Both the position numbers and the translations under genes were made by a program. The notes under the pieces are model-generated. The model worked only from the letters and a program-made list of their open reading frames with translations, had not been told where the DNA came from and searched no databases. A stretch of DNA of 60,000 bases from Candidatus Pacearchaeota archaeon (GTDB lineage Archaea; Nanobdellota; Nanobdellia; Pacearchaeales; GW2011-AR1), in NCBI GenBank assembly GCA_040879785.1, contig JBBDJR010000006.1, positions 130,410 through 190,409 of the forward strand, written 5' to 3'. Below are positions 1 to 60,000 of this stretch, in pieces (positions within the stretch are counted from its first letter, which is position 1; every line of letters begins with the position of its first letter).

Positions 1-232
1 CCTGACTTGCATCAAAAGGCCTTCTCCAACCTTGCTGTTGATGGTTTTCTAGATATTCTTCTACCCATTTTTCCTTAGGCTCTCCCCTCAGATGGATATA
101 ATCTTCGCAGGTACCTGTTCTTCTAAGGATCTCCTCAGATGCTTTTGGAGCATAGAATATCCCTGCAACAGGAAGAACGGCTAAGCTTAGAATTGCAGCT
201 TTCTTCACAAGTGATTCCATTGTTTTTCTCAT
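1..232 (-). CDS. hypothetical exported protein, N-terminal part only (gene continues past window start)
   Basis: ATG at 232-230 on the minus strand. The translation MRKTMESLVKKAAILSLAVLPVAGIFYAPKA... has a signal/anchor-like hydrophobic N-terminus. The frame stays open to nt 1, so it is absent from the ORF track. Confidence 0.35.
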   Translation of the reverse strand, partial: MRKTMESLVKKAAILSLAVLPVAGIFYAPKASEEILRRTGTCEDYIHLRGEPKEKWVEEYLENHQQQGWRRPFDASQ

Positions 233-346
233 TTTATATTTCTCCATTTAATTATTTATACTAATAATTAGACTTATATTAATATTATCCCTAATAATTA
301 ACTATTTTCCGCAATATTTATATAATAATAAGAACTTATATTAAAA

Positions 347-1306
347 ATGGATAATAAGGACAAAAAAATACTTTACGAGTTAGATAAAAATTCAAGGGCA
401 ACTTACTCCCAAATATCAAAGGCAACAAGAATCTCTAAAGAGACAGTAAGATATAGAATAAATAATCTCACAAAAGAAGGTGTTATCAGAAAATTTCTAA
501 CAGTAATAAATAGTTCAAAATTAGGTAATTCTTTTTACCAAATAACTTTAAAATTGCAGAATATTGACGAAAAAAAGAAAAGGCGAATAATTGATTTTTT
601 AAAAGATAGTAATCATGTCGCATGGATAGGAAATCTTGAAGGGAACTATGATATCGCATTTATTTTATATATGAAAAACCAGTTAGAGCTTCAAAAATTT
701 GTGAAAATCCTATATGAAAAGTTTAGCAAATCAATAATGAGAAAGACTCTTTCCATAAATCTCAACGCAGAATTTTTTAATAGAGATTATCTAGTAAACA
801 AAAAAAGAACCTTGATAAAAAAGAATTCTTACGAATCTTATGATAAATTCTTAAAACTTGATGCAACAGATAAGAAAATTTGCTCTCTTTTAGGTAAGGA
901 TGCCAGAATGTCTTCAGTAGAAATCTCAAATAAAATTTCTATTTCCGCAGATTCCGTATCTAGAAGAATAAAAAACCTTGAAAAAGAAGGGGTAATACAG
1001 GGTTATACCTTAGTAATGAACCAAGATAAAATGGAACAATCGCACTACAAGATTCTACTCCACTTAAATAATATTTCAAAAGAGAAGGAAGACCAAATGA
1101 TATCTGTAATAAGGTTTAACAACAAAGTTATAGCCATAGTTAAAGTTCTTGCAGACTGGGATTATGAGATTGATCTAGAAGTCGAAAACATAAATCTGAT
1201 GAAAGAATTTACAATGGAACTTACCAATAAGTTCTCGGAAATAATAAGAGACTACGAATCAATAAGAGTAATTAATATGCCAAAATATAATTTTTATCCA
1301 GACTAG
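347..1306 (+). CDS. Lrp/AsnC-family transcriptional regulator, tandem two-module form
   Basis: There are two internal wHTH repeats: DKKILYELDKNSRATYSQISKATRISKETVRYRINNLTKEGVIRKF and DKKICSLLGKDARMSSVEISNKISISADSVSRRIKNLEKEGVIQGY. Each is followed by a RAM-like half. A TATA-like ATATTTATATAA lies about 25 nt upstream of the ATG. Confidence 0.8.
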   Translation: MDNKDKKILYELDKNSRATYSQISKATRISKETVRYRINNLTKEGVIRKFLTVINSSKLGNSFYQITLKLQNIDEKKKRRIIDFLKDSNHVAWIGNLEGNYDIAFILYMKNQLELQKFVKILYEKFSKSIMRKTLSINLNAEFFNRDYLVNKKRTLIKKNSYESYDKFLKLDATDKKICSLLGKDARMSSVEISNKISISADSVSRRIKNLEKEGVIQGYTLVMNQDKMEQSHYKILLHLNNISKEKEDQMISVIRFNNKVIAIVKVLADWDYEIDLEVENINLMKEFTMELTNKFSEIIRDYESIRVINMPKYNFYPD

Positions 1307-2397
1307 ATTTTCTTCCCCATAAGAATCTTCTCTTTCAAATTTTTTATGTCTTTGAATAGCGAATCGACAAAGTTTTCATTCTTAAATAAAGAGCTTAAAG
1401 ATTCCTTATCTGTATTAAAGATATTATCAAGTGTCTTAAATTCATTAAGGAGTATGTCAACATCCTTCTCAAGAAGATTCATCTTACTCAAAATCCTATC
1501 TCCTTTAGGAGCTATGTGATTATCATGGAGATCATCAAAAAGGATTCTCAAGACATTTGGAGTTTCTATAAGAAAGTCAAAATTCATGTTCTTTAACGAT
1601 TCATCCACTTTTTCAGAATCCTGACCGAAATAATCTTCAAGGATGGCGTTTCTTTCTTTATTCAGGTTCTTCGTAAGCTCCTTCAACCTCATACTAACAA
1701 TAGTCCCCTCTTTCCCCAGCTCGGTGAGGTGCTCCTTAACCTTCTCAGACATTCTTCTTATCATCTCCAGCGTCTGAAGAACATTACAAACATCACTCAT
1801 ATTCGTCAAGTTAGTTATTTCCAATATGTTCAAATGAGAAAAAAGGTCATTAAACACTTCTTTCTGTTTTTCAAGAATCTGTAATGTTTCTGCCGCCCTC
1901 CTTAAAACTTCGGAAGTCTCCTCTAAAAAATAACTTTCACCTTTAAAATAAAGAGTTATCTTATTTCTTCTTTCAGAAATTGCGACAACAATTGTATCAA
2001 ATTGCTTAGCTGTTCTTTCCGCAGCCTTATGTCTTGTTCCTGTTTCTTTTGTTTTTATTTTTGTGTTGGGATCAAGAAGCGTATTCGCATAGAGAATTTT
2101 CTTCAAATCATTAGAAAGAACTATCGCACCATCCATCTTAGCAAGCTCTACAAGTTTTTGTGAACTAAACTTAGAATTAATCCTAAACCCTCCTTCAATA
2201 ATATCTAAAATATCTCCTTTCTCAACGACGATTAAAGCCCCCATCCTAGCTCTGAGTATATCGTCAATCGCGGTCCTTATCATCGTGCCAGGAGAAAAAA
2301 TCTTCAATACATCAAAAATACTTCTATTATTCACTTCTTCCTTAATTCTTTCTGGAGAAACAGAACTATTTTTCTTTACCATACAAAAACAAAACAC
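1303..2397 (-). CDS. disA: DNA integrity scanning protein DisA (diadenylate cyclase, DAC domain plus linker plus HhH-like C-terminus)
   Basis: DAC motifs are present: RMGALIVV, GGFRIN, ELAKMDGAIVLS, ETGTRHKAAERTAKQ. These are followed by the DisA-type helical linker (ETLQILEKQK..., ELGKEGTIVSMRLKEL) and a C-terminal domain. The more likely start is MVKKNSS at 2382. Confidence 0.85.
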   Translation of the reverse strand: MFCFCMVKKNSSVSPERIKEEVNNRSIFDVLKIFSPGTMIRTAIDDILRARMGALIVVEKGDILDIIEGGFRINSKFSSQKLVELAKMDGAIVLSNDLKKILYANTLLDPNTKIKTKETGTRHKAAERTAKQFDTIVVAISERRNKITLYFKGESYFLEETSEVLRRAAETLQILEKQKEVFNDLFSHLNILEITNLTNMSDVCNVLQTLEMIRRMSEKVKEHLTELGKEGTIVSMRLKELTKNLNKERNAILEDYFGQDSEKVDESLKNMNFDFLIETPNVLRILFDDLHDNHIAPKGDRILSKMNLLEKDVDILLNEFKTLDNIFNTDKESLSSLFKNENFVDSLFKDIKNLKEKILMGKKI

Positions 2398-2451
2398 CTC
2401 AAATATATAAATATTTATGAAAAAAAATGTAATAATACAGAATTATCTTAA

Positions 2452-3447
2452 TCATCCTCTCGCAAAAGTTTCCGCTACAATTAATGGAAACAAAATCGTT
2501 GCATCTCCGTGGACTTTTATAGATTCTGCATCTTTTCCTTTAACCTTTCCCCATGAAACTGCTTCATCAGGCCGGGCATTTGAATCCGCTCCATCCCACT
2601 CTTCGCCGGAATTTATATACACTGCATAATCCGAGCCGTTTCTCATTAAATTCGCGTTGCAAATATGGTGTTTCATAATTCCACTCCCAAGAAGAATCAT
2701 ACCAGTCTTTTCCTGGGTTATTGAATACTCGTTTAATTTGTGTATATCTCCTGCAATATCAATCTTAAAATCAGGGTTTTTATACATAAAAAAGTGAATC
2801 ATATCTCCCGTGCTTCCGTCGGTAATCGCAGGACAATAAACATCAATATCATTTTTCCAGCACCAATACAAAATACTTCTCTCATCATTTATTTCCTTCC
2901 CTAAAATCTTCACAAATTCCGAAACAGAAATAACTTCACCAGTCTCTTTTTGTTCTCTGTAAATCTTATCTAATATAGGATTGATGAAACTCTCATACTT
3001 AATATACCTCGAGTTGGGAACAAAAATATTCCCCGTCCTGTTAACTCCTTTTTCCCTGAGCAATTCGCCCGAAGCAGAAAAATTCCCAAGCTTAAAATCC
3101 CCAAAACATTTTATTATATCCTCTTCAATTCCTCCCGCAGTTGTCACAAAAACGTCAATCATTTTCTTTTCAGTCAGATAACGAACAACATCTCTTATCC
3201 CGGAAGTTATTAAATTTGAACTACACCCGAGAAAAACAGTAACATTTTCATCAATCATTTTTTTTACTATATCAATTGATTTTGCAAGATGGCTGGCCTG
3301 AAATCCTGTGGACAAATAACTCTTCACAATTTTTTCATAATCAATTCCCTGGTTAAAATCGTAACCTTTTATTGAAATACCTTCTATCTCTTTTGAAGGT
3401 TTTAATATACTTTCTCTCGCAATTTTTTCAGACTCAGATTTTTCCAT
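2452..3447 (-). CDS. dys: deoxyhypusine synthase
   Basis: The full-length match is characteristic: GYDFNQGIDYEKIV, FLGCSSNLITSGIRD, VTTAGGIEEDIIKC, GDMIHFF, NSGEEWDGADSNARPDEAVSWGK. Confidence 0.9.
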   Translation of the reverse strand: MEKSESEKIARESILKPSKEIEGISIKGYDFNQGIDYEKIVKSYLSTGFQASHLAKSIDIVKKMIDENVTVFLGCSSNLITSGIRDVVRYLTEKKMIDVFVTTAGGIEEDIIKCFGDFKLGNFSASGELLREKGVNRTGNIFVPNSRYIKYESFINPILDKIYREQKETGEVISVSEFVKILGKEINDERSILYWCWKNDIDVYCPAITDGSTGDMIHFFMYKNPDFKIDIAGDIHKLNEYSITQEKTGMILLGSGIMKHHICNANLMRNGSDYAVYINSGEEWDGADSNARPDEAVSWGKVKGKDAESIKVHGDATILFPLIVAETFARG

Positions 3448-3620
3448 ATAAATTTAGAATTTATTTAATTTAATAGATTAAAGAATAGGTATTGGCAAGA
3501 CTTCACATAAGTTAAACATTCTGACCATATATTCTGAAAAAACAATTCGTTTATAAAACTATCTCAATACATAAACTCCATCACAAAAATCTTTTTAAAC
3601 ACAATTATTCTATTAAAAAC

Positions 3621-3836
3621 ATGAATAAATGGATTGAACTTATAATCGGAATGATTCTTCTCATAGGAGTTATTCTAGTTGGCTGGGCATCCTCGGCATA
3701 CACTTGGACTATATTCGGAAAAGACCTAAACTTTTTGCACGCCGCCTGGCTGTTCCTTAAAGGAGGAATATTCTGGCTCATCGCACTAATATCCGTTCTT
3801 CTAATAATTCTCGGAATAAACGACCTAAGAGAATAA
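3621..3836 (+). CDS. small membrane protein (2 TM)
   Basis: 71-aa ORF with two hydrophobic helices and no family call. Confidence 0.5.
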   Translation: MNKWIELIIGMILLIGVILVGWASSAYTWTIFGKDLNFLHAAWLFLKGGIFWLIALISVLLIILGINDLRE

Positions 3837-3837
3837 T

Positions 3838-4587
3838 CTATCTTGAAAAGAAAATAAGACTACCTTCTATAATCGCTGCAACAATCAGTAGCGGAAGGAC
3901 AATAAATGCAAAAACTCTCAGAGAATTGATAATTGAAGTTACCATATCTTCTGAGAATTTCTTATTGTTTCTATCAATTATGAATGATATGATTAAGAAT
4001 AAAATAGGTAACAGGATTAAGAGGATGATTAAGAGCCAAAGAGGGACTTCTCTCTGATGATATCTTATAAATTCGTAAAGAAACAAAATTGAATGGTATC
4101 CTAAAAGTAGACCAAGCCCTAAAGAAATAAACAATGCGGGCAACTCAAAAATTCCGTGAGGCACAAGATTCAGGAGTGTAGAAAATCCTGCTGCTCCAAC
4201 AGACAAAGAAGAAACATATCCTACAATATAACCATTAAGAATTGTAGACGCCAGAGGATAGACTCCTAATGCTATTCCTAGAATCATTCCAAAAAAACTG
4301 GCCTGAAGATTATTAAAGAAAATAAAATTAATTAACTCCCCCTGAGACATTCCTTCTGTCTTTAAAAATAATTCCTGGACAAACTCTAATATTTTTTGCT
4401 CAATGTCTGCCGGCGGCGGAACAAAAAACCCGACTGCCACAAACAATAGAAAAATCCCTATCGCTACATAAACAAAGTTCTTTGATTCCTTAACAAAACT
4501 CCAGCTCTGAGAATAATTCTTTTTTAGAAAATTATTATTAGTCCTTCCCTTCCCTAGCATCCCTTTCTTCCTCTTTTTATTTACCAT
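3838..4587 (-). CDS. SpoIIM-like (stage II sporulation protein M family) integral membrane protein
   Basis: Multi-TM protein with NNLQASFFGMILG, NGYIVGY and PHGIFELPALFIS signatures typical of the SpoIIM/DUF95 family. Confidence 0.65.
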   Translation of the reverse strand: MVNKKRKKGMLGKGRTNNNFLKKNYSQSWSFVKESKNFVYVAIGIFLLFVAVGFFVPPPADIEQKILEFVQELFLKTEGMSQGELINFIFFNNLQASFFGMILGIALGVYPLASTILNGYIVGYVSSLSVGAAGFSTLLNLVPHGIFELPALFISLGLGLLLGYHSILFLYEFIRYHQREVPLWLLIILLILLPILFLIISFIIDRNNKKFSEDMVTSIINSLRVFAFIVLPLLIVAAIIEGSLIFFSR

Positions 4588-5255
4588 TATCTAAAATACC
4601 TTCTAATCAATTCTGTTTTTCTTTTATATCTTTTCCTCAAGTAAATACCATACGCCAGTCCTGCAAGAAGCCCTCCAAGATGGGCAGTATTACCAATAGG
4701 AATATTTCCGGCAATAGAAATAAGCCACAACACTGCAAGAATTCCCGGACCCGCGTATTTCATTTTTATAGGAATCGGAATAAACATAACAAACACGGAT
4801 AGATTTGGCGTTAAAAGAACAAGCAATCCAACAAGTCCAAACAAAGCTCCGGATGCTCCAACAGCAAATGTATTAAGATCTGAAGTAAAGACTAAAGACA
4901 TCAAAACAAACAACAATCCCGCAAACAATCCTGAAATCATGTAAAAAAGAAAATATCTCCTCGGACCGATTATCTTCTCAATAAGACTTCCCAGAAAAAA
5001 CAAAGAGAACATATTTACAAAAAGATGAAAAAATCCGGCGTGCATAAACATGCTTGTTACAAAAGTCCATAGATATTCTCCCTGAAGAATATTCGAAGGT
5101 TTTATCGCAATGTTATCTATTGGAACATCTAATGCAATCATGATAGCAAACGCAATGAAAGTTACAACATTAATAAGAATCAGAGTAAGATTTACACTAA
5201 GATAACTAAAAATACTTCTCTTACCCCCTAATGAAAAAATATTGGCTCTTCCCAT
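4587..5255 (-). CDS. rhomboid-family intramembrane serine protease
   Basis: Six TM helices, HAGFFHLFVNM, a catalytic GASGALFGL (GxSG) and a HLGGLLAGL histidine helix. Confidence 0.85.
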   Translation of the reverse strand: MGRANIFSLGGKRSIFSYLSVNLTLILINVVTFIAFAIMIALDVPIDNIAIKPSNILQGEYLWTFVTSMFMHAGFFHLFVNMFSLFFLGSLIEKIIGPRRYFLFYMISGLFAGLLFVLMSLVFTSDLNTFAVGASGALFGLVGLLVLLTPNLSVFVMFIPIPIKMKYAGPGILAVLWLISIAGNIPIGNTAHLGGLLAGLAYGIYLRKRYKRKTELIRRYFR

Positions 5256-5261
5256 ATAAAA

Positions 5262-6155
5262 TTATTTAGATTTCCCGGATTTTTTTACTTTTCTTCTAAC
5301 AGCCCTTCCAAGAATTCCTTTAACATTCTTCCTCTTCGAGACATTCCTCGATACCTTCTTTTTAGGTGCCTTCTTGGTAACTTTCTTTTTCGCAGTCTTT
5401 TTCTTTACAGGATTCTTTATCTTAGTTTTCTTTTTAACCACTTTCTTTTTAGAGGTTTTCTTTTTAGCTGCCTTCCTGATAGTTTTCTTAGAAGTTTTCT
5501 TTTTTCCACTTACAGATTCTTTTTTAATTTTCTCTCTTTCTTTTTTCCGCTTCGCTCTTCCCTCTGCCCTTTTTATTTTTTTCTTCTTTTCTTCTTTTCT
5601 CAAATCTCTTGCCTTAGATTTATCTGATTTATCTCTTTCTTTTACTATCTCCTCCTCGATAAGTTCAAGGTCGTTGTTAATTCTATCCAGATTCTTTTTC
5701 ATTTCTTTTACAACTTTAGTATTATCTTTAAGCGTAAAAATAGAACCACACTCGTTACAAATAAAATCCTGAAGAAGAGCATTCTCTTCGGTCAATTCAA
5801 TATTACATCTTGTGCAAACATAAAATCTTTTTGTTTCTCTGCTATTTACTTGTTTTTCAAATTGGTATTTTCTCCTAAGAAGATTACTTTTAAGAAACTC
5901 CAACGACTTCAAAACTTCTATCTTCCAAAAATAAGTATACCATCCCTTCTTTTTATCTTTCTTTCTTATCGAAGAAACCAGCCCCTGGTCAGAAATTTTA
6001 TAGAGTACATTCCTTGTCTGATTAATTGTTAAGTCCAGTTTTTTTGCCAGAAGAAACTCATTTACATGTTTTTTTGTATGGAGCAGTTTAACTATCTCTT
6101 CCGCCTGTCTTCCGACGGCAATGTTCACCGCCTCTTCAAGAAATCTCTTTAACAT
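5262..6155 (-). CDS. tfe: transcription factor E (TFE alpha) with long Lys-rich C-terminal tail
   Basis: N-terminal winged helix (FLLAKKLDLTINQTRNVLYKISDQGLVS...WYTYFWKI) and a Zn ribbon (CTRCNIE...CNECGS). About 110 aa of KKKT/KKKV repeats follow. Confidence 0.8.
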   Translation of the reverse strand: MLKRFLEEAVNIAVGRQAEEIVKLLHTKKHVNEFLLAKKLDLTINQTRNVLYKISDQGLVSSIRKKDKKKGWYTYFWKIEVLKSLEFLKSNLLRRKYQFEKQVNSRETKRFYVCTRCNIELTEENALLQDFICNECGSIFTLKDNTKVVKEMKKNLDRINNDLELIEEEIVKERDKSDKSKARDLRKEEKKKKIKRAEGRAKRKKEREKIKKESVSGKKKTSKKTIRKAAKKKTSKKKVVKKKTKIKNPVKKKTAKKKVTKKAPKKKVSRNVSKRKNVKGILGRAVRRKVKKSGKSK

Positions 6156-6304
6156 GCAGAAACTAAAAATTATTTAAATAAATACCTTTCGGTTTTGGTT
6201 TATTCGGTCTAAAGAAATCTTTAAACGAGTTAAATTTAAAAAAATAAAAGTTTTTAAACCTGCAAGCCATCATATATATTAGAAAATCTATATTAAAATA
6301 TAAA

Positions 6305-6883
6305 ATGGGATTATTTAGTAAAAAGAAAGAGGTAAAAAACGAGGAGGCTCCTTCGCTCCCAAAACTTCCAAAGTTGCCTGAAATGGATAATTTTAAAGAT
6401 GATTATAATCAAAGAGGAACGGAAGCTCAACAGCCAATGTCCCGACTACCAAGCTACCCTTCTAGTTCATTAGGAACAAAATTTTCTCAAGACACAATTA
6501 AAGAAGCTGTATCCGGGGAAAAAGAGGACAGTGAGTTTCCTGCAGATGATTTCTCTGACGATGATGACGAAAAGAGAATGATGCAAGAAGCTCCTGTAAT
6601 TTCGCCGCGCACCGAAGAAATGGGAGAGAGGTCTAGGAGAATGAAGAGGTTCAAAGAAAAAAGAACTGCAGAACCAGTTTTTATTAGAATAGACAAATTT
6701 GAAGAAGCATTAGACATATTCAATGAATCCAAAAAGAAAATCTCTGAGATTGAAAGAGTACTTGAAGAGATAAAAAAAGTCAGAGAAAAAGAAGAAAAAG
6801 AACTTCAATCGTGGGAAACAGAAGTAAAATCTATGAAAGAAGATATAGAAAAAGTAGATAAAGATGTTTTCTCTAAAGTATAA
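6305..6883 (+). CDS. hypothetical acidic coiled-coil protein
   Basis: 192-aa ORF with a disordered acidic N-terminal half and a C-terminal coiled coil (FEEALDIFNESKKKISEIERVLEEIKKVREKEEKEL). No family recognised. Confidence 0.55.
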   Translation: MGLFSKKKEVKNEEAPSLPKLPKLPEMDNFKDDYNQRGTEAQQPMSRLPSYPSSSLGTKFSQDTIKEAVSGEKEDSEFPADDFSDDDDEKRMMQEAPVISPRTEEMGERSRRMKRFKEKRTAEPVFIRIDKFEEALDIFNESKKKISEIERVLEEIKKVREKEEKELQSWETEVKSMKEDIEKVDKDVFSKV

Positions 6884-6906
6884 ACAATAAAAATAATTTT
6901 AATAAA

Positions 6907-7287
6907 ATGCCTCAAGCAAAATCTAAAGATAACCTTATACATATAAAACTTGACTATTCTGAAGCTTTTGATACAAAAAAAGACCTCCTCTCATTGCAGA
7001 TGAAACTCCTTAAAATTGCAAAAAAAATAAGAGAATATAATTTTTACCGCAACGAGGAAGCGGAACTGAAATCCTTGCTTTACAAAAAAGCAAAAGGTGT
7101 AAGAACAGATATAGGAAATCTGCAAAAAATTCTTCCGAAGGCAGACCTTCCAAAGATACTTGAAAAAGATAAGACCAAAGAATTAGAAATATCATCGAAG
7201 AGCACTAGGTCACCTGACAAGAACATAGAAGACCAATTACAGGAAATCCAGAGAAGACTAAGTGAGTTGCAAGGAAAAAATATTTAA
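6907..7287 (+). CDS. hypothetical coiled-coil protein
   Basis: 126-aa ORF directly downstream of the 6305 gene on the same strand. It has heptad-like composition. Confidence 0.5.
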   Translation: MPQAKSKDNLIHIKLDYSEAFDTKKDLLSLQMKLLKIAKKIREYNFYRNEEAELKSLLYKKAKGVRTDIGNLQKILPKADLPKILEKDKTKELEISSKSTRSPDKNIEDQLQEIQRRLSELQGKNI

Positions 7288-7322
7288 CAAATCTTTTAAA
7301 ACTTTAATTTCTACCTAAATTA

Positions 7323-9092
7323 ATGGATAAACAGATTAACAGAAAGGAAATCATTCAGAAGTATCTTGACTTTTTTAAATCTAAAAACCACAAGACGATA
7401 CCATCCTCATCACTAATTCCTGAAAACGACCCAACAGTTCTTTTCACAACTGCAGGAATGCACCCTCTCGTCCCTTACCTAATGGGTCAAAAACATCCTC
7501 TTGGAAAACGGCTTGCTAGCGTGCAGAAATGTATCAGAACACAGGACATAGATGAGGTCGGGGATTTAGTCCATCACACTTTTTTTGAAATGTTAGGAAA
7601 CTGGTCCCTTGGAGACTACTGGAAAAAAGAAGCTATTGAATTTTCATTTGAATTCCTTACAAAAACACTGGAAATTCCTATAGAAAAACTTGCCATAACC
7701 GTTTTCGAAGGAGATAAAAACGCCAAAAAAGATGATGAATCAGTTAAATCATGGAAATCTTTAGGAATCCCTCAGGAAAGAATTGCATACCTTTCAAAAC
7801 ATGACAACTGGTGGGGTCCTGCAGGTGAAACAGGTCCGTGTGGCCCTGACTCAGAAATGTTTTATTGGTCCTCCCACGAAAAGCCTCCAAAAAAATTTGA
7901 CCCTCGGGACGACAGGTGGGTTGAAATCTGGAACGATGTTTTTATGGAGTATAACAAAACAAAAGACAATAAATACCTTCCACTAAAACAAAAAAACGTT
8001 GACACTGGGATGGGTGTTGAAAGAACTCTCGCAGCCCTAAACGGAATTGAAGACAACTACCAGACCTCAATTTTCAAACCAATAATCTCAGAAATAGAAA
8101 AAATCGCAAACAAAGAATACGGAAGAAACGAATCGGACACAAAGGCAATGAGAATAATTGCAGACCACATAAGGGCGGCAGTTTTTATCCTCGGAGATGA
8201 GAAAGGAATTGTTACTTCAAACACCGGTCAGGGATATGTCTTAAGAAGGCTTATAAGAAGAGCAATTAGATACGGAAGAACTCTCGGAATAAAAAAAAGC
8301 TTCACCTCAAAAATAGCGGAAAAAATAATCTCTTTTTATCCTGACTATGAAGAACTTGAAAAGAATAAAAAAACAATTCATGAGGAACTAAAAACAGAAG
8401 AAAAAAGATTCTCTGAAACAATTGAAAAAGGATTGAAGATGTTTGAAAAAATCGCTAAAGATAATATGATAACTGGTAAGGAAGGATTCCTTCTGTTCCA
8501 GAGCTTCGGCTTCCCTATTGAAATGACTAAAGAACTTGCAAATGAAAGGGGAATTAAAACTGATTTGGAAGGATATAAAAAAGAATATCAAAAACACCAG
8601 GAGCTTTCGAGAACAGCGTCGGCAGGAGCCTTTAAATCAGGTCTTACAGGCAGCTCAGAGCAAACAACAAAACTCCATACAGCAACACATCTGCTTAACG
8701 AAGCCCTAAGGAAAGTAATCTCTCCAGATGTAAAACAAAAAGGCTCAAACATAAATCCTGAAAGACTTAGATTTGATTTTAACTTTCCAAGAAAACTCAC
8801 TCCCGAAGAAATAAAGAAAATTGAAGAGCTCGTAAATAAAAAAATCTCTGAAAGTCTTGAAGTCACAAGCAAAGAAATGCCTCTGGAAAAGGCCCTAAAG
8901 TCGGGCGCACAATCCGAATTCGGAACAAAATATCCTGAGATTGTTTCGGTATATTCTATTGGAGATTTTTCAAAAGAGATTTGTACCGGACCTCACGTAA
9001 AAAACACAAAGGAAATAGGAAAGTTCAAAATCATTAAAGAAGAATCTTCATCTGCAGGAATTCGGAGGATTAAGGCCGAAGTAGTTGACTGA
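7323..9092 (+). CDS. alaS: alanyl-tRNA synthetase, short form (catalytic plus editing domains, no C-Ala domain)
   Basis: Class II AlaRS motifs FTTAGMHPLVPY, RLASVQKCIRTQD, FFEMLGNWSLGDY and GMGVERT. Editing-domain motifs HTATHLLNEALR and CTGPHV. Only 589 aa. Confidence 0.9.
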   Translation: MDKQINRKEIIQKYLDFFKSKNHKTIPSSSLIPENDPTVLFTTAGMHPLVPYLMGQKHPLGKRLASVQKCIRTQDIDEVGDLVHHTFFEMLGNWSLGDYWKKEAIEFSFEFLTKTLEIPIEKLAITVFEGDKNAKKDDESVKSWKSLGIPQERIAYLSKHDNWWGPAGETGPCGPDSEMFYWSSHEKPPKKFDPRDDRWVEIWNDVFMEYNKTKDNKYLPLKQKNVDTGMGVERTLAALNGIEDNYQTSIFKPIISEIEKIANKEYGRNESDTKAMRIIADHIRAAVFILGDEKGIVTSNTGQGYVLRRLIRRAIRYGRTLGIKKSFTSKIAEKIISFYPDYEELEKNKKTIHEELKTEEKRFSETIEKGLKMFEKIAKDNMITGKEGFLLFQSFGFPIEMTKELANERGIKTDLEGYKKEYQKHQELSRTASAGAFKSGLTGSSEQTTKLHTATHLLNEALRKVISPDVKQKGSNINPERLRFDFNFPRKLTPEEIKKIEELVNKKISESLEVTSKEMPLEKALKSGAQSEFGTKYPEIVSVYSIGDFSKEICTGPHVKNTKEIGKFKIIKEESSSAGIRRIKAEVVD

Positions 9093-10408
9093 AGTAAAAT
9101 AAAATATCTATAAATGTCAACTGCCGAGTTATTGTCGAATAATCCCTCAACTCCCTTCAGGCCTTCTCCCTCTACATCGTCTGTTTCATTATCTCCCCCT
9201 TCGCCGGAAACATCCTGTTCTTCTGTAGTTTCATTGGATTCATCTTCAATAATGAGATTCAATGCAGCGTCGTCAAGACTGTAAGCCCCATCAAGATGGT
9301 ATTTCTCTCTAATATTGTCATGTTTCCAAAACTTAAGTTTTCCAGGAAAATTCCCTTCTCTTATATCCATTAGCGTCTTTGCGTCCTTGTATTCATCCAT
9401 CTTCTCAGGGAGAGAAATCCCTTCTGATATAATCATAACTTCCGGACGAGATTCCAATTTTACTCCTCCAATAAATTCCATTTCATGGTCGGTAATTATC
9501 GCGGGACTCCCTGTCTCAACAAAACAATATCCCGTTCCGTGAAGACTCTCCTCAACAGGACATTTAATTCCTACTGCCTCGTGATTCTCATCCGAAAAAT
9601 AAAATATTGATACTCCAAACCCGAGATCCTTCAAAAGAAGCGCCATAAGTGAAGACTTCTCTCCACAAATTCCTTGATTGTCAAATAAAACCTCATAAGG
9701 ATATCGTGAATAATCAACCTCTGTCCCTTCAAAATCAATTGTCTCATTAGAAAATCCATAAGGGATGTTCTGGACAATGCTTATTGCTATCCTTGCCTGG
9801 TCTGCCTTGTTTTCGGGAGCAAGATTTTGTATTGATTTAACAAGAGGTAAAATATTTTCTCTTTGGATTTCATCACTAACACTATTCCTTTTAAAATCCG
9901 CCCTGAAAGGAATCTCGGATTCAGAATAAGATATAGACCTCTGAATATCAGAAACATGATTATTAACACCTTCAAAGATAGTAAAATTAAATTCATGCCT
10001 GTTCCCATCAAGGAAATAAGTCAAAGGAATCACTCTAGACCCGTCATTATGCTCTGAAACGCAGAAATCTCCTTCTTTTCTAAACTCAGAACTAGGCTCA
10101 ATCCCGTTACAACCACATAAAGAAGCCTTCTCAGTTAAAATCCCTTCTCCACAATAATAAGGCCTGTCAATAGAACAAGTATCATAAAAAGTTCCGTCGC
10201 CACAAGTAGGAATTTCCTCAAACCTTTCTTCTGACAATGCAATATATGTCGCGAAGAAAGTCAAAATAACGAGAATTAAAAAGATAATTACTATATAAAA
10301 CGGCTTAAAAGAACTCATATTATTTACAGACCCTCCTTTCACAGAGTTTCTACTCACTCTACCCTCCTCAGAAGAATCCTCTTTTTTCTTCGGCATTAAA
10401 AGGAACAA
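8993..10408 (-). CDS. membrane-anchored extracellular protein with Cys-rich region and transglutaminase-like Cys-His core (tentative)
   Basis: N-terminal TM helix (FYIVIIFLILVILTFFATYIAL), a Cys-rich segment and a possible papain/transglutaminase-like core (GICGEKSSLMALLLKDLGF ... ENHEAVGIKC). It has an acidic tail. The last ~33 codons overlap the alaS 3' end antisense, so the true C-terminus is uncertain. Confidence 0.5.
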   Translation of the reverse strand: MFLLMPKKKEDSSEEGRVSRNSVKGGSVNNMSSFKPFYIVIIFLILVILTFFATYIALSEERFEEIPTCGDGTFYDTCSIDRPYYCGEGILTEKASLCGCNGIEPSSEFRKEGDFCVSEHNDGSRVIPLTYFLDGNRHEFNFTIFEGVNNHVSDIQRSISYSESEIPFRADFKRNSVSDEIQRENILPLVKSIQNLAPENKADQARIAISIVQNIPYGFSNETIDFEGTEVDYSRYPYEVLFDNQGICGEKSSLMALLLKDLGFGVSIFYFSDENHEAVGIKCPVEESLHGTGYCFVETGSPAIITDHEMEFIGGVKLESRPEVMIISEGISLPEKMDEYKDAKTLMDIREGNFPGKLKFWKHDNIREKYHLDGAYSLDDAALNLIIEDESNETTEEQDVSGEGGDNETDDVEGEGLKGVEGLFDNNSAVDIYRYFILLQSTTSALILRIPADEDSSLMILNFPISFVFFT

Positions 10409-10438
10409 GAAAAATAATTATAAAAAGTTATCTGTATT

Positions 10439-12946
10439 CTATTCTAAATAAATTCCTGGTTTTCCTGGCTTCACTTTCTTTGATTTGTTTTCCGGATCGT
10501 ACCTTTCTTTATCACTAACAGAATAAACCCTTACATCCAATCCTGAACTTTTCTTAATTAAATCAATTCCTTTTTCAAATCCCTCAATCTCATTAGGCAA
10601 AACATAAATAAAAACGGTCTTGGGATTACTACCTTTACTCCGGACGATTCTCAAAACAGAATTAATATCGTTAATCAAGTTTTCCGTCGCCTGTTCCTGC
10701 TTTTCAAACTTCTCATTAATCTTTTTCTTATCTGCATTGGGCCATTCGGAAACACTTATGAATCCTTTATTACCAATCCCTTCCCACAACTCTTCTGTAA
10801 TATGCGGGCAAAATGGATGTAACAATTTCAAAAACCTCTCAAGAACTTTCTTGTCTATTTCAGAAGGTAAACTCTCAAAGAGTTTCTTTAATTTAATAAT
10901 AGCAAGATTATACTTGATATTTTCCAAATCATTTTCAATCTCAATAATTAACCTGTTTAACTTACTTTCAGTTCTTTCATCGGGCTTTCCTATCTTTACT
11001 TCACTAAAATAATTATATACCTTTTTAATAAATTTATACGAATTCTCGACGCCTCCATCGCTCCAGTTAAAATCACTGTCCGGGCTGGCCACAGAAACAA
11101 TAAACAGCCTAAGAGAATCCGCACCATATTTTTTAATAGTTTCCATAGGATCAACGACGTTACCCAAAGACTTAGACATCTTTCTTCCGTCTTCTCCCTG
11201 AACCATCCCCTGATTAAACAATTTAATAACAGGTTCATCAAAATCAAGCAACCCCAGGTCCCTCAAAAATTTGGTATAGAATCTGATAAAAATAAGGTGC
11301 ATCGTCGCATGCTCTTTTCCCCCTATGTAAAAATCAATAGGACACCAATAATCAGCTTTCTTTGAATCGAAAATCTTCTTATTATTATCAGGATCACAAT
11401 ATCTCAAATAGTACCAACTGCTATTAACAAAAGTGTCCATCGTGTCTGTTTCTCTTCTTGCTTTGCCCCCACATTTAGGACATTTGGTGTTAATCCATTT
11501 CTCATTCGTCTCTAAAGGATTTCCTTTTCCAAAGTCAACTTTATCAGGGAGTTCAACAGGAAAATTTTTCTCAGGCACAGGAACAGAGCCACACTTATCA
11601 CAATTAACTATGGGGATTGGAGTCCCCCAATATCTCTGACGCGAAACCAACCAATCTCTCAATCTATACTGAACTTTCTTCGTTCCTGACTTTTTCTTCT
11701 CCAGAGACTTTCTAATCTCCTCCTTCGCCTTCTGGCTTTCTAATTCATTAAACTCTCCTGAATTAACCAAATAACCTTCACCAGTATAGGCCCTGGCCAA
11801 GCGCCCGTTTCTTTCATAAATCTCATAATCTTTAGGCTCAATTACAACTTTTATAGGTAAGTCATATTTAACAGCAAATTCAAAATCCCTCTGATCGTGT
11901 GCAGGAACAGCCATTACCATTCCCGAACCGTACTCCGCAAGAACAAAATTTCCCGCGTAGATAGGAACCTTATCTTTATTCAATGGATTTATGGCGTAAC
12001 TCCCGGTAAAAACCCCTTCCTTTTCCATCTCGTCATCTCCTTGAGACTTCTCACTCACCGTTTTAACTTTCTTTAAGAATTTCTTAACCTCTTCCTTCCT
12101 ATCATCTGTAACAATCTCCATTAATCTCGAGTGCTGGGCCGAAATAACCATGAAGCTAACTCCAAAAAGAGTGTCTGGTCTCGTCGTGAAAATAGGCCAT
12201 TTCTCCCCGTTAACCTCAAATAGAATCTCTGTCCCGTAAGATTTCCCAATCCAATTCTTCTGTAGTTTCTTAATCAGACTAGGCCACCCCTCCAACTTGG
12301 AAAAATCATTTAACTCCTCAACATAATCTGTAATCTTAAAATACCACTGGTCCAAATGCCTAATCTCTACATCGGTGTCTGCATGATACTCACACCTTCC
12401 GTTATGGACCTGCTCATTAGCCAGAACAGTATTGCATTTTGGGCACCAATTAACAGAAGCCTTCTTCTTATACACAAGACCTTTTTCAAAAAGTTTCAAA
12501 AAAATCCATTGGTCCCACCTAAAATAATCCGGCTCATGTGTTGCAATCATCCTGCTCCAATCATAACTCAAACCAAGAGCATACTGTTGCTTTGAAAAAT
12601 ATTTTATTGATTTCTTCGTATAGTTTTTTGGATGCTCGCCTGCTTTTATTGCAGCGTTTTCAGCAGGTAGACCAAAACTGTCATAACCTGCAGGATAAAG
12701 AACATTCTTTCCTTTCATTCTCCAGAATCTCGATTGGACATCTCCCAAGGTATAATTAAAAGAGTGTCCTATATGTAATCCCGAACCAGAAGGATAAGGA
12801 AACATCTCTAAGCAATAGAACTTTTCTTTCTTTGAATCAGATTTAACCTCAAAGATTTTCTTCTCCTTCCATCTATCCTGCCACTTCTTCTCTATCTTCT
12901 TAAAGTCATAACCTGAATCAACCATTATTAAAACATGGCTTAGCAA
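10439..12946 (-). CDS. leuS: leucyl-tRNA synthetase (bacterial-type architecture)
   Basis: MFPYPSGSGLHIGHSFNYTLGDV (HIGH), AGYDSFGLPAENAA, KMSKSLGNVV, and a CP1 editing insert. The more likely start is MVDSGYDF at 12925. Confidence 0.92.
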   Translation of the reverse strand: MLSHVLIMVDSGYDFKKIEKKWQDRWKEKKIFEVKSDSKKEKFYCLEMFPYPSGSGLHIGHSFNYTLGDVQSRFWRMKGKNVLYPAGYDSFGLPAENAAIKAGEHPKNYTKKSIKYFSKQQYALGLSYDWSRMIATHEPDYFRWDQWIFLKLFEKGLVYKKKASVNWCPKCNTVLANEQVHNGRCEYHADTDVEIRHLDQWYFKITDYVEELNDFSKLEGWPSLIKKLQKNWIGKSYGTEILFEVNGEKWPIFTTRPDTLFGVSFMVISAQHSRLMEIVTDDRKEEVKKFLKKVKTVSEKSQGDDEMEKEGVFTGSYAINPLNKDKVPIYAGNFVLAEYGSGMVMAVPAHDQRDFEFAVKYDLPIKVVIEPKDYEIYERNGRLARAYTGEGYLVNSGEFNELESQKAKEEIRKSLEKKKSGTKKVQYRLRDWLVSRQRYWGTPIPIVNCDKCGSVPVPEKNFPVELPDKVDFGKGNPLETNEKWINTKCPKCGGKARRETDTMDTFVNSSWYYLRYCDPDNNKKIFDSKKADYWCPIDFYIGGKEHATMHLIFIRFYTKFLRDLGLLDFDEPVIKLFNQGMVQGEDGRKMSKSLGNVVDPMETIKKYGADSLRLFIVSVASPDSDFNWSDGGVENSYKFIKKVYNYFSEVKIGKPDERTESKLNRLIIEIENDLENIKYNLAIIKLKKLFESLPSEIDKKVLERFLKLLHPFCPHITEELWEGIGNKGFISVSEWPNADKKKINEKFEKQEQATENLINDINSVLRIVRSKGSNPKTVFIYVLPNEIEGFEKGIDLIKKSSGLDVRVYSVSDKERYDPENKSKKVKPGKPGIYLE

Positions 12947-12977
12947 CTTTTAAATATTATCATAACCAACTATTACC

Positions 12978-13496
12978 ATGAAAAAAATCCAGGGACAAAT
13001 CATAGGGGAAAATGTTTTAACTAATTCTTCAGAAGCATTTTCATTATACAAAAAAAGGCATTTCGGAGAACCGTTAGGAGAAAAAATACAATACTCTCTT
13101 TCAGAAGCTCTTTTCCTCGTTGAAGAAAAAAAGATAGAAACTCTCCAGGGGAAAAAAGCCCTTTCATTTGATGAACTAATGAACAAGGCAAGGAGACAGG
13201 ACAAAAGAATTCATGTTAAATATCCTGTATTTAGAGACTTAAGAAAGAAAGGATATGTAGTAAAGACTGCGCTAAAATTCGGGGCAGATTTCAGAGTCTA
13301 TGAAAAAGGGTCAAAGCCGGGAACAAAACACGCAAAGTGGATTGTTTTCTCTGATCACGAATCAAAAAGAGTTACCTGGCACGAGTTCTCTGCAAAAAAC
13401 CGTGTAGCCCACAGCACAAAAAAAAATCTTCTGCTGGCCATCGTCGACGAAGAAGGTGACGTGAGCTATTATGAAGTAAAGTGGATTAAGCCTTGA
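12978..13496 (+). CDS. endA: tRNA-splicing endonuclease
   Basis: 172 aa with LSEALFLVEEKKIE, VFRDLRKKGYVVKTALKFGADFRVYEKG and HAKWIV. This matches the archaeal EndA catalytic subunit layout. Confidence 0.85.
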   Translation: MKKIQGQIIGENVLTNSSEAFSLYKKRHFGEPLGEKIQYSLSEALFLVEEKKIETLQGKKALSFDELMNKARRQDKRIHVKYPVFRDLRKKGYVVKTALKFGADFRVYEKGSKPGTKHAKWIVFSDHESKRVTWHEFSAKNRVAHSTKKNLLLAIVDEEGDVSYYEVKWIKP

Positions 13497-13524
13497 GTTA
13501 TCACTAAAGAAAGGTCCAAAAGCT

Positions 13525-13536
13525 TTTTATATAATT
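13525..13536 (+). promoter_or_regulatory. TATA-box-like element upstream of the methyltransferase gene (example of the window-wide pattern)
   Basis: TTTTTATATAAT is centred about 23 nt upstream of the ATG at 13553. Similar boxes sit 20-35 nt before the starts at 347, 12978 and 16752. Confidence 0.4.
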
Positions 13537-13552
13537 CTCTACTTTAATATTC

Positions 13553-15154
13553 ATGCAAGAAAGAAAGTTGTCTTTAATTGAAGCAGCAAGGTGGGCTACA
13601 GAATATTTAGGGAGGCCAGTCACCCCTTCAAACATTTCTTACCTAATACAATACGCAAAAATAAGAAAACATCTTGAGAGATTAAACATTCATGTAAGTT
13701 TGGAAGAGTTGAAAGAATATTATGACAAAAATGTCCTGAAAAAACAAAACCAATGGAAACAAAAGTTAGGGGACGACTTAAATTGGAGTCTTTCTTTTGC
13801 CCATTTAAGAGAATCTGATACCACAAAACATGTCCATAGACTACACCCATATAAAGGAAAATTCATTCCTCAGTTAGTAGAATATTTCCTAGATTCTCAT
13901 TTAAACACATTTAAGAAACAAATCTTTTTCAAAGAAGGCGATATAATTCTTGACCCTTTTATGGGTAGTGGTACAACTCTTGTCCAGTCATCTGAATTAG
14001 GTTTACATTCTATAGGCATTGATGTTTCCGATTTTAATTGTTTAATGTCCAAAGTCAAAATAGGAAAACATGATTTAGTTAAGTTGGATAAGATGGCACG
14101 AGATATCTGTTTCAAAACAAGAGAATTCAGCCAAAAAGCATTTGATGATTCTTTTGATAATCAATTAAAAGAAAGATTAAACGAGTTTAATAAAAGTTAT
14201 TTTCCGAATCCTGAATTTAAACGAGATGTTTGGAAAGGCAGAATAAAAAATGAAAAACAATATGGAGAAGAAAAACTCAAACAATTCTTAAAGGAAAATA
14301 AAGATTTTTTTGAAAAGAATGGAACAAAAGATTCTTCAGAATTATTTAGTGAAAAAAAGATGAATAATTTCTTGTATAAGTGGTTTTCTAAGAGAGTTAG
14401 GCAAGAGCTATTTTATTATATAAAATCTTTAGAAAAAATTGAAGATGAAAGATTAAAAGATGCTTTAATGGTTATTTTGAGCAGAACCGCTCGTTCATGT
14501 AGGGCCACAAAACATTCAGACTTGGCTACACTTACAGAGCCACAAATTGGACCTTATTATTGCCCAAAGCATAAAAAAATATGCACTCCAGTAAATTCAA
14601 CAATTAAGCATTTAATAAGATATACTTATGACACTATAAAGAGATTGAAAGAATTTTCACAACTTAAAAAAGATGTTCACTCCGAAGCAATACATGGAGA
14701 CTCAAGAGAAGTAAATATAATTGATGAAATAAAAAAGCAGAATCCTGAATTCGGTAAGATTATTGAAAATAAAAAGATAGATGGAATTTTTACTTCTCCC
14801 CCTTATGTTGGCCAAATAGATTATCACGAACAACATGCTTATTCTTATGAGTTATTTGATATCCAAAGAGAAGACAATAAAGAAATAGGTCCATTATACA
14901 AAGGAAGAGGAAAACAGGCAAGAGATGAATATGTTGAAGGCATAAGCAGAGTTTTAAGAAATATTAGCAGATTTGTAAAAGATGAGGGACATTTTTTCAT
15001 TGTTGCGAATGATAAATATAATCTCTATCCTTTGATTGCAGAGAAAAGCGGTTTGAAGATTATTGATAAATTCAAGAGGCCTGTTTTGAATAGGACTGAG
15101 AAGGACAGACATCCTTATAGTGAGATTATTTTTCATATGAGGAAAAAATTATAA
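13553..15154 (+). CDS. DNA methyltransferase (N4-cytosine or N6-adenine class; SPPY catalytic motif)
   Basis: The SAM-binding motif ILDPFMGSGTTLVQS comes first and the catalytic motif IDGIFTSPPYVGQIDY comes about 270 aa later. The N-terminus is HTH-like. Confidence 0.8.
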   Translation: MQERKLSLIEAARWATEYLGRPVTPSNISYLIQYAKIRKHLERLNIHVSLEELKEYYDKNVLKKQNQWKQKLGDDLNWSLSFAHLRESDTTKHVHRLHPYKGKFIPQLVEYFLDSHLNTFKKQIFFKEGDIILDPFMGSGTTLVQSSELGLHSIGIDVSDFNCLMSKVKIGKHDLVKLDKMARDICFKTREFSQKAFDDSFDNQLKERLNEFNKSYFPNPEFKRDVWKGRIKNEKQYGEEKLKQFLKENKDFFEKNGTKDSSELFSEKKMNNFLYKWFSKRVRQELFYYIKSLEKIEDERLKDALMVILSRTARSCRATKHSDLATLTEPQIGPYYCPKHKKICTPVNSTIKHLIRYTYDTIKRLKEFSQLKKDVHSEAIHGDSREVNIIDEIKKQNPEFGKIIENKKIDGIFTSPPYVGQIDYHEQHAYSYELFDIQREDNKEIGPLYKGRGKQARDEYVEGISRVLRNISRFVKDEGHFFIVANDKYNLYPLIAEKSGLKIIDKFKRPVLNRTEKDRHPYSEIIFHMRKKL

Positions 15155-15895
15155 GTAAATGAAATCATTAACCTCGAATATTTCTTTAAAGAACTTTGGT
15201 TGTTTTCCTCCTTTTTCTGGAGATTTTTGGATAATTTCATAAGTTTTATCTATACTGCTTTTACTAAAATCTGGGAGAGTTTTTATCATGATGTTTACTA
15301 AAACAAATGCAAGAATTGATGAGTTTGAATGCCTTTCAAATCTCCTTTGAATATAAAATTTAAGTAAATTATAATTCTTAGAAGGAACGGATTTATCATT
15401 AACATAATCAAAAAATTCAAAACATCCAATAAAATGTATTCCTTGGGAACCCCTAAATTTATTTCTTGCCTTTCTAAAAAGCCCATCAACTTTATTTAAG
15501 ATATTCTTTGGTGTGGACTTTAATTTAGTCATTTCAACATAGAAATGCTCATTTCCTTTGGATAGCTTTGCCTCTGGAACAAAATTCCCGTTTGGATTAG
15601 AATGCTTTAAAACAATAAAATCTACTTTATTGAGTAGATTATCCAAAACCATTAACTCAAATAAAATATCTTCAAAATTGTTTCTAGATGTTTTAGCATC
15701 CAATACCCATTGTGAAAATCCTTCAATGTCTTCAAATTTTTTGATAAGTTTCTCTATTTTTTCTAAAAGATAATGTGCAGGTTTTGTAGATACTTTTTCT
15801 TTCTCACTTTTTTTAATCCAATTCTTACTTTCAATAGATTCTATTTCTCTATTCAACCATTCTTCTCCTAGATGTTTATTAATATTTTCATACAT
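15149..15895 (-). CDS. hypothetical protein within R-M island (possible nuclease)
   Basis: 248-aa ORF between the methyltransferase and the endonuclease. The segment FVPEAKLSKGNEHFYVEMTKLK is only loosely PD-(D/E)XK-like. Confidence 0.5.
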   Translation of the reverse strand: MYENINKHLGEEWLNREIESIESKNWIKKSEKEKVSTKPAHYLLEKIEKLIKKFEDIEGFSQWVLDAKTSRNNFEDILFELMVLDNLLNKVDFIVLKHSNPNGNFVPEAKLSKGNEHFYVEMTKLKSTPKNILNKVDGLFRKARNKFRGSQGIHFIGCFEFFDYVNDKSVPSKNYNLLKFYIQRRFERHSNSSILAFVLVNIMIKTLPDFSKSSIDKTYEIIQKSPEKGGKQPKFFKEIFEVNDFIYL

Positions 15896-15898
15896 TTT

Positions 15899-16672
15899 CT
15901 AAACACCCATCTTCTCCTCTGCAACTTCTTTAATCTTCTTTTGAATTTTACCCTTAAACTCCTTTCCAACTTCATCAAAGATTTCTAAAAGTTCCTCATA
16001 GGTTCCTTTCCCTCCTAAAAGCTCCCAGAACTTCTCTGCAACAAAGAGTTCATTTTCTTCATCTAAATAGCCCTGAATTGTAAATCTGCTATAAGGTTCT
16101 GGATGATAAGGATTATAAGGAATTGCTAAGATTGTATTTACTTTCTTTTTTCTGAGTGCAATCCATTCTAATAATTTCTGTTTTGATTTGACAAAAACAT
16201 CTATATTGGGTTTTGCTGTTTTTATCTCAATATAGTATTCCTCACCTCCTTTCCTTAAGAATAAATCCGCTCTGACCCTTATTTTTCTTCCGCCATTATT
16301 GTTGCATTCTAAAATTTCCTTTATTTCCTTTTCTTTATCGGATGTTCTCGTTCTGCTTTTTATTTCTTGGAGAATTTGAGAAATTATAGAATTTTCTTCG
16401 TTTGTAATTTCTCCTTCGACATCATGGCCTGTTCTAACTTCATCATAATGCGTTGAAGCTACAATTGCAGAAATTTTCTCATAAACAGACATTCCTAATG
16501 TCGTAGATAATGAATGTATGAATGAATAAGATGCTACCTTTTCAGAGTCTTGCATGAGCTTTACTAAAAAGGGCATAGAGGTTGTTTCCCTTACATATTT
16601 AGACAACTTATCATTTAGCTTTGTTCTTAACAGATTTTTGATTCTGTTTACCTGTTTATCAGTCAAGGTCAT
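15899..16672 (-). CDS. type II restriction endonuclease-like protein (PD-(D/E)XK; resembles TdeIII/MjaII-type enzymes from memory)
   Basis: SMPFLVKLMQDSEKVASYSFIHSLSTTLGMSVYEKI, followed by RADLFLRKGGEEYYIEIKTAKPNIDVFVKSKQKLLEW (D...EIK core). It lies adjacent to a DNA methyltransferase. Confidence 0.6.
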   Translation of the reverse strand: MTLTDKQVNRIKNLLRTKLNDKLSKYVRETTSMPFLVKLMQDSEKVASYSFIHSLSTTLGMSVYEKISAIVASTHYDEVRTGHDVEGEITNEENSIISQILQEIKSRTRTSDKEKEIKEILECNNNGGRKIRVRADLFLRKGGEEYYIEIKTAKPNIDVFVKSKQKLLEWIALRKKKVNTILAIPYNPYHPEPYSRFTIQGYLDEENELFVAEKFWELLGGKGTYEELLEIFDEVGKEFKGKIQKKIKEVAEEKMGV

Positions 16673-16751
16673 ATTCTTATAATCAAGAACGCATTTATAA
16701 ATAATTCGACAAGCACAAAATCTTTATAACCCTCCTATATTTATTCTTCTT

Positions 16752-17651
16752 ATGCCCACTCAAGATACATCCGAAATAAAGAATAAGATAATTTCAACTC
16801 TTAGAAGAAACGGTCCAAGCCTCCCTGTTCATATCGCAAAAAGCATAGAATCAAGCATACTATTTACATCCGCATTTCTTTCAGAACTTCTCTCAGAAAA
16901 AAAAGTGAAAACAAGTAACATGAGGGTAGGTAGCTCGTCGTTATATTTTTTGTCGGGGCAAGAGCATCTGCTTGAAAAATTCTCGCACCATCTAAAAAGT
17001 AAGGAAAAAGAAGCACACGATTTACTAAAAGGAAAAGAGATTCTAAAAGATTCCGAGCAAGAGCCTTCAATAAGAGTTGCCCTCAGAGAAATAAAAGACT
17101 TCGCAATTCCATTCAAAAAAAACGAGGAAATATTCTGGAGATTCTTTAACGTACCTGAGAATAAATCAGAAGAAGAGAAACAGCCCGAAAAGGAAACTGA
17201 AAAAACCGCAAAAGAAACGCCTCATGAAGAAAAACATAAAGAAAAGGAACCAACATCAAACAATTCATTAGATATCTTTGACAAAAAAACCGCAAAGAAA
17301 AAAGTAGTTAAGAAAAAATCGGGGAAAAAGAAAACAAGAACGACCCAAAAAGAAAGTGATTTCTTCAAAAAAATAAAAGAATTCCTGTCAGAAGAATCTA
17401 TTGAGCTCCTGGACATTTTAAACTTCGGGAAAAAAGAAATATTGTTGCGTGTTCGGAAAAACAGCCAAGAGAAAGTCCTTATTGCCTACAACAAAAAAAG
17501 AATCAACGAAAAAGATATACTAAACGCCTCAAAGAAAACAAAAGAATTCGGTCTTCCATACATTATTATTAGCAAAGGAGAGCCATTAAAAAAAACCAGT
17601 GAACTAATTGAGGCATTAAAAAACCTTAATTCAATAGAAAAACTAAAATAA
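16752..17651 (+). CDS. hypothetical protein, N-terminal winged-helix-like domain, Lys-rich linker
   Basis: 299-aa ORF with a wHTH-like N-terminus (IISTLRRNGPSLPVHIAKSIE), a KKTAKKKVVKKKSGKKK linker and a small C-terminal alpha/beta domain. Confidence 0.55.
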   Translation: MPTQDTSEIKNKIISTLRRNGPSLPVHIAKSIESSILFTSAFLSELLSEKKVKTSNMRVGSSSLYFLSGQEHLLEKFSHHLKSKEKEAHDLLKGKEILKDSEQEPSIRVALREIKDFAIPFKKNEEIFWRFFNVPENKSEEEKQPEKETEKTAKETPHEEKHKEKEPTSNNSLDIFDKKTAKKKVVKKKSGKKKTRTTQKESDFFKKIKEFLSEESIELLDILNFGKKEILLRVRKNSQEKVLIAYNKKRINEKDILNASKKTKEFGLPYIIISKGEPLKKTSELIEALKNLNSIEKLK

Positions 17652-17685
17652 CAACGTTTAAAAATAACCTCTTCCAGATTTTAAC

Positions 17686-17889
17686 ATGGGAAAAATAAAA
17701 TCAAAATTAATAAAAAAGACTGCGCAGAGACTCTCGGGCCGAGGAATCGAGTTTAGTGAAGACTTTGAAGAAAACAAAAAGATTCTTGGTAAAAGCATGC
17801 CTAGCAAAAAAATAAGAAACCAGATTGCAGGATTCTTGTCGAGAACAGAAAAACAGAAGAAGAAAGAAGAAGAACTTCTAAAATCCTAA
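17686..17889 (+). CDS. rps17e: 30S ribosomal protein S17e
   Basis: The MGKIKSKLIKKTAQRL... N-terminus and the 67-aa size match S17e. Confidence 0.8.
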   Translation: MGKIKSKLIKKTAQRLSGRGIEFSEDFEENKKILGKSMPSKKIRNQIAGFLSRTEKQKKKEEELLKS

Positions 17890-18122
17890 TTACCTTTCTT
17901 TTTACTCTTCTTATTTTTTAAAAGCATTTTCTTTATCTCTTGTATATCCTTTTTCATTTTCTGTATTTCCTTCTTCTTTTTCCAGTTTATTATAAAATTA
18001 GCAATACTAAAAGCAAGATAAAGAATTATGATTCCCCCCAATGCCTGTATTATCGTAGTTAAAGAATCTAAAGGAACAGTCAGGGTTTCAGCAGCCGCAC
18101 CTACAATAGTCTCGTTCACCAT
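17886..18122 (-). CDS. small membrane protein with basic coiled-coil tail
   Basis: 78 aa, with one TM helix (IIQALGGIIILYLAFSIANFII) followed by a KKKKEIQKMKKDIQEIKK tail. Confidence 0.5.
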   Translation of the reverse strand: MVNETIVGAAAETLTVPLDSLTTIIQALGGIIILYLAFSIANFIINWKKKKEIQKMKKDIQEIKKMLLKNKKSKKKGN

Positions 18123-18172
18123 TTTATTACCTTAAACCTTTTAAACCAAATCCCTTTATTAAATCTATCTTA

Positions 18173-18245
18173 GGCTCCATAGCTCAGTTGGAAGAGCGCG
18201 TCTCTCATGAGGACGAGGTCCCGGGTTCGGTTCCCGGTGGAGCCA
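18173..18245 (+). tRNA. tRNA with CAU anticodon (elongator Met or Ile2)
   Basis: GGCTCCA/TGGAGCC acceptor, GCTC/GAGC D stem, CGTCT/GGACG anticodon stem, loop CTCATGA, CCGGG/CCCGG T stem. The T loop TTCGGTT has G instead of the usual A at position 58. It does not look like an initiator. Confidence 0.85.
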
Positions 18246-19083
18246 TTAATCTCTCAAACCTCAAATTGATGGGTTCTCTAATAGGTTTATGATTTGAGGA
18301 TGGAACTCCTTTAATAGATTGATTGTACTCCCGATCATAATTCATAAAGTCAAGAAACTTTTTATGGTGTTTCAGATTTACAAAACCTATTTCTTTCTCG
18401 AAAAGTAGTAGATTTTTCTTCCCATTAAACTGAAATCGGTATTGATCCTGAACAACATTCCACCTAGGATCTGGCCTTGACTTACAGAAATAGTGATTAC
18501 CACTCATCCCTAAACTCTGGAGATAATCATGAATCTCCTTGATTAACTGTTTGTGAATTGTTCTTGATTCAATTCTTGGGTAATATTTATTTGGATTTTT
18601 CGTTAGGACAAAACTCCCGTCAGTTGCAAAAAATCCTTGAACAACATGTTTTAATAAATTTTTCTCATAGAACAGTTTAGGTATTTTTAGATTAGCTCCT
18701 TTCTTTCCCACAGGGAAACCAGAAGAAGAAATCAAATCAAAAAGCTCGGCATCTATGAAATTAAATTCTATTGCATTACAATCTTTCCTAAACTTCAAGT
18801 TTGTATTTTTCTCTCTAAAGTAGACTAAAAGAGGGGAAACAATTTCTTGGAAGAAGGATATATCATCTATAGAAGATCCTGTTATTGCAATAAACTTCTT
18901 TTTACCATTAACCAAACTCAAGCAACCATCCCCCATTATTATTCCGCATAAAAGTGCAAATTTTTCTTCATCATTCATAGATTCTAAAGATAGGACCATT
19001 TTATTTTTTCCTAAGATATGTTTTAATAAATCCTTCAAGGACTTCCCATATATTTTTCCTTTCTTTTTTAACTTTAGAAACAA
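18205..19083 (-). CDS. LAGLIDADG homing endonuclease-like protein (double-motif, monomeric type)
   Basis: Two LAGLIDADG motifs are present: LLCGIIMGDGCL and VVQGFFATDGSF. The last ~13 codons (MAPPGTEPGTSSS) are antisense read-through of tRNA-CAU, so the real C-terminus is uncertain. Confidence 0.8.
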   Translation of the reverse strand: MFLKLKKKGKIYGKSLKDLLKHILGKNKMVLSLESMNDEEKFALLCGIIMGDGCLSLVNGKKKFIAITGSSIDDISFFQEIVSPLLVYFREKNTNLKFRKDCNAIEFNFIDAELFDLISSSGFPVGKKGANLKIPKLFYEKNLLKHVVQGFFATDGSFVLTKNPNKYYPRIESRTIHKQLIKEIHDYLQSLGMSGNHYFCKSRPDPRWNVVQDQYRFQFNGKKNLLLFEKEIGFVNLKHHKKFLDFMNYDREYNQSIKGVPSSNHKPIREPINLRFERLMAPPGTEPGTSSS

Positions 19084-19217
19084 AATCTATCCATAAATCT
19101 CTGTTTCCTCTAAAAGTAATTATTTCTTTCTCTTTCATAAATAATGTAATACAGTAATACTTATAAACCTTTCTTTTCTCTAGTACGAGGTCCCAGGTTC
19201 AAATCCTGGTGCAGCCA
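18246..19217. mobile_element. putative homing-endonuclease cassette lodged between tRNA-CAU and a decayed copy of its 3' half
   Basis: An intact tRNA, a ~940-nt insert carrying only the LAGLIDADG ORF, and then a 35-nt degenerate duplicate of tRNA positions ~39-73. Confidence 0.4.
19183..19217 (+). pseudogene. degenerate duplicate of the tRNA-CAU 3' half
   Basis: Compare GTACGAGGTCCCAGGTTCAAATCCTGGTGCAGCCA with the genuine GGACGAGGTCCCGGGTTCGGTTCCCGGTGGAGCCA. It would mispair in the acceptor (C5.C68) and the anticodon stem. No 5' half was found nearby. Confidence 0.7.
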
Positions 19218-19226
19218 TAGAGTTAG

Positions 19227-19574
19227 TCACCCAACAATTTTCAACCCGTCACCTTTCTTCCTCGGAATAATATGAAAGTGTACATGATTCACAACCTGTC
19301 CCGCTGATTTCCCATTATTTACAACGACATTAAATCCTTCTGAATTATATTTCTTCAACAAATCCTCTGCAACTTTTTTAACAAATCCCAAATAACCCTT
19401 AGCAATTTCTTCATCCAAATCTAAAATTGTCTCAAAATGTTTTTTGGGAATAACTAAAGTATGCCCCTCTGCAACAGGGTTAGCGTCGGCAAACGCTACA
19501 AAATTACTATCCTCATAAATCTTCTCAGTAGGAACATCTCCTTTCACAATCTTACAAAAGATACATTCTACCAT
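19227..19574 (-). CDS. HIT-family (histidine triad) nucleotide hydrolase
   Basis: CIFCKI start and the HVHFHIIPR histidine triad; 115 aa. Confidence 0.9.
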   Translation of the reverse strand: MVECIFCKIVKGDVPTEKIYEDSNFVAFADANPVAEGHTLVIPKKHFETILDLDEEIAKGYLGFVKKVAEDLLKKYNSEGFNVVVNNGKSAGQVVNHVHFHIIPRKKGDGLKIVG

Positions 19575-19630
19575 CTCAAATAAAAACCATACTTCTAAAC
19601 TCTAAAAATAAAAAAATAAATTTATTTTAA

Positions 19631-19852
19631 CTACCTTCTTTTCTTTTTGGTAGCTTTTCGAGCAGTTTTCTTCTTAGCTGTTTTTTTAGCTGCTTTTTTA
19701 ACAGTCTTTTTCTTTGCAGTTTTCTTCTTGGCTGTCTTTTTCATAGCAGTTTTTCTCCTTGCTGTTGTTTTCTTAGCTGCTTTTTTCTTTGTAGCCTTTT
19801 TCTTTGTTGTTTTCTTCTTAGCTGTTTTTTTAGCTGCTTTTTTTCTCGGCAT
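19631..19852 (-). CDS. Lys/Ala/Thr-rich basic protein (histone H1/Hc1-tail-like)
   Basis: The 73 aa are almost entirely KKTAKKKT/KKAAKKT repeats. The DNA shows internal duplication. A TATA-like box lies upstream. Confidence 0.55.
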   Translation of the reverse strand: MPRKKAAKKTAKKKTTKKKATKKKAAKKTTARRKTAMKKTAKKKTAKKKTVKKAAKKTAKKKTARKATKKKRR

Positions 19853-19963
19853 TTTTACACCTCTCTTTTTAATTGTAAATACTAAGAACTAATTATTTAA
19901 AAAGTTTGTGTCTATCAAAAATTTTTGAAGAAAACAGTTTTTATGTTTTACCGACGACAAAAT

Positions 19964-21649
19964 CTATTTCCCAACTTTACCTACTTTATCAAAATTAATT
20001 TCGCCATTAATTAAACCTCTTAAAACATTTTTCAGTTCTGATACTTTAACTCTAATTTGTTTCTTTGAATCACGATCACGAATCGTAACATCCATACTTT
20101 TCAGGCTTTTCTCGTCGACAGTTATACAAAAAGGGGTTCCTATTTCATCATTTCTGGAATAACGCCTTCCAACACTTCCTCCCGAATCATAAACAACACT
20201 AAACTCCTTTCTTAAATTATCATAAACATCTTTAGAAATTTTAACAATTTCTTCATTTACCTTAACAATAGGAAACACCGCCGCCTTTATTGGAGATAAT
20301 ACCGGATTAAGTTTTAAGACAATATTCTTTCTTTGGTCTCCATAAAAATATGAATCAAACATAAAGGCAAGAAATGCTCTCTCGACTCCAAACGAAGATT
20401 CAATCACCTTCGGTAAAACTTTTTTCTTACTCTCTTCATCAAAAACTTTTAATTCCTTTCTTGAGAATTCCTCGTGCTGTGACAAATCAAAATCCCCTCT
20501 GTCGTGACTTCCAAAAATCTCTCTCCATCCCGTCGGAAAATTATATTCTATATCAACAGCAGCATTCGCATAATGAGCCAATTCATCTTTTTCATGCTCT
20601 CTTAATCTCAAATTATCCTTATCAATTCCTAATTTTAAAAACCAAAGATAAGAATAATGAAGCCAGTAAGCATGCCATTTATTTCTAAATATTTTCTTCT
20701 TAAGCATCTGTCCAATACTAAGAACATCTTCTTTCTTCTCAGAATCAAGAATATTTATTTTCTCATTCTTTATATCCTCATAAAAAGGACAGTCATCCAA
20801 TTTCTCGGGATTGATAAAATACTGCATCTCCATTTGTTCAAACTCTCTGCTCCTAAACAAAAAATCACGAGGAGCAATCTCATTCCTAAATGCCTTCCCT
20901 ATCTGTGCAATGCCAAACGGAAGTTTTGCCCTTGAATTATCATAGACCGATTTAAAATCAACAAATATCATCTGGGCAGTTTCAGGCCGAAGGTAACTGG
21001 TATCATCCTGACCAACATTCGTCTCAAACATTAACTTAAAATCTCTTGCAGTACTCTCGTCGTAATCCCCTCCGCAATGAGCACAATTAACCTTTCCCAA
21101 TTCATTTCTGTCCACCTTCCCTGGTTTCTTACACTTCTTACATAAAATAAATACATCACTAAAACTATCAACATGTCCCGAAGCCTTCCAGATTTTTGGA
21201 TGAGTAATTATGCTCCCGTCAATTCCCACGACATCATCTCTACCTACAAAATAATTCCACCAATCTTCTTTGAGATTATTTTTCAACTCAACACCCAAAG
21301 GACCAAAATCCCAAAAACCTGCAAAACCTCCATAAATATCTCCCGACTGATAAACAAACCCTTTTCTCTTACAGAAAGTTGTTAAATCTTCTATAGAAAT
21401 GTCCTGCCTCTTCAATAACTCTTCTCCTTCAGGTTTCTTATCTGTCTCATTAGAGGTTCCCTGATTTAATTCCATTGCACTTTCTTCCTTTAGTTTTTGG
21501 ATAATCTCCTTAGACTTTTTCTCTGCCTCTTTCTTCGTCTTTCCAAGATAAGCCAGAGTCTTACTTTTAACTTTTCCCTCGACTCTCTTATTCTCATTAA
21601 GATAATAATAATTTTTCCCGTGAATTTTCTTTTTAACAATGAATGCCAT
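19964..21649 (-). CDS. glyS: glycyl-tRNA synthetase (archaeal/eukaryotic dimeric type) with ~90-aa N-terminal extension
   Basis: RKGFVYQSGDIYGGFAGFWDFGPLGVELKNN, LRPETAQ, FRNEIAPR, GVERAFLAF and a C-terminal anticodon-binding domain. Confidence 0.9.
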   Translation of the reverse strand: MAFIVKKKIHGKNYYYLNENKRVEGKVKSKTLAYLGKTKKEAEKKSKEIIQKLKEESAMELNQGTSNETDKKPEGEELLKRQDISIEDLTTFCKRKGFVYQSGDIYGGFAGFWDFGPLGVELKNNLKEDWWNYFVGRDDVVGIDGSIITHPKIWKASGHVDSFSDVFILCKKCKKPGKVDRNELGKVNCAHCGGDYDESTARDFKLMFETNVGQDDTSYLRPETAQMIFVDFKSVYDNSRAKLPFGIAQIGKAFRNEIAPRDFLFRSREFEQMEMQYFINPEKLDDCPFYEDIKNEKINILDSEKKEDVLSIGQMLKKKIFRNKWHAYWLHYSYLWFLKLGIDKDNLRLREHEKDELAHYANAAVDIEYNFPTGWREIFGSHDRGDFDLSQHEEFSRKELKVFDEESKKKVLPKVIESSFGVERAFLAFMFDSYFYGDQRKNIVLKLNPVLSPIKAAVFPIVKVNEEIVKISKDVYDNLRKEFSVVYDSGGSVGRRYSRNDEIGTPFCITVDEKSLKSMDVTIRDRDSKKQIRVKVSELKNVLRGLINGEINFDKVGKVGK

Positions 21650-21716
21650 CTAAGCATTAGGCACTACAAAACTATTTAAATCTTATTAGAAAAATTAACG
21701 ACCCTAAAAGCAAAAT

Positions 21717-23612
21717 TTATTTAGACTCTTCATCAGAATCTTTATCGTCTTCTTTCTTTTCCTTTTTAGGGGAAGAATCATCACCAGTACTCTTTGATTT
21801 TTTCCTTGCCTTCATAGAGAGTCTTATTCTCCTTGTAATAAAGAAAATTACTATCAACAGTAAAAAAGCGCCTGCAATAACAATAATCGCATTGGCACCT
21901 ATTCCTGTAAGACCCAGCTCGTCAAAGATTGCAAACCCTCCAATCGGCGCGCCAAGAACCAAACTTTCCCGGACAGAACTTGAATAAATCTCTGAGTTGT
22001 AACTAACTCTAAGATTCACCTCATCTTCCAAAGAACCGTTAACCACAATTATTTCTGCAGTAAACTCAGAGGATTCATTTGAATCAAGACTTCTATTTTC
22101 ACCTAGATTTGCCAATTGAGTTTCGTTTGAGTCTTCAAGCACAAAATCAATTTCAACATCCTGCGGTGTGCCCGAAAGCTCTTCTAAAGAATAAGTTACT
22201 CTAACCATATCGTCCTGCCTGGTTTTTCTTGCGTCAACAATCTCAAATCCAATCTTTTCTTTCTCTACCAAAACTGTAAAACTCTCAGAAACTGAATCTC
22301 CTGAAGAACACTCTACTGAAACACTTAAAGGATACTCTCCTTCCCCAGTATCTTCGGAAACACTCACAACAAAATTGAATGCTGCTTCTTCATCAGGGTC
22401 GATATTTTTCTGTCCCTCGTCAAAAGATATCCAGTCAGAATTCTCTCCGGAAGAAGAAAGTTCACAAGACATCATAAACGAGCTTCCGGTGTTTTCAACA
22501 TTTAATGAAACCTCTTCTAAAGAACCGGGCCTTATTCTTACCTCGCCGATGCTTTCCGCATTCAAAGGTCCTGATTGTGTCTGACTTTCAGATTCACTTG
22601 ATTCAAAAGACTCAGTTTCCTGACCTGCTTCACTACTTTCGCCTTCCTCATTTCCTGTCTCACCACCATCACCATCTGTATTTTCTTCAACCCTAACAAC
22701 TAACTCAAAACTTTCAGAAGAAGCACTGGAATAATTCTCATTTCCCGTTGTCTTGTAAACATAGGTGTAATTTCCTTCTTTTTCAAAATTAGAATTGTCA
22801 GGATTATCTACCGCTTCGCCGTCTCTATAAAGAGTACAATTCAACTGCCCCGGGCATCCCGTTCCTTCAACATCTCCCGTAGCATTCGGCTTAATCTGCG
22901 AAGTTCCAGTCAAACTCAGATCAGGCTCTGCCTCGGTAACATTTACACTAAACAATGTAGAATTTGTATTTTCTGAAGTATCATTTACTGAAACATTTAT
23001 TACATAATTAGTTCCTACGCTTAAAACAGAAGAATTTGTTAAAATTCCTGTTGAACTATTTATTTCAAAAGTATCTGTCCAATTAATAATAAAATAAGAA
23101 TCTAATCCAACATTATCCTCTGCATCAAAGTCTACAGACAAAGATTTTCCGTAACTTATTGAGGCATCTTCAGGGATTTTTTTAAATTTCGGAGCAATTA
23201 CATCTGGAGTTGTTGTTAAAGTAAAAATTTTCGTAGCACTTGAATTAGAGCTATTATCTGTAAGGTACCACCTATAACCTATTACTGAACCCACCGTGTT
23301 ATTCAATGTCTTTGTTTCGTTTGCCCAGTCTGGTGTTGCCGTAAAGTTTTCTGCCGAATCATTTATCCATGTTCCTGTATTGTTTGTTGAGAAAATGTAT
23401 TGTCCGTTTGGATGTAAGTTTGCATTAGTAAAATTTTCCACATAATAAGAAAACGTTGCATTTTCTCCTGCAATATCATTTGAAGGTTCAAAAACAGCAA
23501 ATCCTGTAAAACTTACGCTAACAAAGTACGCCACAGCAAGAGCACCTAAAACCAAAATGCCTGCCGGGAGAAACTTTCCCACCTCTCTTTTTGCCATCAC
23601 AGAATCATACAT
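21717..23612 (-). CDS. cell-surface (S-layer-like) glycoprotein with N-terminal signal/anchor and C-terminal TM anchor
   Basis: N-terminal hydrophobic segment, dozens of N-x-S/T sequons, an acidic Ser/Glu-rich linker, a C-terminal TM helix (IIVIAGAFLLLIVIFFI) and a charged tail. Confidence 0.7.
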   Translation of the reverse strand: MYDSVMAKREVGKFLPAGILVLGALAVAYFVSVSFTGFAVFEPSNDIAGENATFSYYVENFTNANLHPNGQYIFSTNNTGTWINDSAENFTATPDWANETKTLNNTVGSVIGYRWYLTDNSSNSSATKIFTLTTTPDVIAPKFKKIPEDASISYGKSLSVDFDAEDNVGLDSYFIINWTDTFEINSSTGILTNSSVLSVGTNYVINVSVNDTSENTNSTLFSVNVTEAEPDLSLTGTSQIKPNATGDVEGTGCPGQLNCTLYRDGEAVDNPDNSNFEKEGNYTYVYKTTGNENYSSASSESFELVVRVEENTDGDGGETGNEEGESSEAGQETESFESSESESQTQSGPLNAESIGEVRIRPGSLEEVSLNVENTGSSFMMSCELSSSGENSDWISFDEGQKNIDPDEEAAFNFVVSVSEDTGEGEYPLSVSVECSSGDSVSESFTVLVEKEKIGFEIVDARKTRQDDMVRVTYSLEELSGTPQDVEIDFVLEDSNETQLANLGENRSLDSNESSEFTAEIIVVNGSLEDEVNLRVSYNSEIYSSSVRESLVLGAPIGGFAIFDELGLTGIGANAIIVIAGAFLLLIVIFFITRRIRLSMKARKKSKSTGDDSSPKKEKKEDDKDSDEESK

Positions 23613-23652
23613 CTTTAGTTTAAAAACTTTTTTAGATTACAATATATAGAAT

Positions 23653-24078
23653 TTACTCCCCAATAACTTTCACCAAAATACGTTTATTGCGTTTGCCGTC
23701 AAACTCTCCGTAAAAAATTGTCTCCCACGGACCAAAATCCAAATCTCCGTCGGTAATCGCAATCACAGACTCACGGCCCATTATCGTCCTCCATAAATGA
23801 GCATAGGCATTATCTTCTCCCGTCAAATTGTGCCTGTACTTTTCCAAATTATCAAGATTCATCGGAGCCAGTTTTTCAAGCCACTGCCTAAAATCATGAA
23901 GCAATCCAGATTCATTATCGTTAATAAAAACCGAAGCCGTTATATGCATCGGATTCACGAGAACAATTCCCTCTTTAACTCCAGACTCTCTGACAACATC
24001 CTCAACCTCAGAAGTTATATTCAAAAAATCAATCTTATTCTTTGTATTAACAGTTATGTATTTTGTGTGTGTTTTCAT
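23653..24078 (-). CDS. YjbQ/UPF0047-family protein (secondary thiamine-phosphate synthase-like)
   Basis: [35 protein letters not shown] and GEFDGKR motifs; 141 aa. Confidence 0.75.
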
Positions 24079-24139
24079 TTTGTTATCCTATATTTTTCAA
24101 AAGAGAAAACTATATAAAATCTTTTCCTTTTCTTCAATT

Positions 24140-24385
24140 ATGGGATGGAAAACATATTTAGTTTTATACTTCAAAGCAGGAAACGGGAAGATTTCTGAAA
24201 TTGTTAAAAAAGTTGAGTCTGTAGGTTTCAGTTCTTCCCTTGGACCTGTCGACTTCTCTTACAAATGGGAAAACGAGCCTTCAACAGAAAAAGTCCTTGA
24301 GTTAGCAGACAAACTCTCTGAAGCACTGGACGGAACAGAAGTCATGTTTAACATAGACACACATAAAGCCCCTGATAATTCTTAA
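24140..24385 (+). CDS. hypothetical small protein
   Basis: The ORF-track entry starts at 24056, but the first 28 codons overlap the yjbQ-like gene antisense. MGWKTYLVLYF at 24140 is the more plausible start. Confidence 0.45.
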   Translation: MGWKTYLVLYFKAGNGKISEIVKKVESVGFSSSLGPVDFSYKWENEPSTEKVLELADKLSEALDGTEVMFNIDTHKAPDNS

Positions 24386-24386
24386 A

Positions 24387-24965
24387 TTATTTAATAAAAT
24401 CTAGTATTTCAGGAATTTTCTCAACATCATCTTCCTTTGTAAAGTGTCCCTGCTTCTTCTTAATAATTATCTTTGCCCCAAGATTCTTTTTAAATTTCTC
24501 TGCTTCATCAAGATGGACTTCAGAATCATCGTCGGAGAATATGCCCATGAAATTATTACAATGATCTAATATTCTGGAAAAACCAATCTTTGTATTCATC
24601 CAGGGATGTGCAATTTTCATTTCTTCAGGACTCTGATTAATAAGATCAAAAAAGCCAGCTACAAAAACACATCCAGCAATTTTCTTATGTCTATGCAACT
24701 TTTCCAAGAACCTCATAATAGTCTGACATCCTATTGAGTGTCCTACAAAGTAAGTTTGCTCATCAATTTCATCAGAATCAATATTTTCTCTCAAAAACCC
24801 AACCCATTCCTCAATCTTAGGGTGGTCTGTATTAGGCATATCAAAAATAATAACATTAAACCCTTTATTCTCAAGCTCTTTTTTAAGCCATGGAAACCAG
24901 GGTTCACTTTCAGAACTTCCACCCCATCTGTGAATCAAATATACTTTTTTATTCTCTTTTTTCAT
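24387..24965 (-). CDS. alpha/beta serine hydrolase (YdeN/RBBP9-like)
   Basis: VYLIHRWGGSSESEPWFPWLKKELE and the nucleophile elbow FVGHSIGC; 192 aa. Confidence 0.75.
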   Translation of the reverse strand: MKKENKKVYLIHRWGGSSESEPWFPWLKKELENKGFNVIIFDMPNTDHPKIEEWVGFLRENIDSDEIDEQTYFVGHSIGCQTIMRFLEKLHRHKKIAGCVFVAGFFDLINQSPEEMKIAHPWMNTKIGFSRILDHCNNFMGIFSDDDSEVHLDEAEKFKKNLGAKIIIKKKQGHFTKEDDVEKIPEILDFIK

Positions 24966-24972
24966 TTTCTTA

Positions 24973-24992
24973 AGCGAGGAGTGGGGTTTGAA
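24973..24992 (-). pseudogene. tRNA-Cys-like 3' end fragment (T loop, T stem 3' strand and acceptor 3' strand)
   Basis: The minus strand reads TTCAAACCCCACTCCTCGCT, versus the genuine tRNA-Cys 3' end TTCGAATCCCACTCCTCGCT at 28763-28782. Confidence 0.7.
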
Positions 24993-25026
24993 TGAGAACC
25001 TCCTGCAGGTTCTTCACAACTCCAGC
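24990..25026 (-). repeat. 37-nt tRNA-trailer hairpin element, copy A
   Basis: The minus strand reads GCTGGAGTTGTGAAGAACCTGCAGGAGGTTCTCATTC, identical to 28795-28831 (plus strand). It contains the stem AGAACCT/AGGTTCT around GCAGG. Confidence 0.85.
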
Positions 25027-25041
25027 TTCCCGAATCCTTCA

Positions 25042-25182
25042 TGCGGGCGAAAGGATTCGAACCTTTGTAAGCACTAAGCTAACAGGTTTCTTCGAGGTCC
25101 GTTTGCGTTATTATTATGCTGATAATCTCTTGCAAATCTACTCGCCTAAGCCTGTCCCGTTTGACCACTCCGGCACGCCCGC
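25042..25182 (-). tRNA. tRNA-Leu (UAG) with ~57-nt intron at the canonical 37/38 position
   Basis: GCGGGCG/CGCCCGC acceptor, ACAGG/CCTGT anticodon stem, loop CTTAGG|intron|A, long variable arm (TAGCTTAGTGCTTAC), AAAGG-TTCGAAT-CCTTT T arm and discriminator A. Confidence 0.8.
25088..25144 (-). other. tRNA-Leu intron
   Basis: This sequence lies between anticodon-loop G37 and A38. The internal helix CGAG/CTCG flanks the junctions. The exact splice sites were not determined. Confidence 0.6.
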
Positions 25183-25247
25183 ATAGAAATAAAGAATTAT
25201 TTTAGTATAAAAAGATATTGATATGGGATAGGATTTAAGGATGGAAA

Positions 25248-25260
25248 GATATTTAAATTA
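25248..25260 (+). promoter_or_regulatory. TATA-box-like promoter of the small 2-TM gene
   Basis: GATATTTAAATTA lies ~20-30 nt upstream of the ATG at 25279. GGAAA-ATATTTAAAT is conserved with the paralog promoter at 38121-38137. Confidence 0.4.
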
Positions 25261-25278
25261 ATTTATATTGATAAGGAA

Positions 25279-25473
25279 ATGTCAAACAAATTAGCTGTTG
25301 TTGGTTCTGTTTTATATCTTTTGTTTGGTTTATACCTGATAAACGCTTCTTTTGTCTTTGTTCCAATGCCAAACTTTATTGAATCGATTGATAGTTGGAT
25401 TGTTTTAATAGCAGGAATATTGGTTATTCTTGGTGGAGTAAATTATTTCAGGGCTAACAAGAATCCTTATTGA
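25279..25473 (+). CDS. small 2-TM membrane protein (paralog of 37894..38100)
   Basis: 64 aa. It aligns with the 68-aa protein at 37894-38100 (LYLLFGLYLIN...W IVLIAGILVILGGVNYF versus LYILFAIYFLN...W IIFIGGILLVFGGFSFF). Confidence 0.6.
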   Translation: MSNKLAVVGSVLYLLFGLYLINASFVFVPMPNFIESIDSWIVLIAGILVILGGVNYFRANKNPY

Positions 25474-25488
25474 TTTTGGAGAATTAAA

Positions 25489-25689
25489 GTGCTAAAGAAC
25501 AAAAAAAGAAAAATAAGAGAATTGTGGGTTGAGAGCGGATGGACTAGTTTTGCGTTGTTTGTTATATTTTTGGCGATTTATATTAGCAGGTTTATTAGAG
25601 ATCTAGAAGCGACAGGATACTTATACATTTCAATAGGTCTTTTTATAGCTTCGGTAATCCAGTTAGGAATGAAGTATAAGAAAAAATAA
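25489..25689 (+). CDS. small 2-TM membrane protein
   Basis: 66-aa ORF with a GTG start and two hydrophobic helices. Confidence 0.4.
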   Translation: MLKNKKRKIRELWVESGWTSFALFVIFLAIYISRFIRDLEATGYLYISIGLFIASVIQLGMKYKKK

Positions 25690-25713
25690 GATTAATTACA
25701 TTATGTAAGTATA

Positions 25714-26640
25714 TTACTTCTTCGCTTTGACTTCGGCTTCTTTCTGTTTTATTTTTTCTTCGAGGTCGAGTTTTTCTATAAGCTCTTTGTATCTGTTTCT
25801 TATTGTAACTTCTGTTATCCCTGCAATGTCTGCGACTTCTCTTTGAGTTTTTTTCTCGTCGTTTATTAATGCGGCAACGTAAAGTGCGGCGGCGGCGATT
25901 CCTGCAGGGCCTCTTCCCGATGTTAGCTCAACACCCTCTGCTTTTTTTAGAACTTTGAGCGCGTCGTTTTGAGCTTTTGGAGATAGTTTTAGAACTGAAG
26001 AGAATCTTGAGATGTAGTCTTTTGGGGAGCTTTGCGTGACTTTTATTCCGAGTTTTCTTATGATGAATCTGTATGTTCTTCCGATTTCTTTTCTTTCAAC
26101 GTCGGATGCTGTTGCCATTTCGTCAAGAGTTCGCGGGATGTTGTAGCTTCTGCAGGCGGCGTAAAGACATGCGGCAATTACAGATTCCATGCTTCTTCCT
26201 CTTACGAGACCTCTTTGGAGAACGAAGTTGTAAATTCTTGATGCCTCGTCTCTGACGACGTTTGGAAGGTTTAGGTAGGAAGCGATAACCCTTAGTTCAG
26301 CCATTGCGAGTCTTAGATTTCTTTCAATAGAAGTTGAAACTCTCTCCTGCCATTTTTTAAGTCTTAAGAATTTTCTTGTTTGTTTTGGGTCTAATCTATA
26401 AATATCGGAGATTTCACCGACGTTAGTTGTAAGCCCTTTGTCGAATTTTTGCATGCTTGAAGGCGCTCCGCCACGACCTTTTTTCTCCCCTTTATCGAAT
26501 TTTCCTTGTAAATCTACACCAGAATCAACCATTTTTTCTTCTACAACAAGACCACAATCATTACAAATTATTTCTCCGAGGTGAGGATCATAAGTAAGAT
26601 TTATACTTTCACATTCAGGACATTTTTTTATAGAGGTCAT
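25714..26640 (-). CDS. tfb: transcription initiation factor IIB (TFB)
   Basis: Zn ribbon CPECES...CNDCG, B-reader/linker, and two cyclin-fold repeats (SRIYNFVLQRGLVRGRS, AAALYVAALINDEKKTQREVADIAGITEVTIRNRYKEL). Confidence 0.95.
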   Translation of the reverse strand: MTSIKKCPECESINLTYDPHLGEIICNDCGLVVEEKMVDSGVDLQGKFDKGEKKGRGGAPSSMQKFDKGLTTNVGEISDIYRLDPKQTRKFLRLKKWQERVSTSIERNLRLAMAELRVIASYLNLPNVVRDEASRIYNFVLQRGLVRGRSMESVIAACLYAACRSYNIPRTLDEMATASDVERKEIGRTYRFIIRKLGIKVTQSSPKDYISRFSSVLKLSPKAQNDALKVLKKAEGVELTSGRGPAGIAAAALYVAALINDEKKTQREVADIAGITEVTIRNRYKELIEKLDLEEKIKQKEAEVKAKK

Positions 26641-26702
26641 TTGAGTTGTTTTTTAGCCATTTTAAGACTAAAGAAATTTTGTTACTTCGAGGTTGGTAAA
26701 AA

Positions 26703-26755
26703 GGTTTATAAACCAACTTTGTACAGCGTTTATAAACTTTTCGTCATTTATAAAG
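26703..26755. promoter_or_regulatory. three TTTATAAA boxes upstream of tfb
   Basis: GGTTTATAAACC (26703-26714, a perfect 12-nt palindrome), GTTTATAAAC (26728-26737) and ATTTATAAAG (26746-26755), located 63-115 nt upstream of the tfb ATG. Confidence 0.4.
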
Positions 26756-26798
26756 CTTTCGGTTTTTATTCTCGGAGAGTATGGTTTCAGAACTAGGT

Positions 26799-27164
26799 TT
26801 ATTCGTTTTCAATAAGGATACCATTAACAACACTTTCCTGGCTTGGTCTGTTTGTGATTCTTACTTTTCCTTTATCTGTCTCAACGATTGTACCTTTTGT
26901 AAGTATGTTTTGTCTTGCAAGGAATCTATTTGACGGAGTTTCAATAACGTTTTTTATTTCAAGTTTTTGATTTTTGTCTTTTATTTTTACGTTAATAAAT
27001 TTTGATTTAAGCAAAGATGTTTTTATGTTTCCGCCCCGCACTCTGTATGTTTTTCTTTTGTCTTCTCCGAGTTTTGTTGTCCTTTTTTGTCCTTCTCTTT
27101 CGTAGAGCTTTTTACTTCTATGCTTTTTGTACTTTCCGCCCGTAGTCTTTATTCCTTTTCTCAT
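26799..27164 (-). CDS. rps8e: 30S ribosomal protein S8e
   Basis: MRKGIKTTGGKYKKHRSKKLYE..., GGNIKTSLL, and a C-terminal ITNRPSQESVVNGILIE. Confidence 0.9.
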   Translation of the reverse strand: MRKGIKTTGGKYKKHRSKKLYEREGQKRTTKLGEDKRKTYRVRGGNIKTSLLKSKFINVKIKDKNQKLEIKNVIETPSNRFLARQNILTKGTIVETDKGKVRITNRPSQESVVNGILIENE

Positions 27165-27318
27165 GTTAAAGATGAAAAGCTTTAATTTAAATAGGTTTCT
27201 GTTTGAAGATTTTTTGAAAATGAGGCAGATGTGTTCTTGTAAATGCAGAACCGAAGAATTTATAAATAAACCAATAGAATATTCTATATAAATATTCCAT
27301 AATTTGGAGTTTAATAAA

Positions 27319-27567
27319 ATGGTTAACGGAATTGAAAGACCTCTAGATCTTTTAAATAATTCGAAAGGAAAGGAAGTGCTTGTTCACTTGAAAGGCGATA
27401 AGCAGTTTGTAGGAACATTGTTAGCTTTTGACATTCATGTGAATCTTGTTCTTGATAATATAAAAGAAATGGAAGGTGGCGAAGTAAAAAGAAATCTTGG
27501 ACTTACATTTCTTAGAGGAGACACAATAATTTTCATTTCTCCTGCCTCTACTGCTTTGAAGAAGTAG
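27319..27567 (+). CDS. Sm-like archaeal protein (SmAP/LSm)
   Basis: Sm1 motif VLVHLKGDKQFVGTLLAFDIHVNLVLDN and Sm2 motif LRGDTIIFIS. The ATG at 27319 is preferred over the TTG at 27304. Confidence 0.85.
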   Translation: MVNGIERPLDLLNNSKGKEVLVHLKGDKQFVGTLLAFDIHVNLVLDNIKEMEGGEVKRNLGLTFLRGDTIIFISPASTALKK

Positions 27568-27613
27568 TTATAATTTTAGTTACTTTTATTAATTAGATTT
27601 TGCTTTATTATTT

Positions 27614-28516
27614 ATGGCAGAAAAAGTAAAAATACATTTTTTGGGAACAAGTGATTCTGTTCCGAGCGCTGGAAGAAACCATCCTTCAATCTGGCTGAGT
27701 TATGAGAGAGAGAATATTTTGATTGATTGTGGGGAAGGGACGCAGAGACAGATTCGGAAGGCGAGATTAAATCCGTGCAGGATAACAAGGATTTTGATTA
27801 CTCATTGGCACGCAGATCATATTTTAGGAATTCCAGGATTGTTGAAAACTCTGGGGATGAGCGGTTACAACAGAACTTTACATATTTATGGGCCACGAGG
27901 AACTAAGAGAAAATTGGAATCTTTGAGGGACTTGTTTGGAGTCAGAGAGGAATATCCCATTAAGGTAAAAGAGGTTTCAGGAAAATTCTTGGAGGAGGAT
28001 GATTTTTATATTGAATCTGAAGAGATGACTCACGGGACTCCTTGCAACGCGTATTCGTTTGTTTTAAAAGGCAAGACGAGAATCGACAAGAAAAAGATTG
28101 AGAAGTTTAAGATTCCGACGGGGCCTCATATGAAAAAACTGAAAGAAGGAAAAGATATAACTTACAAAGGGAAAAAATATTCCGCAAAGAATTTGACTTA
28201 CACAGAGGAAGGGAAGAGGGTTTCAATTGTTTTGGATACGGCTTTAAATGAGAGGATTGCGCCTTTTGTTAAAGAGTCTGATGTTTTTGTGTCAGAGTCT
28301 ACGTTTGATTCCGGGCATGAGGATAAAGCAAGAGAGTATAAACATCTCACCTCAGAGCAGGCAGCGCGAATTGCGAAGAAAGCGAAAGTTAAGAAGCTTT
28401 ATCTGATTCATGTCAGCCAGAGATTTTCAAAGAATTTTAAGGCTGTGCTGCAGGAAGCTAAAAAGGTTTTCAAGGAAACGAGCCTGCCTAAGGATTTGGA
28501 TTCTGTTGAGGTTTGA
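27614..28516 (+). CDS. rnz: ribonuclease Z (tRNA 3' endonuclease, metallo-beta-lactamase fold)
   Basis: FLGTSDSVPS, IDCGEGTQRQ, ITHWHADHILGIPGLL, and a C-terminal LIHVSQRF. Confidence 0.85.
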   Translation: MAEKVKIHFLGTSDSVPSAGRNHPSIWLSYERENILIDCGEGTQRQIRKARLNPCRITRILITHWHADHILGIPGLLKTLGMSGYNRTLHIYGPRGTKRKLESLRDLFGVREEYPIKVKEVSGKFLEEDDFYIESEEMTHGTPCNAYSFVLKGKTRIDKKKIEKFKIPTGPHMKKLKEGKDITYKGKKYSAKNLTYTEEGKRVSIVLDTALNERIAPFVKESDVFVSESTFDSGHEDKAREYKHLTSEQAARIAKKAKVKKLYLIHVSQRFSKNFKAVLQEAKKVFKETSLPKDLDSVEV

Positions 28517-28581
28517 TTAAATGATTTTAAGATAAACAAAACATTTTAAATACAATTTCTTCTTAGATTTTTAGCTTAGAT

Positions 28582-28634
28582 GCCCTTGTTTGGACAAGTC
28601 TGGACGAATAAAGGTGGGCGAGCGAAGCAAGTGA
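28582..28634 (+). repeat. GC-rich leader element upstream of tRNA-Arg that begins with a degenerate copy of the tRNA 5' end
   Basis: GCCCTTGTTTGGACAAGTCTGGACGAATAAAGGTGGGCGAGCGAAGCAAGTGA directly precedes GCCCCTGTAGCTC. It shares the TCTGGACGA and GCGA..GCA.GTGA motifs with the Val and Thr leaders. Confidence 0.55.
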
Positions 28635-28708
28635 GCCCCTGTAGCTCAGCTGGATAGAGCAACTGACTTCTAATCAGTAGGTCGCAGGTTCAAATCCTGT
28701 CGGGGGCA
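28635..28708 (+). tRNA. tRNA-Arg (UCU)
   Basis: GCCCCTG/CGGGGGC acceptor, GCTC/GAGC D stem, ACTGA-CTTCTAA-TCAGT anticodon arm, GCAGG-TTCAAAT-CCTGT T arm. Confidence 0.9.
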
Positions 28709-28711
28709 TTT

Positions 28712-28782
28712 GCGGGGATGGCGAAGTGGTTACGCGCTCGGCTGCAACCCGAGTAACGTGGGTTCGAATCCCACTCCTCGCT
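28712..28782 (+). tRNA. tRNA-Cys (GCA)
   Basis: GCGGGGA/TCCTCGC acceptor, CTCGG-CTGCAAC-CCGAG anticodon arm, GTGGG-TTCGAAT-CCCAC T arm, and discriminator U as expected for Cys. It lies 3 nt after tRNA-Arg. Confidence 0.9.
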
Positions 28783-28794
28783 TGGATTTGGGAC

Positions 28795-28831
28795 GCTGGA
28801 GTTGTGAAGAACCTGCAGGAGGTTCTCATTC
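28795..28831 (+). repeat. 37-nt tRNA-trailer hairpin element, copy B
   Basis: GCTGGAGTTGTGAAGAACCTGCAGGAGGTTCTCATTC is identical to copy A in inverted orientation. Confidence 0.85.
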
Positions 28832-28848
28832 GGGTCCTTTCGCCCGCA
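28829..28848 (+). pseudogene. tRNA-Leu-like 3' end fragment
   Basis: Compare TTCGGGTCCTTTCGCCCGCA (then TGAA) with the genuine tRNA-Leu 3' end TTCGAATCCTTTCGCCCGCA (then TGAA). Confidence 0.7.
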
Positions 28849-28852
28849 TGAA

Positions 28853-31800
28853 TTAACAAACCTCAGGGAACATCTCTTTAAGCTTATCTAAATTTTCAGT
28901 ACTACCCACATTTTCAACATATCTCGGATCGCCAATCAATCCAAGACTCCCATCATCTTTCTCGTAGGTACACTGAGAATTCCATCCGTTATAAGACCTT
29001 AAAGCTCTTTGCCATCCACGATAAGCCAAATTAATGAAATCACTTTCCCTAACAACAGAACCATGCCTCTCTTGACGATAACAACTATAAACTCTTTCAA
29101 AAGAATCATATTCATCGGCCAATAAATTCAACCCAACCTCCATATTTTTCTCTGCATCTGAAAGTTGGTCTATACATTCCTCGTGATTAGATGAAAGACC
29201 ATAGTCTCCACAATGCCCAACATCCTGTCCTGTGTCCTGTCTTGTAAATGCGGTATTAATCTGCATAACACCAAAACTCGCGCCTTCATCCCCAAGGATA
29301 ACCTCACTGGAATTTTCGTTACAATAAAGAGGGTCTTCTCCCTGATGTATCTGATTACAATGCTGAATCTCACTCTCATGATAAGCAACCGCCAAGGCCA
29401 AACACTCAAAAGAAGCTATTCTTCCTCCATTATCTTCACTCACTACACCATCACTCATAAAAGGAGGACTCCCTCTTTCCTGTTTTATATCCGAAGCAAT
29501 ATCTATGATTTTATATCCTATATCTTCTTGACATTCTTCCTTTGTTGTACAACCAAAACCTATCTCAGGTGGAGAAACCCTTGTATTATCGGGAGCGGCG
29601 GTCTCGAATCCCGGGGAAGAAAAATCAGAGTCATCTATATCAAACAGAGACCTTCCGCTACCAACATCTTCCTCATTTAAATTTAAATCAATTGAGAAAA
29701 TCACTGCGGCTCCTTCAAGAAAACCTCTGTCTCTTAATGACATAATAATATTCCTTGTCCCATCCTCAGCAATGGAGATTTCCGTTCGCCCAAATCCGGA
29801 CCCTACCAACCTGCTTTCAGGAATCTCTCCCGAGACAGGTGCCATAAGACTGATATCTTCAATAGCATACATCCACTCTCCTTCGTCCTCACTATACTCA
29901 AAATACAAATCATAATCGCCCTCAAAATCTCCCCCATCATATCTTCTCGCAACGCTAAACCTTCCTCTATGTGAAAACCCAACTTTTTCAGTGGATAATT
30001 TTGAGTTACGCAAAGTAATTCCCAAAAGAGGTATTCTTGACTTCTCATCATTTTGTTCAACCCTGTCTATTAAAAACTCAAGACCCTCGAGATAAGACTT
30101 TCCTTTTAGTCCAGACTCTGTAAACTCTCTGTTCTCAGACAAAAGATTTTCCGAAGGAAGAGTTATTCCTTCTGGAATCTCCACCCTTGTATTATCGGGA
30201 GCGGCGGTTTCAAAACCGGGATCGTCAAATTGTCCAGGCTCAATATCTTCAATTCGTGTAGGTACATCATCATCTTTAGGAGGAGTCCTATTAAGAGTAT
30301 AATCAATATGTCTAACATCAAACCACTCACCGCCTTCTCCAGGACTTTCTCCGTCCAAAGACCAGTACCAATTCCCATCTATGAAAGTATAATAGATATT
30401 CTGACCAAAAAAGAATCTCCCGTCGCCAAAGGCAAAAACAGGATAATCCACACCAAGAGATCTTAACTCCTCTTCTGTTGCAGGATTGGTCACTTCCAAA
30501 ATTTCATCAATACCATCTTCCCCATCATCATCTCCATCTGGATCAACACAAAGACTGTCCTCGCAAACTTTTCCATCAGGACAATCCTCATCTTCAGTAC
30601 AATCACCTTCATTCTCATCAAGAAGTTTCTGATAGGCAGCCACAGCAAGCTTCCTGTAGGCATCCCCTCTAACCAGAGTCAAAAATCCCTTCTCATAACT
30701 CAAGAAAACCTTCTCAATATTCTCATTTACTTTTTCAATCAAACTGACAGGGTTCCCTTTACTTTCCAAATCTTCAATCTCACCGACAACATCTCTAAAC
30801 TCATCATCACTTAAAGCCCCGGTCTCATTTCTCAAAACCTCAAGATAATCAACTGCGGAATCATTTAATGCCTTCTCTCTCAATCCTTCATGTTTCACCG
30901 TATTTTCAACACTTCTTCTATCAAGCCAGCAACCAATCTGAGGAGAATCACAATGTCCGACCCTGACCCATCTTGAATCTTCGGTTCCGGCCGCAGCGTC
31001 CGTCGCCGAGCCGGGATTGTCCGTCGCACAGATTCTTGTAATTCCTCTGTTATGAAGAGATGGATCAACGCCCTCACGAATACTAGGATTAATTATACTC
31101 TCTATATTAGTCGTCCCTGAAACACACTCTCTCTCAGAACTTATATCGGTCCTTGAAACCTGGTCTGAAATAAATCTATCTGAAAGGTAGTTCGGTGCAA
31201 AATCTGTCGTAACCTGGCCAAACCCACACTCTTCCTGACCATTCACTACAATACACAATTCATTAAATCCTGAAGGAGCCGTAAAATCACAAGGCTGATT
31301 TGGATTGGAACCACAAGTTGCAGAATCACCGGCAGGAATAAATCCTGTAGCAACCACTCTCCTCGAAGGAGTGTCCTGGTAAAATGATTCTCCTGTACTT
31401 CTAAGGTAAACCTGATAGTAAGCAGAAACATCCTCTCCCGCATAAATATGATAAAATGTCTTATAGTGGGAAGTCGGAGGAGTCGTAGCCGAGGTAAAAG
31501 GTATCTCATCAAACCTTCCATAGAATTGTGCAGGCACTCTTGGTTTTGTTATTGAATCAATAAGACTTCCGGTATCAGGTCCTGCAATCGAAACCCAGTT
31601 TTTACAAACCTCTGTTCCAACACCTTCCATTGACCTTACCCTAAATGCATTAGCAGAATTCACAGCATACTCTTGCGTAAAGAAATCCGCGGACTCTCCT
31701 GCTTTCTGCCACGCATCCCTTACATCCATATACTCTCCTCCTCCACGAGTAGTTTGCCCGCCAAGAACTTTTCCAAGAACCTCCGGAATCACCGCGTTCG

Positions 31801-34800
31801 CAACCGGAAGCGCCTGCCTCCAGAAGAAATCACACATATAAACAGAATGAAGCTGATCACAAATTCCTATCTGTTGTCCGGTCTCAAGGCTGTGCTCAAG
31901 ACACTGCTGATAATTATCCAATACACTCAAATATCCCTCAAGACCCGCATGAACTCCCGAAAGGCAAATCGGAACATAAACATCTCCGCCTGCCCACGCT
32001 GCGTTAGGATAACATAAAGCAATACTTCCAATCACTCCCGACTGTACAACATCTCTAACATGATAGTTTCCTCCAAGATTACACCTTGAACTCGGGCAAA
32101 CAACAGGGTCACAAATATTAAACATGATACTACACTCTTTCGCAGACATAAAGTCCTGACACTCTACATCCGGAACTCCCACAGCCGGCTCTCCAACATC
32201 AATTGTCTCTCCAAACAAACTGATTGAACTAAGTCCCGCACTATGCTTTCTTGAGGCTTGGGCAATCGCCTGGACAGCCCTGTCTGTAAGCAGAAATGCA
32301 TCATTCTCATCCAGTCCCGGGAAATTTGTGTAAGGCTGGCTCAAACCAGGATTCATCAAAACACAATCATCATCTCCAACCCCTGAGAAAAACTCTTCTC
32401 TTCCGTTTTCTCCGACGTTACACAAATAAAAACTCGAAACTCTTCCCGAATCTTCAAACGCCCTCACCTGTCCTCCTATAGGAAGACTCGATTTTATTGC
32501 TGCATACCAACCATCACCCAAACCCGGAGGAGCAGGGAAAGGAACAATCGCAGGCAATCCCGCATACTGCCCGGTTTCATAATACCTCAACTCACAATTT
32601 GAACACTCATTATCATAAGTTTCTTTTTCATAATAATTGAAAGAAAGTCCCAACGGATTTGGATGCTTAGGGTCATCTTTCGTGCCGTGCCTCTCTAAAG
32701 AGTTTCCCTCTCCGACGACATAAGTCTCCTGAATAACATCATTCTCATTCAAAACCAAAAGATATATTTGCCCGTCTGCCTCATTCTCAAAAAGCTGGAC
32801 GCTTTCATCATCATTAATTTGCGCTCCTGAAAATTTATCTTCAACCTGGCCAAAAGTCGTTCGCGTGGTAAACGGAATCTTAGTCAGCTTTTCCGTCGAG
32901 CCAATGATAGGATTAGAAAATCCCGTATCCTCAGAAATACTTCTCCTCTTAGAGTCTCTATTAGAATTAACATAAATATCTCCAAGAGCGGATTCGATAT
33001 CACCTCTCGCAACATCACTAACAACCGAATTATCAGAATTCAAAAGCCGTGCATTCAACTGCAAGTCTCTCGCCTGAGTCACATAAGTCGTCTCAGGAGT
33101 CATGTTCCCAATTATACTCGAAACAGGTACGTCCCGTCCTTCAATCTTTATCGTTTCAATACCTTCAAGATTTCCACTCAATTCATTTCTATAATCATCA
33201 TCAACAAGTTTCTCCATAAACGCCCCGGTGTCAACAACATCCTCTCCAAGGAAATGGCTCGTGGTAATCCCTTCCTGAATTTTTTTCATCTCTTCATTAT
33301 GTTTCTCCAACGCTTCCGCCACTTCATTCACAGCACTTTCTATCCTATCATTCTTATCAAGCAAGCAAGAATCCATTGACTCTCCCGTCCCGGCTATCTC
33401 ACTTTCACAAATCTCATAATAACCTCCCGGACCCCTCATAACTTTCTGCCTGGCAATTCCTTCTCCCTGCAAATTCGAGAAAAAGTTTTTCACAGTTAAA
33501 GCAGCACCAACACCAAGACATGCCTTATTTCCTAATTCAACTGCAGTTCCAAGCTTCTCATTTATATTCCTCCACCTTTCCAATTTTTCATCCAAAGAAT
33601 CAATTCTTTCTCTTGTTTTCTCCGGAGAAAGCTGTATCGCTCTTTTTTCAATCCCAATCCTAAACGGAAACTCTGCCTCTGTTTCCTGGAACCTCACCTT
33701 CGGCTGAACAGAAACTTTTGCAACTTCGTTTAAATTTGCCTGCTGTAACGAAAAGGTATATCCTCCTCTTGAATCAGGTAACCCTTCCCTTAATGTTATT
33801 CTTGTTACCTGGCCAACAAAAGCTCTCTCAACGCCTTCAACAAATCCCTCTCTGAGATTAGTCCTAATTCTAACAGAAATCTCTCCAGAAGAATCTCTGC
33901 TCATATCAACTAACTGGATAAATGCCCCACTTGTATGGTTCAAAACACGTACAGAATCTTTTCTCAAATGGATACCCTCCGTGCTTCCATCAGGCATCCT
34001 TACAGAAACCACCGCCCCGAAATCATCAAACGTCGGCTCTCTAACCCTGTCTAAAGAGATACTATAAGTTCTTCCCTTAACCAAAACACTTCCCATAGAA
34101 GACTCCGGACTCGCGAGCCGATGCTCCTCGACACAATCCTTAGGAGGATTTTCATTCATCGAATCAGGATAACTATCTTCAAACTCCTCACACAACTCAA
34201 CAACAGACCTTTTCTGACCTGTTCCTTCCTGAAGCTCTATCATCCCTCTCAACGCCCTCTCACCAAAAGTTGGCTCATTATCTAATTCCGGAGGATATCT
34301 ATCACCAGCAAAACCATCCAAAACATCATTATAATCCTCGACCGCATTTTCATAATTCTCTCTATCTTCATCGCCTAATTCAGACAGGTCCGCATCGACC
34401 GCGTCCGCAAAACCCTCAATAAAAGCTTCTTTTCCCTCCTCACTTCCACCACTAAAAATTAATCTAGATTCTTGAAAAGAGATACTTTCAAAAAATATTC
34501 CTGAAACAATATATTTGTATATTGCTTTTCCTTGCCCAATTAAAGTCCTTCCTAACGTAGCAAAGTTATCTATCCTAACACCTTCTTCACCCTTTGTCGC
34601 ATAAACTGTCGAAAGAAATGCGGAGATATCTCCATTAGGAGCCTCATTAAAGAAATCAGCAAAATCTTCCAATTCAGAATTACTTAATCTTTCCCTCGTT
34701 CCCGGAACTGCTGCAAGTCCCGCTACTAAATCTTCATTTGATCTTGTGTTACCTTTTGTCGTAACATAAGCAAGATACACTGTCTTTTCTCCTTCTGCCG

Positions 34801-35959
34801 CCATTAAAGGCCTCCCATCCTCTCCTAAAAGAGCATCACCAACACTATAATATCTATCAATTCCTTCAACACTTATATTTACTCTGGGACTGACTTTCAA
34901 ATGCAAATTCCCGCTTCCTTCATCCGCCCTGCAACTAATATCGGCACTTTCAACAATTCCCTGCTTTTCAACTCTCCTAACCCTGCAATCATTATCCAAA
35001 AACCTTTCACCTTCCCTAAACTCAAAAACATCTCCATTAATTTCTAATCTCGCAGTCGTATCCGGATTCTCGATATCATCAAGTCTTAAATTCATACTTC
35101 CCGCACAAAAATTAAATCCGGGCATAAAAATATCTCTTGAAGATTCACCAACAACAAGATTCTCCGTCGCAACTCTCCTCTTATTCGTCCCCGTCCTCGA
35201 GCCTGTTTCTCTATCTGAATAAACCGAAATCGACGCCCTATCGTCATTAACACTCTCAGCTCTCAAAAATCCCCGTCCCTGCCAAAAACTAGACTGAACA
35301 AAATCCCTGTTCCACTCAGTATCACTCATCACCGGAAGATAAAATGAAGACTGCCCGACGCCAAACGCGTTATGAACATCATACCTTATTCTTGCAGTGA
35401 GATTTCCCTCGACAAAATCAGGCATCGCACTCTCATTCCTTTCCTGTCTTAAAACAATCACCGCGTAACCAACATTATTCAAAACCGGCTGAGTTAGTTC
35501 TGCTCCGGGCCTTCCCAACGCTGCCCTCGCCGGTTGGAACCCAACGCCAGAAACTCCTTCCGGCCTTCCTTCAGGAGAAAAAGTAACTCTGTCAATAGTA
35601 TCAACATCAATCAAAGGATTCAACTTAGTCGCAACAATCGGGCAAAAAACAGGCACATTTTGACTCTCAAGTAAATCACTTCTTACAATAGATGGGGCAC
35701 ATCCCGTCGGAGAAACCTGCAAAAGAAAATCCTGCCCTGACTCACACATTCCCCTATCAAAACCGGTAAAGCCGGGGTCGACCGCTCTCCGAACCGTAGG
35801 GTCAAACTGACCATTTTCAACATACTCTTTTGAATATGACGAAGAAGAAAACTGCGCCGAAACCAAAAAAGCCGTCGACAAAATCACGGCCAAAACAAGC
35901 AAAGCTAGAACAAATCTTTTCATTCCTTTCTCTCCTAACTTATCTCCAATAATTTTCAT
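28853..35959 (-). CDS. giant secreted/surface protein (2368 aa) with C-terminal SLT-type lytic transglycosylase domain
   Basis: Uninterrupted 7.1-kb ORF with the signal peptide MKRFVLALLVLAVILSTAFLVSAQ, Cys-rich segments and a duplicated PGFETAAPDNTRV motif (30192-30230 and 29576-29614). The C-terminal 185 aa carry SLT motifs. Confidence 0.85.
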   Translation of the reverse strand: MKIIGDKLGEKGMKRFVLALLVLAVILSTAFLVSAQFSSSSYSKEYVENGQFDPTVRRAVDPGFTGFDRGMCESGQDFLLQVSPTGCAPSIVRSDLLESQNVPVFCPIVATKLNPLIDVDTIDRVTFSPEGRPEGVSGVGFQPARAALGRPGAELTQPVLNNVGYAVIVLRQERNESAMPDFVEGNLTARIRYDVHNAFGVGQSSFYLPVMSDTEWNRDFVQSSFWQGRGFLRAESVNDDRASISVYSDRETGSRTGTNKRRVATENLVVGESSRDIFMPGFNFCAGSMNLRLDDIENPDTTARLEINGDVFEFREGERFLDNDCRVRRVEKQGIVESADISCRADEGSGNLHLKVSPRVNISVEGIDRYYSVGDALLGEDGRPLMAAEGEKTVYLAYVTTKGNTRSNEDLVAGLAAVPGTRERLSNSELEDFADFFNEAPNGDISAFLSTVYATKGEEGVRIDNFATLGRTLIGQGKAIYKYIVSGIFFESISFQESRLIFSGGSEEGKEAFIEGFADAVDADLSELGDEDRENYENAVEDYNDVLDGFAGDRYPPELDNEPTFGERALRGMIELQEGTGQKRSVVELCEEFEDSYPDSMNENPPKDCVEEHRLASPESSMGSVLVKGRTYSISLDRVREPTFDDFGAVVSVRMPDGSTEGIHLRKDSVRVLNHTSGAFIQLVDMSRDSSGEISVRIRTNLREGFVEGVERAFVGQVTRITLREGLPDSRGGYTFSLQQANLNEVAKVSVQPKVRFQETEAEFPFRIGIEKRAIQLSPEKTRERIDSLDEKLERWRNINEKLGTAVELGNKACLGVGAALTVKNFFSNLQGEGIARQKVMRGPGGYYEICESEIAGTGESMDSCLLDKNDRIESAVNEVAEALEKHNEEMKKIQEGITTSHFLGEDVVDTGAFMEKLVDDDYRNELSGNLEGIETIKIEGRDVPVSSIIGNMTPETTYVTQARDLQLNARLLNSDNSVVSDVARGDIESALGDIYVNSNRDSKRRSISEDTGFSNPIIGSTEKLTKIPFTTRTTFGQVEDKFSGAQINDDESVQLFENEADGQIYLLVLNENDVIQETYVVGEGNSLERHGTKDDPKHPNPLGLSFNYYEKETYDNECSNCELRYYETGQYAGLPAIVPFPAPPGLGDGWYAAIKSSLPIGGQVRAFEDSGRVSSFYLCNVGENGREEFFSGVGDDDCVLMNPGLSQPYTNFPGLDENDAFLLTDRAVQAIAQASRKHSAGLSSISLFGETIDVGEPAVGVPDVECQDFMSAKECSIMFNICDPVVCPSSRCNLGGNYHVRDVVQSGVIGSIALCYPNAAWAGGDVYVPICLSGVHAGLEGYLSVLDNYQQCLEHSLETGQQIGICDQLHSVYMCDFFWRQALPVANAVIPEVLGKVLGGQTTRGGGEYMDVRDAWQKAGESADFFTQEYAVNSANAFRVRSMEGVGTEVCKNWVSIAGPDTGSLIDSITKPRVPAQFYGRFDEIPFTSATTPPTSHYKTFYHIYAGEDVSAYYQVYLRSTGESFYQDTPSRRVVATGFIPAGDSATCGSNPNQPCDFTAPSGFNELCIVVNGQEECGFGQVTTDFAPNYLSDRFISDQVSRTDISSERECVSGTTNIESIINPSIREGVDPSLHNRGITRICATDNPGSATDAAAGTEDSRWVRVGHCDSPQIGCWLDRRSVENTVKHEGLREKALNDSAVDYLEVLRNETGALSDDEFRDVVGEIEDLESKGNPVSLIEKVNENIEKVFLSYEKGFLTLVRGDAYRKLAVAAYQKLLDENEGDCTEDEDCPDGKVCEDSLCVDPDGDDDGEDGIDEILEVTNPATEEELRSLGVDYPVFAFGDGRFFFGQNIYYTFIDGNWYWSLDGESPGEGGEWFDVRHIDYTLNRTPPKDDDVPTRIEDIEPGQFDDPGFETAAPDNTRVEIPEGITLPSENLLSENREFTESGLKGKSYLEGLEFLIDRVEQNDEKSRIPLLGITLRNSKLSTEKVGFSHRGRFSVARRYDGGDFEGDYDLYFEYSEDEGEWMYAIEDISLMAPVSGEIPESRLVGSGFGRTEISIAEDGTRNIIMSLRDRGFLEGAAVIFSIDLNLNEEDVGSGRSLFDIDDSDFSSPGFETAAPDNTRVSPPEIGFGCTTKEECQEDIGYKIIDIASDIKQERGSPPFMSDGVVSEDNGGRIASFECLALAVAYHESEIQHCNQIHQGEDPLYCNENSSEVILGDEGASFGVMQINTAFTRQDTGQDVGHCGDYGLSSNHEECIDQLSDAEKNMEVGLNLLADEYDSFERVYSCYRQERHGSVVRESDFINLAYRGWQRALRSYNGWNSQCTYEKDDGSLGLIGDPRYVENVGSTENLDKLKEMFPEVC
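28856..29410 (-). other. SLT (goose-lysozyme-like lytic transglycosylase) domain of the giant protein
   Basis: LALAVAYHESEIQHCN (catalytic Glu-Ser), ASFGVMQINTAF (GLMQ-type motif) and QRALRSYNGWN (AYNxG-type motif), in the canonical order and spacing. Confidence 0.7.
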
Positions 35960-37849
35960 TTATCCAAAATTTATCTCCAGTCCGCTCTCTTCAAACAGCA
36001 AATAATTAAAGTGTAGCTGGTCGGTCGTTTCAGGAATTGAAAAACTCTCCGCATTTATTTCTAACATTCCTGAACTCATTAAATCATCCTCCAGTATAAA
36101 ATGATTCTGCTGTCCGCCTCCCGCAAGAACCTGCGAAACAACCTGCTCCGGAATCTCAATCTCAAAACATCTCTCCTCAGTAAGTCCTAAAAATCCCAAA
36201 GCGCCCGAACGCGGAACATCGACACACTGCTCCGTAACAGTTTCAGGCATCGTGATTTCAGAGTCCTCATAAATATGAACCTGAACTTCATACTGACCTT
36301 CAGCCAAAGAAACAGACCTCTGCTCCGGATAAATAACCGTCCTCGTAAAATCATCTCCAAGGAAATAAATTATTGCCTCGCCGTTGTAAGCCTGTCCGTC
36401 AAGCCGAAGCTGAATCTGCTTATCATAAATCCTGTCCATAATAATTGTTGTGCTATCAGATTCAACTGTCGAAAACAACCTGCTCGTCTCCTTAAATCCT
36501 TCAGCCCTCGCCGTAACAAAACCATTCACACACTGAGGGAAATCGTCAACAAGAACTCCCGATTCCGGAGACTCTCCGATATTACATCTGTTTCCAAAAC
36601 ACTCATAAGAAATGTCCGCCTCGACAGGAGCTCCTTGTTTATCCCTAACCCTAATCTCCTGCTCTGTGTTTTTATACTGGCAAAGCTCGGGGTCAACCTG
36701 CTGAGAAGCCTCTCCCTCAAGAGACTCTCGAGGATTATTATTTTCTATAACGACCGCCATCGGAAACTGGAAAACCTCCCCGTCCAAACCCGAATCAGAG
36801 TAAACCTGAACCAAAACAGGATATTTCATAGAATAAACAAAATGATACGGAACATAACAAAATCCCAACGCCCCGAGCCCGGGCTGATTCCCAACAGGAT
36901 TCGAAATCATAAACGCTCCGTCGGAAGGCGTAACCTCGATGCTGTGCGGCCAGTCCCTCGACTGAAGAAACCGAACCTCTTCATTAACAGGAAGCCCGAC
37001 CTCAAAATAATCATCAACACTCTCTCCCGAACTCAACGCTAAAGTGTTCGCCTCAACACCCTCTTGTAACTCATCAAAAACTTCCTCCGCATTCCAAACC
37101 TGAGGAGAACACGAAATCTCAACCCCGTCGACAGGCGCGTAAAGTCTCAAAGTATCGACAGCATACCCCTCCAAAAACAAACTCTCCTGCTCCTCTTCAT
37201 AAACAGCCAGAGCAGAATCATACAAAGAGCCAAGCCCCGAATTAACGCTAACATCATGATGCCTCACAAGAACACTCTCATCGCCTCTCGCAAAATTAAG
37301 ATTCATCTCCAATTCAACATCGACCCTGTCGTCCATAATCTCAACTCTCGACGACGGCTCCGCCCAGGAAATCTCAAACCCCTGGTCATAATACGATTCA
37401 AAATTACATCCCTCGACCCTGTCGTCTATAAAATTCTGCAACTGCGTCTCCATCGCCTCCTTCGAAGGAACCTGCTCTCTCTGAATGTTATTCCCCGAAA
37501 CGTAATACCAATACGGAATCGGAGTCCCCATAAAATTAAATTGCGACGAGAAAGGCATATGTCCCGAGCCCGGCTCAAATTCCGGAAGCCCAATATATCC
37601 CCCGCGGCTCAACAAAATACTAATCCCCGTCGAAGCGCTGTCCTCGATACAAGTCAAAAAAGAAGTATACGCCGGCTGAAACTCCTCAGGAACCGCCTCG
37701 GTCTGAACGTCCGTCCTAAGAATAAAATAAAGAGAAACCCCCACAACCAAAAGTATCGCAATAATTATGAAAATAGTCACCTGCCCTTTTTTTCCCAAAT
37801 CGAACATCTTTGAAGCAACGCCCTTTTTTTTCACCGAAGATAAATCCAT
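35960..37849 (-). CDS. membrane-anchored extracellular protein (629 aa), partner of the giant protein
   Basis: N-terminal TM helix VTIFIIIAILLVVGVSLYFIL and an acidic ectodomain with paired Cys. Its stop codon abuts the giant gene start codon (35960/35959). No family recognised. Confidence 0.75.
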   Translation of the reverse strand: MDLSSVKKKGVASKMFDLGKKGQVTIFIIIAILLVVGVSLYFILRTDVQTEAVPEEFQPAYTSFLTCIEDSASTGISILLSRGGYIGLPEFEPGSGHMPFSSQFNFMGTPIPYWYYVSGNNIQREQVPSKEAMETQLQNFIDDRVEGCNFESYYDQGFEISWAEPSSRVEIMDDRVDVELEMNLNFARGDESVLVRHHDVSVNSGLGSLYDSALAVYEEEQESLFLEGYAVDTLRLYAPVDGVEISCSPQVWNAEEVFDELQEGVEANTLALSSGESVDDYFEVGLPVNEEVRFLQSRDWPHSIEVTPSDGAFMISNPVGNQPGLGALGFCYVPYHFVYSMKYPVLVQVYSDSGLDGEVFQFPMAVVIENNNPRESLEGEASQQVDPELCQYKNTEQEIRVRDKQGAPVEADISYECFGNRCNIGESPESGVLVDDFPQCVNGFVTARAEGFKETSRLFSTVESDSTTIIMDRIYDKQIQLRLDGQAYNGEAIIYFLGDDFTRTVIYPEQRSVSLAEGQYEVQVHIYEDSEITMPETVTEQCVDVPRSGALGFLGLTEERCFEIEIPEQVVSQVLAGGGQQNHFILEDDLMSSGMLEINAESFSIPETTDQLHFNYLLFEESGLEINFG

Positions 37850-37893
37850 AAAAAAAATATGAAAATCATGTATATAAATTTATTGATGAAACA

Positions 37894-38100
37894 CTAATAT
37901 ACAACCCTGCCACGCCTGAAAAAACTGAATCCTCCGAAAACCAAAAGAATCCCTCCAATGAAAATTATCCACGGCTCAAACGAAGAAAACGCATCCCCGA
38001 AATTAATAAAATTAAAAGGATAGTTCAAAAAATAAATCGCGAAAAGGATATACAAAAACATGAATAACCCCCTCACCTTGCTTCTCCCGCCGTATCTCAT
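37894..38100 (-). CDS. small 2-TM membrane protein (paralog of 25279..25473)
   Basis: 68 aa, homologous to the 64-aa protein at 25279. A conserved promoter-like GGAAATATTTAAATAT lies upstream. Confidence 0.6.
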   Translation of the reverse strand: MRYGGRSKVRGLFMFLYILFAIYFLNYPFNFINFGDAFSSFEPWIIFIGGILLVFGGFSFFRRGRVVY

Positions 38101-38120
38101 AAATAACCGACATAAACATT

Positions 38121-38137
38121 ATATTTAAATATTTCCA
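38121..38137 (-). promoter_or_regulatory. TATA-box-like promoter of the 37894..38100 gene
   Basis: The minus strand reads GGAAATATTTAAATAT, 21-37 nt upstream of the ATG at 38100. It is similar to 25244-25260. Confidence 0.4.
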
Positions 38138-38153
38138 CCTCGAAGCAATTTTG

Positions 38154-38195
38154 GGTCCTGTGGTCTATGTCGGCCACGCCTGGACGATATCATAA
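38154..38195 (+). repeat. GC-rich leader element upstream of tRNA-Val starting with a copy of the tRNA 5' end
   Basis: GGTCCTGTGGTCTATGTCGGCCACGCCTGGACGATATCATAA. Its first 15 nt match the tRNA-Val start GGTCCCGTGGTCTAG at 14/15. It can fold as nested stems GTCC/GGAC and GTGG/CCAC. Confidence 0.6.
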
Positions 38196-38267
38196 GGTCC
38201 CGTGGTCTAGTGGCATGACGCATCCCTGACTTGGATGAGATCGCAGGTTCAATTCCTGCCGGGACCA
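38196..38267 (+). tRNA. tRNA-Val (GAC)
   Basis: GGTCCCG/CGGGACC acceptor, CATCC-CTGACTT-GGATG anticodon arm, GCAGG-TTCAATT-CCTGC T arm. Position 37 reads U rather than the usual purine. Confidence 0.8.
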
Positions 38268-38358
38268 TTTAAAAACCGAATAGTTTAGAACTCAACGAAC
38301 TGTTAAATTATCATCACTCAACAAATAGTTTTTTAATAGAGTTTTCCTTTTTGAAGAA

Positions 38359-39282
38359 ATGGTTAAGAAAGTTTCATTTATCCATGCTTCTGATTTTTTA
38401 AATGTTGTAGAAAATCAAAATAAGGTACTTTTAGACATTCTTGATAAAGAAATATATTATTACAATAAGGAATGCAAATTCTCTGAAGCAAGAAGTTTAA
38501 TAAAAATTAATAAAATTTTCAAAAAATTAAACAAAAAAGAGCTTTTGTCTATCCAGAATAGAATAATTGACATAGAAAGTATCCTAAAATCAAATCTCGA
38601 TAATTCTCTTAATCTTGTCTTATCTGGTTCAACAACAAAGGGAACTTACATCCACAGATTAAGTGATGTTGATATTTTAATAATGTTAAACAAAAGCTTC
38701 TTTTTTAATAAAAAACCAGAGATAATTCAGAAGAAAGTATTAGACATATTGAAAAGATCTTTTCCAGAACAAAAAATAAAAAGGGATCACGAGGCAATTA
38801 ATTTTTTTATTGAAAAGAGGATTAAGATTCAATTTGTTCCTGTTATATTTAAAAAGGGGAAAATATATTTTCCAAAAAGGGAAGAGAAGACTTGGAAGAA
38901 AATACATCCTGAAATATTTGGTAATTTATTAACAAAACAGAACAAAAAATTTAATAAGAAAATCAGCGTTTCTATAAAAATTATTAAAGCTATCATTACA
39001 AAGTTTCCTAAAAAGTTGAGACTCAATAACCACCACCTAGAAGTTTTAATGTATTTATTTTCTAAAGAATCTTCAAATAAAAACAAGGATTTTTTGAATT
39101 TTATTTCAAATTTCTTTTTTTACACTTCAAAAAGAATTATGGAACCTATCGAAGATAGTTCAAAACAATTTGAATTTATTGATGAATATATGGGAAAATC
39201 AGAAAATTCAAAAAGGAAAATAATTTCTAAAAAATTAAAAGAGATTTCAAAACAAATAAAAGAAAACAAAATAAGTTTATGA
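38359..39282 (+). CDS. Pol-beta-superfamily nucleotidyltransferase, SMODS/CD-NTase-like
   Basis: LVLSGSTTKGTYIHRLSDVDILIML (GS...DxD), a later strand IKIQFVPV, and WKKIHPEIFGNLL...SVSIKIIKAII resembling the helical part of second-messenger synthase-like NTases; 307 aa. Confidence 0.55.
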   Translation: MVKKVSFIHASDFLNVVENQNKVLLDILDKEIYYYNKECKFSEARSLIKINKIFKKLNKKELLSIQNRIIDIESILKSNLDNSLNLVLSGSTTKGTYIHRLSDVDILIMLNKSFFFNKKPEIIQKKVLDILKRSFPEQKIKRDHEAINFFIEKRIKIQFVPVIFKKGKIYFPKREEKTWKKIHPEIFGNLLTKQNKKFNKKISVSIKIIKAIITKFPKKLRLNNHHLEVLMYLFSKESSNKNKDFLNFISNFFFYTSKRIMEPIEDSSKQFEFIDEYMGKSENSKRKIISKKLKEISKQIKENKISL

Positions 39283-40625
39283 AAAAGAGATCAGATCCGT
39301 GGTTACTCTGGAAAGATACCTTAAAACAGCCTTACTTTCAGAACAAAGAGAAAATATTAGTAATTATTCCTACTGCTGGAGAAAATATCAAAATGCTCAA
39401 GAATTGTCTCAAATCTCTTAAACTAGCCTCTCAGGATGAGAAAATAGATATAGTTATAATTCTATCTCCCTCGACAAGGAAAAAGGAAAAAGGGCTCAAG
39501 AGCATCCTCGGGAAAGAGGCAAAGATAATCTCCTTAAGAGGTCCTTTTAATTATTGTCGTAGTATTAATAAGGGGTTAGGTTTTGGGGACAAAAAATACG
39601 GATACGCTCTATTTCTTAATGATGATGTTATATTTACCAAGAAGAGAGATTTGCAGAGGCTTAAAGAAACATTAATAAATGAGGGATGGGCATGTATTGG
39701 TCCATTCATAAATTATAATCCTGATAGGTATGACCCAACATGGCCAAAGGAAAAATCAAGTTTGGGATTTATCCAAAAGACATCTGGCGCAGTTAGGACA
39801 AATTTGCCTGTGAGTGGTTCATGCTCGTTATGGGATCTTAAATGGTTAAACAAAATTGGTAAGCTTGATGAGGAATTTGGAAAGGGGTGGGGAATGGATG
39901 AAGCAGATTTATGTATAAGAGCATTAAGACTCGGGGCAAGATATGGGCGACAAGATTCTGTATCAATAAATCATATTATGCATGCTACGTTTGGAAAAGA
40001 ATTTACAAGATACTCTGGAGTTCCTCACATGAGAAGTCGGAATTATTTTAAGAAAAAATATGGTAACGAAGTTGAAGAATGGGGAAAAAGCCCCCATTGG
40101 TTTCCTCTTCCAGGTCTACAAGTAATAATCTTTCCATTCAAGAATAAAAAGAAATTTAAAAATTGTTTGAATAAAATTGAAAAAGATTTGAGGGGCTTTC
40201 GTTGGATTTTATTGATAGCTGATGATGATAAAAATGAACTTACTCAAAAAATTATCAAAAATCATTCCAAAAAAACAAGTGCAGATAGATTGATAATGGA
40301 AAAAATTGATAATGAAAAATTATCAAAAAACGAAATCCTTAAGAGAATGGTAATTAGAAAAAATCCGCTAGATAAACAATATCCTGCAATTTATGTTGTT
40401 GATCCTAACAAAAATGTCTCCGATAGCTGTGTAAGAGAATTATTATATAAAGTTAGAGATGGAAGATTCATAGCAGGAAAAATTGGAAAAGAGAGAACTA
40501 TTCCCGAATGTCTCTTCCCAAATGTAAACTTTATTAAATTTAAACCAAAAAGTTATAAAACAGGATCTATTTTTCATATTAAACTTATTAAATATAAAAA
40601 TGGAAAAATACCTAAAATCAAATAA
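39279..40625 (+). CDS. family 2 glycosyltransferase (GT-A fold) with extra C-terminal GT-A-like half
   Basis: LVIIPTAGEN, FNYCRSINKG, ALFLNDDVIF (DxD region) and GSCSLWDLKWLNKIGKLDEEF...GMDEADLCIRA. Its start overlaps the previous stop (ATGA). Confidence 0.75.
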   Translation: MKKRSDPWLLWKDTLKQPYFQNKEKILVIIPTAGENIKMLKNCLKSLKLASQDEKIDIVIILSPSTRKKEKGLKSILGKEAKIISLRGPFNYCRSINKGLGFGDKKYGYALFLNDDVIFTKKRDLQRLKETLINEGWACIGPFINYNPDRYDPTWPKEKSSLGFIQKTSGAVRTNLPVSGSCSLWDLKWLNKIGKLDEEFGKGWGMDEADLCIRALRLGARYGRQDSVSINHIMHATFGKEFTRYSGVPHMRSRNYFKKKYGNEVEEWGKSPHWFPLPGLQVIIFPFKNKKKFKNCLNKIEKDLRGFRWILLIADDDKNELTQKIIKNHSKKTSADRLIMEKIDNEKLSKNEILKRMVIRKNPLDKQYPAIYVVDPNKNVSDSCVRELLYKVRDGRFIAGKIGKERTIPECLFPNVNFIKFKPKSYKTGSIFHIKLIKYKNGKIPKIK

Positions 40626-41406
40626 AAAATTGTGGAATGAGCTTACAAAACTCCACCAAGAAAAAAATAATCTATATTCTATTAATGATTTTAGATCTGG
40701 AAAAACAACTCTTTCTAAAACAGAAATTAATGAACTTGGAGATATCTCTGGAAAAAAGATTTTACATCTTCAATGCCATTTTGGATTAGATAGTTTGTCA
40801 TTAGCAAAAATGGGAGCAAGAGTTACAGGAGTTGATTTTTCCGAAGAATCAATCAAGCTTGCAAATCATCTAAACAAAGAGTCCAAATTAAGTGTAAAAT
40901 TTATATGTGCAGATTTGTATGACCTACCAGAGATATTAAATGGAAAATTCGATATAGTTTTTACTTCATATGGGGTTTTATTGTGGCTTCCTGACCTAAA
41001 CAGGTGGGCAAAAATTATTTCTCACTTTCTCAAATCAAAAGGATTATTTTATATTATTGAAGGCCATCCATTTAGTATGATTCTAGAAAATAAAGGGAAA
41101 GGAATTAATCTATTTGTCAAAAAATCTTATTTTCATAATTCTCCTGTAAAAGAAAAAAGGGGAAGAGATTATGCCAATCCAAAACAACAACTAAAAAATA
41201 CTGCCTATACTTGGAACCATCCTATCAGCGAAGTAATTAATTCTCTTGTAAGAGAAGGTTTAAAGATTGATTTTCTCCACGAATTTCCTTATTCGTGTGA
41301 AGCCCACTACAATAACATGGAATTAAAAAAAGAGGGTTGGTGGTTTAAAGGAAAGAGAGAGATTATCCCTATGATGTTTTCTCTTCGTGCAACAAAAGAA
41401 AAATGA
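40600..41406 (+). CDS. class I SAM-dependent methyltransferase
   Basis: KILHLQCHFGLDSLSLAKMGARVTGVDFSEESIKLA (motif I/II) and FDIVFTSYGVLLWL. It overlaps the GT2 gene by 26 nt. Confidence 0.75.
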   Translation: MEKYLKSNKKLWNELTKLHQEKNNLYSINDFRSGKTTLSKTEINELGDISGKKILHLQCHFGLDSLSLAKMGARVTGVDFSEESIKLANHLNKESKLSVKFICADLYDLPEILNGKFDIVFTSYGVLLWLPDLNRWAKIISHFLKSKGLFYIIEGHPFSMILENKGKGINLFVKKSYFHNSPVKEKRGRDYANPKQQLKNTAYTWNHPISEVINSLVREGLKIDFLHEFPYSCEAHYNNMELKKEGWWFKGKREIIPMMFSLRATKEK

Positions 41407-42542
41407 GAAAAATAACTATTGTAATTCAAGCCATACCTTTTTGTTTTGGACCAGGAGCTCAAGCTCTTGCAATAGGAAATGAATTAAGATCTATCCTTGG
41501 AAAAAGACTTAATCTTGTTGTATTAGGAACGGAGACAACCTACGAATTCTTGCAAAAATCAAAAACATTCGATAGAATTTATAAATATTCTTCCGAAAGA
41601 AAAAAAATTCCTAAGAAGATAAGAAAAATCTTGCTTTCAGCTGATAAGATAATTTGTATAGGAGATTTTGATTTTATAGATGTAGCTAATACATTTAGGC
41701 GAAAAGTAGAATTTGTTGACCCTTTATTTTGGATGTGGAACAAATTCCCTTCAAACATAAATCTATGTAACAAATATTATGCTGTTGATTTTCCTGGTGT
41801 TAAAAAAAAGGTAAAAGAATACACTAAAAAATATCCAGGAAGTTTGAAACCAATGATTGTAAACCAGATATGTGAGTATCAGAAGCGTAAGAAAAATCGT
41901 GAAACAATTATTATGCAATTTGGGGGAATACAAAATCCTTTTGGAGTAAATATTAATTTAGTTGTTGCGATGGTTGAAGAATTGTCAAATAGTATAAAGA
42001 ATTCTCCTAATATAAGGAAGGTTCTTGTAAGAGGAGGGTCTAAAGTCATGGAAACTGTAAAAAATAATGTAAAAGATTTGGATAAAAGGATCAAAATTGG
42101 TGCCGTGCACCATAACGAATTTCTCAGAGAACTTTCTTCGTGCAAAGCATTATTAACTGTTCCTGGCATGTCTATTGTTTACGAAGCATTTGCAGGAAAA
42201 ATTCCTTTAATATTTATTTTACCTTTAAATTATAGTCAACACAGACAACCTCTCGCATATCAAAAGATTTTCAAAAATTTTGAATTCATATCTTTTAATG
42301 ATTTCAAAGGATATAAGACTCTTCCAGAAGATGCTCCAGAAGATGAGGCTATAAAAAAAGCAATAATTATGGGGGATAAATTTTTTAATGATCCTATTGC
42401 TAGAAAAAAGTTTAAAGGGAGAATTACTAAATTTTTATCCAAAAAAAGACATAAGATTATGGTAACAAGGAAAAAGAAGATAAAAATTGATGGCGCAATG
42501 CAGATTGCTAGGGATATAACAAAACAAATTCTACAAAAATAG
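41403..42542 (+). CDS. GT-B-fold glycosyltransferase-like protein (GT1/GT28-like, tentative)
   Basis: N-terminus ITIVIQAIPFCFGPGAQALAIGNEL and C-terminal half GGSKV...LLTVPGMSIVYEAFAGKIPLIFILP, typical of a Rossmann-pair GT-B. ATGA overlap with the methyltransferase gene. Confidence 0.5.
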   Translation: MRKITIVIQAIPFCFGPGAQALAIGNELRSILGKRLNLVVLGTETTYEFLQKSKTFDRIYKYSSERKKIPKKIRKILLSADKIICIGDFDFIDVANTFRRKVEFVDPLFWMWNKFPSNINLCNKYYAVDFPGVKKKVKEYTKKYPGSLKPMIVNQICEYQKRKKNRETIIMQFGGIQNPFGVNINLVVAMVEELSNSIKNSPNIRKVLVRGGSKVMETVKNNVKDLDKRIKIGAVHHNEFLRELSSCKALLTVPGMSIVYEAFAGKIPLIFILPLNYSQHRQPLAYQKIFKNFEFISFNDFKGYKTLPEDAPEDEAIKKAIIMGDKFFNDPIARKKFKGRITKFLSKKRHKIMVTRKKKIKIDGAMQIARDITKQILQK

Positions 42543-42581
42543 CACCGAAAGGGTTATAAATCGGATCTTCAATTTAACCCT

Positions 42582-42890
42582 ATGAAAATTCCTAAAACAA
42601 CTAACAGGTTTTGCCCATATTGTAATAAAAAGACAAAACAGAAGATTAAATTAGTTGGGACAGGGTTTCAAAGAGGAACCTTGACACGCGGGTCAAAACA
42701 AAGAGCAAAACTCAGGGGATTGAGCACAGGTATAGGAAACAAGGGCCGATATAGTAAGCCAGCCGTATCAAAATTCAAAAGAAAATCTAAAACAACTAAA
42801 AAAACAAATTTCCTTTACACTTGTGAAGTTTGCGGAAAGGGCAAATACCAGAAAAAAGGAAAAAGAGCGGGGAAGGTAGTGCAAGAATAA
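42582..42890 (+). CDS. rpl44e: 50S ribosomal protein L44e
   Basis: MKIPKTTNRFCPYCNKKTKQKI...CEVCGK zinc-ribbon pattern with a basic composition. Confidence 0.85.
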   Translation: MKIPKTTNRFCPYCNKKTKQKIKLVGTGFQRGTLTRGSKQRAKLRGLSTGIGNKGRYSKPAVSKFKRKSKTTKKTNFLYTCEVCGKGKYQKKGKRAGKVVQE

Positions 42891-42891
42891 A

Positions 42892-43488
42892 ATGGCGCAG
42901 GCAAGAAAAAAACAAAGGTTCTTTGATGTGGAAATGCCACTCATAGGAAAGGAAACTCAACTTTACAGCTATAGTGTTAAAGATCTCGACGGGAGAACGA
43001 TAACCTACGACTTGACGCGGCTCCTCAGAGGGAAAAGCATTCTCTTAAAAATGGATGTGAAAGTTAAAGAAGATAAGGCAGTTGCGATTCCGAGAGAGTT
43101 GAAAGTTCTGCCGTATTTCACAAGGCGGATGATTAGAAAAGGCACGAATTACGTCGAGGATTCTTTCGCGGCCGAATGTAAAGACGCGCAGATAAGGATA
43201 AAACCTTTCTTAATCACGAGGAAAAAGGTCTCGAGGGAAGTCAGGAAGGCCTTGAGGAATAAAGCAAAAGAAGAACTTGAAAATTATGTCAAAAATAAAA
43301 ACTCCGAGGTTCTCTTCGACGAAATCCTAAAAAACAAACTCCAGAAAGAATTGAGTCTTAAACTGAAAAAGGTTTATCCTCTGTCGCTTTGTGAGATTAG
43401 GATGTTTCAAATAGTAAAAAGGCTCGAGAATAAAAAAGAATCTAAAGATAATCACGAAGAACTCAAATCAGAAAAAACTAAAAAATAA
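42892..43488 (+). CDS. rps3ae: 30S ribosomal protein S3Ae
   Basis: FFDVEMPLIG, DLDGRTITYDLTRLLRGK, YFTRRMIRKGTNYV, KKVYPLSLCEIRMFQIVK; ~200 aa. Confidence 0.8.
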   Translation: MAQARKKQRFFDVEMPLIGKETQLYSYSVKDLDGRTITYDLTRLLRGKSILLKMDVKVKEDKAVAIPRELKVLPYFTRRMIRKGTNYVEDSFAAECKDAQIRIKPFLITRKKVSREVRKALRNKAKEELENYVKNKNSEVLFDEILKNKLQKELSLKLKKVYPLSLCEIRMFQIVKRLENKKESKDNHEELKSEKTKK

Positions 43489-43492
43489 TAAA

Positions 43493-43975
43493 ATGGCGAT
43501 TCAACAAACACTTGTTTTGGTAAAGCCCGACGGAGTTCAGCGCGGTCTCGTCGGTGAGATAATAAAAAGATTTGAACAGCGCGGTTTGAAAATTGTGGGG
43601 ATGAAAATGGCCGAGGTCGACGCTGATTTTTCAAAAAAACATTATGCCGAACTTATAGAAAAAGATTTTTATCCGGGATTGGAAACATATATAACTTCCG
43701 GGCCGGTTATTGCGCTCGTTGTCGAAGGCGTGGACGCGATTGAAAACGTCAGGAAACTCGTCGGGGCAACAGAATCGAAGTCTGCAGTTCCGGGGACAAT
43801 CAGGGGCGATTACGCGCACATTTCTTACTCTCACGCCGACGAAAAAGGAATCTCTGTAAAGAATTTGGTCCACGCCTCGGGAAACGAAGAAGACGCAAAA
43901 AACGAACTAAGTCTCTGGTTTTCCATCGACGAGCTCCACGATTACAAACGCTCAGAAGAAGAGCATGTTTTTTGA
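43493..43975 (+). CDS. ndk: nucleoside diphosphate kinase
   Basis: QTLVLVKPDGVQRGLVGEIIKRFEQRGLKIVGMK, GTIRGDY, NLVHASG. Confidence 0.92.
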   Translation: MAIQQTLVLVKPDGVQRGLVGEIIKRFEQRGLKIVGMKMAEVDADFSKKHYAELIEKDFYPGLETYITSGPVIALVVEGVDAIENVRKLVGATESKSAVPGTIRGDYAHISYSHADEKGISVKNLVHASGNEEDAKNELSLWFSIDELHDYKRSEEEHVF

Positions 43976-44042
43976 ATTTAATGATAAGTCACTTCCTAAA
44001 CAAGAAATCTTTTAAACTAATTCTGCCCTTAAGTTTTAGTCT

Positions 44043-44167
44043 GCCTGTGAACTCTGTGCCGGCCGCGCTTGGATGGTGCAGTAGCAAACAGGTGAGCAAA
44101 ACGAGCCTGTGTAACTCTAAGCCGACCTCGCCAGGGCGGTTTTGTAGCGAACAGGCGAACGCAGTGA
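44043..44167 (+). repeat. two tandem GC-rich leader units upstream of tRNA-Thr, each starting with a copy of the tRNA 5' end
   Basis: Unit 1 (44043-44104) is GCCTGTGAACTC...ACAGGTGAGCAAAACGA. Unit 2 (44105-44167) is GCCTGTGTAACTC...ACAGGCGAACGCAGTGA. The genuine tRNA GCCTGTGTAGCTC follows. Each unit has a GCCTGT/ACAGG(C/T) closing stem. Confidence 0.65.
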
Positions 44168-44239
44168 GCCTGTGTAGCTCAGTGGTAGAGCGGCTGCCTT
44201 GTAAGCAGTAGGTCGGGGGTTCAACTCCCTCCACAGGCT
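44168..44239 (+). tRNA. tRNA-Thr (UGU)
   Basis: GCCTGTG/CACAGGC acceptor, GCTC/GAGC D stem, GCTGC-CTTGTAA-GCAGT anticodon arm, GGGGG-TTCAACT-CCCTC T arm. Confidence 0.9.
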
Positions 44240-44254
44240 TTGGGGAGTTGGGAA

Positions 44255-44291
44255 GCTGGAGGTGTGAGGAACCCGCAGGAGGTTCTCATTC
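44255..44291 (+). repeat. 37-nt tRNA-trailer hairpin element, copy C (3 substitutions)
   Basis: GCTGGAGGTGTGAGGAACCCGCAGGAGGTTCTCATTC matches 34/37 to copies A and B. One change (A to G) keeps the stem as a G.U pair. Confidence 0.8.
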
Positions 44292-44354
44292 AACTCCCTT
44301 GGCTGGACCACGCTTGGGCAGTCAAGAGTGAATCTCATAAACTCTCCACAGGCT
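44289..44354 (+). pseudogene. tRNA-Thr-like 3' end duplicate interrupted by a 44-nt insert
   Basis: Compare TTCAACTCCCT [TGGCTGGACCACGCTTGGGCAGTCAAGAGTGAATCTCATAAACT] CTCCACAGGCT with the genuine TTCAACTCCCTCCACAGGCT. Confidence 0.65.
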
Positions 44355-44365
44355 TTTAAGAAAAA

Positions 44366-44938
44366 TTATCTTTCGTCAACAGCCTCGGCCTTCCCGTCTT
44401 CAATTAAAATCTTCGCGACCTCTTTTGGAATATTCGCAATCTGGCCTTTATCAAACGGACCAATTTTCTCTCCCTGCATATCCAGAAGCTCCTTAACCTC
44501 TTCCTTAAACATAACAAGATTGTTCTTAGATTCGTCTTCTTTCTTCCCGTTCATAATCTCGCTGATTTTCTTATCGGAAAACTCGATGTTCTTCATAATT
44601 TCTTCAAAAAGCTCTTTTTCAAAAGGAAGCATATTCTCAAAATCCTGTTTTGAAATCCCGGTCTCGGAAGCAATCAGAACAAGGTTCAAGATTTTCTTTC
44701 TCCGGCGGGTCATCAACTCTCTAAAAATAGTCACGGCGTTCTCAAGCTGCTTCTTCGTCTTGGCTATTGTGTCCGAGAAAACGTCGTCTTCTTTAAGCGT
44801 AATCTGTTTTTTCTCTTTGAGATAGTCTGAAACATCGACGATAAAATTCTTATTAAGTGGTTGCAACTGGTCAGAATACCTCTCCTTCCGGGCCGCCTCA
44901 TACAAGTCATTATAGGTTATCATAAAAGTAGAAAACAC
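44366..44938 (-). CDS. GINS-family replication protein (Gins51-like, tentative)
   Basis: N-terminus YNDLYEAARKERYSDQLQPLNKNFIVDVSDYL and C-terminal small domain GPFDKGQIANIPKEVAKILIEDGKAEAV; 190 aa. Confidence 0.55.
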   Translation of the reverse strand: MFSTFMITYNDLYEAARKERYSDQLQPLNKNFIVDVSDYLKEKKQITLKEDDVFSDTIAKTKKQLENAVTIFRELMTRRRKKILNLVLIASETGISKQDFENMLPFEKELFEEIMKNIEFSDKKISEIMNGKKEDESKNNLVMFKEEVKELLDMQGEKIGPFDKGQIANIPKEVAKILIEDGKAEAVDER

Positions 44939-44991
44939 CTTTGATTTTTAATAATTACTATGGTAAGAAAGTAGTGATAATTGCGATTTAG

Positions 44992-46371
44992 TCACCTCAA
45001 AAACCCGACCTTATCAAGAAGTTCATTCCCCAGAATCTTCCCTAGACTTCCTTTCTTCGCATTTTTCTCGCAGAACCTGACAATCTCCCCGCCGGAATCT
45101 TCCGGATTCGAATCAGATTTAGGATAAAAAGGTATTTTCTTGTTTGCTACATTAAAAAACGAAGCGACTTTTCCTTTTGGCCTCGGAGGTTTATCGTTAT
45201 AAAAAAGCACCGGAACCGGGTCGGCAGAATGAGCTTTCAGTTTACAAGGAGTTGAATGGTCTCCCGTGACAACTACCTTAATCCCATTAGGAGGCGCAAA
45301 ATTTCTCAAAAATTTAAATAACGTTTTATCAATATACTCAATCATCTCTTTCTTCTCAAAAGGTTTATTGTGATGGCCCGGAAGGTCCGTCTCTTTAATA
45401 TGAATGTACGCATAATCCGAACCGCGATAATTCTTCTTTAACGACTTTATCGAGAAGTTACACGCTTTTTTAAGAGCCGAGCGGAGATTTTCATAAAGGT
45501 CAATACCTTTCAAAGCAGGATAATCAAACGAAAACGTTTTCATTCCGCTGATTTTCGAAAAGCCAATCTCAAGAGGCATATAAGAAACAGAAAGCCACTT
45601 TCTATAAAACTTCAGTTTTGGCTGTTCGGCTCCGGGACCCCTCATAAGAAGATAATTCGCAGGCAACAAACCCTTCCGCTTCCTTTCCTCATTAATCGGA
45701 TGTTCGTTCAAAACCTCAAACGCCTTTTCCAAAAACTCGTTAAGGACATTAACAGTATATTGAGTGTTCTCGTCGTCGTCAAACGCCTTGATATCTTCAA
45801 TTTTTTCTATCTCTTTTGCTTTCGACCCTACATAAGTTGAATCGTTCCCTGAAATGTTGTCCGAGAATCCGCCTTTCAAAACTAAAACACCACGATGCTG
45901 AACTGTTGCCTGGAAAACAAATTTCCTTGGAAGTTTTATTTCGTTCAGCGCTTCTGAAAGTTCTTCTGCTTCTTTATTTGTAAGAGTTCCTCCCGCTCTC
46001 CTGTCCAAAACATTCTTACCTTTAAGGGAATCTATTGTTGCAAAGTTCGTCCTTAATGCAAGGTCGCCTCTTGTTAATTTTAAACCCGCACCTCTCGCTT
46101 CGAGCTGGCCTCTTGAATTTTCCTTCAAGTCATTTCTAAAGATAGATAATATGCCTTCTTCAGATGAGGGTGCGAATCCTGGCTTGACAGGATACATATA
46201 GCCCATTTCTCCTCTCACAGAAAAAAAATCAAGGTTCGGCGTTTCAGCAGCTTCCAAAGGAGTTTTTTCTCCCAACTGTCTGTTAGGCAAATCGCCAAGA
46301 CCATCTAAAATAATTAACACACCTTTCATGACAAAAACAATCTTCCACTCTTTATAAAAATTTATATTCAC
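44992..46371 (-). CDS. apgM: 2,3-bisphosphoglycerate-independent phosphoglycerate mutase, archaeal type
   Basis: VLIILDGLGD, TGDHSTP, and ETDLPGHHN metal/phospho-Ser region motifs. The likely start is MKGVLII at 46329. Confidence 0.8.
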   Translation of the reverse strand: MNINFYKEWKIVFVMKGVLIILDGLGDLPNRQLGEKTPLEAAETPNLDFFSVRGEMGYMYPVKPGFAPSSEEGILSIFRNDLKENSRGQLEARGAGLKLTRGDLALRTNFATIDSLKGKNVLDRRAGGTLTNKEAEELSEALNEIKLPRKFVFQATVQHRGVLVLKGGFSDNISGNDSTYVGSKAKEIEKIEDIKAFDDDENTQYTVNVLNEFLEKAFEVLNEHPINEERKRKGLLPANYLLMRGPGAEQPKLKFYRKWLSVSYMPLEIGFSKISGMKTFSFDYPALKGIDLYENLRSALKKACNFSIKSLKKNYRGSDYAYIHIKETDLPGHHNKPFEKKEMIEYIDKTLFKFLRNFAPPNGIKVVVTGDHSTPCKLKAHSADPVPVLFYNDKPPRPKGKVASFFNVANKKIPFYPKSDSNPEDSGGEIVRFCEKNAKKGSLGKILGNELLDKVGFLR

Positions 46372-46420
46372 TCAAGATAGATAAGACTATATTTATAAAT
46401 TAAATCATCTTTCCACAAGC

Positions 46421-47569
46421 ATGTTCAAACTTTTAAAAGAAAAAATAGGAAACTGGGCAAAAAAAATCTCTAAGGAAAAGGAAGCCGAAGTTGAAGAAAA
46501 ATCTGGAAAAAGTGCAATTAAGAAACCTGAAAAGAAGAAAAAACCCATGCAAAAGACAAAAGAAATCTCAATCCCACAAAAATTTGATGTTGGACAACAG
46601 CAATTTCTTCCTGATACCGAAAAAATTCAGGAAATAGAAACGGAAATTGAAAAACAGCCGGAAGAATCCAAGCCGGGAGAAAAAGGCTTCTTCAAAAGAT
46701 TCACTTCAAAAATTGGAAAAGTAAAAATCTCGGAGAAAGAATTCGATGTTTACGAGGAAGAATTAAGGATGCTCCTTCTCGAAAACAACGTCGCGTTTGA
46801 AGTCGCGGATAAAATTATAGAAAGCCTGAAAGAAGAAGTGGTTGGGAAAGAGCTTCTTAAAAAAGAGGTGGAACCCGAAATTAAAGAAATCCTTAAAGAG
46901 ATAATTGAGAAAATTCTTATCGAGCCGTTTGACGTTGTGGAAAGGATAAAAGAAAAGAAATCAAAAAACGAAGAAGAACCTTATGTAATTCTTCTTGCAG
47001 GAGTTAACGGAACAGGGAAAACAACAACTGTTGCAAAAATTGCCAGCTTTCTCAAAAAGAAAAAGTTCTCTTGTGTTCTCGCGGCGGCCGACACATTCAG
47101 GGCCGCCTCAATAGAACAGATTGAAAAGCACGGGGAAAGAGTTGGAGTCAAAGTCATCTCGCACGAATACAACACAGACCCGGCATCCGTCGGCTTTGAC
47201 GCAATAAAATACGCAAAAAAGAATTCAATTGACGTCGTTCTCATCGACACTGCAGGCAGGATGCACACTTCAAAGAACCTATTAAAAGAAATTGAAAAAA
47301 TAGTAAAAGTCTGCAAACCAGACCTGAAAATTTTCATAGGAGAATCAACAACAGGAAATGACTCTGTGGAACAGGCAAAAAGTTTCGACTGGGCAATCGG
47401 AATCGACGGAATAATTCTTACAAAAGCAGACGTCGATGAAAAAGGCGGTTCCGCACTTTCTGTAGGTCACGTAACAAAAAAACCAATTCTCTTTCTAGGA
47501 ACAGGCCAGGAATATGATGAAATAGAAGTTTTCAACAAAGAAAAATTCGTGAAAGAGCTAGGGCTTTGA
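46421..47569 (+). CDS. ftsY: signal recognition particle receptor FtsY
   Basis: Charged N-terminus followed by an NG domain: LLAGVNGTGKTTTVAKIA, AADTFRAASIEQ, LIDTAGRMH, TKADVDEKGGSALS. Confidence 0.92.
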   Translation: MFKLLKEKIGNWAKKISKEKEAEVEEKSGKSAIKKPEKKKKPMQKTKEISIPQKFDVGQQQFLPDTEKIQEIETEIEKQPEESKPGEKGFFKRFTSKIGKVKISEKEFDVYEEELRMLLLENNVAFEVADKIIESLKEEVVGKELLKKEVEPEIKEILKEIIEKILIEPFDVVERIKEKKSKNEEEPYVILLAGVNGTGKTTTVAKIASFLKKKKFSCVLAAADTFRAASIEQIEKHGERVGVKVISHEYNTDPASVGFDAIKYAKKNSIDVVLIDTAGRMHTSKNLLKEIEKIVKVCKPDLKIFIGESTTGNDSVEQAKSFDWAIGIDGIILTKADVDEKGGSALSVGHVTKKPILFLGTGQEYDEIEVFNKEKFVKELGL

Positions 47570-47663
47570 AAGTGAAAAAACATGGAAAACAAGGGTTTAA
47601 AACCCAGGAAAAATTCTATATATTATAGATAAGTAACTATTCTTAAAGACAATTCTTTACAAA

Positions 47664-48815
47664 ATGAAAAAACCTCCAAGATCAATTGAAAGAAAAGTAT
47701 TAGCCATGCCTCAAGACTATCAGCCTTTATCAGAGAGATGTGAGGTAGTTGGAACATTTAATCCCGCTGCAGTTCATATTAAGACAAAAAAGGGTCTTGA
47801 AACACTTTTGATGATAAGAGTTGCAGAACGACCAATCGAAGAAAATCCGGATTATGTTAACCTACCTTCTTTTGAAATTAAAAACCAAGAACAAAATAAG
47901 TTGAAAATGGAGTTTGAGAGATATAAAAAATCAGACTTGCTCTGGGAAGGAGAAAGAAGTGTTAAAGTTCCCGACGAACATGAAGGACACTATAGACTAA
48001 AGGATATCTCTTTACCAAGATTATTAAGATTAAATGAAGAAGGAGATGTAATTGAACGTTCACAAAAGCCTGCCATTTTTCCTTCTTACGAATATGAAAG
48101 ATTCGGGATGGAAGATTTTAGAATAACTCCTTTTGAAGATAAATATATACTAACATATGTTGTGCCACACAGACAATTTGGAGTATCAACAGGTATTTTG
48201 TTAACAAAAGATTTCAAAAATTATAAAAGACTTCCAGAAGAAAACACTCCTCGCCCAAGTGTCACAGCAGTTAAAGATGTAATTCTTTTTCCAAAAAAAG
48301 TTCCAAGTCCTTCTTCAACAGAATTAATTAAAAAAGGCCAACCTATCTATGCAGGTTTCATAAGACCAAATGCCTTTTCAGAAATAAGTTCTGCAGGGAT
48401 TTGGATTTCTTATTCTCCGGATTTAGTTCACTGGGGACAAGACCATAGATTAACTCCTGAAAGCTCAACAACAACAGGCTCAGGAACGCCTCCTATAGAA
48501 CTTAACGACTCTTGGTTAGCCGCGTATCACGAAACAACAAAAAATCCACAAAGAGAGAATAATTATACTACTATGTTAATGAAATTAAATAAAAGAAATC
48601 CCTGGGAAAATTTCAAAACATCAGATGTTTTCCTAAAACGAGAAGATTACAATAGCATTCTTCCAAAAAGAGGTTATGTACCAAACGTTGTATTTAGTTC
48701 AGGGATAACTAATCTTGACGGAATAACAACAATATATTCTGGAGCTGACGACCAATGGACTGTAGGGGACAAATCCTACACAGAAGATTTGTCGAATTTC
48801 GTAGATGAATCTTAA
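47664..48815 (+). CDS. GH130-like glycoside hydrolase/phosphorylase (beta-propeller, tentative)
   Basis: GTFNPAAV, GMEDFRITPF, ILFPKKV, IWISYSPDLVHWG, GSGTPPIEL and WLAAYHE match the general GH130/DUF377 layout. Confidence 0.5.
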   Translation: MKKPPRSIERKVLAMPQDYQPLSERCEVVGTFNPAAVHIKTKKGLETLLMIRVAERPIEENPDYVNLPSFEIKNQEQNKLKMEFERYKKSDLLWEGERSVKVPDEHEGHYRLKDISLPRLLRLNEEGDVIERSQKPAIFPSYEYERFGMEDFRITPFEDKYILTYVVPHRQFGVSTGILLTKDFKNYKRLPEENTPRPSVTAVKDVILFPKKVPSPSSTELIKKGQPIYAGFIRPNAFSEISSAGIWISYSPDLVHWGQDHRLTPESSTTTGSGTPPIELNDSWLAAYHETTKNPQRENNYTTMLMKLNKRNPWENFKTSDVFLKREDYNSILPKRGYVPNVVFSSGITNLDGITTIYSGADDQWTVGDKSYTEDLSNFVDES

Positions 48816-48890
48816 CAAAAAATTATTTCTTAAATAATCTTTAAAGAACTAGGACTGTAAAAATCATTTTAGCCTAAAAAAGTATTCAGA

Positions 48891-48980
48891 TTAACAATTA
48901 CAGCAATTATCACATCTTCCGCAATTGTCGCACTTAGATTCATTGCCGCAAGTTGGACAGCTCCCTTTTTTATCTTCCAT
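48891..48980 (-). CDS. 29-aa Cys-rich micro-ORF (9 Cys)
   Basis: The minus strand encodes MEDKKGSCPTCGNESKCDNCGRCDNCCNC followed by a stop. It is below the ORF-track size cutoff and sits in an otherwise empty 278-nt intergenic region. Confidence 0.35.
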   Translation of the reverse strand: MEDKKGSCPTCGNESKCDNCGRCDNCCNC

Positions 48981-49093
48981 TTTGATAACAAACCAATGGA
49001 TTTAGAGTTTATAAAATTAGCCTTAACAAGGTTTACCACAACACACTAAAACAGAACCACAAATTTATTAACCCCTCTCTGCCTTTTTTCATC

Positions 49094-50473
49094 ATGTTAG
49101 AAAAACTCGGAGAAGTTCTAAGAAAGGCAACAGACAAGGTAGCGAACGCCATATTTCTCGATAAGGGAGTTGTGGACTCAATCGTTAAAGACCTCCAAAG
49201 AGCGCTGATAGAAGCAGACGTAAACGTGTCTTTGGTAAAAGAGATTAGCGACAGGATAAAGAAAGGCGCATTTGATGAAAGAATTAAAGACGTTGAAAAA
49301 AAAGAGCATTTGATAAAATTACTCCATGATGAATTAACAAAAATTCTCGGAGAGCACAAAAAACTTGAATTAAAAAAAGGTAAGAAAGAGCAAAACAGGA
49401 TAATTTTTCTCGGACTTTACGGGGCCGGAAAAACAACTACAATCGCCAAACTCGGAAACTATTATTCAAAAAGAGGGAACAAAGTTGTTTTAATAGGATT
49501 AGATACCCACCGACCCGCAGCCCCCGAACAGCTAAAACAAATGGCAGATAAACACAAAGTTCACAACATAATAGACACCGAAGAAAAAAACCCTTTAAAA
49601 CTCTGGAAAAAATACGAAAAAGAAACTAAAGATTATGATATTGTTCTCGTAGACACTGCAGGAAGGCACGCTCTCGATAAAGAGCTTATAGAAGAAATAA
49701 AGTCCCTGGATAAAGAAATAAAACCAACAGAAACAATTCTTGTGATGCCCGCAGACGTCGGACAAGCCGCCAAAAAACAAGCAAAAGATTTTATGGATGC
49801 CGTAGGAGTTTCAGGAGTGATAATCACAAGAATGGATTCTACTGCTAAAGGGGGCGGTGCTCTAACGGCGTGCGCAGAAACCAAAGCCCCGGTATATTTC
49901 ATAACGACAGGAGAAAAAATAAATGACATAGAAGAATTTGACCCCGAAGCATTTCTGTCCCGACTTCTCGGAATGGGAGACCTAAAAACCCTTCTTGAAA
50001 AGATAAAATCTGTGAGCGGAGAAAACCAAGAGAAAGCCCTCGAAAGAATGAAAAAAGAGGGAAAAATCTCTCTTGAAGATGTTGTAGAACAGGTTAAATC
50101 AATGAACCAGTTGGGAGGATTTGAAAAAATAAAATCAATGGTTCCGGGATTCTCAAAGGTTGAAAAGAAAATTCCCGAAGGCGTGCTTGAAAGTCAGGAA
50201 AATAAAATTGCAAAATGGGAGCACATAATTAAATCAATGACTCCAAAAGAAAAAGAAGACCCTTCAATACTCGAAAAACAAACCTCCAGAATTCAGAGAA
50301 TCGCAAAGGGTTCCGGAGCTCACACAAGCGAAGTCCGCTCGCTCCTTAAACAATACAAACTCCTTAACGATATGGTAAAATCGGGGGCGGGTGAAATGGA
50401 CATGTCACAAGGGCTAAGCCAAAAACAAATGCAAAAACTCGCCAAGAAATTCGGAAAGAAGATGAGGTTTTAA
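49094..50473 (+). CDS. srp54: signal recognition particle protein SRP54
   Basis: FLGLYGAGKTTTIAKLG, DTHRPAAPEQL, LVDTAGRHA, TRMDSTAKGGGAL and a Met-rich M domain. Confidence 0.95.
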   Translation: MLEKLGEVLRKATDKVANAIFLDKGVVDSIVKDLQRALIEADVNVSLVKEISDRIKKGAFDERIKDVEKKEHLIKLLHDELTKILGEHKKLELKKGKKEQNRIIFLGLYGAGKTTTIAKLGNYYSKRGNKVVLIGLDTHRPAAPEQLKQMADKHKVHNIIDTEEKNPLKLWKKYEKETKDYDIVLVDTAGRHALDKELIEEIKSLDKEIKPTETILVMPADVGQAAKKQAKDFMDAVGVSGVIITRMDSTAKGGGALTACAETKAPVYFITTGEKINDIEEFDPEAFLSRLLGMGDLKTLLEKIKSVSGENQEKALERMKKEGKISLEDVVEQVKSMNQLGGFEKIKSMVPGFSKVEKKIPEGVLESQENKIAKWEHIIKSMTPKEKEDPSILEKQTSRIQRIAKGSGAHTSEVRSLLKQYKLLNDMVKSGAGEMDMSQGLSQKQMQKLAKKFGKKMRF

Positions 50474-50489
50474 GAATTAAAAAGGATGA

Positions 50490-51164
50490 CTAAAAAGAAG
50501 CTCCTAAATTAATTTTAAATCCATCTAGGTTTGTTGTAGTAACATCATATCTTATTCCTGCAGAATATCCTCCCGAAGATACTCCTCCTCCAAAGAATAA
50601 CCCCACGCCATCTCCTGAAAAAGTATCACTGGAACCCTCACCAGAGCTATGAGTCTCTTTAATTAAGAAGTAAGAAAGACCTACTTCAAGAAAAGGATTA
50701 GATTTGGAGATGTCTTTAGTCTCTGGATAATACTTTAGAGAGGTATTAAGACCAAACAAATTGGTCCTGTAAGAGCCTGAGAAATTTTGAGATTCTCCTT
50801 TACTTGTTAAAAAACTAATAGATGATCTGTTTGCAAAATAAGGATTTTTTTGTGTATCCACGCCGACATTCCCTCCAAAGAACACTCCGTAAAAATCACT
50901 GATTCCATCATCAGAAGGGATATGTAACGACGGACCTGCAGAGACAGAAAATGTAGAAACAAATTCGTTTTCGCCAGAATCAGATTCCTGATTCTGTTGT
51001 GTCGAATAAAAATCAGAAATTTGTTCAGAATCCCGAATATTTTTTCCGGTATTCTCTGCTTCACCTTGGCTCTCTTGTCCAAAAGAGGAATCATAAGGCA
51101 ATAACATTGAGCCTGCAATCAAAGCAGGAACGAACAGTTTTTTTATTAAACTCATTAAAACCAA
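50490..51164 (-). CDS. bacterial outer-membrane-type 8-strand beta-barrel protein (OmpA/OmpW-like) with signal peptide
   Basis: Signal-like KKLFVPALIAGSMLLP, then alternating-hydrophobicity strands (FSVSAGPSLHI, VFFGGNVGVD, SSISFLTS, NLFGLNTSLKYY, FLEVGLSYFLI, VGLFFGGGVS, YSAGIRYDV, GFKINLGASF) ending in a C-terminal Phe. Confidence 0.55.
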   Translation of the reverse strand: MVLMSLIKKLFVPALIAGSMLLPYDSSFGQESQGEAENTGKNIRDSEQISDFYSTQQNQESDSGENEFVSTFSVSAGPSLHIPSDDGISDFYGVFFGGNVGVDTQKNPYFANRSSISFLTSKGESQNFSGSYRTNLFGLNTSLKYYPETKDISKSNPFLEVGLSYFLIKETHSSGEGSSDTFSGDGVGLFFGGGVSSGGYSAGIRYDVTTTNLDGFKINLGASF

Positions 51165-51258
51165 TAAAAAATCAAGACTTATAAAGATTATCCTACTTTA
51201 GAATATAATTCAAACAATAACCATAAAGACTTAAAAATTATTATTTATTCTTAAAACA

Positions 51259-51672
51259 ATGAAAATCAAAACAAAACAAAAATATATAATTCTTTTAATT
51301 CTAACCATAATCTCATTAATTAGTTCCCTGGTCCTTTCATTCCCCCAAGAGCCCTCTGGGACTTGCATAATTGGAGGAGGATGCGATGTCGTCCACACCT
51401 CAAAGTACAACTACACCTTCGGTATACAAAACAGCTATTTAGGAATTGTTATTTTTTTAGCCCTCTCTCTACTCATATACCTTCAAATGAAAAAACCAAC
51501 AAAAGACAAAAGAGATATAATACATCTCACAATAATTGTCGGCTCCGTAATAGCACTATACTTCCTTTACATCCAGCACTTTGTTCTAAATTCATACTGT
51601 GAATATTGTATTGTTACGGACGTAAGTCTCCTAATTTCTCTGGGAATAATAATCTGGAAATGGGAAGAATGA
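51259..51672 (+). CDS. vitamin K epoxide reductase (VKOR) family disulfide oxidoreductase
   Basis: Four TM helices, a loop Cys pair (GTCIIGGGCDVVHTS) and the active-site CEYC in the last helix. Confidence 0.75.
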   Translation: MKIKTKQKYIILLILTIISLISSLVLSFPQEPSGTCIIGGGCDVVHTSKYNYTFGIQNSYLGIVIFLALSLLIYLQMKKPTKDKRDIIHLTIIVGSVIALYFLYIQHFVLNSYCEYCIVTDVSLLISLGIIIWKWEE

Positions 51673-52289
51673 CAAAACAAAAAATAATCCAACAAGGAGC
51701 CGAGGCACAAATTATTCTGGATGGAAAAAACATCATAAAAAAGCGAGTGAAAAAATCTTACAGACACTCTGAACTTGACGAAAAAATTCGGAAGCTAAGA
51801 ACCCGCTCGGAAACAAAACTTCTTGAAAAAGCATCTCAAATAACAAACATCCCGAGGGTAATCAAATCAGATGAAAAAAATAAAGAAATATCAATGAATT
51901 TTATTGAGGGGAAAAAACTCTCAGAATACCTGGATTCTTTTTCTTTGAAAAAACAAAAAGAAATTTGTAACGCGATTGGGCAAAACATTGGGAAACTTCA
52001 TAGAGAAAACATAATCCACGGAGACCTAACAACAAGCAATATGATTCTTGATGACAAAGAGGTATTTTTCATCGACTTCGGACTCGGATACATCTCAAGA
52101 AAAATCGAAGACAAAGCCGTCGACATCCACCTTCTAAAACAAGCTCTCGAAGCAAAACATTACAAAAACTGGGAAACTCTTTTTGAAGAAGTCATTAAAG
52201 GATATGAAAAAAACCAGGGAAAAGAAGAAACAAAAAAAGTCTTGGAAAGAATTCTGGCTGTTGAGAAAAGGGGCAGGTATCGGCATTAA
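51669..52289 (+). CDS. bud32: Bud32/Kae1-associated atypical protein kinase (KEOPS subunit)
   Basis: IQQGAEAQIIL, SYRHSELDEKIRKLRTRSETKLLEKA, IIHGDLTTSNMIL, FIDFGLG. The preferred start is the ATG at 51669, which overlaps the VKOR stop (ATGA). Confidence 0.85.
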   Translation: MTKQKIIQQGAEAQIILDGKNIIKKRVKKSYRHSELDEKIRKLRTRSETKLLEKASQITNIPRVIKSDEKNKEISMNFIEGKKLSEYLDSFSLKKQKEICNAIGQNIGKLHRENIIHGDLTTSNMILDDKEVFFIDFGLGYISRKIEDKAVDIHLLKQALEAKHYKNWETLFEEVIKGYEKNQGKEETKKVLERILAVEKRGRYRH

Positions 52290-52316
52290 GAAATAATTAT
52301 AACTATTGAGTCAAAA

Positions 52317-52389
52317 TAGCCCCACCAGGATTCGAACCTGGGTCACGACCTCCAAAGGGTCGTATCTTTGACCGCTAGACTATGGGGCT
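52317..52389 (-). tRNA. tRNA-Gln (UUG)
   Basis: AGCCCCA/TGGGGCT acceptor (A1-U72 as in archaeal tRNA-Gln), GTCT/AGAT D stem, CGACC-CTTTGGA-GGTCG anticodon arm, CCAGG-TTCGAAT-CCTGG T arm. Confidence 0.88.
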
Positions 52390-53337
52390 TCAAAAGTTCC
52401 ACTTATTAACTTTATTTAAATGTCTCGAATTATGAAATCCAATTTGTTTTAAAAACTTTCTTAGTTCAGATTTCTTAGTTATATACACTTTATTTCCTTT
52501 AGTGATTTTTGAAGGCACAATTCCTAAAATCTCCAAAGATTCCTTCACATCTCTCAACAAAGTTAGATTAAAATTAGTGAAAACTATTTGATATGTATTC
52601 TGATTGTTAAGTTTATAGATCCCTCCATCTGTATCATATAATCCTCTTAAACAGGCTGCCAAAAAGCGATGGTTTTCTTTAATCCATTTAGGGATACCTA
52701 GCCGATTCTTTATCTTATTACCTGGTTTGAATCCCTTCTCCTCCAAAAAATTTACTAGCCTAACTCCATACGCAACTAAAAACATAGCATTACGAGAATT
52801 TTTGAAGTTTTCTTTTGGATTGAACTTTCCTGAATTAACTTTTATATTAAATAATTTTTCAATTAGGGATTTCACATAATTAATGAGGTAATCCTCATCA
52901 TGCCTCGAATCCCCAACAACCCTAATAACGTAAGTTCCTCGTTTATTCATTCTTGACTCATAGAATTGCGTCTTGTGTGAATTACCGTCCCCCAACATTA
53001 TTCCAAAAAATTCTGCCAGTTTCACAGAGTCTTTAGGAATTTTTATTGTTTTAGTATTCCCTTTTGAATTTTTTCCTCCCTTAGATTGCCCCCAATTATC
53101 TCCAATTTTTTCAGAGATAAATTTATCAAAATCTCTATTTACCATCTTGCAAATTTTTCTATAAAGAACCTCATCCAATAATCTTACTTCATTTCTTAAT
53201 TCGTTTCTTAAGTAACCCTCTGAAACCCCTAATAATTTAGATAATTGTGACCAGGAATAATCTTTTTTTAAGAGACTTATCATTTCTCTCTGCTTTCCTT
53301 TAACAAATTTCAATCTCATCCTAAAATTAAGAAGCAA
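52390..53337 (-). CDS. LAGLIDADG homing endonuclease-like protein with N-terminal HTH
   Basis: Two LAGLIDADG motifs: LAEFFGIMLGDGNS and CLRGLYDTDGGIY. The N-terminus has SWSQLSKLLGVSEGYLRNEL. The stop codon (52390-52392) abuts nucleotide 1 of tRNA-Gln. Confidence 0.8.
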   Translation of the reverse strand: MLLNFRMRLKFVKGKQREMISLLKKDYSWSQLSKLLGVSEGYLRNELRNEVRLLDEVLYRKICKMVNRDFDKFISEKIGDNWGQSKGGKNSKGNTKTIKIPKDSVKLAEFFGIMLGDGNSHKTQFYESRMNKRGTYVIRVVGDSRHDEDYLINYVKSLIEKLFNIKVNSGKFNPKENFKNSRNAMFLVAYGVRLVNFLEEKGFKPGNKIKNRLGIPKWIKENHRFLAACLRGLYDTDGGIYKLNNQNTYQIVFTNFNLTLLRDVKESLEILGIVPSKITKGNKVYITKKSELRKFLKQIGFHNSRHLNKVNKWNF

Positions 53338-53347
53338 AAGTATATAA

Positions 53348-53401
53348 GTCTATTGCTTGACCACTAAACTACATATACTATTGTTAAATCCTGGCGGGGC
53401 T
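53348..53401. pseudogene. decayed tRNA-Gln fragments upstream of the LAGLIDADG gene
   Basis: 53348-53372 (GTCTATTGCTTGACCACTAAACTAC) resembles the antisense of the tRNA-Gln D-arm region (52359-52383) in the same orientation as the gene. 53383-53401 (GTTAAATCCTGGCGGGGCT) resembles the sense 3' end, but in inverted orientation. Confidence 0.55.
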
Positions 53402-54206
53402 ATTCCTTAAAAGCCCTCTTATAAAAAAGCTCTCGATTAATTTCCTGTCTCTTCGGAGTCAACTTCCTAAAGAACTCCGTCAATCTTCTTTGTTTATACT
53501 TCTCTCCAATAAGAACCCCCGCAAGCTTTTTGTATTCAACACTTCCTTTAGAATTCGGTTTATGGATTGTATATGGCTTCATTTTTGAGAGGGCATTTAG
53601 AACTTCCGTATCATGAGGTATGACTGCAAGAACAGGAATCCCTAAAGTCTCCTCGACATCCTCAAAAGAAACCTCAAAATTTTTATTATGAACTTTATTC
53701 AGAACCAATCCTGATATCGGCGCTCCTCTCTGCTTAGCCAGCTTTATTGCCTTTATCGTCGCGCTAAGAGTTGAATGGTCGGGCGTCGTAACAACAATAA
53801 TCTCATCAGATGCAAGCATGACTGCAAGAGTTTCTTCGTCGAGGGAAGGAGAAGAATCTATCAAAATTACATCATAACTTCTTTTCAAACCCTTAATCCT
53901 ATCTCTCAGTTTAAGAGGATTTATCTTTGATTTCCAAAAGATTGAGGCAGGCATCACGTGCAAGCCATCCAAATCATGTATAGCGTCTTTAGTTCCCGCA
54001 GACCTGTCCAAAACATGATGAAGAGTTTTTTCAGGGTCCACTACATTTAGATGAAGCCCCAAACTTGGAGACGAAAGATTTCCATCAATTAAGAGAGTTT
54101 TCTTTCCAAGACTCGAGAACGCCGCTCCCAGAGAAGAAACAACACTCGTTTTCCCCACACCTCCTTTTAAACTAACAATACCAATGGTTTTTCCCATTAT
54201 AACCAA
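53400..54206 (-). CDS. MinD/ParA-family P-loop ATPase
   Basis: Deviant Walker A IVSLKGGVGKTSVV, Walker B VILIDSSPS; 268 aa. Confidence 0.85.
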   Translation of the reverse strand: MVIMGKTIGIVSLKGGVGKTSVVSSLGAAFSSLGKKTLLIDGNLSSPSLGLHLNVVDPEKTLHHVLDRSAGTKDAIHDLDGLHVMPASIFWKSKINPLKLRDRIKGLKRSYDVILIDSSPSLDEETLAVMLASDEIIVVTTPDHSTLSATIKAIKLAKQRGAPISGLVLNKVHNKNFEVSFEDVEETLGIPVLAVIPHDTEVLNALSKMKPYTIHKPNSKGSVEYKKLAGVLIGEKYKQRRLTEFFRKLTPKRQEINRELFYKRAFKE

Positions 54207-54291
54207 TATAATTTCAGCATTTAAAATCTTTTAGTTTTAGTATTTTCAGGGAGCACGCAAAGTTTAAAAACAAACTCATTTATCTTATAAA

Positions 54292-54690
54292 ATGCCCAAA
54301 AAATCAGAAAAGAAAAACAAGGAAAAGACAGGAGAAAAAACCGGGAAAGATTCAAAAAATGAAGAGAAAGTCCCTAAGAAATTATCTCAGCAAGAATTTG
54401 AAAAAAAGGTAATAGAACTTGCAGATAAAAAACTAACCAGTGAAAAAATTGGGGAACAACTCCGAAAAGAAGGGATTCATCCTAAAGATTACGATAAAAA
54501 AATATCTAAAATACTTAAGGAAAAAGAAAAACTTGTAAATTCAGATATCCAAAATCTTGAGAAAAAACTCGAAGATCTTAGGAAGCACTACGAAAAAAAC
54601 AAACAAGATAAAAAAGCGATGAGAGATAGGGATAAGATCTTCTCAAGAATAAGGAAGTTGAAAAAATATCACAAATTGCCATTAAAGTGA
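54292..54690 (+). CDS. rps15: 30S ribosomal protein S15 (S13e type)
   Basis: EFEKKVIELADKKLTSEKIGEQLRKEGIHP..., LRKHYEKNKQDKKAMRDRDKIFSRIRKLKKYH. Confidence 0.8.
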   Translation: MPKKSEKKNKEKTGEKTGKDSKNEEKVPKKLSQQEFEKKVIELADKKLTSEKIGEQLRKEGIHPKDYDKKISKILKEKEKLVNSDIQNLEKKLEDLRKHYEKNKQDKKAMRDRDKIFSRIRKLKKYHKLPLK

Positions 54691-54766
54691 TGTAATTTAA
54701 TAGTGCAAGCAACCCCTTAAATAAAAAGATTGTGAATTTATTTAGTATTAATTTTAAGATTATAAA

Positions 54767-56137
54767 ATGGAAAAAGAGGAGAATATTATAGTAGATGAAA
54801 AATTAGGAAGAGAACCGCTGGATGAAAAAATTAAGGAAGTCTCAAAAAAATTTCTTGAAAAAACAAAAGACAGAGAAATCTTAATCATCAGCCATTTTGA
54901 TACAGATGGAATAACCTCTGCATCGATAATTATACAAGCTTTGAAAAGAATTGATAGAAAGTTCTCGGTTAAGATTGTAAAATCTCTTGAGGAAGATTTT
55001 ATTAGAGGACTTCCAAAAGACAAAGTGATTCTTTTCCTGGATCTGGCTTCAGGGAGTTTGGATTATATGAAAGATGAAAATTTAAAAGACGTTTTTATAA
55101 TAGACCATCACGAGGTTACGCAAGAAATTCCTGAAGGAGTGGAAGTAATCAACCCCTGGTTTAACGGGAAAGAAAAAATAAGTGGTGCCGGCCTGTCATA
55201 TCTTTTCTCAAAAGAAATAGACAACAACAATAAAGACCTTGCAAAATTAGCAGTCCTTGGAATGATGGGGGACATTATGGAAAAGCATATAGAAGACCTT
55301 GACAAAGAAATATTCGATGGAGGCGACATAAAAAGAAAGAAAGGCCTTTTATTATATCCCTCAACAAGACCAATAAACAAAACTCTTGAATACAGTTCAA
55401 ACCCATACATTCCGGGAGTCACAGGAAATTCAGAGGGTGTTTTTGAATTGATAAGAGAAACAGGAATTGAAATGGTTAACGGAAAACACAAAAGTCTAAT
55501 CGAGTTAAGTGAGGATGAAATGAAAAAACTCACGACAGCAATAATGCTAAGAAACCCTAACACTAAAAGAGATATCATCGGGAATATATATCTCTTAAAA
55601 TTCTTCAACAAATTAGATGACGCAAGAGAACTAAGCGCAATGATAAACGCCTGCTCAAGACTCGGAAAAAGTGAGGCCGCATTAAAATTCTGCCTTGAAG
55701 TTCCTAACGCAAGAAAAGAAGCGGAAGGAATCCATGCAAAATATAAACAGCACCTAATTTCCGCGCTTGATTTTGTATCAAAAACAGAAAAAATAGAGGG
55801 TAAAGGATTTGTAATAATAAACGCTGGAGACCAGGTAATGGACACTATAATCGGAACAATTGCAAGTATTCTTTCAAACTCTCCGAATTATGAAGAAGGC
55901 ACAATAATAACTGCGATGGCCTACTACGAGGGAAAAATAAAAATCTCGGCAAGAATCTGCGGCCAAGAAAACAATGGGAGAAATGTAAAAGAAATTCTCG
56001 AAAAGATTATAACTCAGATAGGAGGAGAGGTCGGAGGACACGAGTTTGCCGCAGGAGGAATCATAGAAAAAGAAAAAGAAAAAGATTTTATTGAAGCATT
56101 AAAGAAAAATCTCGAAATTGAGATGGTTAAGATTTAG
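54767..56137 (+). CDS. DHH-family phosphoesterase, archaeal RecJ/GAN-like
   Basis: LIISHFDTDGITSASI (motif I/II), FIIDHHE (DHH) and a C-terminal DHHA1-like GGHEFAAGG. Confidence 0.8.
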   Translation: MEKEENIIVDEKLGREPLDEKIKEVSKKFLEKTKDREILIISHFDTDGITSASIIIQALKRIDRKFSVKIVKSLEEDFIRGLPKDKVILFLDLASGSLDYMKDENLKDVFIIDHHEVTQEIPEGVEVINPWFNGKEKISGAGLSYLFSKEIDNNNKDLAKLAVLGMMGDIMEKHIEDLDKEIFDGGDIKRKKGLLLYPSTRPINKTLEYSSNPYIPGVTGNSEGVFELIRETGIEMVNGKHKSLIELSEDEMKKLTTAIMLRNPNTKRDIIGNIYLLKFFNKLDDARELSAMINACSRLGKSEAALKFCLEVPNARKEAEGIHAKYKQHLISALDFVSKTEKIEGKGFVIINAGDQVMDTIIGTIASILSNSPNYEEGTIITAMAYYEGKIKISARICGQENNGRNVKEILEKIITQIGGEVGGHEFAAGGIIEKEKEKDFIEALKKNLEIEMVKI

Positions 56138-56384
56138 TCTTTATAAAATTTCTAAAAATCATTGATACAAGTTTGTTCAATTAGTCTCCCATATTTAATA
56201 ATTCCTGCCATCCTATGTTGAGAAAAACCTGCGTTTGTCTTCATTTAACTGTATTCATTGTTTTTGTAATTTGCGAGCGGAGCGAGCAAGTATATCTCTA
56301 TCCAAAAAACAGAATAAAGATTCAACTCTTAAACAAAGTCTAATAATACAAAACCCTTAAAAACGCGCTAACTTAACTATTTCT

Positions 56385-57110
56385 ATGACAGAAAATCTTG
56401 AAGAAGGCGACCTTGTATTATGTACTGTGGATAGAATAGTCGGAACAATCGTATTCGTAAAAATACATCATGAAGGAAAAGAACTTGAAGGTTCAATAAC
56501 TTTCAGCGAGATCGCCCCGGGAAGAATCAGAAATATAAGGGATTATGTTGTTCCTAAAAAGAAGATAGTTTGCAAGGTGTTAAGAATTTCCGGAGATAGA
56601 ATCGACTTAACATTTAGAAGAGTAAGTCAAAAAGAAGAAAAAGAGATTAAAGAAAAGGAGAAACTGGAAAAAAGTTATGAGAACATACTAAAGGGGGTCC
56701 TCGGAGAAAAAGGCGAAGAAGTGTTAAAAAAAATCTCAGAAGAAGAAACTGTTTATGATTTCCTCGAATCGTCTAAAGAAAATCCGGAGAAACTGGAAAA
56801 ACTTGTGGGAAAACAAGATTTAGAAAAAATTCTTGAAGTTATAAACTCTCAAAAGAAAAAGAATACAATCATAAAAAAAGAAATCTCATTAATATCAACT
56901 AAAAAAGACGGTCTTGAATCAATAAAAAAACTCTTAGGCGGAATCAAAGATATAGAAATAAGGTATATCTCTTCAGGAAAATACTCCTTAAAAAAAGAAT
57001 CTGAAGACCCAAAAAAAGGAGACCAGGAATTTAAAAATACTCTTCTAGAACTTGAAAAGTCAGCAAAAAAAGACGGCATAGAATTCAGTGTTGTCAAGGA
57101 AAAAGGATAA
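56385..57110 (+). CDS. eif2a: translation initiation factor 2 alpha subunit (aIF2-alpha)
   Basis: S1 domain EGDLVLCTVDRIVGTIVFVKI...GSITFSEIAPGRIRNIRDYV...KVLRISGDRIDLTFRRV, then the helical and alpha-beta domains. Confidence 0.8.
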   Translation: MTENLEEGDLVLCTVDRIVGTIVFVKIHHEGKELEGSITFSEIAPGRIRNIRDYVVPKKKIVCKVLRISGDRIDLTFRRVSQKEEKEIKEKEKLEKSYENILKGVLGEKGEEVLKKISEEETVYDFLESSKENPEKLEKLVGKQDLEKILEVINSQKKKNTIIKKEISLISTKKDGLESIKKLLGGIKDIEIRYISSGKYSLKKESEDPKKGDQEFKNTLLELEKSAKKDGIEFSVVKEKG

Positions 57111-57213
57111 ATAAAGGTTAGCATTCTCTAGAAGTGAAAGGAAAATCGTATTTTCTAGCGACTATGTTTGAATGAATCACAAAGCTTAAAAACAAAGTTT
57201 TTTATGGATTTGT

Positions 57214-57630
57214 ATGGACGAGAAAAAACTGGATCGGTTTAATGTGATTGTCTTGGGGATAATCTTTGACCCAAAAGAAAAGAAGATTTTAATAGGAAGA
57301 AGAGAAAATGATCCTTATGTTTCTGATTTGAAATGGAGTCCTCCAGGAGGGAGTCTTACTCAGGGAAAAGATTTGGAGGAGTCACTTAAAATAAAAATAA
57401 AAGAACAGACTGGATATAATATCGAAAACCTTGGAAACATATTTGCAATGATTCCTGAAGAAAAGAAAAATTTTATTTTACTTCTTTATCTATGTGAAGT
57501 TACCGGCGGAGAAGAAAAGATAGGAGGAAATTTAAAAGAATTAAAATGGGTATATCCTGAAGATTTAGATAATTATTTCAATATAGCATACCATCCTCAC
57601 TTAAGAGAATATATTTTGAATCTTAAATGA
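57214..57630 (+). CDS. Nudix-fold hydrolase (Nudix box partly degenerate)
   Basis: PPGGSLTQGKDLEESLKIKIKEQTGY occupies the Nudix-box position, but the canonical RE..EE residues are partly replaced. Confidence 0.6.
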   Translation: MDEKKLDRFNVIVLGIIFDPKEKKILIGRRENDPYVSDLKWSPPGGSLTQGKDLEESLKIKIKEQTGYNIENLGNIFAMIPEEKKNFILLLYLCEVTGGEEKIGGNLKELKWVYPEDLDNYFNIAYHPHLREYILNLK

Positions 57631-57752
57631 CAAAGCTAAAAACTTGCAAATCCTGCAAACCAAACAGATACACTCTAAAAGAATCATGTCCGAAGTGCAA
57701 AAAGAAAACTTCCGACGCGCATCATAAATTTGTTAAAGTAAAGTCTATTTAA
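57627..57752 (+). CDS. nop10: H/ACA RNP protein Nop10 (41 aa; below ORF-track cutoff)
   Basis: MTKLKTCKSCKPNRYTLKESCPKCKKKTSDAHHKFVKVKSI has the Nop10 zinc-ribbon pattern C..C...YTL...CP.C. The ATG overlaps the Nudix stop (ATGA). Confidence 0.7.
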   Translation: MTKLKTCKSCKPNRYTLKESCPKCKKKTSDAHHKFVKVKSI

Positions 57753-57759
57753 ATCTAAA

Positions 57760-58131
57760 TTATGAGGAGACTATATTTTCTGACTTTAGGGGGATAACTT
57801 TTTCCTTAAACATCTCAGGAAGATCTGAAATTAAATCCTCCAATCTTTCTCGGTCCACAGGCAAAAAACATAGGGAAGAGTATTTATTTAAACTATCTTC
57901 AGAAAGTATCCCGTTGTATAGGCCGAGACTCTCTAAATCCTTTTCAAATGTTGCACCTTCCAAATAACTTTTAACAAAATTTTTGTTCACTTCCACAAAT
58001 ATGTCCTTTACTTTAGACTCATTTTGAGAAAGATAAATTCTATGAAGAACAAAATAGCTTCTTGCCGAATCAGTATCAGGATCTTTCTTTCCTACTTCTC
58101 CAAAAAAAATTTCCCCATAATCTTTCATCAT
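57760..58131 (-). CDS. hypothetical protein
   Basis: 123-aa ORF; no family recognised. Confidence 0.5.
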   Translation of the reverse strand: MMKDYGEIFFGEVGKKDPDTDSARSYFVLHRIYLSQNESKVKDIFVEVNKNFVKSYLEGATFEKDLESLGLYNGILSEDSLNKYSSLCFLPVDRERLEDLISDLPEMFKEKVIPLKSENIVSS

Positions 58132-58185
58132 TAAACCCCTAAGAAAACAAGAGTTTTTAACGATTATTGTAATAAAAGAGTCTTC

Positions 58186-58770
58186 TCAAACAAGAGTCTT
58201 CTGCCGAACCTCGGCCTTAACAATCTCCATATCTTTTTCCCATTCCCCAATAAGCTCCCTCTTGTAAATTATTGCCGCAGGATGAAATAAAGGAATTAAC
58301 TTTATCTTTAGCCCGTGAAATTCAATCATCTTTACTTTTCCGTGAACGTTCGTTATCCAGGGCATTTTTTTCATATTGTCAACATCGCCATCAGCTAAAA
58401 AAAACTTCGTCGCATAATTCCCAAGAGAACAAATAACTTTTGGCTTAATCTGTTTAATCTGTTCTATGAGCCACGGCGTATGGGCTCTTATCTCTTCAGG
58501 AAGAGGGTCTCTGTTTTCAGGAGGCCTGCATTTAAGGATATTCGCTATGTAAACATCATCTAAATTCAATCCAACTTTTTCAAGAAGTTTGTTTAAATTT
58601 TTTCCTGCTGCGCCGACAAACGGAAGTCCCTGCTCATCCTCATTTCTTCCTGGGGCCTCACCAATAAACATCATATCCGCCTCTAAATCTCCTCTCCCAA
58701 CAACAATATTTTTACACTGCTTGCAAATCTCGGTTTCCTTAGCAAGTTTAATATGTTCTGACTCTGTCAT
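58186..58770 (-). CDS. udg: uracil-DNA glycosylase, family 4
   Basis: CKQCKN, MFIGEAPGRNEDEQGLPFVGAAGKNL, ANILKCRPP, LFHPAAI. Confidence 0.88.
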   Translation of the reverse strand: MTESEHIKLAKETEICKQCKNIVVGRGDLEADMMFIGEAPGRNEDEQGLPFVGAAGKNLNKLLEKVGLNLDDVYIANILKCRPPENRDPLPEEIRAHTPWLIEQIKQIKPKVICSLGNYATKFFLADGDVDNMKKMPWITNVHGKVKMIEFHGLKIKLIPLFHPAAIIYKRELIGEWEKDMEIVKAEVRQKTLV

Positions 58771-58808
58771 AAAAATCTAAGAACACTGGTGTTTTTAAAA
58801 ATTTAGAA

Positions 58809-60000
58809 TTATTCTTTCTTCCTTGAATTGATGCCAAAATATGCTGCGCCGGCAATGACAACCAAAGCAATTAGAATCCACAACCATGTCAGATTTCTCT
58901 CGCCATCACTTTCTTCTTCACTTTCTCCAGTCTCAGAACCGGTTTCTTCGCTAGTATCATCCTCAACGACACTCTTCTCTGATACTGCAAAATAACTGAA
59001 AGAGTCAAGCTCGACATCATAGTAATTGTAATCCGAGTCTTCAGAAGAAAATTCCGTCTCCAACTCGTTCCACACATTCGAAGATTCGTCAAACTTAGAA
59101 ACACCTACTTCATCCCTCTGCAATCCGTTATCCTGAAGCCATGACTTTTCCACCCTAAACTCCACAACTGCGCTTCCAAATCCGTCTTCCAAATTCTCTG
59201 CATCAATCTGAATATATTGATAGACTTTTCCTGACCTTTCAACTGAAACCGCCGCAGGTTTTCCATCATGTTTTGTAACCTCAATTTTAACGTTTTGTGC
59301 AGGGTTGTTCACATTTATTGTGATTTCTCTTACTCCGATTTCAGAATCAAAATTAGAAACTATTGCTGCAGCCCCTGAAGTTATTTCTGCGAATGAATGA
59401 GATTTTGTTGGGAGTGATGATGAAGCAGAACCTCCCCCTGACGACGAACCTCCTGTGGAACAATCACTTGTTGAAAATGATTCTGTGGAAGTCGCCGAGT
59501 TTCCTTCATTATCTGTAGCAGTAACAGTAAAGTCATAAGAAGTTCCACAATTTAACCTACTCACCTTTTTATCTGCACTATGAACAAGCCCATTATCACT
59601 CGAAAGAACACAGGTATCTAATCCACTAAACGCGTCTGAACAAGAATAATCAACTATAATAAAGTCCCCTGCAGAACTACTCTTTGCAAATCCGCTTATC
59701 GTAGGATTGACACTGTCTTTAACTCTGACTAAGCTTGAATTAAACGGTGGAGCAGTATACGTAACATTCTCTGACTGATTTGTAATTGCGGTAACATATG
59801 TCTGGAAAGTGTCATTCCAGGTTGCATCAGAACTTAGAGTAAAATTAATTGTGAAATTTGTCTCCGCCTTAATTTGAGCTTGAGAAACATCTATAGTAAC
59901 TACTGAACTAGTAATTGAATTATTAGAATAATCATTTGTTCCATCAGAAATATTCACGCTTGAAATATTCCCAAAATTAGTTCCTGTTATGTTTAATGTA
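58809..60000 (-). CDS. cell-surface glycoprotein with PGF-pre-PGF-like domain and C-terminal TM anchor (5' end outside window)
   Basis: The frame is open through nt 60000 (the GTG at 59957 is probably internal). It has many N-x-S/T sequons and a Ser/Gly linker. VYQYIQIDAENL...VEFRVEKSWLQDNGL...VWNELETEF resembles archaeal pre-PGF domains. The C-terminal TM helix is WLWILIALVVIAGAAYF. Confidence 0.7.
   Translation of the reverse strand, partial: TLNITGTNFGNISSVNISDGTNDYSNNSITSSVVTIDVSQAQIKAETNFTINFTLSSDATWNDTFQTYVTAITNQSENVTYTAPPFNSSLVRVKDSVNPTISGFAKSSSAGDFIIVDYSCSDAFSGLDTCVLSSDNGLVHSADKKVSRLNCGTSYDFTVTATDNEGNSATSTESFSTSDCSTGGSSSGGGSASSSLPTKSHSFAEITSGAAAIVSNFDSEIGVREITINVNNPAQNVKIEVTKHDGKPAAVSVERSGKVYQYIQIDAENLEDGFGSAVVEFRVEKSWLQDNGLQRDEVGVSKFDESSNVWNELETEFSSEDSDYNYYDVELDSFSYFAVSEKSVVEDDTSEETGSETGESEEESDGERNLTWLWILIALVVIAGAAYFGINSRKKE

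Follow-up and report, generated by a model that had tools for sequence, protein, structure and literature searches.

A conserved 40-nt element as the probable core of protein-less insertion units in DPANN archaea

A nearly invariant element of about 40 nt, (GGAT)GCTGGAGNTGTGARGAACCYGCAGGAGGTTCTCA, here called E, is very probably the conserved core of tiny, protein-less insertion units (~45-130 nt) now spreading among DPANN archaea; in all likelihood it is no signal for pre-tRNA processing. The DNA records insertion, duplication of the target, an inverted copy of part of that target, spread across loci and phylum-level lineages, decay and renewal of copies, and a gene order flipped between two of them. 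Three copies lie in the 60-kb window (the whole stretch of DNA that was analysed)—at 24990-25026 on the minus strand, and at 28795-28831 and 44255-44291 on the plus strand—and 38 copies were counted across the loci compared. The family appears to be undescribed; literature searches by keyword and by sequence string found no description of E.

The initial annotation had placed a 37-mer 12-15 nt behind tRNA-Leu, tRNA-Cys and tRNA-Thr, and for all three copies (n=3) the pattern search and the tRNA coordinates agree with this: E starts 15 nt 3' of the tRNA in the Leu locus, 12 nt in the Cys locus and 14-15 nt in the Thr locus. The tRNA-Leu gene was detected by Rfam only, tRNA-Cys and tRNA-Thr by both ARAGORN and Rfam. 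All three copies match the annotation's degenerate pattern with 0 mismatches, a pattern that found 0 matches in 100 shuffles and has a chance expectation of 0. The stem proposed at the same time, seven base pairs of AGAACCT with AGGTTCT, is present in two of the window copies; the Thr copy has 6 bp with a 7-nt loop, as does nearly every copy outside the window, and its GAACCC variant is the usual form elsewhere.

Young units share one layout, X1 - loop - rcX - linker - E - X2, where X is a duplicated stretch of 11-25 nt of the target and rcX repeats 7-11 nt of X in inverted form; X2 resumes 0-2 nt past the ...GGTTCTCA (CTCA) end of E. The duplications, often imperfect, measure 11, 14, 17, 18, 20, 21, 22, 23 and 25 nt; direct repeats counted from +0 after E run for 14-23 nt (p <= 0.008 against cross-locus controls), and 45-66 nt separate the two repeats in at least 10 independent loci. 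In tRNA targets (n=9 cases) X extends from G53/T54 to a point 1-4 nt beyond the tRNA; thanks to its upstream copy the tRNA stays whole, and the 3' end that the gene had before is shifted downstream. Positions in the window are collected in Table 1.

Table 1. Features of the three E loci in the window.
Feature	Position	Strand	Detection or comparison
tRNA-Leu(UAG) with 57-nt canonical intron; X1 of the Leu unit	25042..25182	-	Rfam 45.9 bits
rcX(Leu) AAGGATTCG + linker GGAA + E core	24990..25039	-	
Displaced original tRNA-Cys 3' end (TTCAAACCCCACTCCTCGCTT), then Ser-hydrolase gene as in relatives	24972..24992	-	
tRNA-Cys(GCA), intact; X1 of the Cys unit	28712..28782	+	ARAGORN; Rfam
rcX(Cys) TGGATTTG + linker GGAC + E core	28783..28831	+	
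Displaced original tRNA-Leu 3' end (TTCGGGTCCTTTCGCCCGCATGAA); trailer TGAA common to the live tRNA-Leu gene	28829..28852	+	
Segment inverted relative to relatives: tRNA-Leu, TFIIB, S8e, LSM, RNase Z, tRNA-Arg, tRNA-Cys	25027..28794	.	gene order vs L056, L058
Original tRNA-Thr 5' fragment behind promoter, then two tandem 63-nt 'F' insertions	44042..44175	+	repeat comparison
tRNA-Thr(UGU), intact; T-loop-to-3'-end = target copy X1	44167..44240	+	ARAGORN; Rfam 74.8 bits
rcX(Thr) GGGGAGTTG, inverted copy of T-loop/T-stem CAACTCCC(C)	44242..44250	+	
Linker GGAA + E core, Thr copy	44251..44291	+	pattern search
X2 stub TTCAACTCCCT	44289..44299	+	direct repeat of 44220-44230
Partial 'F' repeat copy (AACTCCCTTGGCTGGACCACGCTTGGGCAGT...), initially presumed acceptor strand	44293..44329	+	resembles start of 63-nt units at 44050, 44113
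Decayed older E tail (GAATCTCAT) + original displaced tRNA-Thr 3' end and T-run (AAACTCTCCACAGGCTTTT)	44330..44357	+	

This layout changes the meaning of what had first been described as a locus-specific clamp, the pairing of the spacer before E with the T-loop copy after it. The complementarity is where it was reported (GGGAGTTG at 44243-44250 with CAACTCCC at 44291-44298; AAGGATTCG from 25039 to 25031 with CGGGTCCTT at 28831-28839), but the spacer is an inverted copy of the T-loop and T-stem of the tRNA just upstream, and is therefore complementary to that tRNA as well. In the Thr locus rcX can pair with either 44223-44231 or 44291-44298 (RNAduplex -21.9 kcal/mol, the best among 28 units). 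Because the clamp is simply rcX pairing with X2, it would be a by-product of insertion; the proposal that locus-specific complementarity implies a selected structure gives way to an inverted target copy made at insertion, and many copies have no clamp.

Close relatives carry intact empty sites behind the same three tRNAs. In two of them (L056 and L058, with RNase Z 74-78% identical) neither tRNA-Leu nor tRNA-Cys is followed by E; the tRNA-Leu ortholog in L056 has neither intron nor E, and in L058 tRNA-Cys (...TTCAAATCCCACTCCTCGCT) abuts the ATG of the Ser-hydrolase gene. In two others (L060 and L061, with NDK 82-87% identical) tRNA-Thr is directly flanked by its own promoter and T-run, E is absent, and the promoter TTTTAAACTAATT...(A/G)C stands immediately 5' of GCCTGTGTAGC. 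On this comparison of sequences, the E units are lineage-specific insertions. No hairpin trails the tRNAs that lack E, namely Met, Val and Gln. Two early suggestions fit broadly with these results: a relic of an integrative element that copies the tRNA 3' end agrees with the empty sites and with a duplication running from T54 past the 3' end, and the site of a tRNA-targeting element agrees with lineage-specific insertion and, again, the empty sites.

Among the closest known parallels to such a footprint are the att duplications left in archaeal tRNA genes by plasmids and viruses with SSV/pNOB8-type integrases. In both, a direct repeat extends from the T-loop to past the end of the tRNA; a live tRNA gene persists, and what had been its 3' end lies farther along as a fragment that can later mark rearrangements. 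Williams reportedly recognised, in 2002, a T-loop sublocation of tRNA integration sites. The units might then be attL/attR scars of kb-sized integrative plasmids or viruses with a T-loop-class tyrosine integrase, with E adjoining attP—a reading that we consider improbable. The imperfect duplicated blocks do resemble attL/attR pairs, the 3' ends of protein genes are duplicated with synonymous differences only, and an inversion between copies would be like the integrase-driven inversions of Thermococcales. An integration model for tRNA fragments is also known from Caldiarchaeum (PMC3293823). However, an insert of merely 45-66 nt, with no integrase or other gene in it, contrasts with att-bounded elements, the surroundings of 31 loci showed no integrase, and E is absent from viral and plasmid collections (no exact match in IMG/VR, one chance hit among phages, none among plasmids). 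Normal excision would be scarless; rcX, being locus-specific, cannot be the fixed end of an element; many units stand 5' of ATGs with no tRNA-like repeats; and, unlike att duplications, the E core also occurs where ORFs end or start, at the 5' ends of tRNAs and in an intron.

Decay and renewal are recorded in the Thr locus. A second tRNA 3' end had been read after every copy of E; it exists in the Leu and Cys loci, where the two are swapped, but the post-E stretch of the Thr locus holds just 11 tRNA-derived nt, TTCAACTCCCT. The supposed Thr acceptor strand, TTGGCTGGACCA, belongs instead to another repeat that is also present twice upstream of tRNA-Thr; this 'F' repeat occurs in the window and in the closest relative, L059, only, and each 63-nt insertion of it upstream of the tRNA terminates in a copy of the tRNA 5' end. 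The true displaced tRNA-Thr 3' end lies at 44339-44357, behind the decayed E tail, with a direct repeat CTCCACAGGCTTT at 44229-44241 and 44344-44356. Both the 44293..44329 stretch (~85% identical) and the 44330..44357 stretch have orthologous counterparts in L059. At its Thr site L059 has an E remnant, 55% identical and without rcX, within flanks that are ~85% identical, which makes the Thr copy in the window a renewal. Degenerate older copies beside intact ones are found at L020, L015, L004, L008 and L049 as well as at window position 44330.

The Leu and Cys units hold each other's tRNA 3' ends—Cys-type (24992 to 24972) behind tRNA-Leu, Leu-type (28829-28852) behind tRNA-Cys—because the 3.8 kb between their E copies, which are in inverted orientation, is flipped relative to L056 and L058. 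In those relatives a big ORF on the forward strand is followed by tRNA-Leu, TFIIB and S8e in reverse, and then by LSM, RNase Z, tRNA-Arg, tRNA-Cys and the Ser-hydrolase gene, all forward; in the window the inner block is reversed. Judged from the assembled sequence, the flip may have happened in the chromosome or may have arisen in assembly, through an error across the 41-nt inverted repeats. Other contigs of the same genome or sample are short-k contigs that all end inside E, and none of those from this genome gives independent assembly support for the inversion. Integrases such as that of pTN3 drive inversions in Thermococcales, and Cossu et al. reportedly described integrase-driven inversions there in 2017. 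Galileo in Drosophila is an example of transposon-mediated chromosomal inversion (PMC2775673). As in transposon and integrase inversions, the breakpoints fall in two inverted copies of a mobile repeat and the flanking duplications are exchanged; unlike in those, the window repeats are only ~41 nt and no recombinase was found.

Outside the window, near-identical E is present at no fewer than 29 distinct loci, in MAGs of Pace-, Woese-, Nano- and Aenigmarchaeota; across 8 DPANN MAGs and 28 metagenome contigs it is 97-100% identical, and the flanks are ~50% identical. It follows tRNA-Arg (L030), two consecutive tRNAs (L032) and tRNA-Glu (L041); it lies at a tRNA 5' end (L005), 3' of an ORF whose last five codons are duplicated (MPSYT-stop/MASYT-stop; L021/L034/L015), and immediately 5' of the ATG of ftsY, GAPDH, L24e and other genes. 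In three species (L033/L051/L054) it sits antisense within the canonical intron of tRNA-Thr(GGU), where intron bases outside E form the relaxed BHB and E is an antisense passenger. About 60% of units lie away from tRNAs; a search for the 37-mer together with its neighbours places most of the additional copies off tRNAs, many with no flanking complementarity, which is largely the outcome that the initial annotation had named as refuting its reading. At ftsY (L048/L049), at the ORF end (L015/L021/L034) and within the Thr(GGU) intron, species that have diverged carry E at one and the same site, which could reflect an old insertion retained by selection, not repeated insertion. Units also carry old flanks along: GTGCCGAAGGCGGAT in L020/L042 is an L021-type flank without its hairpin, and CAACTTCCTGTTGGGAT, carried by L001/L048/L033, is a Thr T-loop hairpin that has collapsed, the relic of an earlier flank. 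Tandem arrays of E are present, with 13-72 nt spacers that are copies of each other or of flanks.

These contexts bear on whether E and its clamp form a functional RNA in the pre-tRNA 3' trailer, either as a processing or quality-control signal or as a switch, with rcX paired either to the T-arm of the tRNA itself or to the decoy copy X2. Such a role could explain the sense orientation behind 9 tRNAs with a copy always from T54, the invariance of E beside saturated flanks, and the EndA (12978-13496) and RNase Z (27614-28516) genes nearby. Within the paired stretch, 7/8 of the differences between X1 and X2 keep the pairing with rcX through G.U, and L015 and L021 differ by two compensatory changes in the X1:rcX hairpin; these changes hint at some constraint on the RNA, for which a purely selfish model has no need. 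Even so, we hold a trailer RNA to be very unlikely. Relatives process the same tRNAs without E, ~20/28 units have no clamp, most units are off tRNAs, and E also lies antisense within the Thr(GGU) intron and, elsewhere, at the 5' end of a tRNA. Copies have decayed or given way to others, the units fold with ordinary z-scores (+0.4 to -1.9), and no covariation of the E stem was seen among the collected copies; a stable RNA structure was rejected on the z-scores. With Rfam 15 at gathering thresholds, the window and 26 loci gave tRNAs and one 5S rRNA only, and in a permissive scan over the Thr unit the best match over E, sR33, reached 10.7 bits where its threshold is 37.

Several other identities were considered and set aside. 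A CRISPR repeat does not agree with one intact copy per locus, with no regular arrays and with no cas domains in the window or in 107 neighbouring ORFs; a K-turn or C/D box, judged by eye, would have its G.A pairs and D box out of place; and a tRNA-like fold of E has the wrong position 33. Third codon positions of E are invariant while second positions vary, so conservation acts at the nucleotide level and a coding peptide was rejected. All three window tRNAs are full-length and in a single piece, and the fragments after E are duplicates of existing 3' ends, which dismisses a split or permuted tRNA gene. Archaeal BHB introns share with E the recurrence of similar short sequences in different tRNA genes, and E does lie in the canonical tRNA-Thr(GGU) intron of three species; Fujishima et al. 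reportedly wrote in 2010 of 'intron transposition' of archaeal tRNA introns in Thermoproteales. In contrast to such introns, the window units lie outside complete upstream tRNAs (Cys and Thr 66-75 bits, Leu 46 bits), their predicted folds contain the clamp or the hairpin but no bulge-helix-bulge, and the intronic E is antisense.

Among mobile elements, E resembles MITEs and REP/REPIN sequences in being short, non-coding, multi-copy, hairpin-forming, intergenic, dependent on functions in trans and a substrate for inversion, and, as with MITEs, it is present or absent among relatives (empty in L056, L058, L060 and L061). It differs from MITEs by having no terminal inverted repeats of its own—its ends are (GGAT)GCTGGAG... 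and ...GGTTCTCA, and the sole flanking inverted repeat is rcX/X. Its target duplications are imperfect and, at 11-25 bp, both long and variable, with no fixed short length as in MITEs; one end of the unit is sharp and the other ragged, and the core is conserved across phylum-level lineages. With SINE-like retroposons that use TPRT, E units have in common a fixed 3' end, a ragged 5' end with upstream sequence and relics of earlier loci, target duplications of variable length, 3' junctions with microhomology, and a lack of coding capacity; however, no RT domain was found near any copy, and no A-tail or internal promoter is known. We know of no SINE-like retroposons described in archaea. Casposons are archaeal and insert at the 3' ends of tRNA and protein genes as E units do; they span 8-20 kb and have terminal inverted repeats, Cas1, PolB and fixed ~14-15 bp duplications. 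E units, in contrast, are ~45-130 nt with duplications of variable length, and no Cas1 or PolB genes or terminal inverted repeats were found.

No protein that could move the units came to light: a Pfam scan of the 60-kb window found no transposase, integrase, reverse transcriptase or Cas1, and the top 25 Pfam families among 107 ORFs <=3.5 kb from E in 31 loci included no recombinase, transposase, RT or Cas1. For the route of insertion we tentatively favour polar copy-and-paste with snap-back synthesis, in which units would be copied from a template whose fixed end is the E 3' end; this is a possible account, with considerable doubt attached. The target would be cut with a long stagger, its free 3' end would fold back on itself to generate rcX and then copy E, and the unit would be joined to the target via a 3-nt microhomology (TTC or ATG), much as in target-primed reverse transcription. 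Selection may act as a survival filter, keeping only insertions that regenerate a gene end or land just 5' of a start codon. A Shine-Dalgarno motif precedes 1/38 window genes, which excludes it as the usual start signal of this genome; before a start codon, the GGAGG of E could act as a ribosome-binding site, in a genome that is leaderless otherwise.

Two other routes were considered. Units could move as folded single strands of DNA or RNA whose X:rcX stem mimics a double-stranded target, with one strand exchange followed by replication; precedents are the CTX phage with XerCD and integron attC sites. The topology of that reaction, as deduced from the architecture, would give exactly X1 - loop - rcX - rest - X2, and both the hairpin in E and the unit size of ~75-130 nt suit it; however, rcX would be needed before insertion, calling for a new stem at each change of target, and the units have reached many unrelated targets while carrying old flanks, with no linked recombinase found. 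The chance that this is the route seems slim. We give equally little credence to the absence of any dedicated mobility, whereby fragile tRNA and gene ends would be repaired at forks or breaks by template switching with E as a favoured ectopic template. The 'F' core, which left the same duplication and inverted snippet at the 5' ends of tRNA-Thr and tRNA-Val, the junction microhomology and the tandem arrays are all in its favour, but random templates would hardly yield one nearly invariant 34-nt sequence in four DPANN lineages and dozens of loci, and the sharp 3' boundary at ...CTCA speaks for a defined end.

If the insertion units are confirmed, DPANN archaea would harbour a cross-phylum, ultra-conserved, protein-less insertion element with a distinctive footprint—a long, variable target duplication together with an inverted target copy. 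It would explain stray tRNA 3' fragments and "extra T-arms" in DPANN genomes, mark the ends of a local chromosomal inversion, shift promoters and terminators away from tRNA genes, put a Shine-Dalgarno sequence before genes in an otherwise leaderless genome, and have entered at least one tRNA intron. Those who assemble and annotate DPANN MAGs should be prepared for contigs that break, and may be mis-oriented, at E repeats. The units would also provide a system for asking how archaeal tRNA genes gain introns and fragments, and how mobile DNA is tolerated by small genomes whose intergenic spaces are tiny. It is a speculative and, on present evidence, unlikely further step that these protein-less units are a new kind of archaeal mobile element whose insertion signature by itself supplies the paired and duplicated segments for a bulge-helix-bulge. 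Were this true, a unit would turn into a spliceable intron on landing within a tRNA gene and would yield tRNA fragments on landing at its edge; the tRNA-Thr(GGU) intron, which in three species is largely an E unit in antisense, would show such intron gain at work, and the exchange of 3' ends in the window would begin a path to split or rearranged tRNA genes.

The conserved 37-mer noted in the initial annotation (its core is called E below) matches exactly three places in the window when searched as a degenerate pattern, with no match in 100 dinucleotide shuffles, and each copy lies 12-15 nt behind a tRNA gene, as had been described. The window's Met, Val, and Gln tRNAs, which have no element, are directly followed by AT/T-rich sequence with no hairpin. 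The complementary octamers and nonamers quoted for the spacer are present at their coordinates, and the spacer does pair with the copy after the element; however, it is itself the reverse complement (rcX) of a stretch in the tRNA that immediately precedes it, the T-loop/T-stem 3' strand. A copy of the tRNA 3' end was said to follow each element. This holds at tRNA-Leu and tRNA-Cys, but with the types swapped—a Cys-type end stands behind the Leu unit, and a Leu-type end, whose TGAA trailer matches that of the live tRNA-Leu, behind the Cys unit. At tRNA-Thr it holds only partly: the acceptor strand does not follow directly, only TTCAACTCCCT there is tRNA-derived, and the TTGGCTGGACCA... after it is part of a different repeat, two further tandem copies of which precede tRNA-Thr. 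The genuine Thr 3' end (AAACTCTCCACAGGCTTTT) has been displaced to a site past a decayed element tail.

Coordinates of features in the window and in compared loci (L handles)
Feature	Position	Strand	Remarks
37-mer copy	28795-28831	+	degenerate pattern match; tRNA-Cys upstream
37-mer copy	44255-44291	+	degenerate pattern match; tRNA-Thr upstream
37-mer copy	24990-25026	-	degenerate pattern match; tRNA-Leu upstream
tRNA-Cys	28712-28782	+	ARAGORN and Rfam; just upstream of E copy
tRNA-Thr	44167-44240	+	ARAGORN and Rfam; just upstream of E copy
tRNA-Leu(UAG), intron-containing	25182->25042	-	Rfam alone; upstream of third E copy
tRNA-Leu(UAG) ortholog	L056 3997-4081		no intron
Displaced tRNA-Thr 3' end	44339-44357	+	behind decayed element tail
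Fragment TTCAAACCCCACTCCTCGCTT	24992->24972		before Ser-hydrolase gene (ATG at 24965)
Degenerate copy beside intact E	window 44330; L020, L015, L004, L008, L049
tRNA-Thr(GGU) with E-bearing intron	L033 2-147; L051 516-659; L054 899-1044
F repeat, 63 nt	44042-44175		two tandem insertions at tRNA-Thr 5' end
Weaker F relative	38150-38195		precedes tRNA-Val
F-like leader motifs	28575-28634		precede tRNA-Arg
Insertion in L059	L059 2330-3874		vs window 43976-44040
Restriction-modification pair	13553-16672
SMODS/nucleotidyltransferase-domain ORF	38359-39282
LAGLIDADG-domain ORF	18205-19083	-	overlaps 3' part of tRNA-Met
tRNA-Met	18173-18245		opposite strand to that ORF
LAGLIDADG-domain ORF	52390-53337	-	ends exactly at tRNA-Gln 5' end
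tRNA-Gln	52317-52389		same strand as that ORF

Relatives offer empty sites for comparison. By nhmmer, tRNA-Leu and tRNA-Cys carry no trace of the element in L056 (from GCA_040879805.1) or L058, whose RNase Z proteins are 74% and 78% identical to that of the window. In L058 the tRNA-Cys end ...GGGTTCAAATCCCACTCCTCGCT runs straight into a Ser-hydrolase gene, and in the window the same gene is preceded by a Cys-type fragment; this fragment is therefore the original tRNA-Cys 3' end, displaced by insertion. Likewise, L061 and L060 (NDK 82% and 87% identical) show the ancestral state of tRNA-Thr: the promoter TTTTAAACTAATT... directly precedes GCCTGTGTAGC..., and a T-run comes after ...CCACAGGCT. 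The closest relative, L059 (NDK 91%), has only a 55%-identical E remnant with no rcX at the Thr site amid flanks that are ~85% identical, so the perfect Thr unit of the window is a recent renewal rather than an old conserved feature. L059 also has a 514-aa gene and ~140 nt of spacer inserted between NDK and the promoter of tRNA-Thr, so this neighbourhood has been rearranged again.

The swapped Leu and Cys fragments are explained by a flipped segment. Gene order in L056/L058 is large ORF > <tRNA-Leu <TFIIB <S8e LSM> RNase Z> tRNA-Arg> tRNA-Cys> Ser hydrolase> UPF0047> ... aaRS>; the outer genes of the window are collinear with it, whereas the tRNA-Leu-to-tRNA-Cys block is reversed, and this block is exactly the interval between two inverted element copies. 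Recombination within the 37-41 identical bases would leave each rcX with its own tRNA and exchange everything right of the crossover, which is the pattern seen. The flip could instead be an assembly artefact, with the segment between inverted repeats mis-oriented by the assembler; the only other contigs of the same genome available for comparison come from short-k assembly and break off within the element. The window tRNA-Leu(UAG) has a 57-nt canonical intron, with no similarity to E, that its L056 ortholog lacks, a difference that reflects recent gain or loss.

Young units share the order X1 - loop - rcX - linker - E - X2, where X1 and X2 are the upstream and downstream copies of the duplicated target, X2 starts right after ...GGTTCTCA, and the linker is GGAT/GGGAA or a longer relic. 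Own-locus direct repeats exceed cross-locus controls (p <= 0.008) in L005, L021, L030, L032, L034, and window Thr. In each of the nine tRNA cases X runs from G53/T54 to a point 1-4 nt beyond the tRNA, and rcX ends ~2 nt before reaching X's left edge. A unit has a sharp 3' boundary and a ragged 5' side with relics of earlier locations—the L020/L042 flank GTGCCGAAGGCGGAT is an L021-type ORF end minus its hairpin, and in L001, L048, and L033 CAACTTCCTGTTGGGAT is what is left of a Thr T-loop hairpin that has collapsed. Among units with a common 5' relic, the three bases that follow E (TTC or (T)ATG) tend to agree, which suggests joining to the target by microhomology. Degenerate older copies sit beside intact ones, distal to the functional gene end. 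L035 and L041 have a longer unit subtype (~125 nt), in which an extra 12-15-bp hairpin (e.g., AAAGTATTCTTGT...ACAAGAGAATACTTT) stands between the tRNA 3' end and E, together with a linker that is AT-rich and runs up to E with the ending ...TAATTCWGGTT.

Exact-pattern scans found E in eight DPANN MAGs labelled Woesearchaeota, Nanoarchaeota, and Aenigmarchaeum, and on 28 metagenome contigs, but in no viral contigs; the remaining 18 genome matches were chance matches in bacteria. Some 29 units were left once duplicates were removed, and across loci the 34-nt core is 97-100% identical, against ~50% for the flanks. Units stand behind tRNA-Arg in L030 (followed by a 23-nt repeat of its 3' end), behind two consecutive tRNAs in L032 (own 3' ends repeated over 22/22 and 19/20 nt), and behind tRNA-Glu in L041, again with a copy of its own end. 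In L005 E is antisense at the 5' end of a tRNA, where 14 nt are perfectly duplicated. In three species antisense E lies within the canonical 37/38 intron of tRNA-Thr(GGU), and the full Rfam tRNA model spans 144-146 nt. This ~73-nt intron is largely an antisense E unit: E abuts the 5' splice site, and at the opposite end the anticodon-loop sequence recurs in degenerate form. E also follows an ORF in L021, L034, and L015, where the last five codons and stop (MPSYT*/MASYT*) are repeated with synonymous differences only, and lies 0-3 nt before the start codon (ATG) of unrelated housekeeping genes such as ftsY (two species), GAPDH, and L24e. No recurrently linked protein family was found near E loci. 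In L031/L040 and L052, a short ORF just upstream of GAPDH and another gene starts at a decayed gene-start copy, reads through E as M(M)N(N)IMDAG[A/T]VKNPQEVLI*, and ends in an ATGA overlapping the real start codon, a layout compatible with translational coupling.

Most of the evidence speaks against E being a structured, functional RNA. The proposed locus-specific clamp, measured between the 24 nt upstream and downstream of E in 28 units, is strong in only ~8 and absent where units precede genes. For E alone and for whole units, minimum free energies fall within ~2 sd of shuffled sequences; the stem never covaries and, having been described as 7 bp, is one pair shorter in most copies; and E has no consistent orientation relative to the neighbouring gene. 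Seven of eight X1/X2 differences within the paired stretch keep pairing with rcX, mostly as G.U, and L021 differs from L015 by two compensatory changes in the X1:rcX hairpin while X2 stays GTTATAC. Neither is required by a purely selfish reading; a modest explanation is that selection may keep rcX sequestered, sparing the tRNA or stop region.

We infer a polar copy-and-paste process from four features: units end sharply on the 3' side, have a ragged, transducing 5' side, are flanked by duplications of variable length (11-25 nt), and show 3 nt of microhomology at the junction. A nick in one target strand at the X left edge would let its 3' end prime on the 3' end of an E template, RNA or DNA; the other strand would be cut at a distance of 11-25 nt, and the single-stranded 3' end so formed would snap back on itself and be extended to the duplex junction, yielding rcX, before switching to the new E copy. 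As modelled, these steps reproduce every junction. Alternatively, a folded single strand recombines, its stem mimicking the target; or templates switch at fragile sites; or the units are scars of integrase-borne elements. The 60-kb window encodes no integrase, transposase, reverse transcriptase, or Cas protein.

Selection in a compact genome can account for much of the gene-boundary distribution, since the target duplication regenerates the gene in gene-end insertions. A Shine-Dalgarno-like motif occurs in 1 of 38 window ORFs, and AT-rich, TATA-like boxes lie close to most start codons, so that mRNAs probably lack leaders for the most part. A leader would arise from any insertion that separates promoter and ATG; the GGAGG within E, placed 6-9 nt ahead of the next ATG, would account for surviving upstream copies lying directly against the start codon. 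A real target preference is still indicated by the fixed T54 boundary and by recurrent hits at particular sites.

Read antisense, a second small repeat, F (core GCCGRCCNCGCYWGG...GTAGCRAACAGGYGA), shows the layout of E units, a duplication plus an inverted snippet. Each window copy at tRNA-Thr ends in a copy of the first 8 nt of this tRNA, and the tandem pair has pushed the tRNA-Thr promoter ~125 nt upstream; L059 has one copy, L060 and L061 none. Ahead of tRNA-Val lies a weaker relative together with a duplicated 5' fragment (GGTCCTGTGGTCTA), and F-like leader motifs precede tRNA-Arg. Two LAGLIDADG ORFs also adjoin tRNA genes; in this genome selfish DNA seems to land at such genes generally. 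The window's gene content is archaeal (TFIIB, S8e, S3Ae, Gins51, EndA, RNase Z), and the closest proteins to its RNase Z and NDK are those of Pacearchaeota MAGs. The window also holds an N6/N4 DNA methylase and TdeIII-type endonuclease pair with an unassigned ORF in between, and an ORF for a CBASS-like cyclase (SMODS) that comes right after tRNA-Val, with glycosyltransferase and methyltransferase genes beyond it.

E is in no Rfam family, no searched literature, and no viral or plasmid record. Its footprint overlaps with those of tRNA att-site duplications of archaeal integrative elements, MITE/REP-type repeats, SINE-like retroposition, and casposon insertions, but it lacks at least one defining feature of each. 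We rate the E unit as a small non-autonomous insertion element targeting gene ends, especially tRNA genes; the E-bearing Thr(GGU) intron allows that such insertions may seed tRNA introns and fragments.

Follow-up and report, generated by a model that had tools for sequence, protein, structure and literature searches.

How does a protein-coding gene come to end at the nucleotide that precedes a tRNA gene, with decayed pieces of the same tRNA lying upstream of it? This arrangement is found in a window of 60,000 nt, the whole stretch of DNA analyzed here, from Candidatus Pacearchaeota archaeon (GCA_040879785.1, contig JBBDJR010000006.1, positions 130,410-190,409, forward strand). We consider that the region probably represents a free-standing LAGLIDADG homing-endonuclease cassette, located in the single tRNA-Gln(UUG) gene between the genes of a Bud32-type kinase and a MinD-type ATPase. 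The cassette brings its own TATA box, the endonuclease ORF and a replacement tRNA 5' end fused to the end of the ORF, so that a complete tRNA-Gln is rebuilt directly downstream.

Organization of the tRNA-Gln Locus

The following features were identified at the locus:

51606..52289 (+), Bud32/RIO-type kinase gene, other flank of the insertion locus (Pfam)
52317..52389 (-), intact tRNA-Gln(UUG), the endonuclease-linked copy (ARAGORN; Rfam tRNA, 65.3 bits)
52390..53319 (-), LAGLIDADG endonuclease gene, 309 aa from ATG 53319
53341..53348 (-), putative cassette TATA box CTTATATA, about 22 nt upstream of the ATG
53357..53371 (-), D-arm stub, displaced original 5' end of tRNA-Gln, of which only nt 8-22 survive
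53383..53402 (+), relic of the 3' end of a former plus-strand tRNA-Gln, from the T-loop to nt 73 (alignment, shuffles)
53400..54206 (-), MinD/ParA-type ATPase gene, one flank of the insertion locus (Pfam, synteny)

The mechanically called ORF begins at TTG 53337 (52390-53337, 315 aa). Its stop codon TGA occupies 52392-52390 and is followed by nucleotide 1 of tRNA-Gln at 52389, which bears out the lack of any spacer described in an earlier note on this DNA. The tRNA has the D-arm GTCT-AGCGGTCAA-AGAT, designated here T13 type, and no intron. The LAGLIDADG gene is the sole ORF of the ORF-tRNA unit, transposase and integrase both being absent according to the ORF list and Pfam. Also, a scan of positions 52200-53500 against Rfam detected neither a group I intron nor a further RNA family.

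The Endonuclease and Its Family

Two LAGLIDADG motifs, LAEFFGIMLGDGN and LAACLRGLYDTDGG, are present in the ORF (Pfam LAGLIDADG_3, 1.4e-13), and the acidic motifs G110-D111-G112 and D229-T230-D231-G232 are invariant across 19 aligned family sequences. The AlphaFold model (pLDDT 86.5) has the predicted pseudo-symmetric alpha-beta-beta-alpha-beta-beta-alpha LAGLIDADG fold. In this model, residues about 95-309 appear as an I-DmoI-like double-motif core, and residues 1-72 (about 90 aa precede the core) as a predicted extra N-terminal domain, helical and HTH-like. Foldseek matched the model to I-DmoI (2vs7, E 1.3e-9, target TM 0.69-0.72) and I-Tsp061I, and WhiA and bI3 maturase were also among the structural matches. 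A sequence-profile search of the PDB returned zero relatives of the endonuclease, and fold comparison alone succeeded. The ORF product is predicted to be of the monomeric double-motif LAGLIDADG homing-endonuclease type, with nuclease activity.

The family comprises more than 300 proteins in Pacearchaeota-like DPANN archaea, conserved over their full length including the N-terminal helical domain. tRNA-Gln adjoins or overlaps the end of the ORF (-12 to +15 nt) in 41 of the 41 family loci with readable downstream sequence, and many homologues end in ...SPVV or SPIV, which is the translated 5' end of the tRNA.

The Displaced tRNA 5' End and the Cassette Promoter

The stub TAGTTTAGTGGTCAA (53357-53371, minus strand) is identical to tRNA nt 8-22 at 13 of 15 positions. 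Alone, its score is modestly significant (reached by 19/5000 shuffles and 15/3558 background windows). However, about 30 related loci have the same D-arm fragment, equally far from the start codon, and this recurrence at a fixed position decisively confirms that the decayed D-arm-region copy reported upstream of the ORF is real. It represents the displaced original 5' end of the tRNA (nt 1-21/22), a feature of the whole family. When 14 loci were compared with empty alleles, that is, endonuclease-free tRNA-Gln genes, the stubs showed 0-1 mismatch in 11, versus 1-6 mismatches to their own linked tRNA. The native tRNA promoter still precedes the stub in many relatives. In the window both this promoter and the acceptor strand of the stub have decayed, and simple excision of the cassette would therefore not restore a working tRNA-Gln.

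The cassette TATA box lies directly after the stub and 22-30 nt before the ATG across the family. In 26 aligned loci, a conserved block CAATAGATTTATATA with invariant columns holds, stub and TATA box being at a fixed distance. The spacing of about 22 nt in the window implies a leaderless or short-leader mRNA. This conserved TATA box probably drives the ORF, and the cassette would thus have its own expression signals, outside any intron or intein. A strong TATA box precedes the tRNA of empty alleles at -32 to -28 but not the linked tRNAs, which makes co-transcription of ORF and tRNA plausible; transcription would then probably start at the cassette promoter, continue across the ORF into the tRNA, and be followed by release of the tRNA through 5' processing. 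Neither the window nor two related loci were present in any RNA run, and contigs from three DNA runs of sediment covered it in fragments only. A weak TATA-like motif (CATCTTAAGAAAG; TTTAAATA in the window), located inside the ORF about 31-36 nt before the tRNA, could also act as an independent tRNA promoter.

Empty Alleles and the Point of Insertion

The Bud32 gene served as anchor for finding empty alleles in relatives, as the earlier note had proposed to look for. Among 80 Bud32-anchored loci, 44 contained an endonuclease-free tRNA-Gln and 1 contained the endonuclease. The earlier note had named the lack of empty sites among the grounds for refutation, and its proposal withstands this check. 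The endonuclease-free genes occupy the same Bud32-MinD locus, and in relatives they and the cassette units are found in either orientation between these two flanks. Gaps of about 1 kb beside some empty alleles contain ORFs that were considered as hidden endonucleases; judged by eye, they look like unrelated genes.

The cassette-bearing locus L008 and the empty locus L102 have the MinD end, the promoter and tRNA nt 1-22 in common, and diverge afterwards. Similarly, the stub of L130 is the same as nt 1-22 of L065 and L069, and its linked tRNA is the same as that of L065 from about nt 24 to the end, differing only in the D-arm and in a 37-nt intron. These comparisons at one and the same Bud32-MinD locus place the insertion point within the tRNA gene itself, where the D-loop meets the D-stem after nt 21/22. 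The L130/L065 pair also qualifies the proposal that the cassette carries an intact tRNA copy as cargo: the displaced nt 1-21/22 are all that has to be carried, and not necessarily a whole tRNA. As to the window itself, its Bud32 is nearest to that of L008 (71%), whereas its VKOR, MinD and RecJ are nearest to those of L065/L069, the Bud32 difference being located in the middle of the protein and not decisive as to a joint transfer of Bud32 and cassette.

We propose that the enzyme would cut endonuclease-free tRNA-Gln alleles in the D-arm region. Repair of the break from a cassette-bearing genome, with the stub and the remaining tRNA as homology arms, would then copy the cassette in (intronless homing). 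The suggestion that the host cannot lose such a cassette does not hold as a rule, empty alleles being the majority and decayed endonuclease copies being present in L030, L036 and L043, including truncated and IS-disrupted ones. Also, cassette-bearing loci are scattered among empty loci in the Bud32 tree.

The LAGLIDADG protein might instead have been domesticated, i.e., an ancient, fixed insertion could have acquired a host role, for example as a WhiA-like DNA-binding regulator or a factor in tRNA-Gln expression or processing, with vertical inheritance and many losses. The conservation of more than 300 full-length proteins, the presence of a single copy per locus in conserved synteny and the structural matches to WhiA and bI3 maturase are in line with this. 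The endonuclease also diverges at a rate similar to that of its housekeeping neighbours (mean identity 57% vs 51-61%), and no near-identical endonuclease genes in divergent hosts, and thus no recent transfers, were seen among the family members compared. Correlation of endonuclease and host distances gave rho values of 0.28, -0.02 and 0.46, against 0.47 for a host-vs-host control, and is uninformative at these divergences. Nevertheless, we regard domestication as unlikely, since the endonuclease is found in so few of the Bud32-anchored loci and uninterrupted tRNA-Gln genes in so many, since truncated and disrupted copies occur, and since both catalytic acidic residues are invariant. Moreover, many stubs are identical to living empty alleles, which speaks against a single ancient event.

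D-Arm Types and Introns of the Linked tRNAs

A homing cassette that rebuilds its own target would have to spare the linked tRNA. The intronless C13 D-arm, the commonest in empty alleles, is present in 27 of 44 of these vs 1 of 38 linked tRNAs (Fisher p = 4e-9, with loci treated as independent of ancestry). The sole exception is the linked tRNA of L128, the closest relative of the window. D-loop introns show the reverse distribution, with 15/38 linked tRNAs vs 1/44 empty alleles (p = 3e-5, in a Fisher test that ignores shared ancestry). The intron is absent from 22 linked tRNAs, including that of the window. The T13-type D-arm is not diagnostic of linkage, as it is already present in 16 empty alleles. 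The intron begins after GGTCAA (nt 21/22), within about 1 nt of the cassette junction, and its structure is backed by compensatory changes in 18 of 36 predicted pairs. Distant relatives of the endonuclease at tRNA-Glu and tRNA-Asp are also accompanied by D-loop introns.

From this distribution alone, we infer that the D-arm and intron pattern of the linked tRNAs may confer immunity to self-cleavage. Escape would be achieved by a changed D-stem (T13 for C13, with compensating changes) or, alternatively, by an intron of bulge-helix-bulge-like form at precisely the point of insertion; the latter route would be an archaeal analogue of 'collaborative homing'. A broader and quite tentative idea, about which we have more doubt than confidence, is that the non-canonical D-loop introns in tRNA genes of DPANN archaea arose from, or act together with, LAGLIDADG cassettes that target tRNA genes, the intron lying at the exact point of cassette entry, shielding the linked tRNA from cleavage and travelling along. 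If true, this would explain for the first time, by a concrete mechanism at the DNA level, how archaea gain protein-spliced tRNA introns and how these spread. The hypothesis that 'disrupted tRNA genes protect against invaders' would then have a direct example as well; a passage in PMC4090602 attributes to Randau and Soll (2008) the proposal that tRNA introns give protection from invaders.

The fact that the D-loop introns have their 5' splice site within about 1 nt of where the cassette is inserted also suits a derived intron-encoded endonuclease, as do the near confinement of these introns to linked tRNAs, the tRNA-Glu and tRNA-Asp relatives included, and the fact that the nearest structural relatives are archaeal intron-encoded enzymes. 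The ORF would once have been located in a bulge-helix-bulge intron at D-loop position 21/22, and a copy of exon 1 would later have been inserted before the 3' part of the intron; the stub may then act as an alternative 5' exon, with release of the ORF as a circular intron RNA. We find this improbable. The classical layout without an exon-1 copy was seen at zero loci, the ORF always being located between stub and complete tRNA, and the stub precedes the conserved TATA box and would thus be missing from the main mRNA. The acceptor strands of the stubs do not co-vary with the 3' strand of the linked tRNA and are decayed in many loci, the window among them. The 22 intronless linked tRNAs likewise argue against an intron origin.

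The Inverted Fragment Beside MinD

For the free-standing cassette, the second piece upstream of the ORF remains to be placed. This inverted fragment, GTTAAATCCTGGCGGGGCTA on the plus strand, matches the tRNA-Gln 3' end with an ungapped identity of 15/16, or about 18/21 with one gap, a score reached by 0/5000 shuffles and 1/3558 background windows. Its last three bases are the MinD stop codon TAG (53400-53402). We regard it as a tRNA relic because the layout is that of the empty alleles L069, L063 and L073, in which the tRNA-Gln 3' end abuts the MinD stop. The fragment is the scar of a former plus-strand tRNA-Gln abutting MinD. It is restricted to the window lineage, being absent in either orientation from all other family loci, including the closest relative L128. 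Thus, both upstream pieces noted earlier are real, chance similarity being excluded by the shuffles for the inverted piece and by family recurrence for the D-arm piece, but they do not have a common source: one is a displaced stub and the other a relic of the opposite strand. The relic was also aligned as an older stub (AGCCCCG + degraded D-loop + AACAATAG..TATAT), which gave about 24/36 matching columns with three gaps by eye and was rejected in favour of the inverted reading.

It is highly improbable that the inverted tRNA 3'-end repeats delimit an integrase-type or transposon-like element, or a segment that inverts: the imperfect inverted repeat of about 20 nt does bracket the ORF-tRNA unit in the window, and both orientations occur between Bud32 and MinD, but the bracketing of a mobile unit put forward earlier is not borne out by the family, in which flipping between two inverted 3' ends is rejected by the missing inverted copy at every other locus, the unit encodes neither transposase nor integrase, and the duplication common to the family reproduces the 5' end in direct orientation and does not form a terminal repeat pair.

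A Second Cassette at tRNA-Met

The earlier note had also pointed to a LAGLIDADG gene with tRNA debris in a tRNA(CAU) locus at 18.2-19.2 kb. The features there are:

18173..18245 (+), intact tRNA-Met(CAU), linked to the second endonuclease gene (ARAGORN, Rfam)
18205..18999 (-), second LAGLIDADG gene, 264 aa from ATG 18999 (Pfam, relatives)
19001..19138 (-), ORF of 45 aa preceding the second endonuclease gene (conserved among relatives)
19158-19169, putative TATA box GGTTTATAAGTA, upstream of the 45-aa ORF
19182..19217 (+), stub, putative displaced tRNA-Met 3' part, nt 38-73 (29/36 identity)

The endonuclease gene is antisense to tRNA-Met and overlaps its 3' end. The presence of debris was confirmed by the 36-nt copy at 19182-19217 (score 37, 0/1000 shuffles). 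Such stubs are significant in the window and in L124 only, and undetectable in L125-L127. A further match of score 27 at about 36.9 kb, without any RNA family match, was taken as chance. Alignment of the two LAGLIDADG proteins of the window gave 25% identity (E 4e-8), and they are thus distantly related. The proposal of a LAGLIDADG lineage associated with tRNA genes is upheld as to the linkage, with two families rather than one. As read from these sequences, the second family appears to be a mirror image of the first, displacing roughly the 3' half of tRNA-Met.

Comparison With Known Systems

Homing endonucleases are well known from phage, organelle, rRNA-intron and intein settings. In the full-text literature searched, no account was found of endonuclease families that specialize in tRNA genes of archaeal cells, and Pacearchaeota and LAGLIDADG occurred together there only for rRNA group I introns. 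If our reading is right, a selfish gene can inhabit an essential 73-nt gene free of any intron, provided that it brings a duplicate of the end that it displaces. This would account for a type of tRNA "debris" that is encountered in DPANN genomes and also complicates the annotation of tRNAs. The non-canonical intron position would be tied to the insertion site of an endonuclease, so that the gain of archaeal tRNA introns and their protective role become testable. Also, these compact tRNA-linked enzymes might prove to be novel nucleases specific to sites in tRNA genes.

Free-standing homing endonucleases and intronless homing have been described in T-even phages, with SegB located in the tRNA gene cluster of T4 (PMC2330249; review PMC2988022). 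As for SegB, the endonuclease gene is located beside its presumed tRNA-gene target, outside introns and inteins, and is optional among relatives, and co-conversion of flanks would be expected. However, SegB is a GIY-YIG enzyme encoded between phage tRNA genes, whereas the window has a LAGLIDADG gene inside a cellular archaeal tRNA gene that a duplicated segment rebuilds.

Partial tRNA copies are also left by integrase-mediated elements that integrate in tRNA genes (PMC9897764), and there too they adjoin an intact tRNA. In contrast to these elements, the unit has no integrase, its duplicated tRNA-Gln piece is the 5' end instead of the usual 3' end, and its cargo is a single endonuclease gene.

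In collaborative homing, as here, a free-standing endonuclease gene adjoins a target gene with an intron at the presumed cut site; by this likeness, the host allele would be shielded by the intron, which could spread together with the endonuclease. The intron is here a protein-spliced tRNA intron of bulge-helix-bulge type, present in 15 of 38 linked tRNAs, the window excluded, and its protective role is deduced from distribution alone.

The enzyme also resembles I-DmoI and I-Tsp061I, from rRNA bulge-helix-bulge introns, in being archaeal, monomeric, double-motif and linked to a stable RNA gene. The ORFs of these two are located inside the intron, whereas that of the window is located upstream of a complete tRNA, with a promoter of its own and an extra N-terminal domain.

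In atp6 of Allomyces, which Paquin et al. are said to have described in 1994, an organellar free-standing endonuclease gene reportedly inserts and carries a replacement copy of the displaced gene end. Both cases share insertion within a gene, a duplicated segment that keeps this gene intact and a displaced remnant that is left behind. The Allomyces gene is mitochondrial and protein-coding, with an in-frame fusion, whereas the cassettes reported here would occupy tRNA genes of free-living or episymbiotic archaea, with two families that duplicate opposite ends of the tRNA.

The tRNA-Gln Locus and Its Displaced 5' End

The window belongs to a low-GC, DPANN archaeal genome, the homologues being labelled Pacearchaeota, Woesearchaeota or Nanoarchaeota. 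The tRNA-Gln locus is composed as follows:

52317-52389, minus strand: intact tRNA-Gln(UUG) (ARAGORN and Rfam)
52390-53337, minus strand: LAGLIDADG ORF, stop codon TGA at 52392-52390
53357-53371, gene orientation: D-arm fragment TAGTTTAGTGGTCAA, 13/15 identity to tRNA nt 8-22
53383-53402, plus strand: 3'-end-like fragment GTTAAATCCTGGCGGGGCTA, matching the tRNA 3' end

The head-to-tail fusion of ORF and tRNA-Gln described in the earlier note was confirmed, nt 1 of the tRNA directly following the TGA. The two tRNA-Gln-like fragments reported upstream of the ORF also withstood alignment and shuffling: the score of TAGTTTAGTGGTCAA was equalled by 19 of 5000 shuffles, and that of GTTAAATCCTGGCGGGGCTA by none of 5000 shuffles and by 1 of 3558 background windows.

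The D-arm fragment is the displaced 5' end (stub) of the tRNA-Gln gene. In about 30 loci, (AGCCCYN)TAGTNNAGYGGTCAA occupies a constant position relative to the ORF start (-60 to -35) and is directly followed by a TATA box, CAATAGATTTATATA, 22-30 nt before the ATG. Many stubs are themselves preceded, ~30 nt before their nt 1, by another TATA box, whose position and sequence type are those found upstream of uninterrupted tRNA-Gln genes. The acceptor part of the stub and the native promoter are decayed in the window and some relatives. At -32 to -28, empty (endonuclease-free) alleles show CCTTATAAAT, where the tRNAs adjoining an ORF (linked tRNAs) have coding sequence with just a weak CATCTTAAGAAAG-type motif (TTTAAATA in the window). 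This makes it plausible that the linked tRNA is co-transcribed from the cassette promoter, then 5' processed; where ORF and tRNA overlap, this processing would take off the stop codon.

Empty Alleles and Insertion Point

Among 80 metagenome loci retrieved with a Bud32 profile, one carried the endonuclease and 44 an uninterrupted tRNA-Gln between Bud32 and MinD/S15/RecJ; the endonuclease-free alleles sought in relatives were thus found. The endonuclease-plus locus L008 and the empty locus L102 have the MinD end, the promoter and tRNA nt 1-22 in common, after which the tRNA goes on in L102 and the cassette begins in L008. The stub and promoter of L130 equal those of L065/L069 through nt 22, and its linked tRNA is identical to that of L065 from ~nt 24 to the end, the D-arm and a 37-nt intron being the sole differences. 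These comparisons show that the cassette entered after nt 21/22 and provides a replacement 5' end. The stubs differed from living empty alleles by 0-1 mismatch at 11 of 14 loci, but from their own linked tRNA by 1-6. Such fresh stubs, together with badly decayed ones at other loci, suggest insertions of differing ages.

Both orientations of tRNA-Gln between Bud32 and MinD were observed, among empty (L044-L123) and occupied loci. Direct duplications of the tRNA-Gln 3' end in L065:3663-3850 (22 nt, ~85 nt apart) and L053 near 3740-3870 (12 nt, ~30 nt apart) have the look of scars left by recurrent rearrangement or integration at tRNA-Gln.

The inverted 3'-end fragment had been noted to form an imperfect inverted repeat with the real tRNA 3' end, bracketing the ORF-tRNA unit. 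A terminal repeat of the mobile unit is rejected, as the fragment was found at no other locus, including the closest relative, L128 (endonuclease 71% identical, gene order as in the window). The empty alleles L069, L063 and L073 have a tRNA-Gln on the plus strand whose 3' end reaches or enters the stop codon of MinD (...TGA-TAGCCCCGCCAGGATTCGAAC in L069 versus ...TAG-CCCCGCCAGGATTTAAC in the window), and the nearest MinD, RecJ and VKOR relatives of the window are the endonuclease-free L069 and L065. Taken together, the fragment is best read as the scar of a former plus-strand tRNA-Gln.

Linkage to tRNA Genes and D-Arm Types

Relatives of the endonuclease are encoded at 43 genome loci. Downstream sequence was readable at 41 family loci (35 of the 43, L092, L128-L131 and the window), and every one of them has a tRNA-Gln whose start lies between -12 and +15 nt relative to the end of the ORF. 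The C-terminus ...SPVV or ...SPIV of many homologues is the translated tRNA 5' end, AGCCCCGTAGTCTAG. A third of the linked tRNA-Gln genes were not called by ARAGORN because of an intron immediately after GGTCAA. The ORF L128:1151-2161 (336 aa), the closest homologue, lacks a stop codon both ahead of the tRNA and inside it, and reads through the whole tRNA-Gln. Distant relatives (32-40% identical) adjoin tRNA-Glu, tRNA-Asp or tRNA-Gln(CUG) genes, so that the tRNA-linked lifestyle seems wider than tRNA-Gln. These ORFs (L033, L039, L041, also L034, L037; one from an Aenigmatarchaeota bin) lie directly upstream of their tRNA, with D-loop introns in L033, L039 and L041.

The D-arm type C13 (GTAC/GTTC-AGYGGTCAA-GTAT/GAAT) without D-loop intron was found in 27 of 44 empty alleles, the others being T13 without intron (16) or carrying the intron (1). 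The 38 linked alleles comprised 22 T13 without intron, 15 with the D-loop intron and a single intronless C13, in L128, the sole exception to this putative immunity pattern. Ignoring shared ancestry among loci, linked and empty alleles differ in intronless C13 (Fisher p = 4e-9) and in the D-loop intron (Fisher p = 3e-5). The start of this intron and the cassette junction fall on one and the same nucleotide. The intron takes a bulge-helix-bulge-like fold, and compensatory changes are present in 18 of the 36 pairs predicted for the whole pre-tRNA alignment.

Two introns each, D-loop and a larger one at canonical 37/38, were present in the linked tRNA-Gln of L012:4889-5050 and L013:1149-1307. The window also contains a tRNA-Leu(UAA) (25041-25183, minus strand) with a 57-nt intron at the canonical position, detected by Rfam (45.9 bits) and ARAGORN intron mode, and missed by default ARAGORN.

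The Endonuclease: Mobile or Domesticated

The ORF product matches LAGLIDADG_3 (Pfam) and belongs to a family of >300 members (full-length identity 50-71%), in which the two motif helices end in invariant GDG and DTDG. In its AlphaFold model (pLDDT 86.5), residues 1-72 form a helical N-terminal domain, which a disordered linker joins to the double-motif core. Compared with known structures, the core matched best the archaeal intron-encoded I-DmoI and I-Tsp061I, WhiA and bI3 maturase ranking lower; a sequence-profile search found no solved relative.

We favour, with moderate confidence, a homing cassette that is active or was so until recently. In favour of mobility, the endonuclease is seldom present at Bud32-anchored loci and is scattered in the Bud32 tree, many loci have fresh stubs, decayed and IS-disrupted copies are present, and the catalytic residues do not vary. 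Two observations speak against recent mobility: divergent hosts showed no near-identical copies, and the endonuclease diverges about as fast as neighbouring genes. A domesticated protein appears rather unlikely. Decayed copies occur in L030 (4169-5998), where the endonuclease 3' end is split by a ~1.1 kb insert with a zinc-finger, transposase-like ORF of 278 aa on the opposite strand, in L036 (4001-4444), lacking ~150 N-terminal residues, and in L043 (4001-4881), fragmented. The window Bud32, next to the cassette, is closest to that of the endonuclease-bearing L008, and VKOR, MinD and RecJ to L065/L069 (51259-51672, plus strand, and flanks); this may be a trace of flanking-DNA co-transfer, although it is not decisive.

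A Second Family at tRNA-Met

The second LAGLIDADG case with tRNA debris, announced at a tRNA(CAU), proved real:

18173-18245: tRNA-Met(CAU), its 3' end overlapped by a LAGLIDADG ORF on the opposite strand
19001-19138, minus strand: 45-aa ORF (MKEKEIITFRGNRDLWIDFVSKVKKERKNIWEVLEGFIKTYLRKK), TATA at 19158-19169
19182-19217: 3' stub, a 36-nt copy of tRNA-Met nt 38-73

This family comprises >260 proteins. In 5 of 5 loci the ORF is convergent with tRNA-Met and overlaps its 3' end from the other strand, with conserved HIT-...-S17e synteny; the 3' stub reaches significance in the window and L124, and is decayed in the three other loci. The arrangement thus appears to be the mirror image of tRNA-Gln, the cassette carrying the 3' part and displacing the original one. 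ATG 18999, rather than the mechanical TTG 19083, is the probable start of the endonuclease. The 45-aa ORF, just upstream, stops 1 nt before this ATG and is conserved in L125-L127; its product may act as a small DNA-binding partner of the endonuclease, or regulate it.

Comparison with Known Systems

Archaeal group I introns with LAGLIDADG genes have been reported in rRNA genes only (PMC6125680), and our full-text literature search found no earlier account of LAGLIDADG families dedicated to cellular archaeal tRNA genes. New features are such dedicated families inside these genes, a duplicated gene end which leaves the tRNA intact, and a cassette site coinciding with a non-canonical tRNA intron site. 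The latter coincidence bears on the idea of tRNA introns as protection from invaders, a proposal of Randau and Soll as cited in PMC4090602. The proposed mechanism is ordinary homing by a free-standing endonuclease. The immunity of linked alleles would follow, we infer, the logic of collaborative homing, as known from F-CphI and the psbA intron (PMC6083498).
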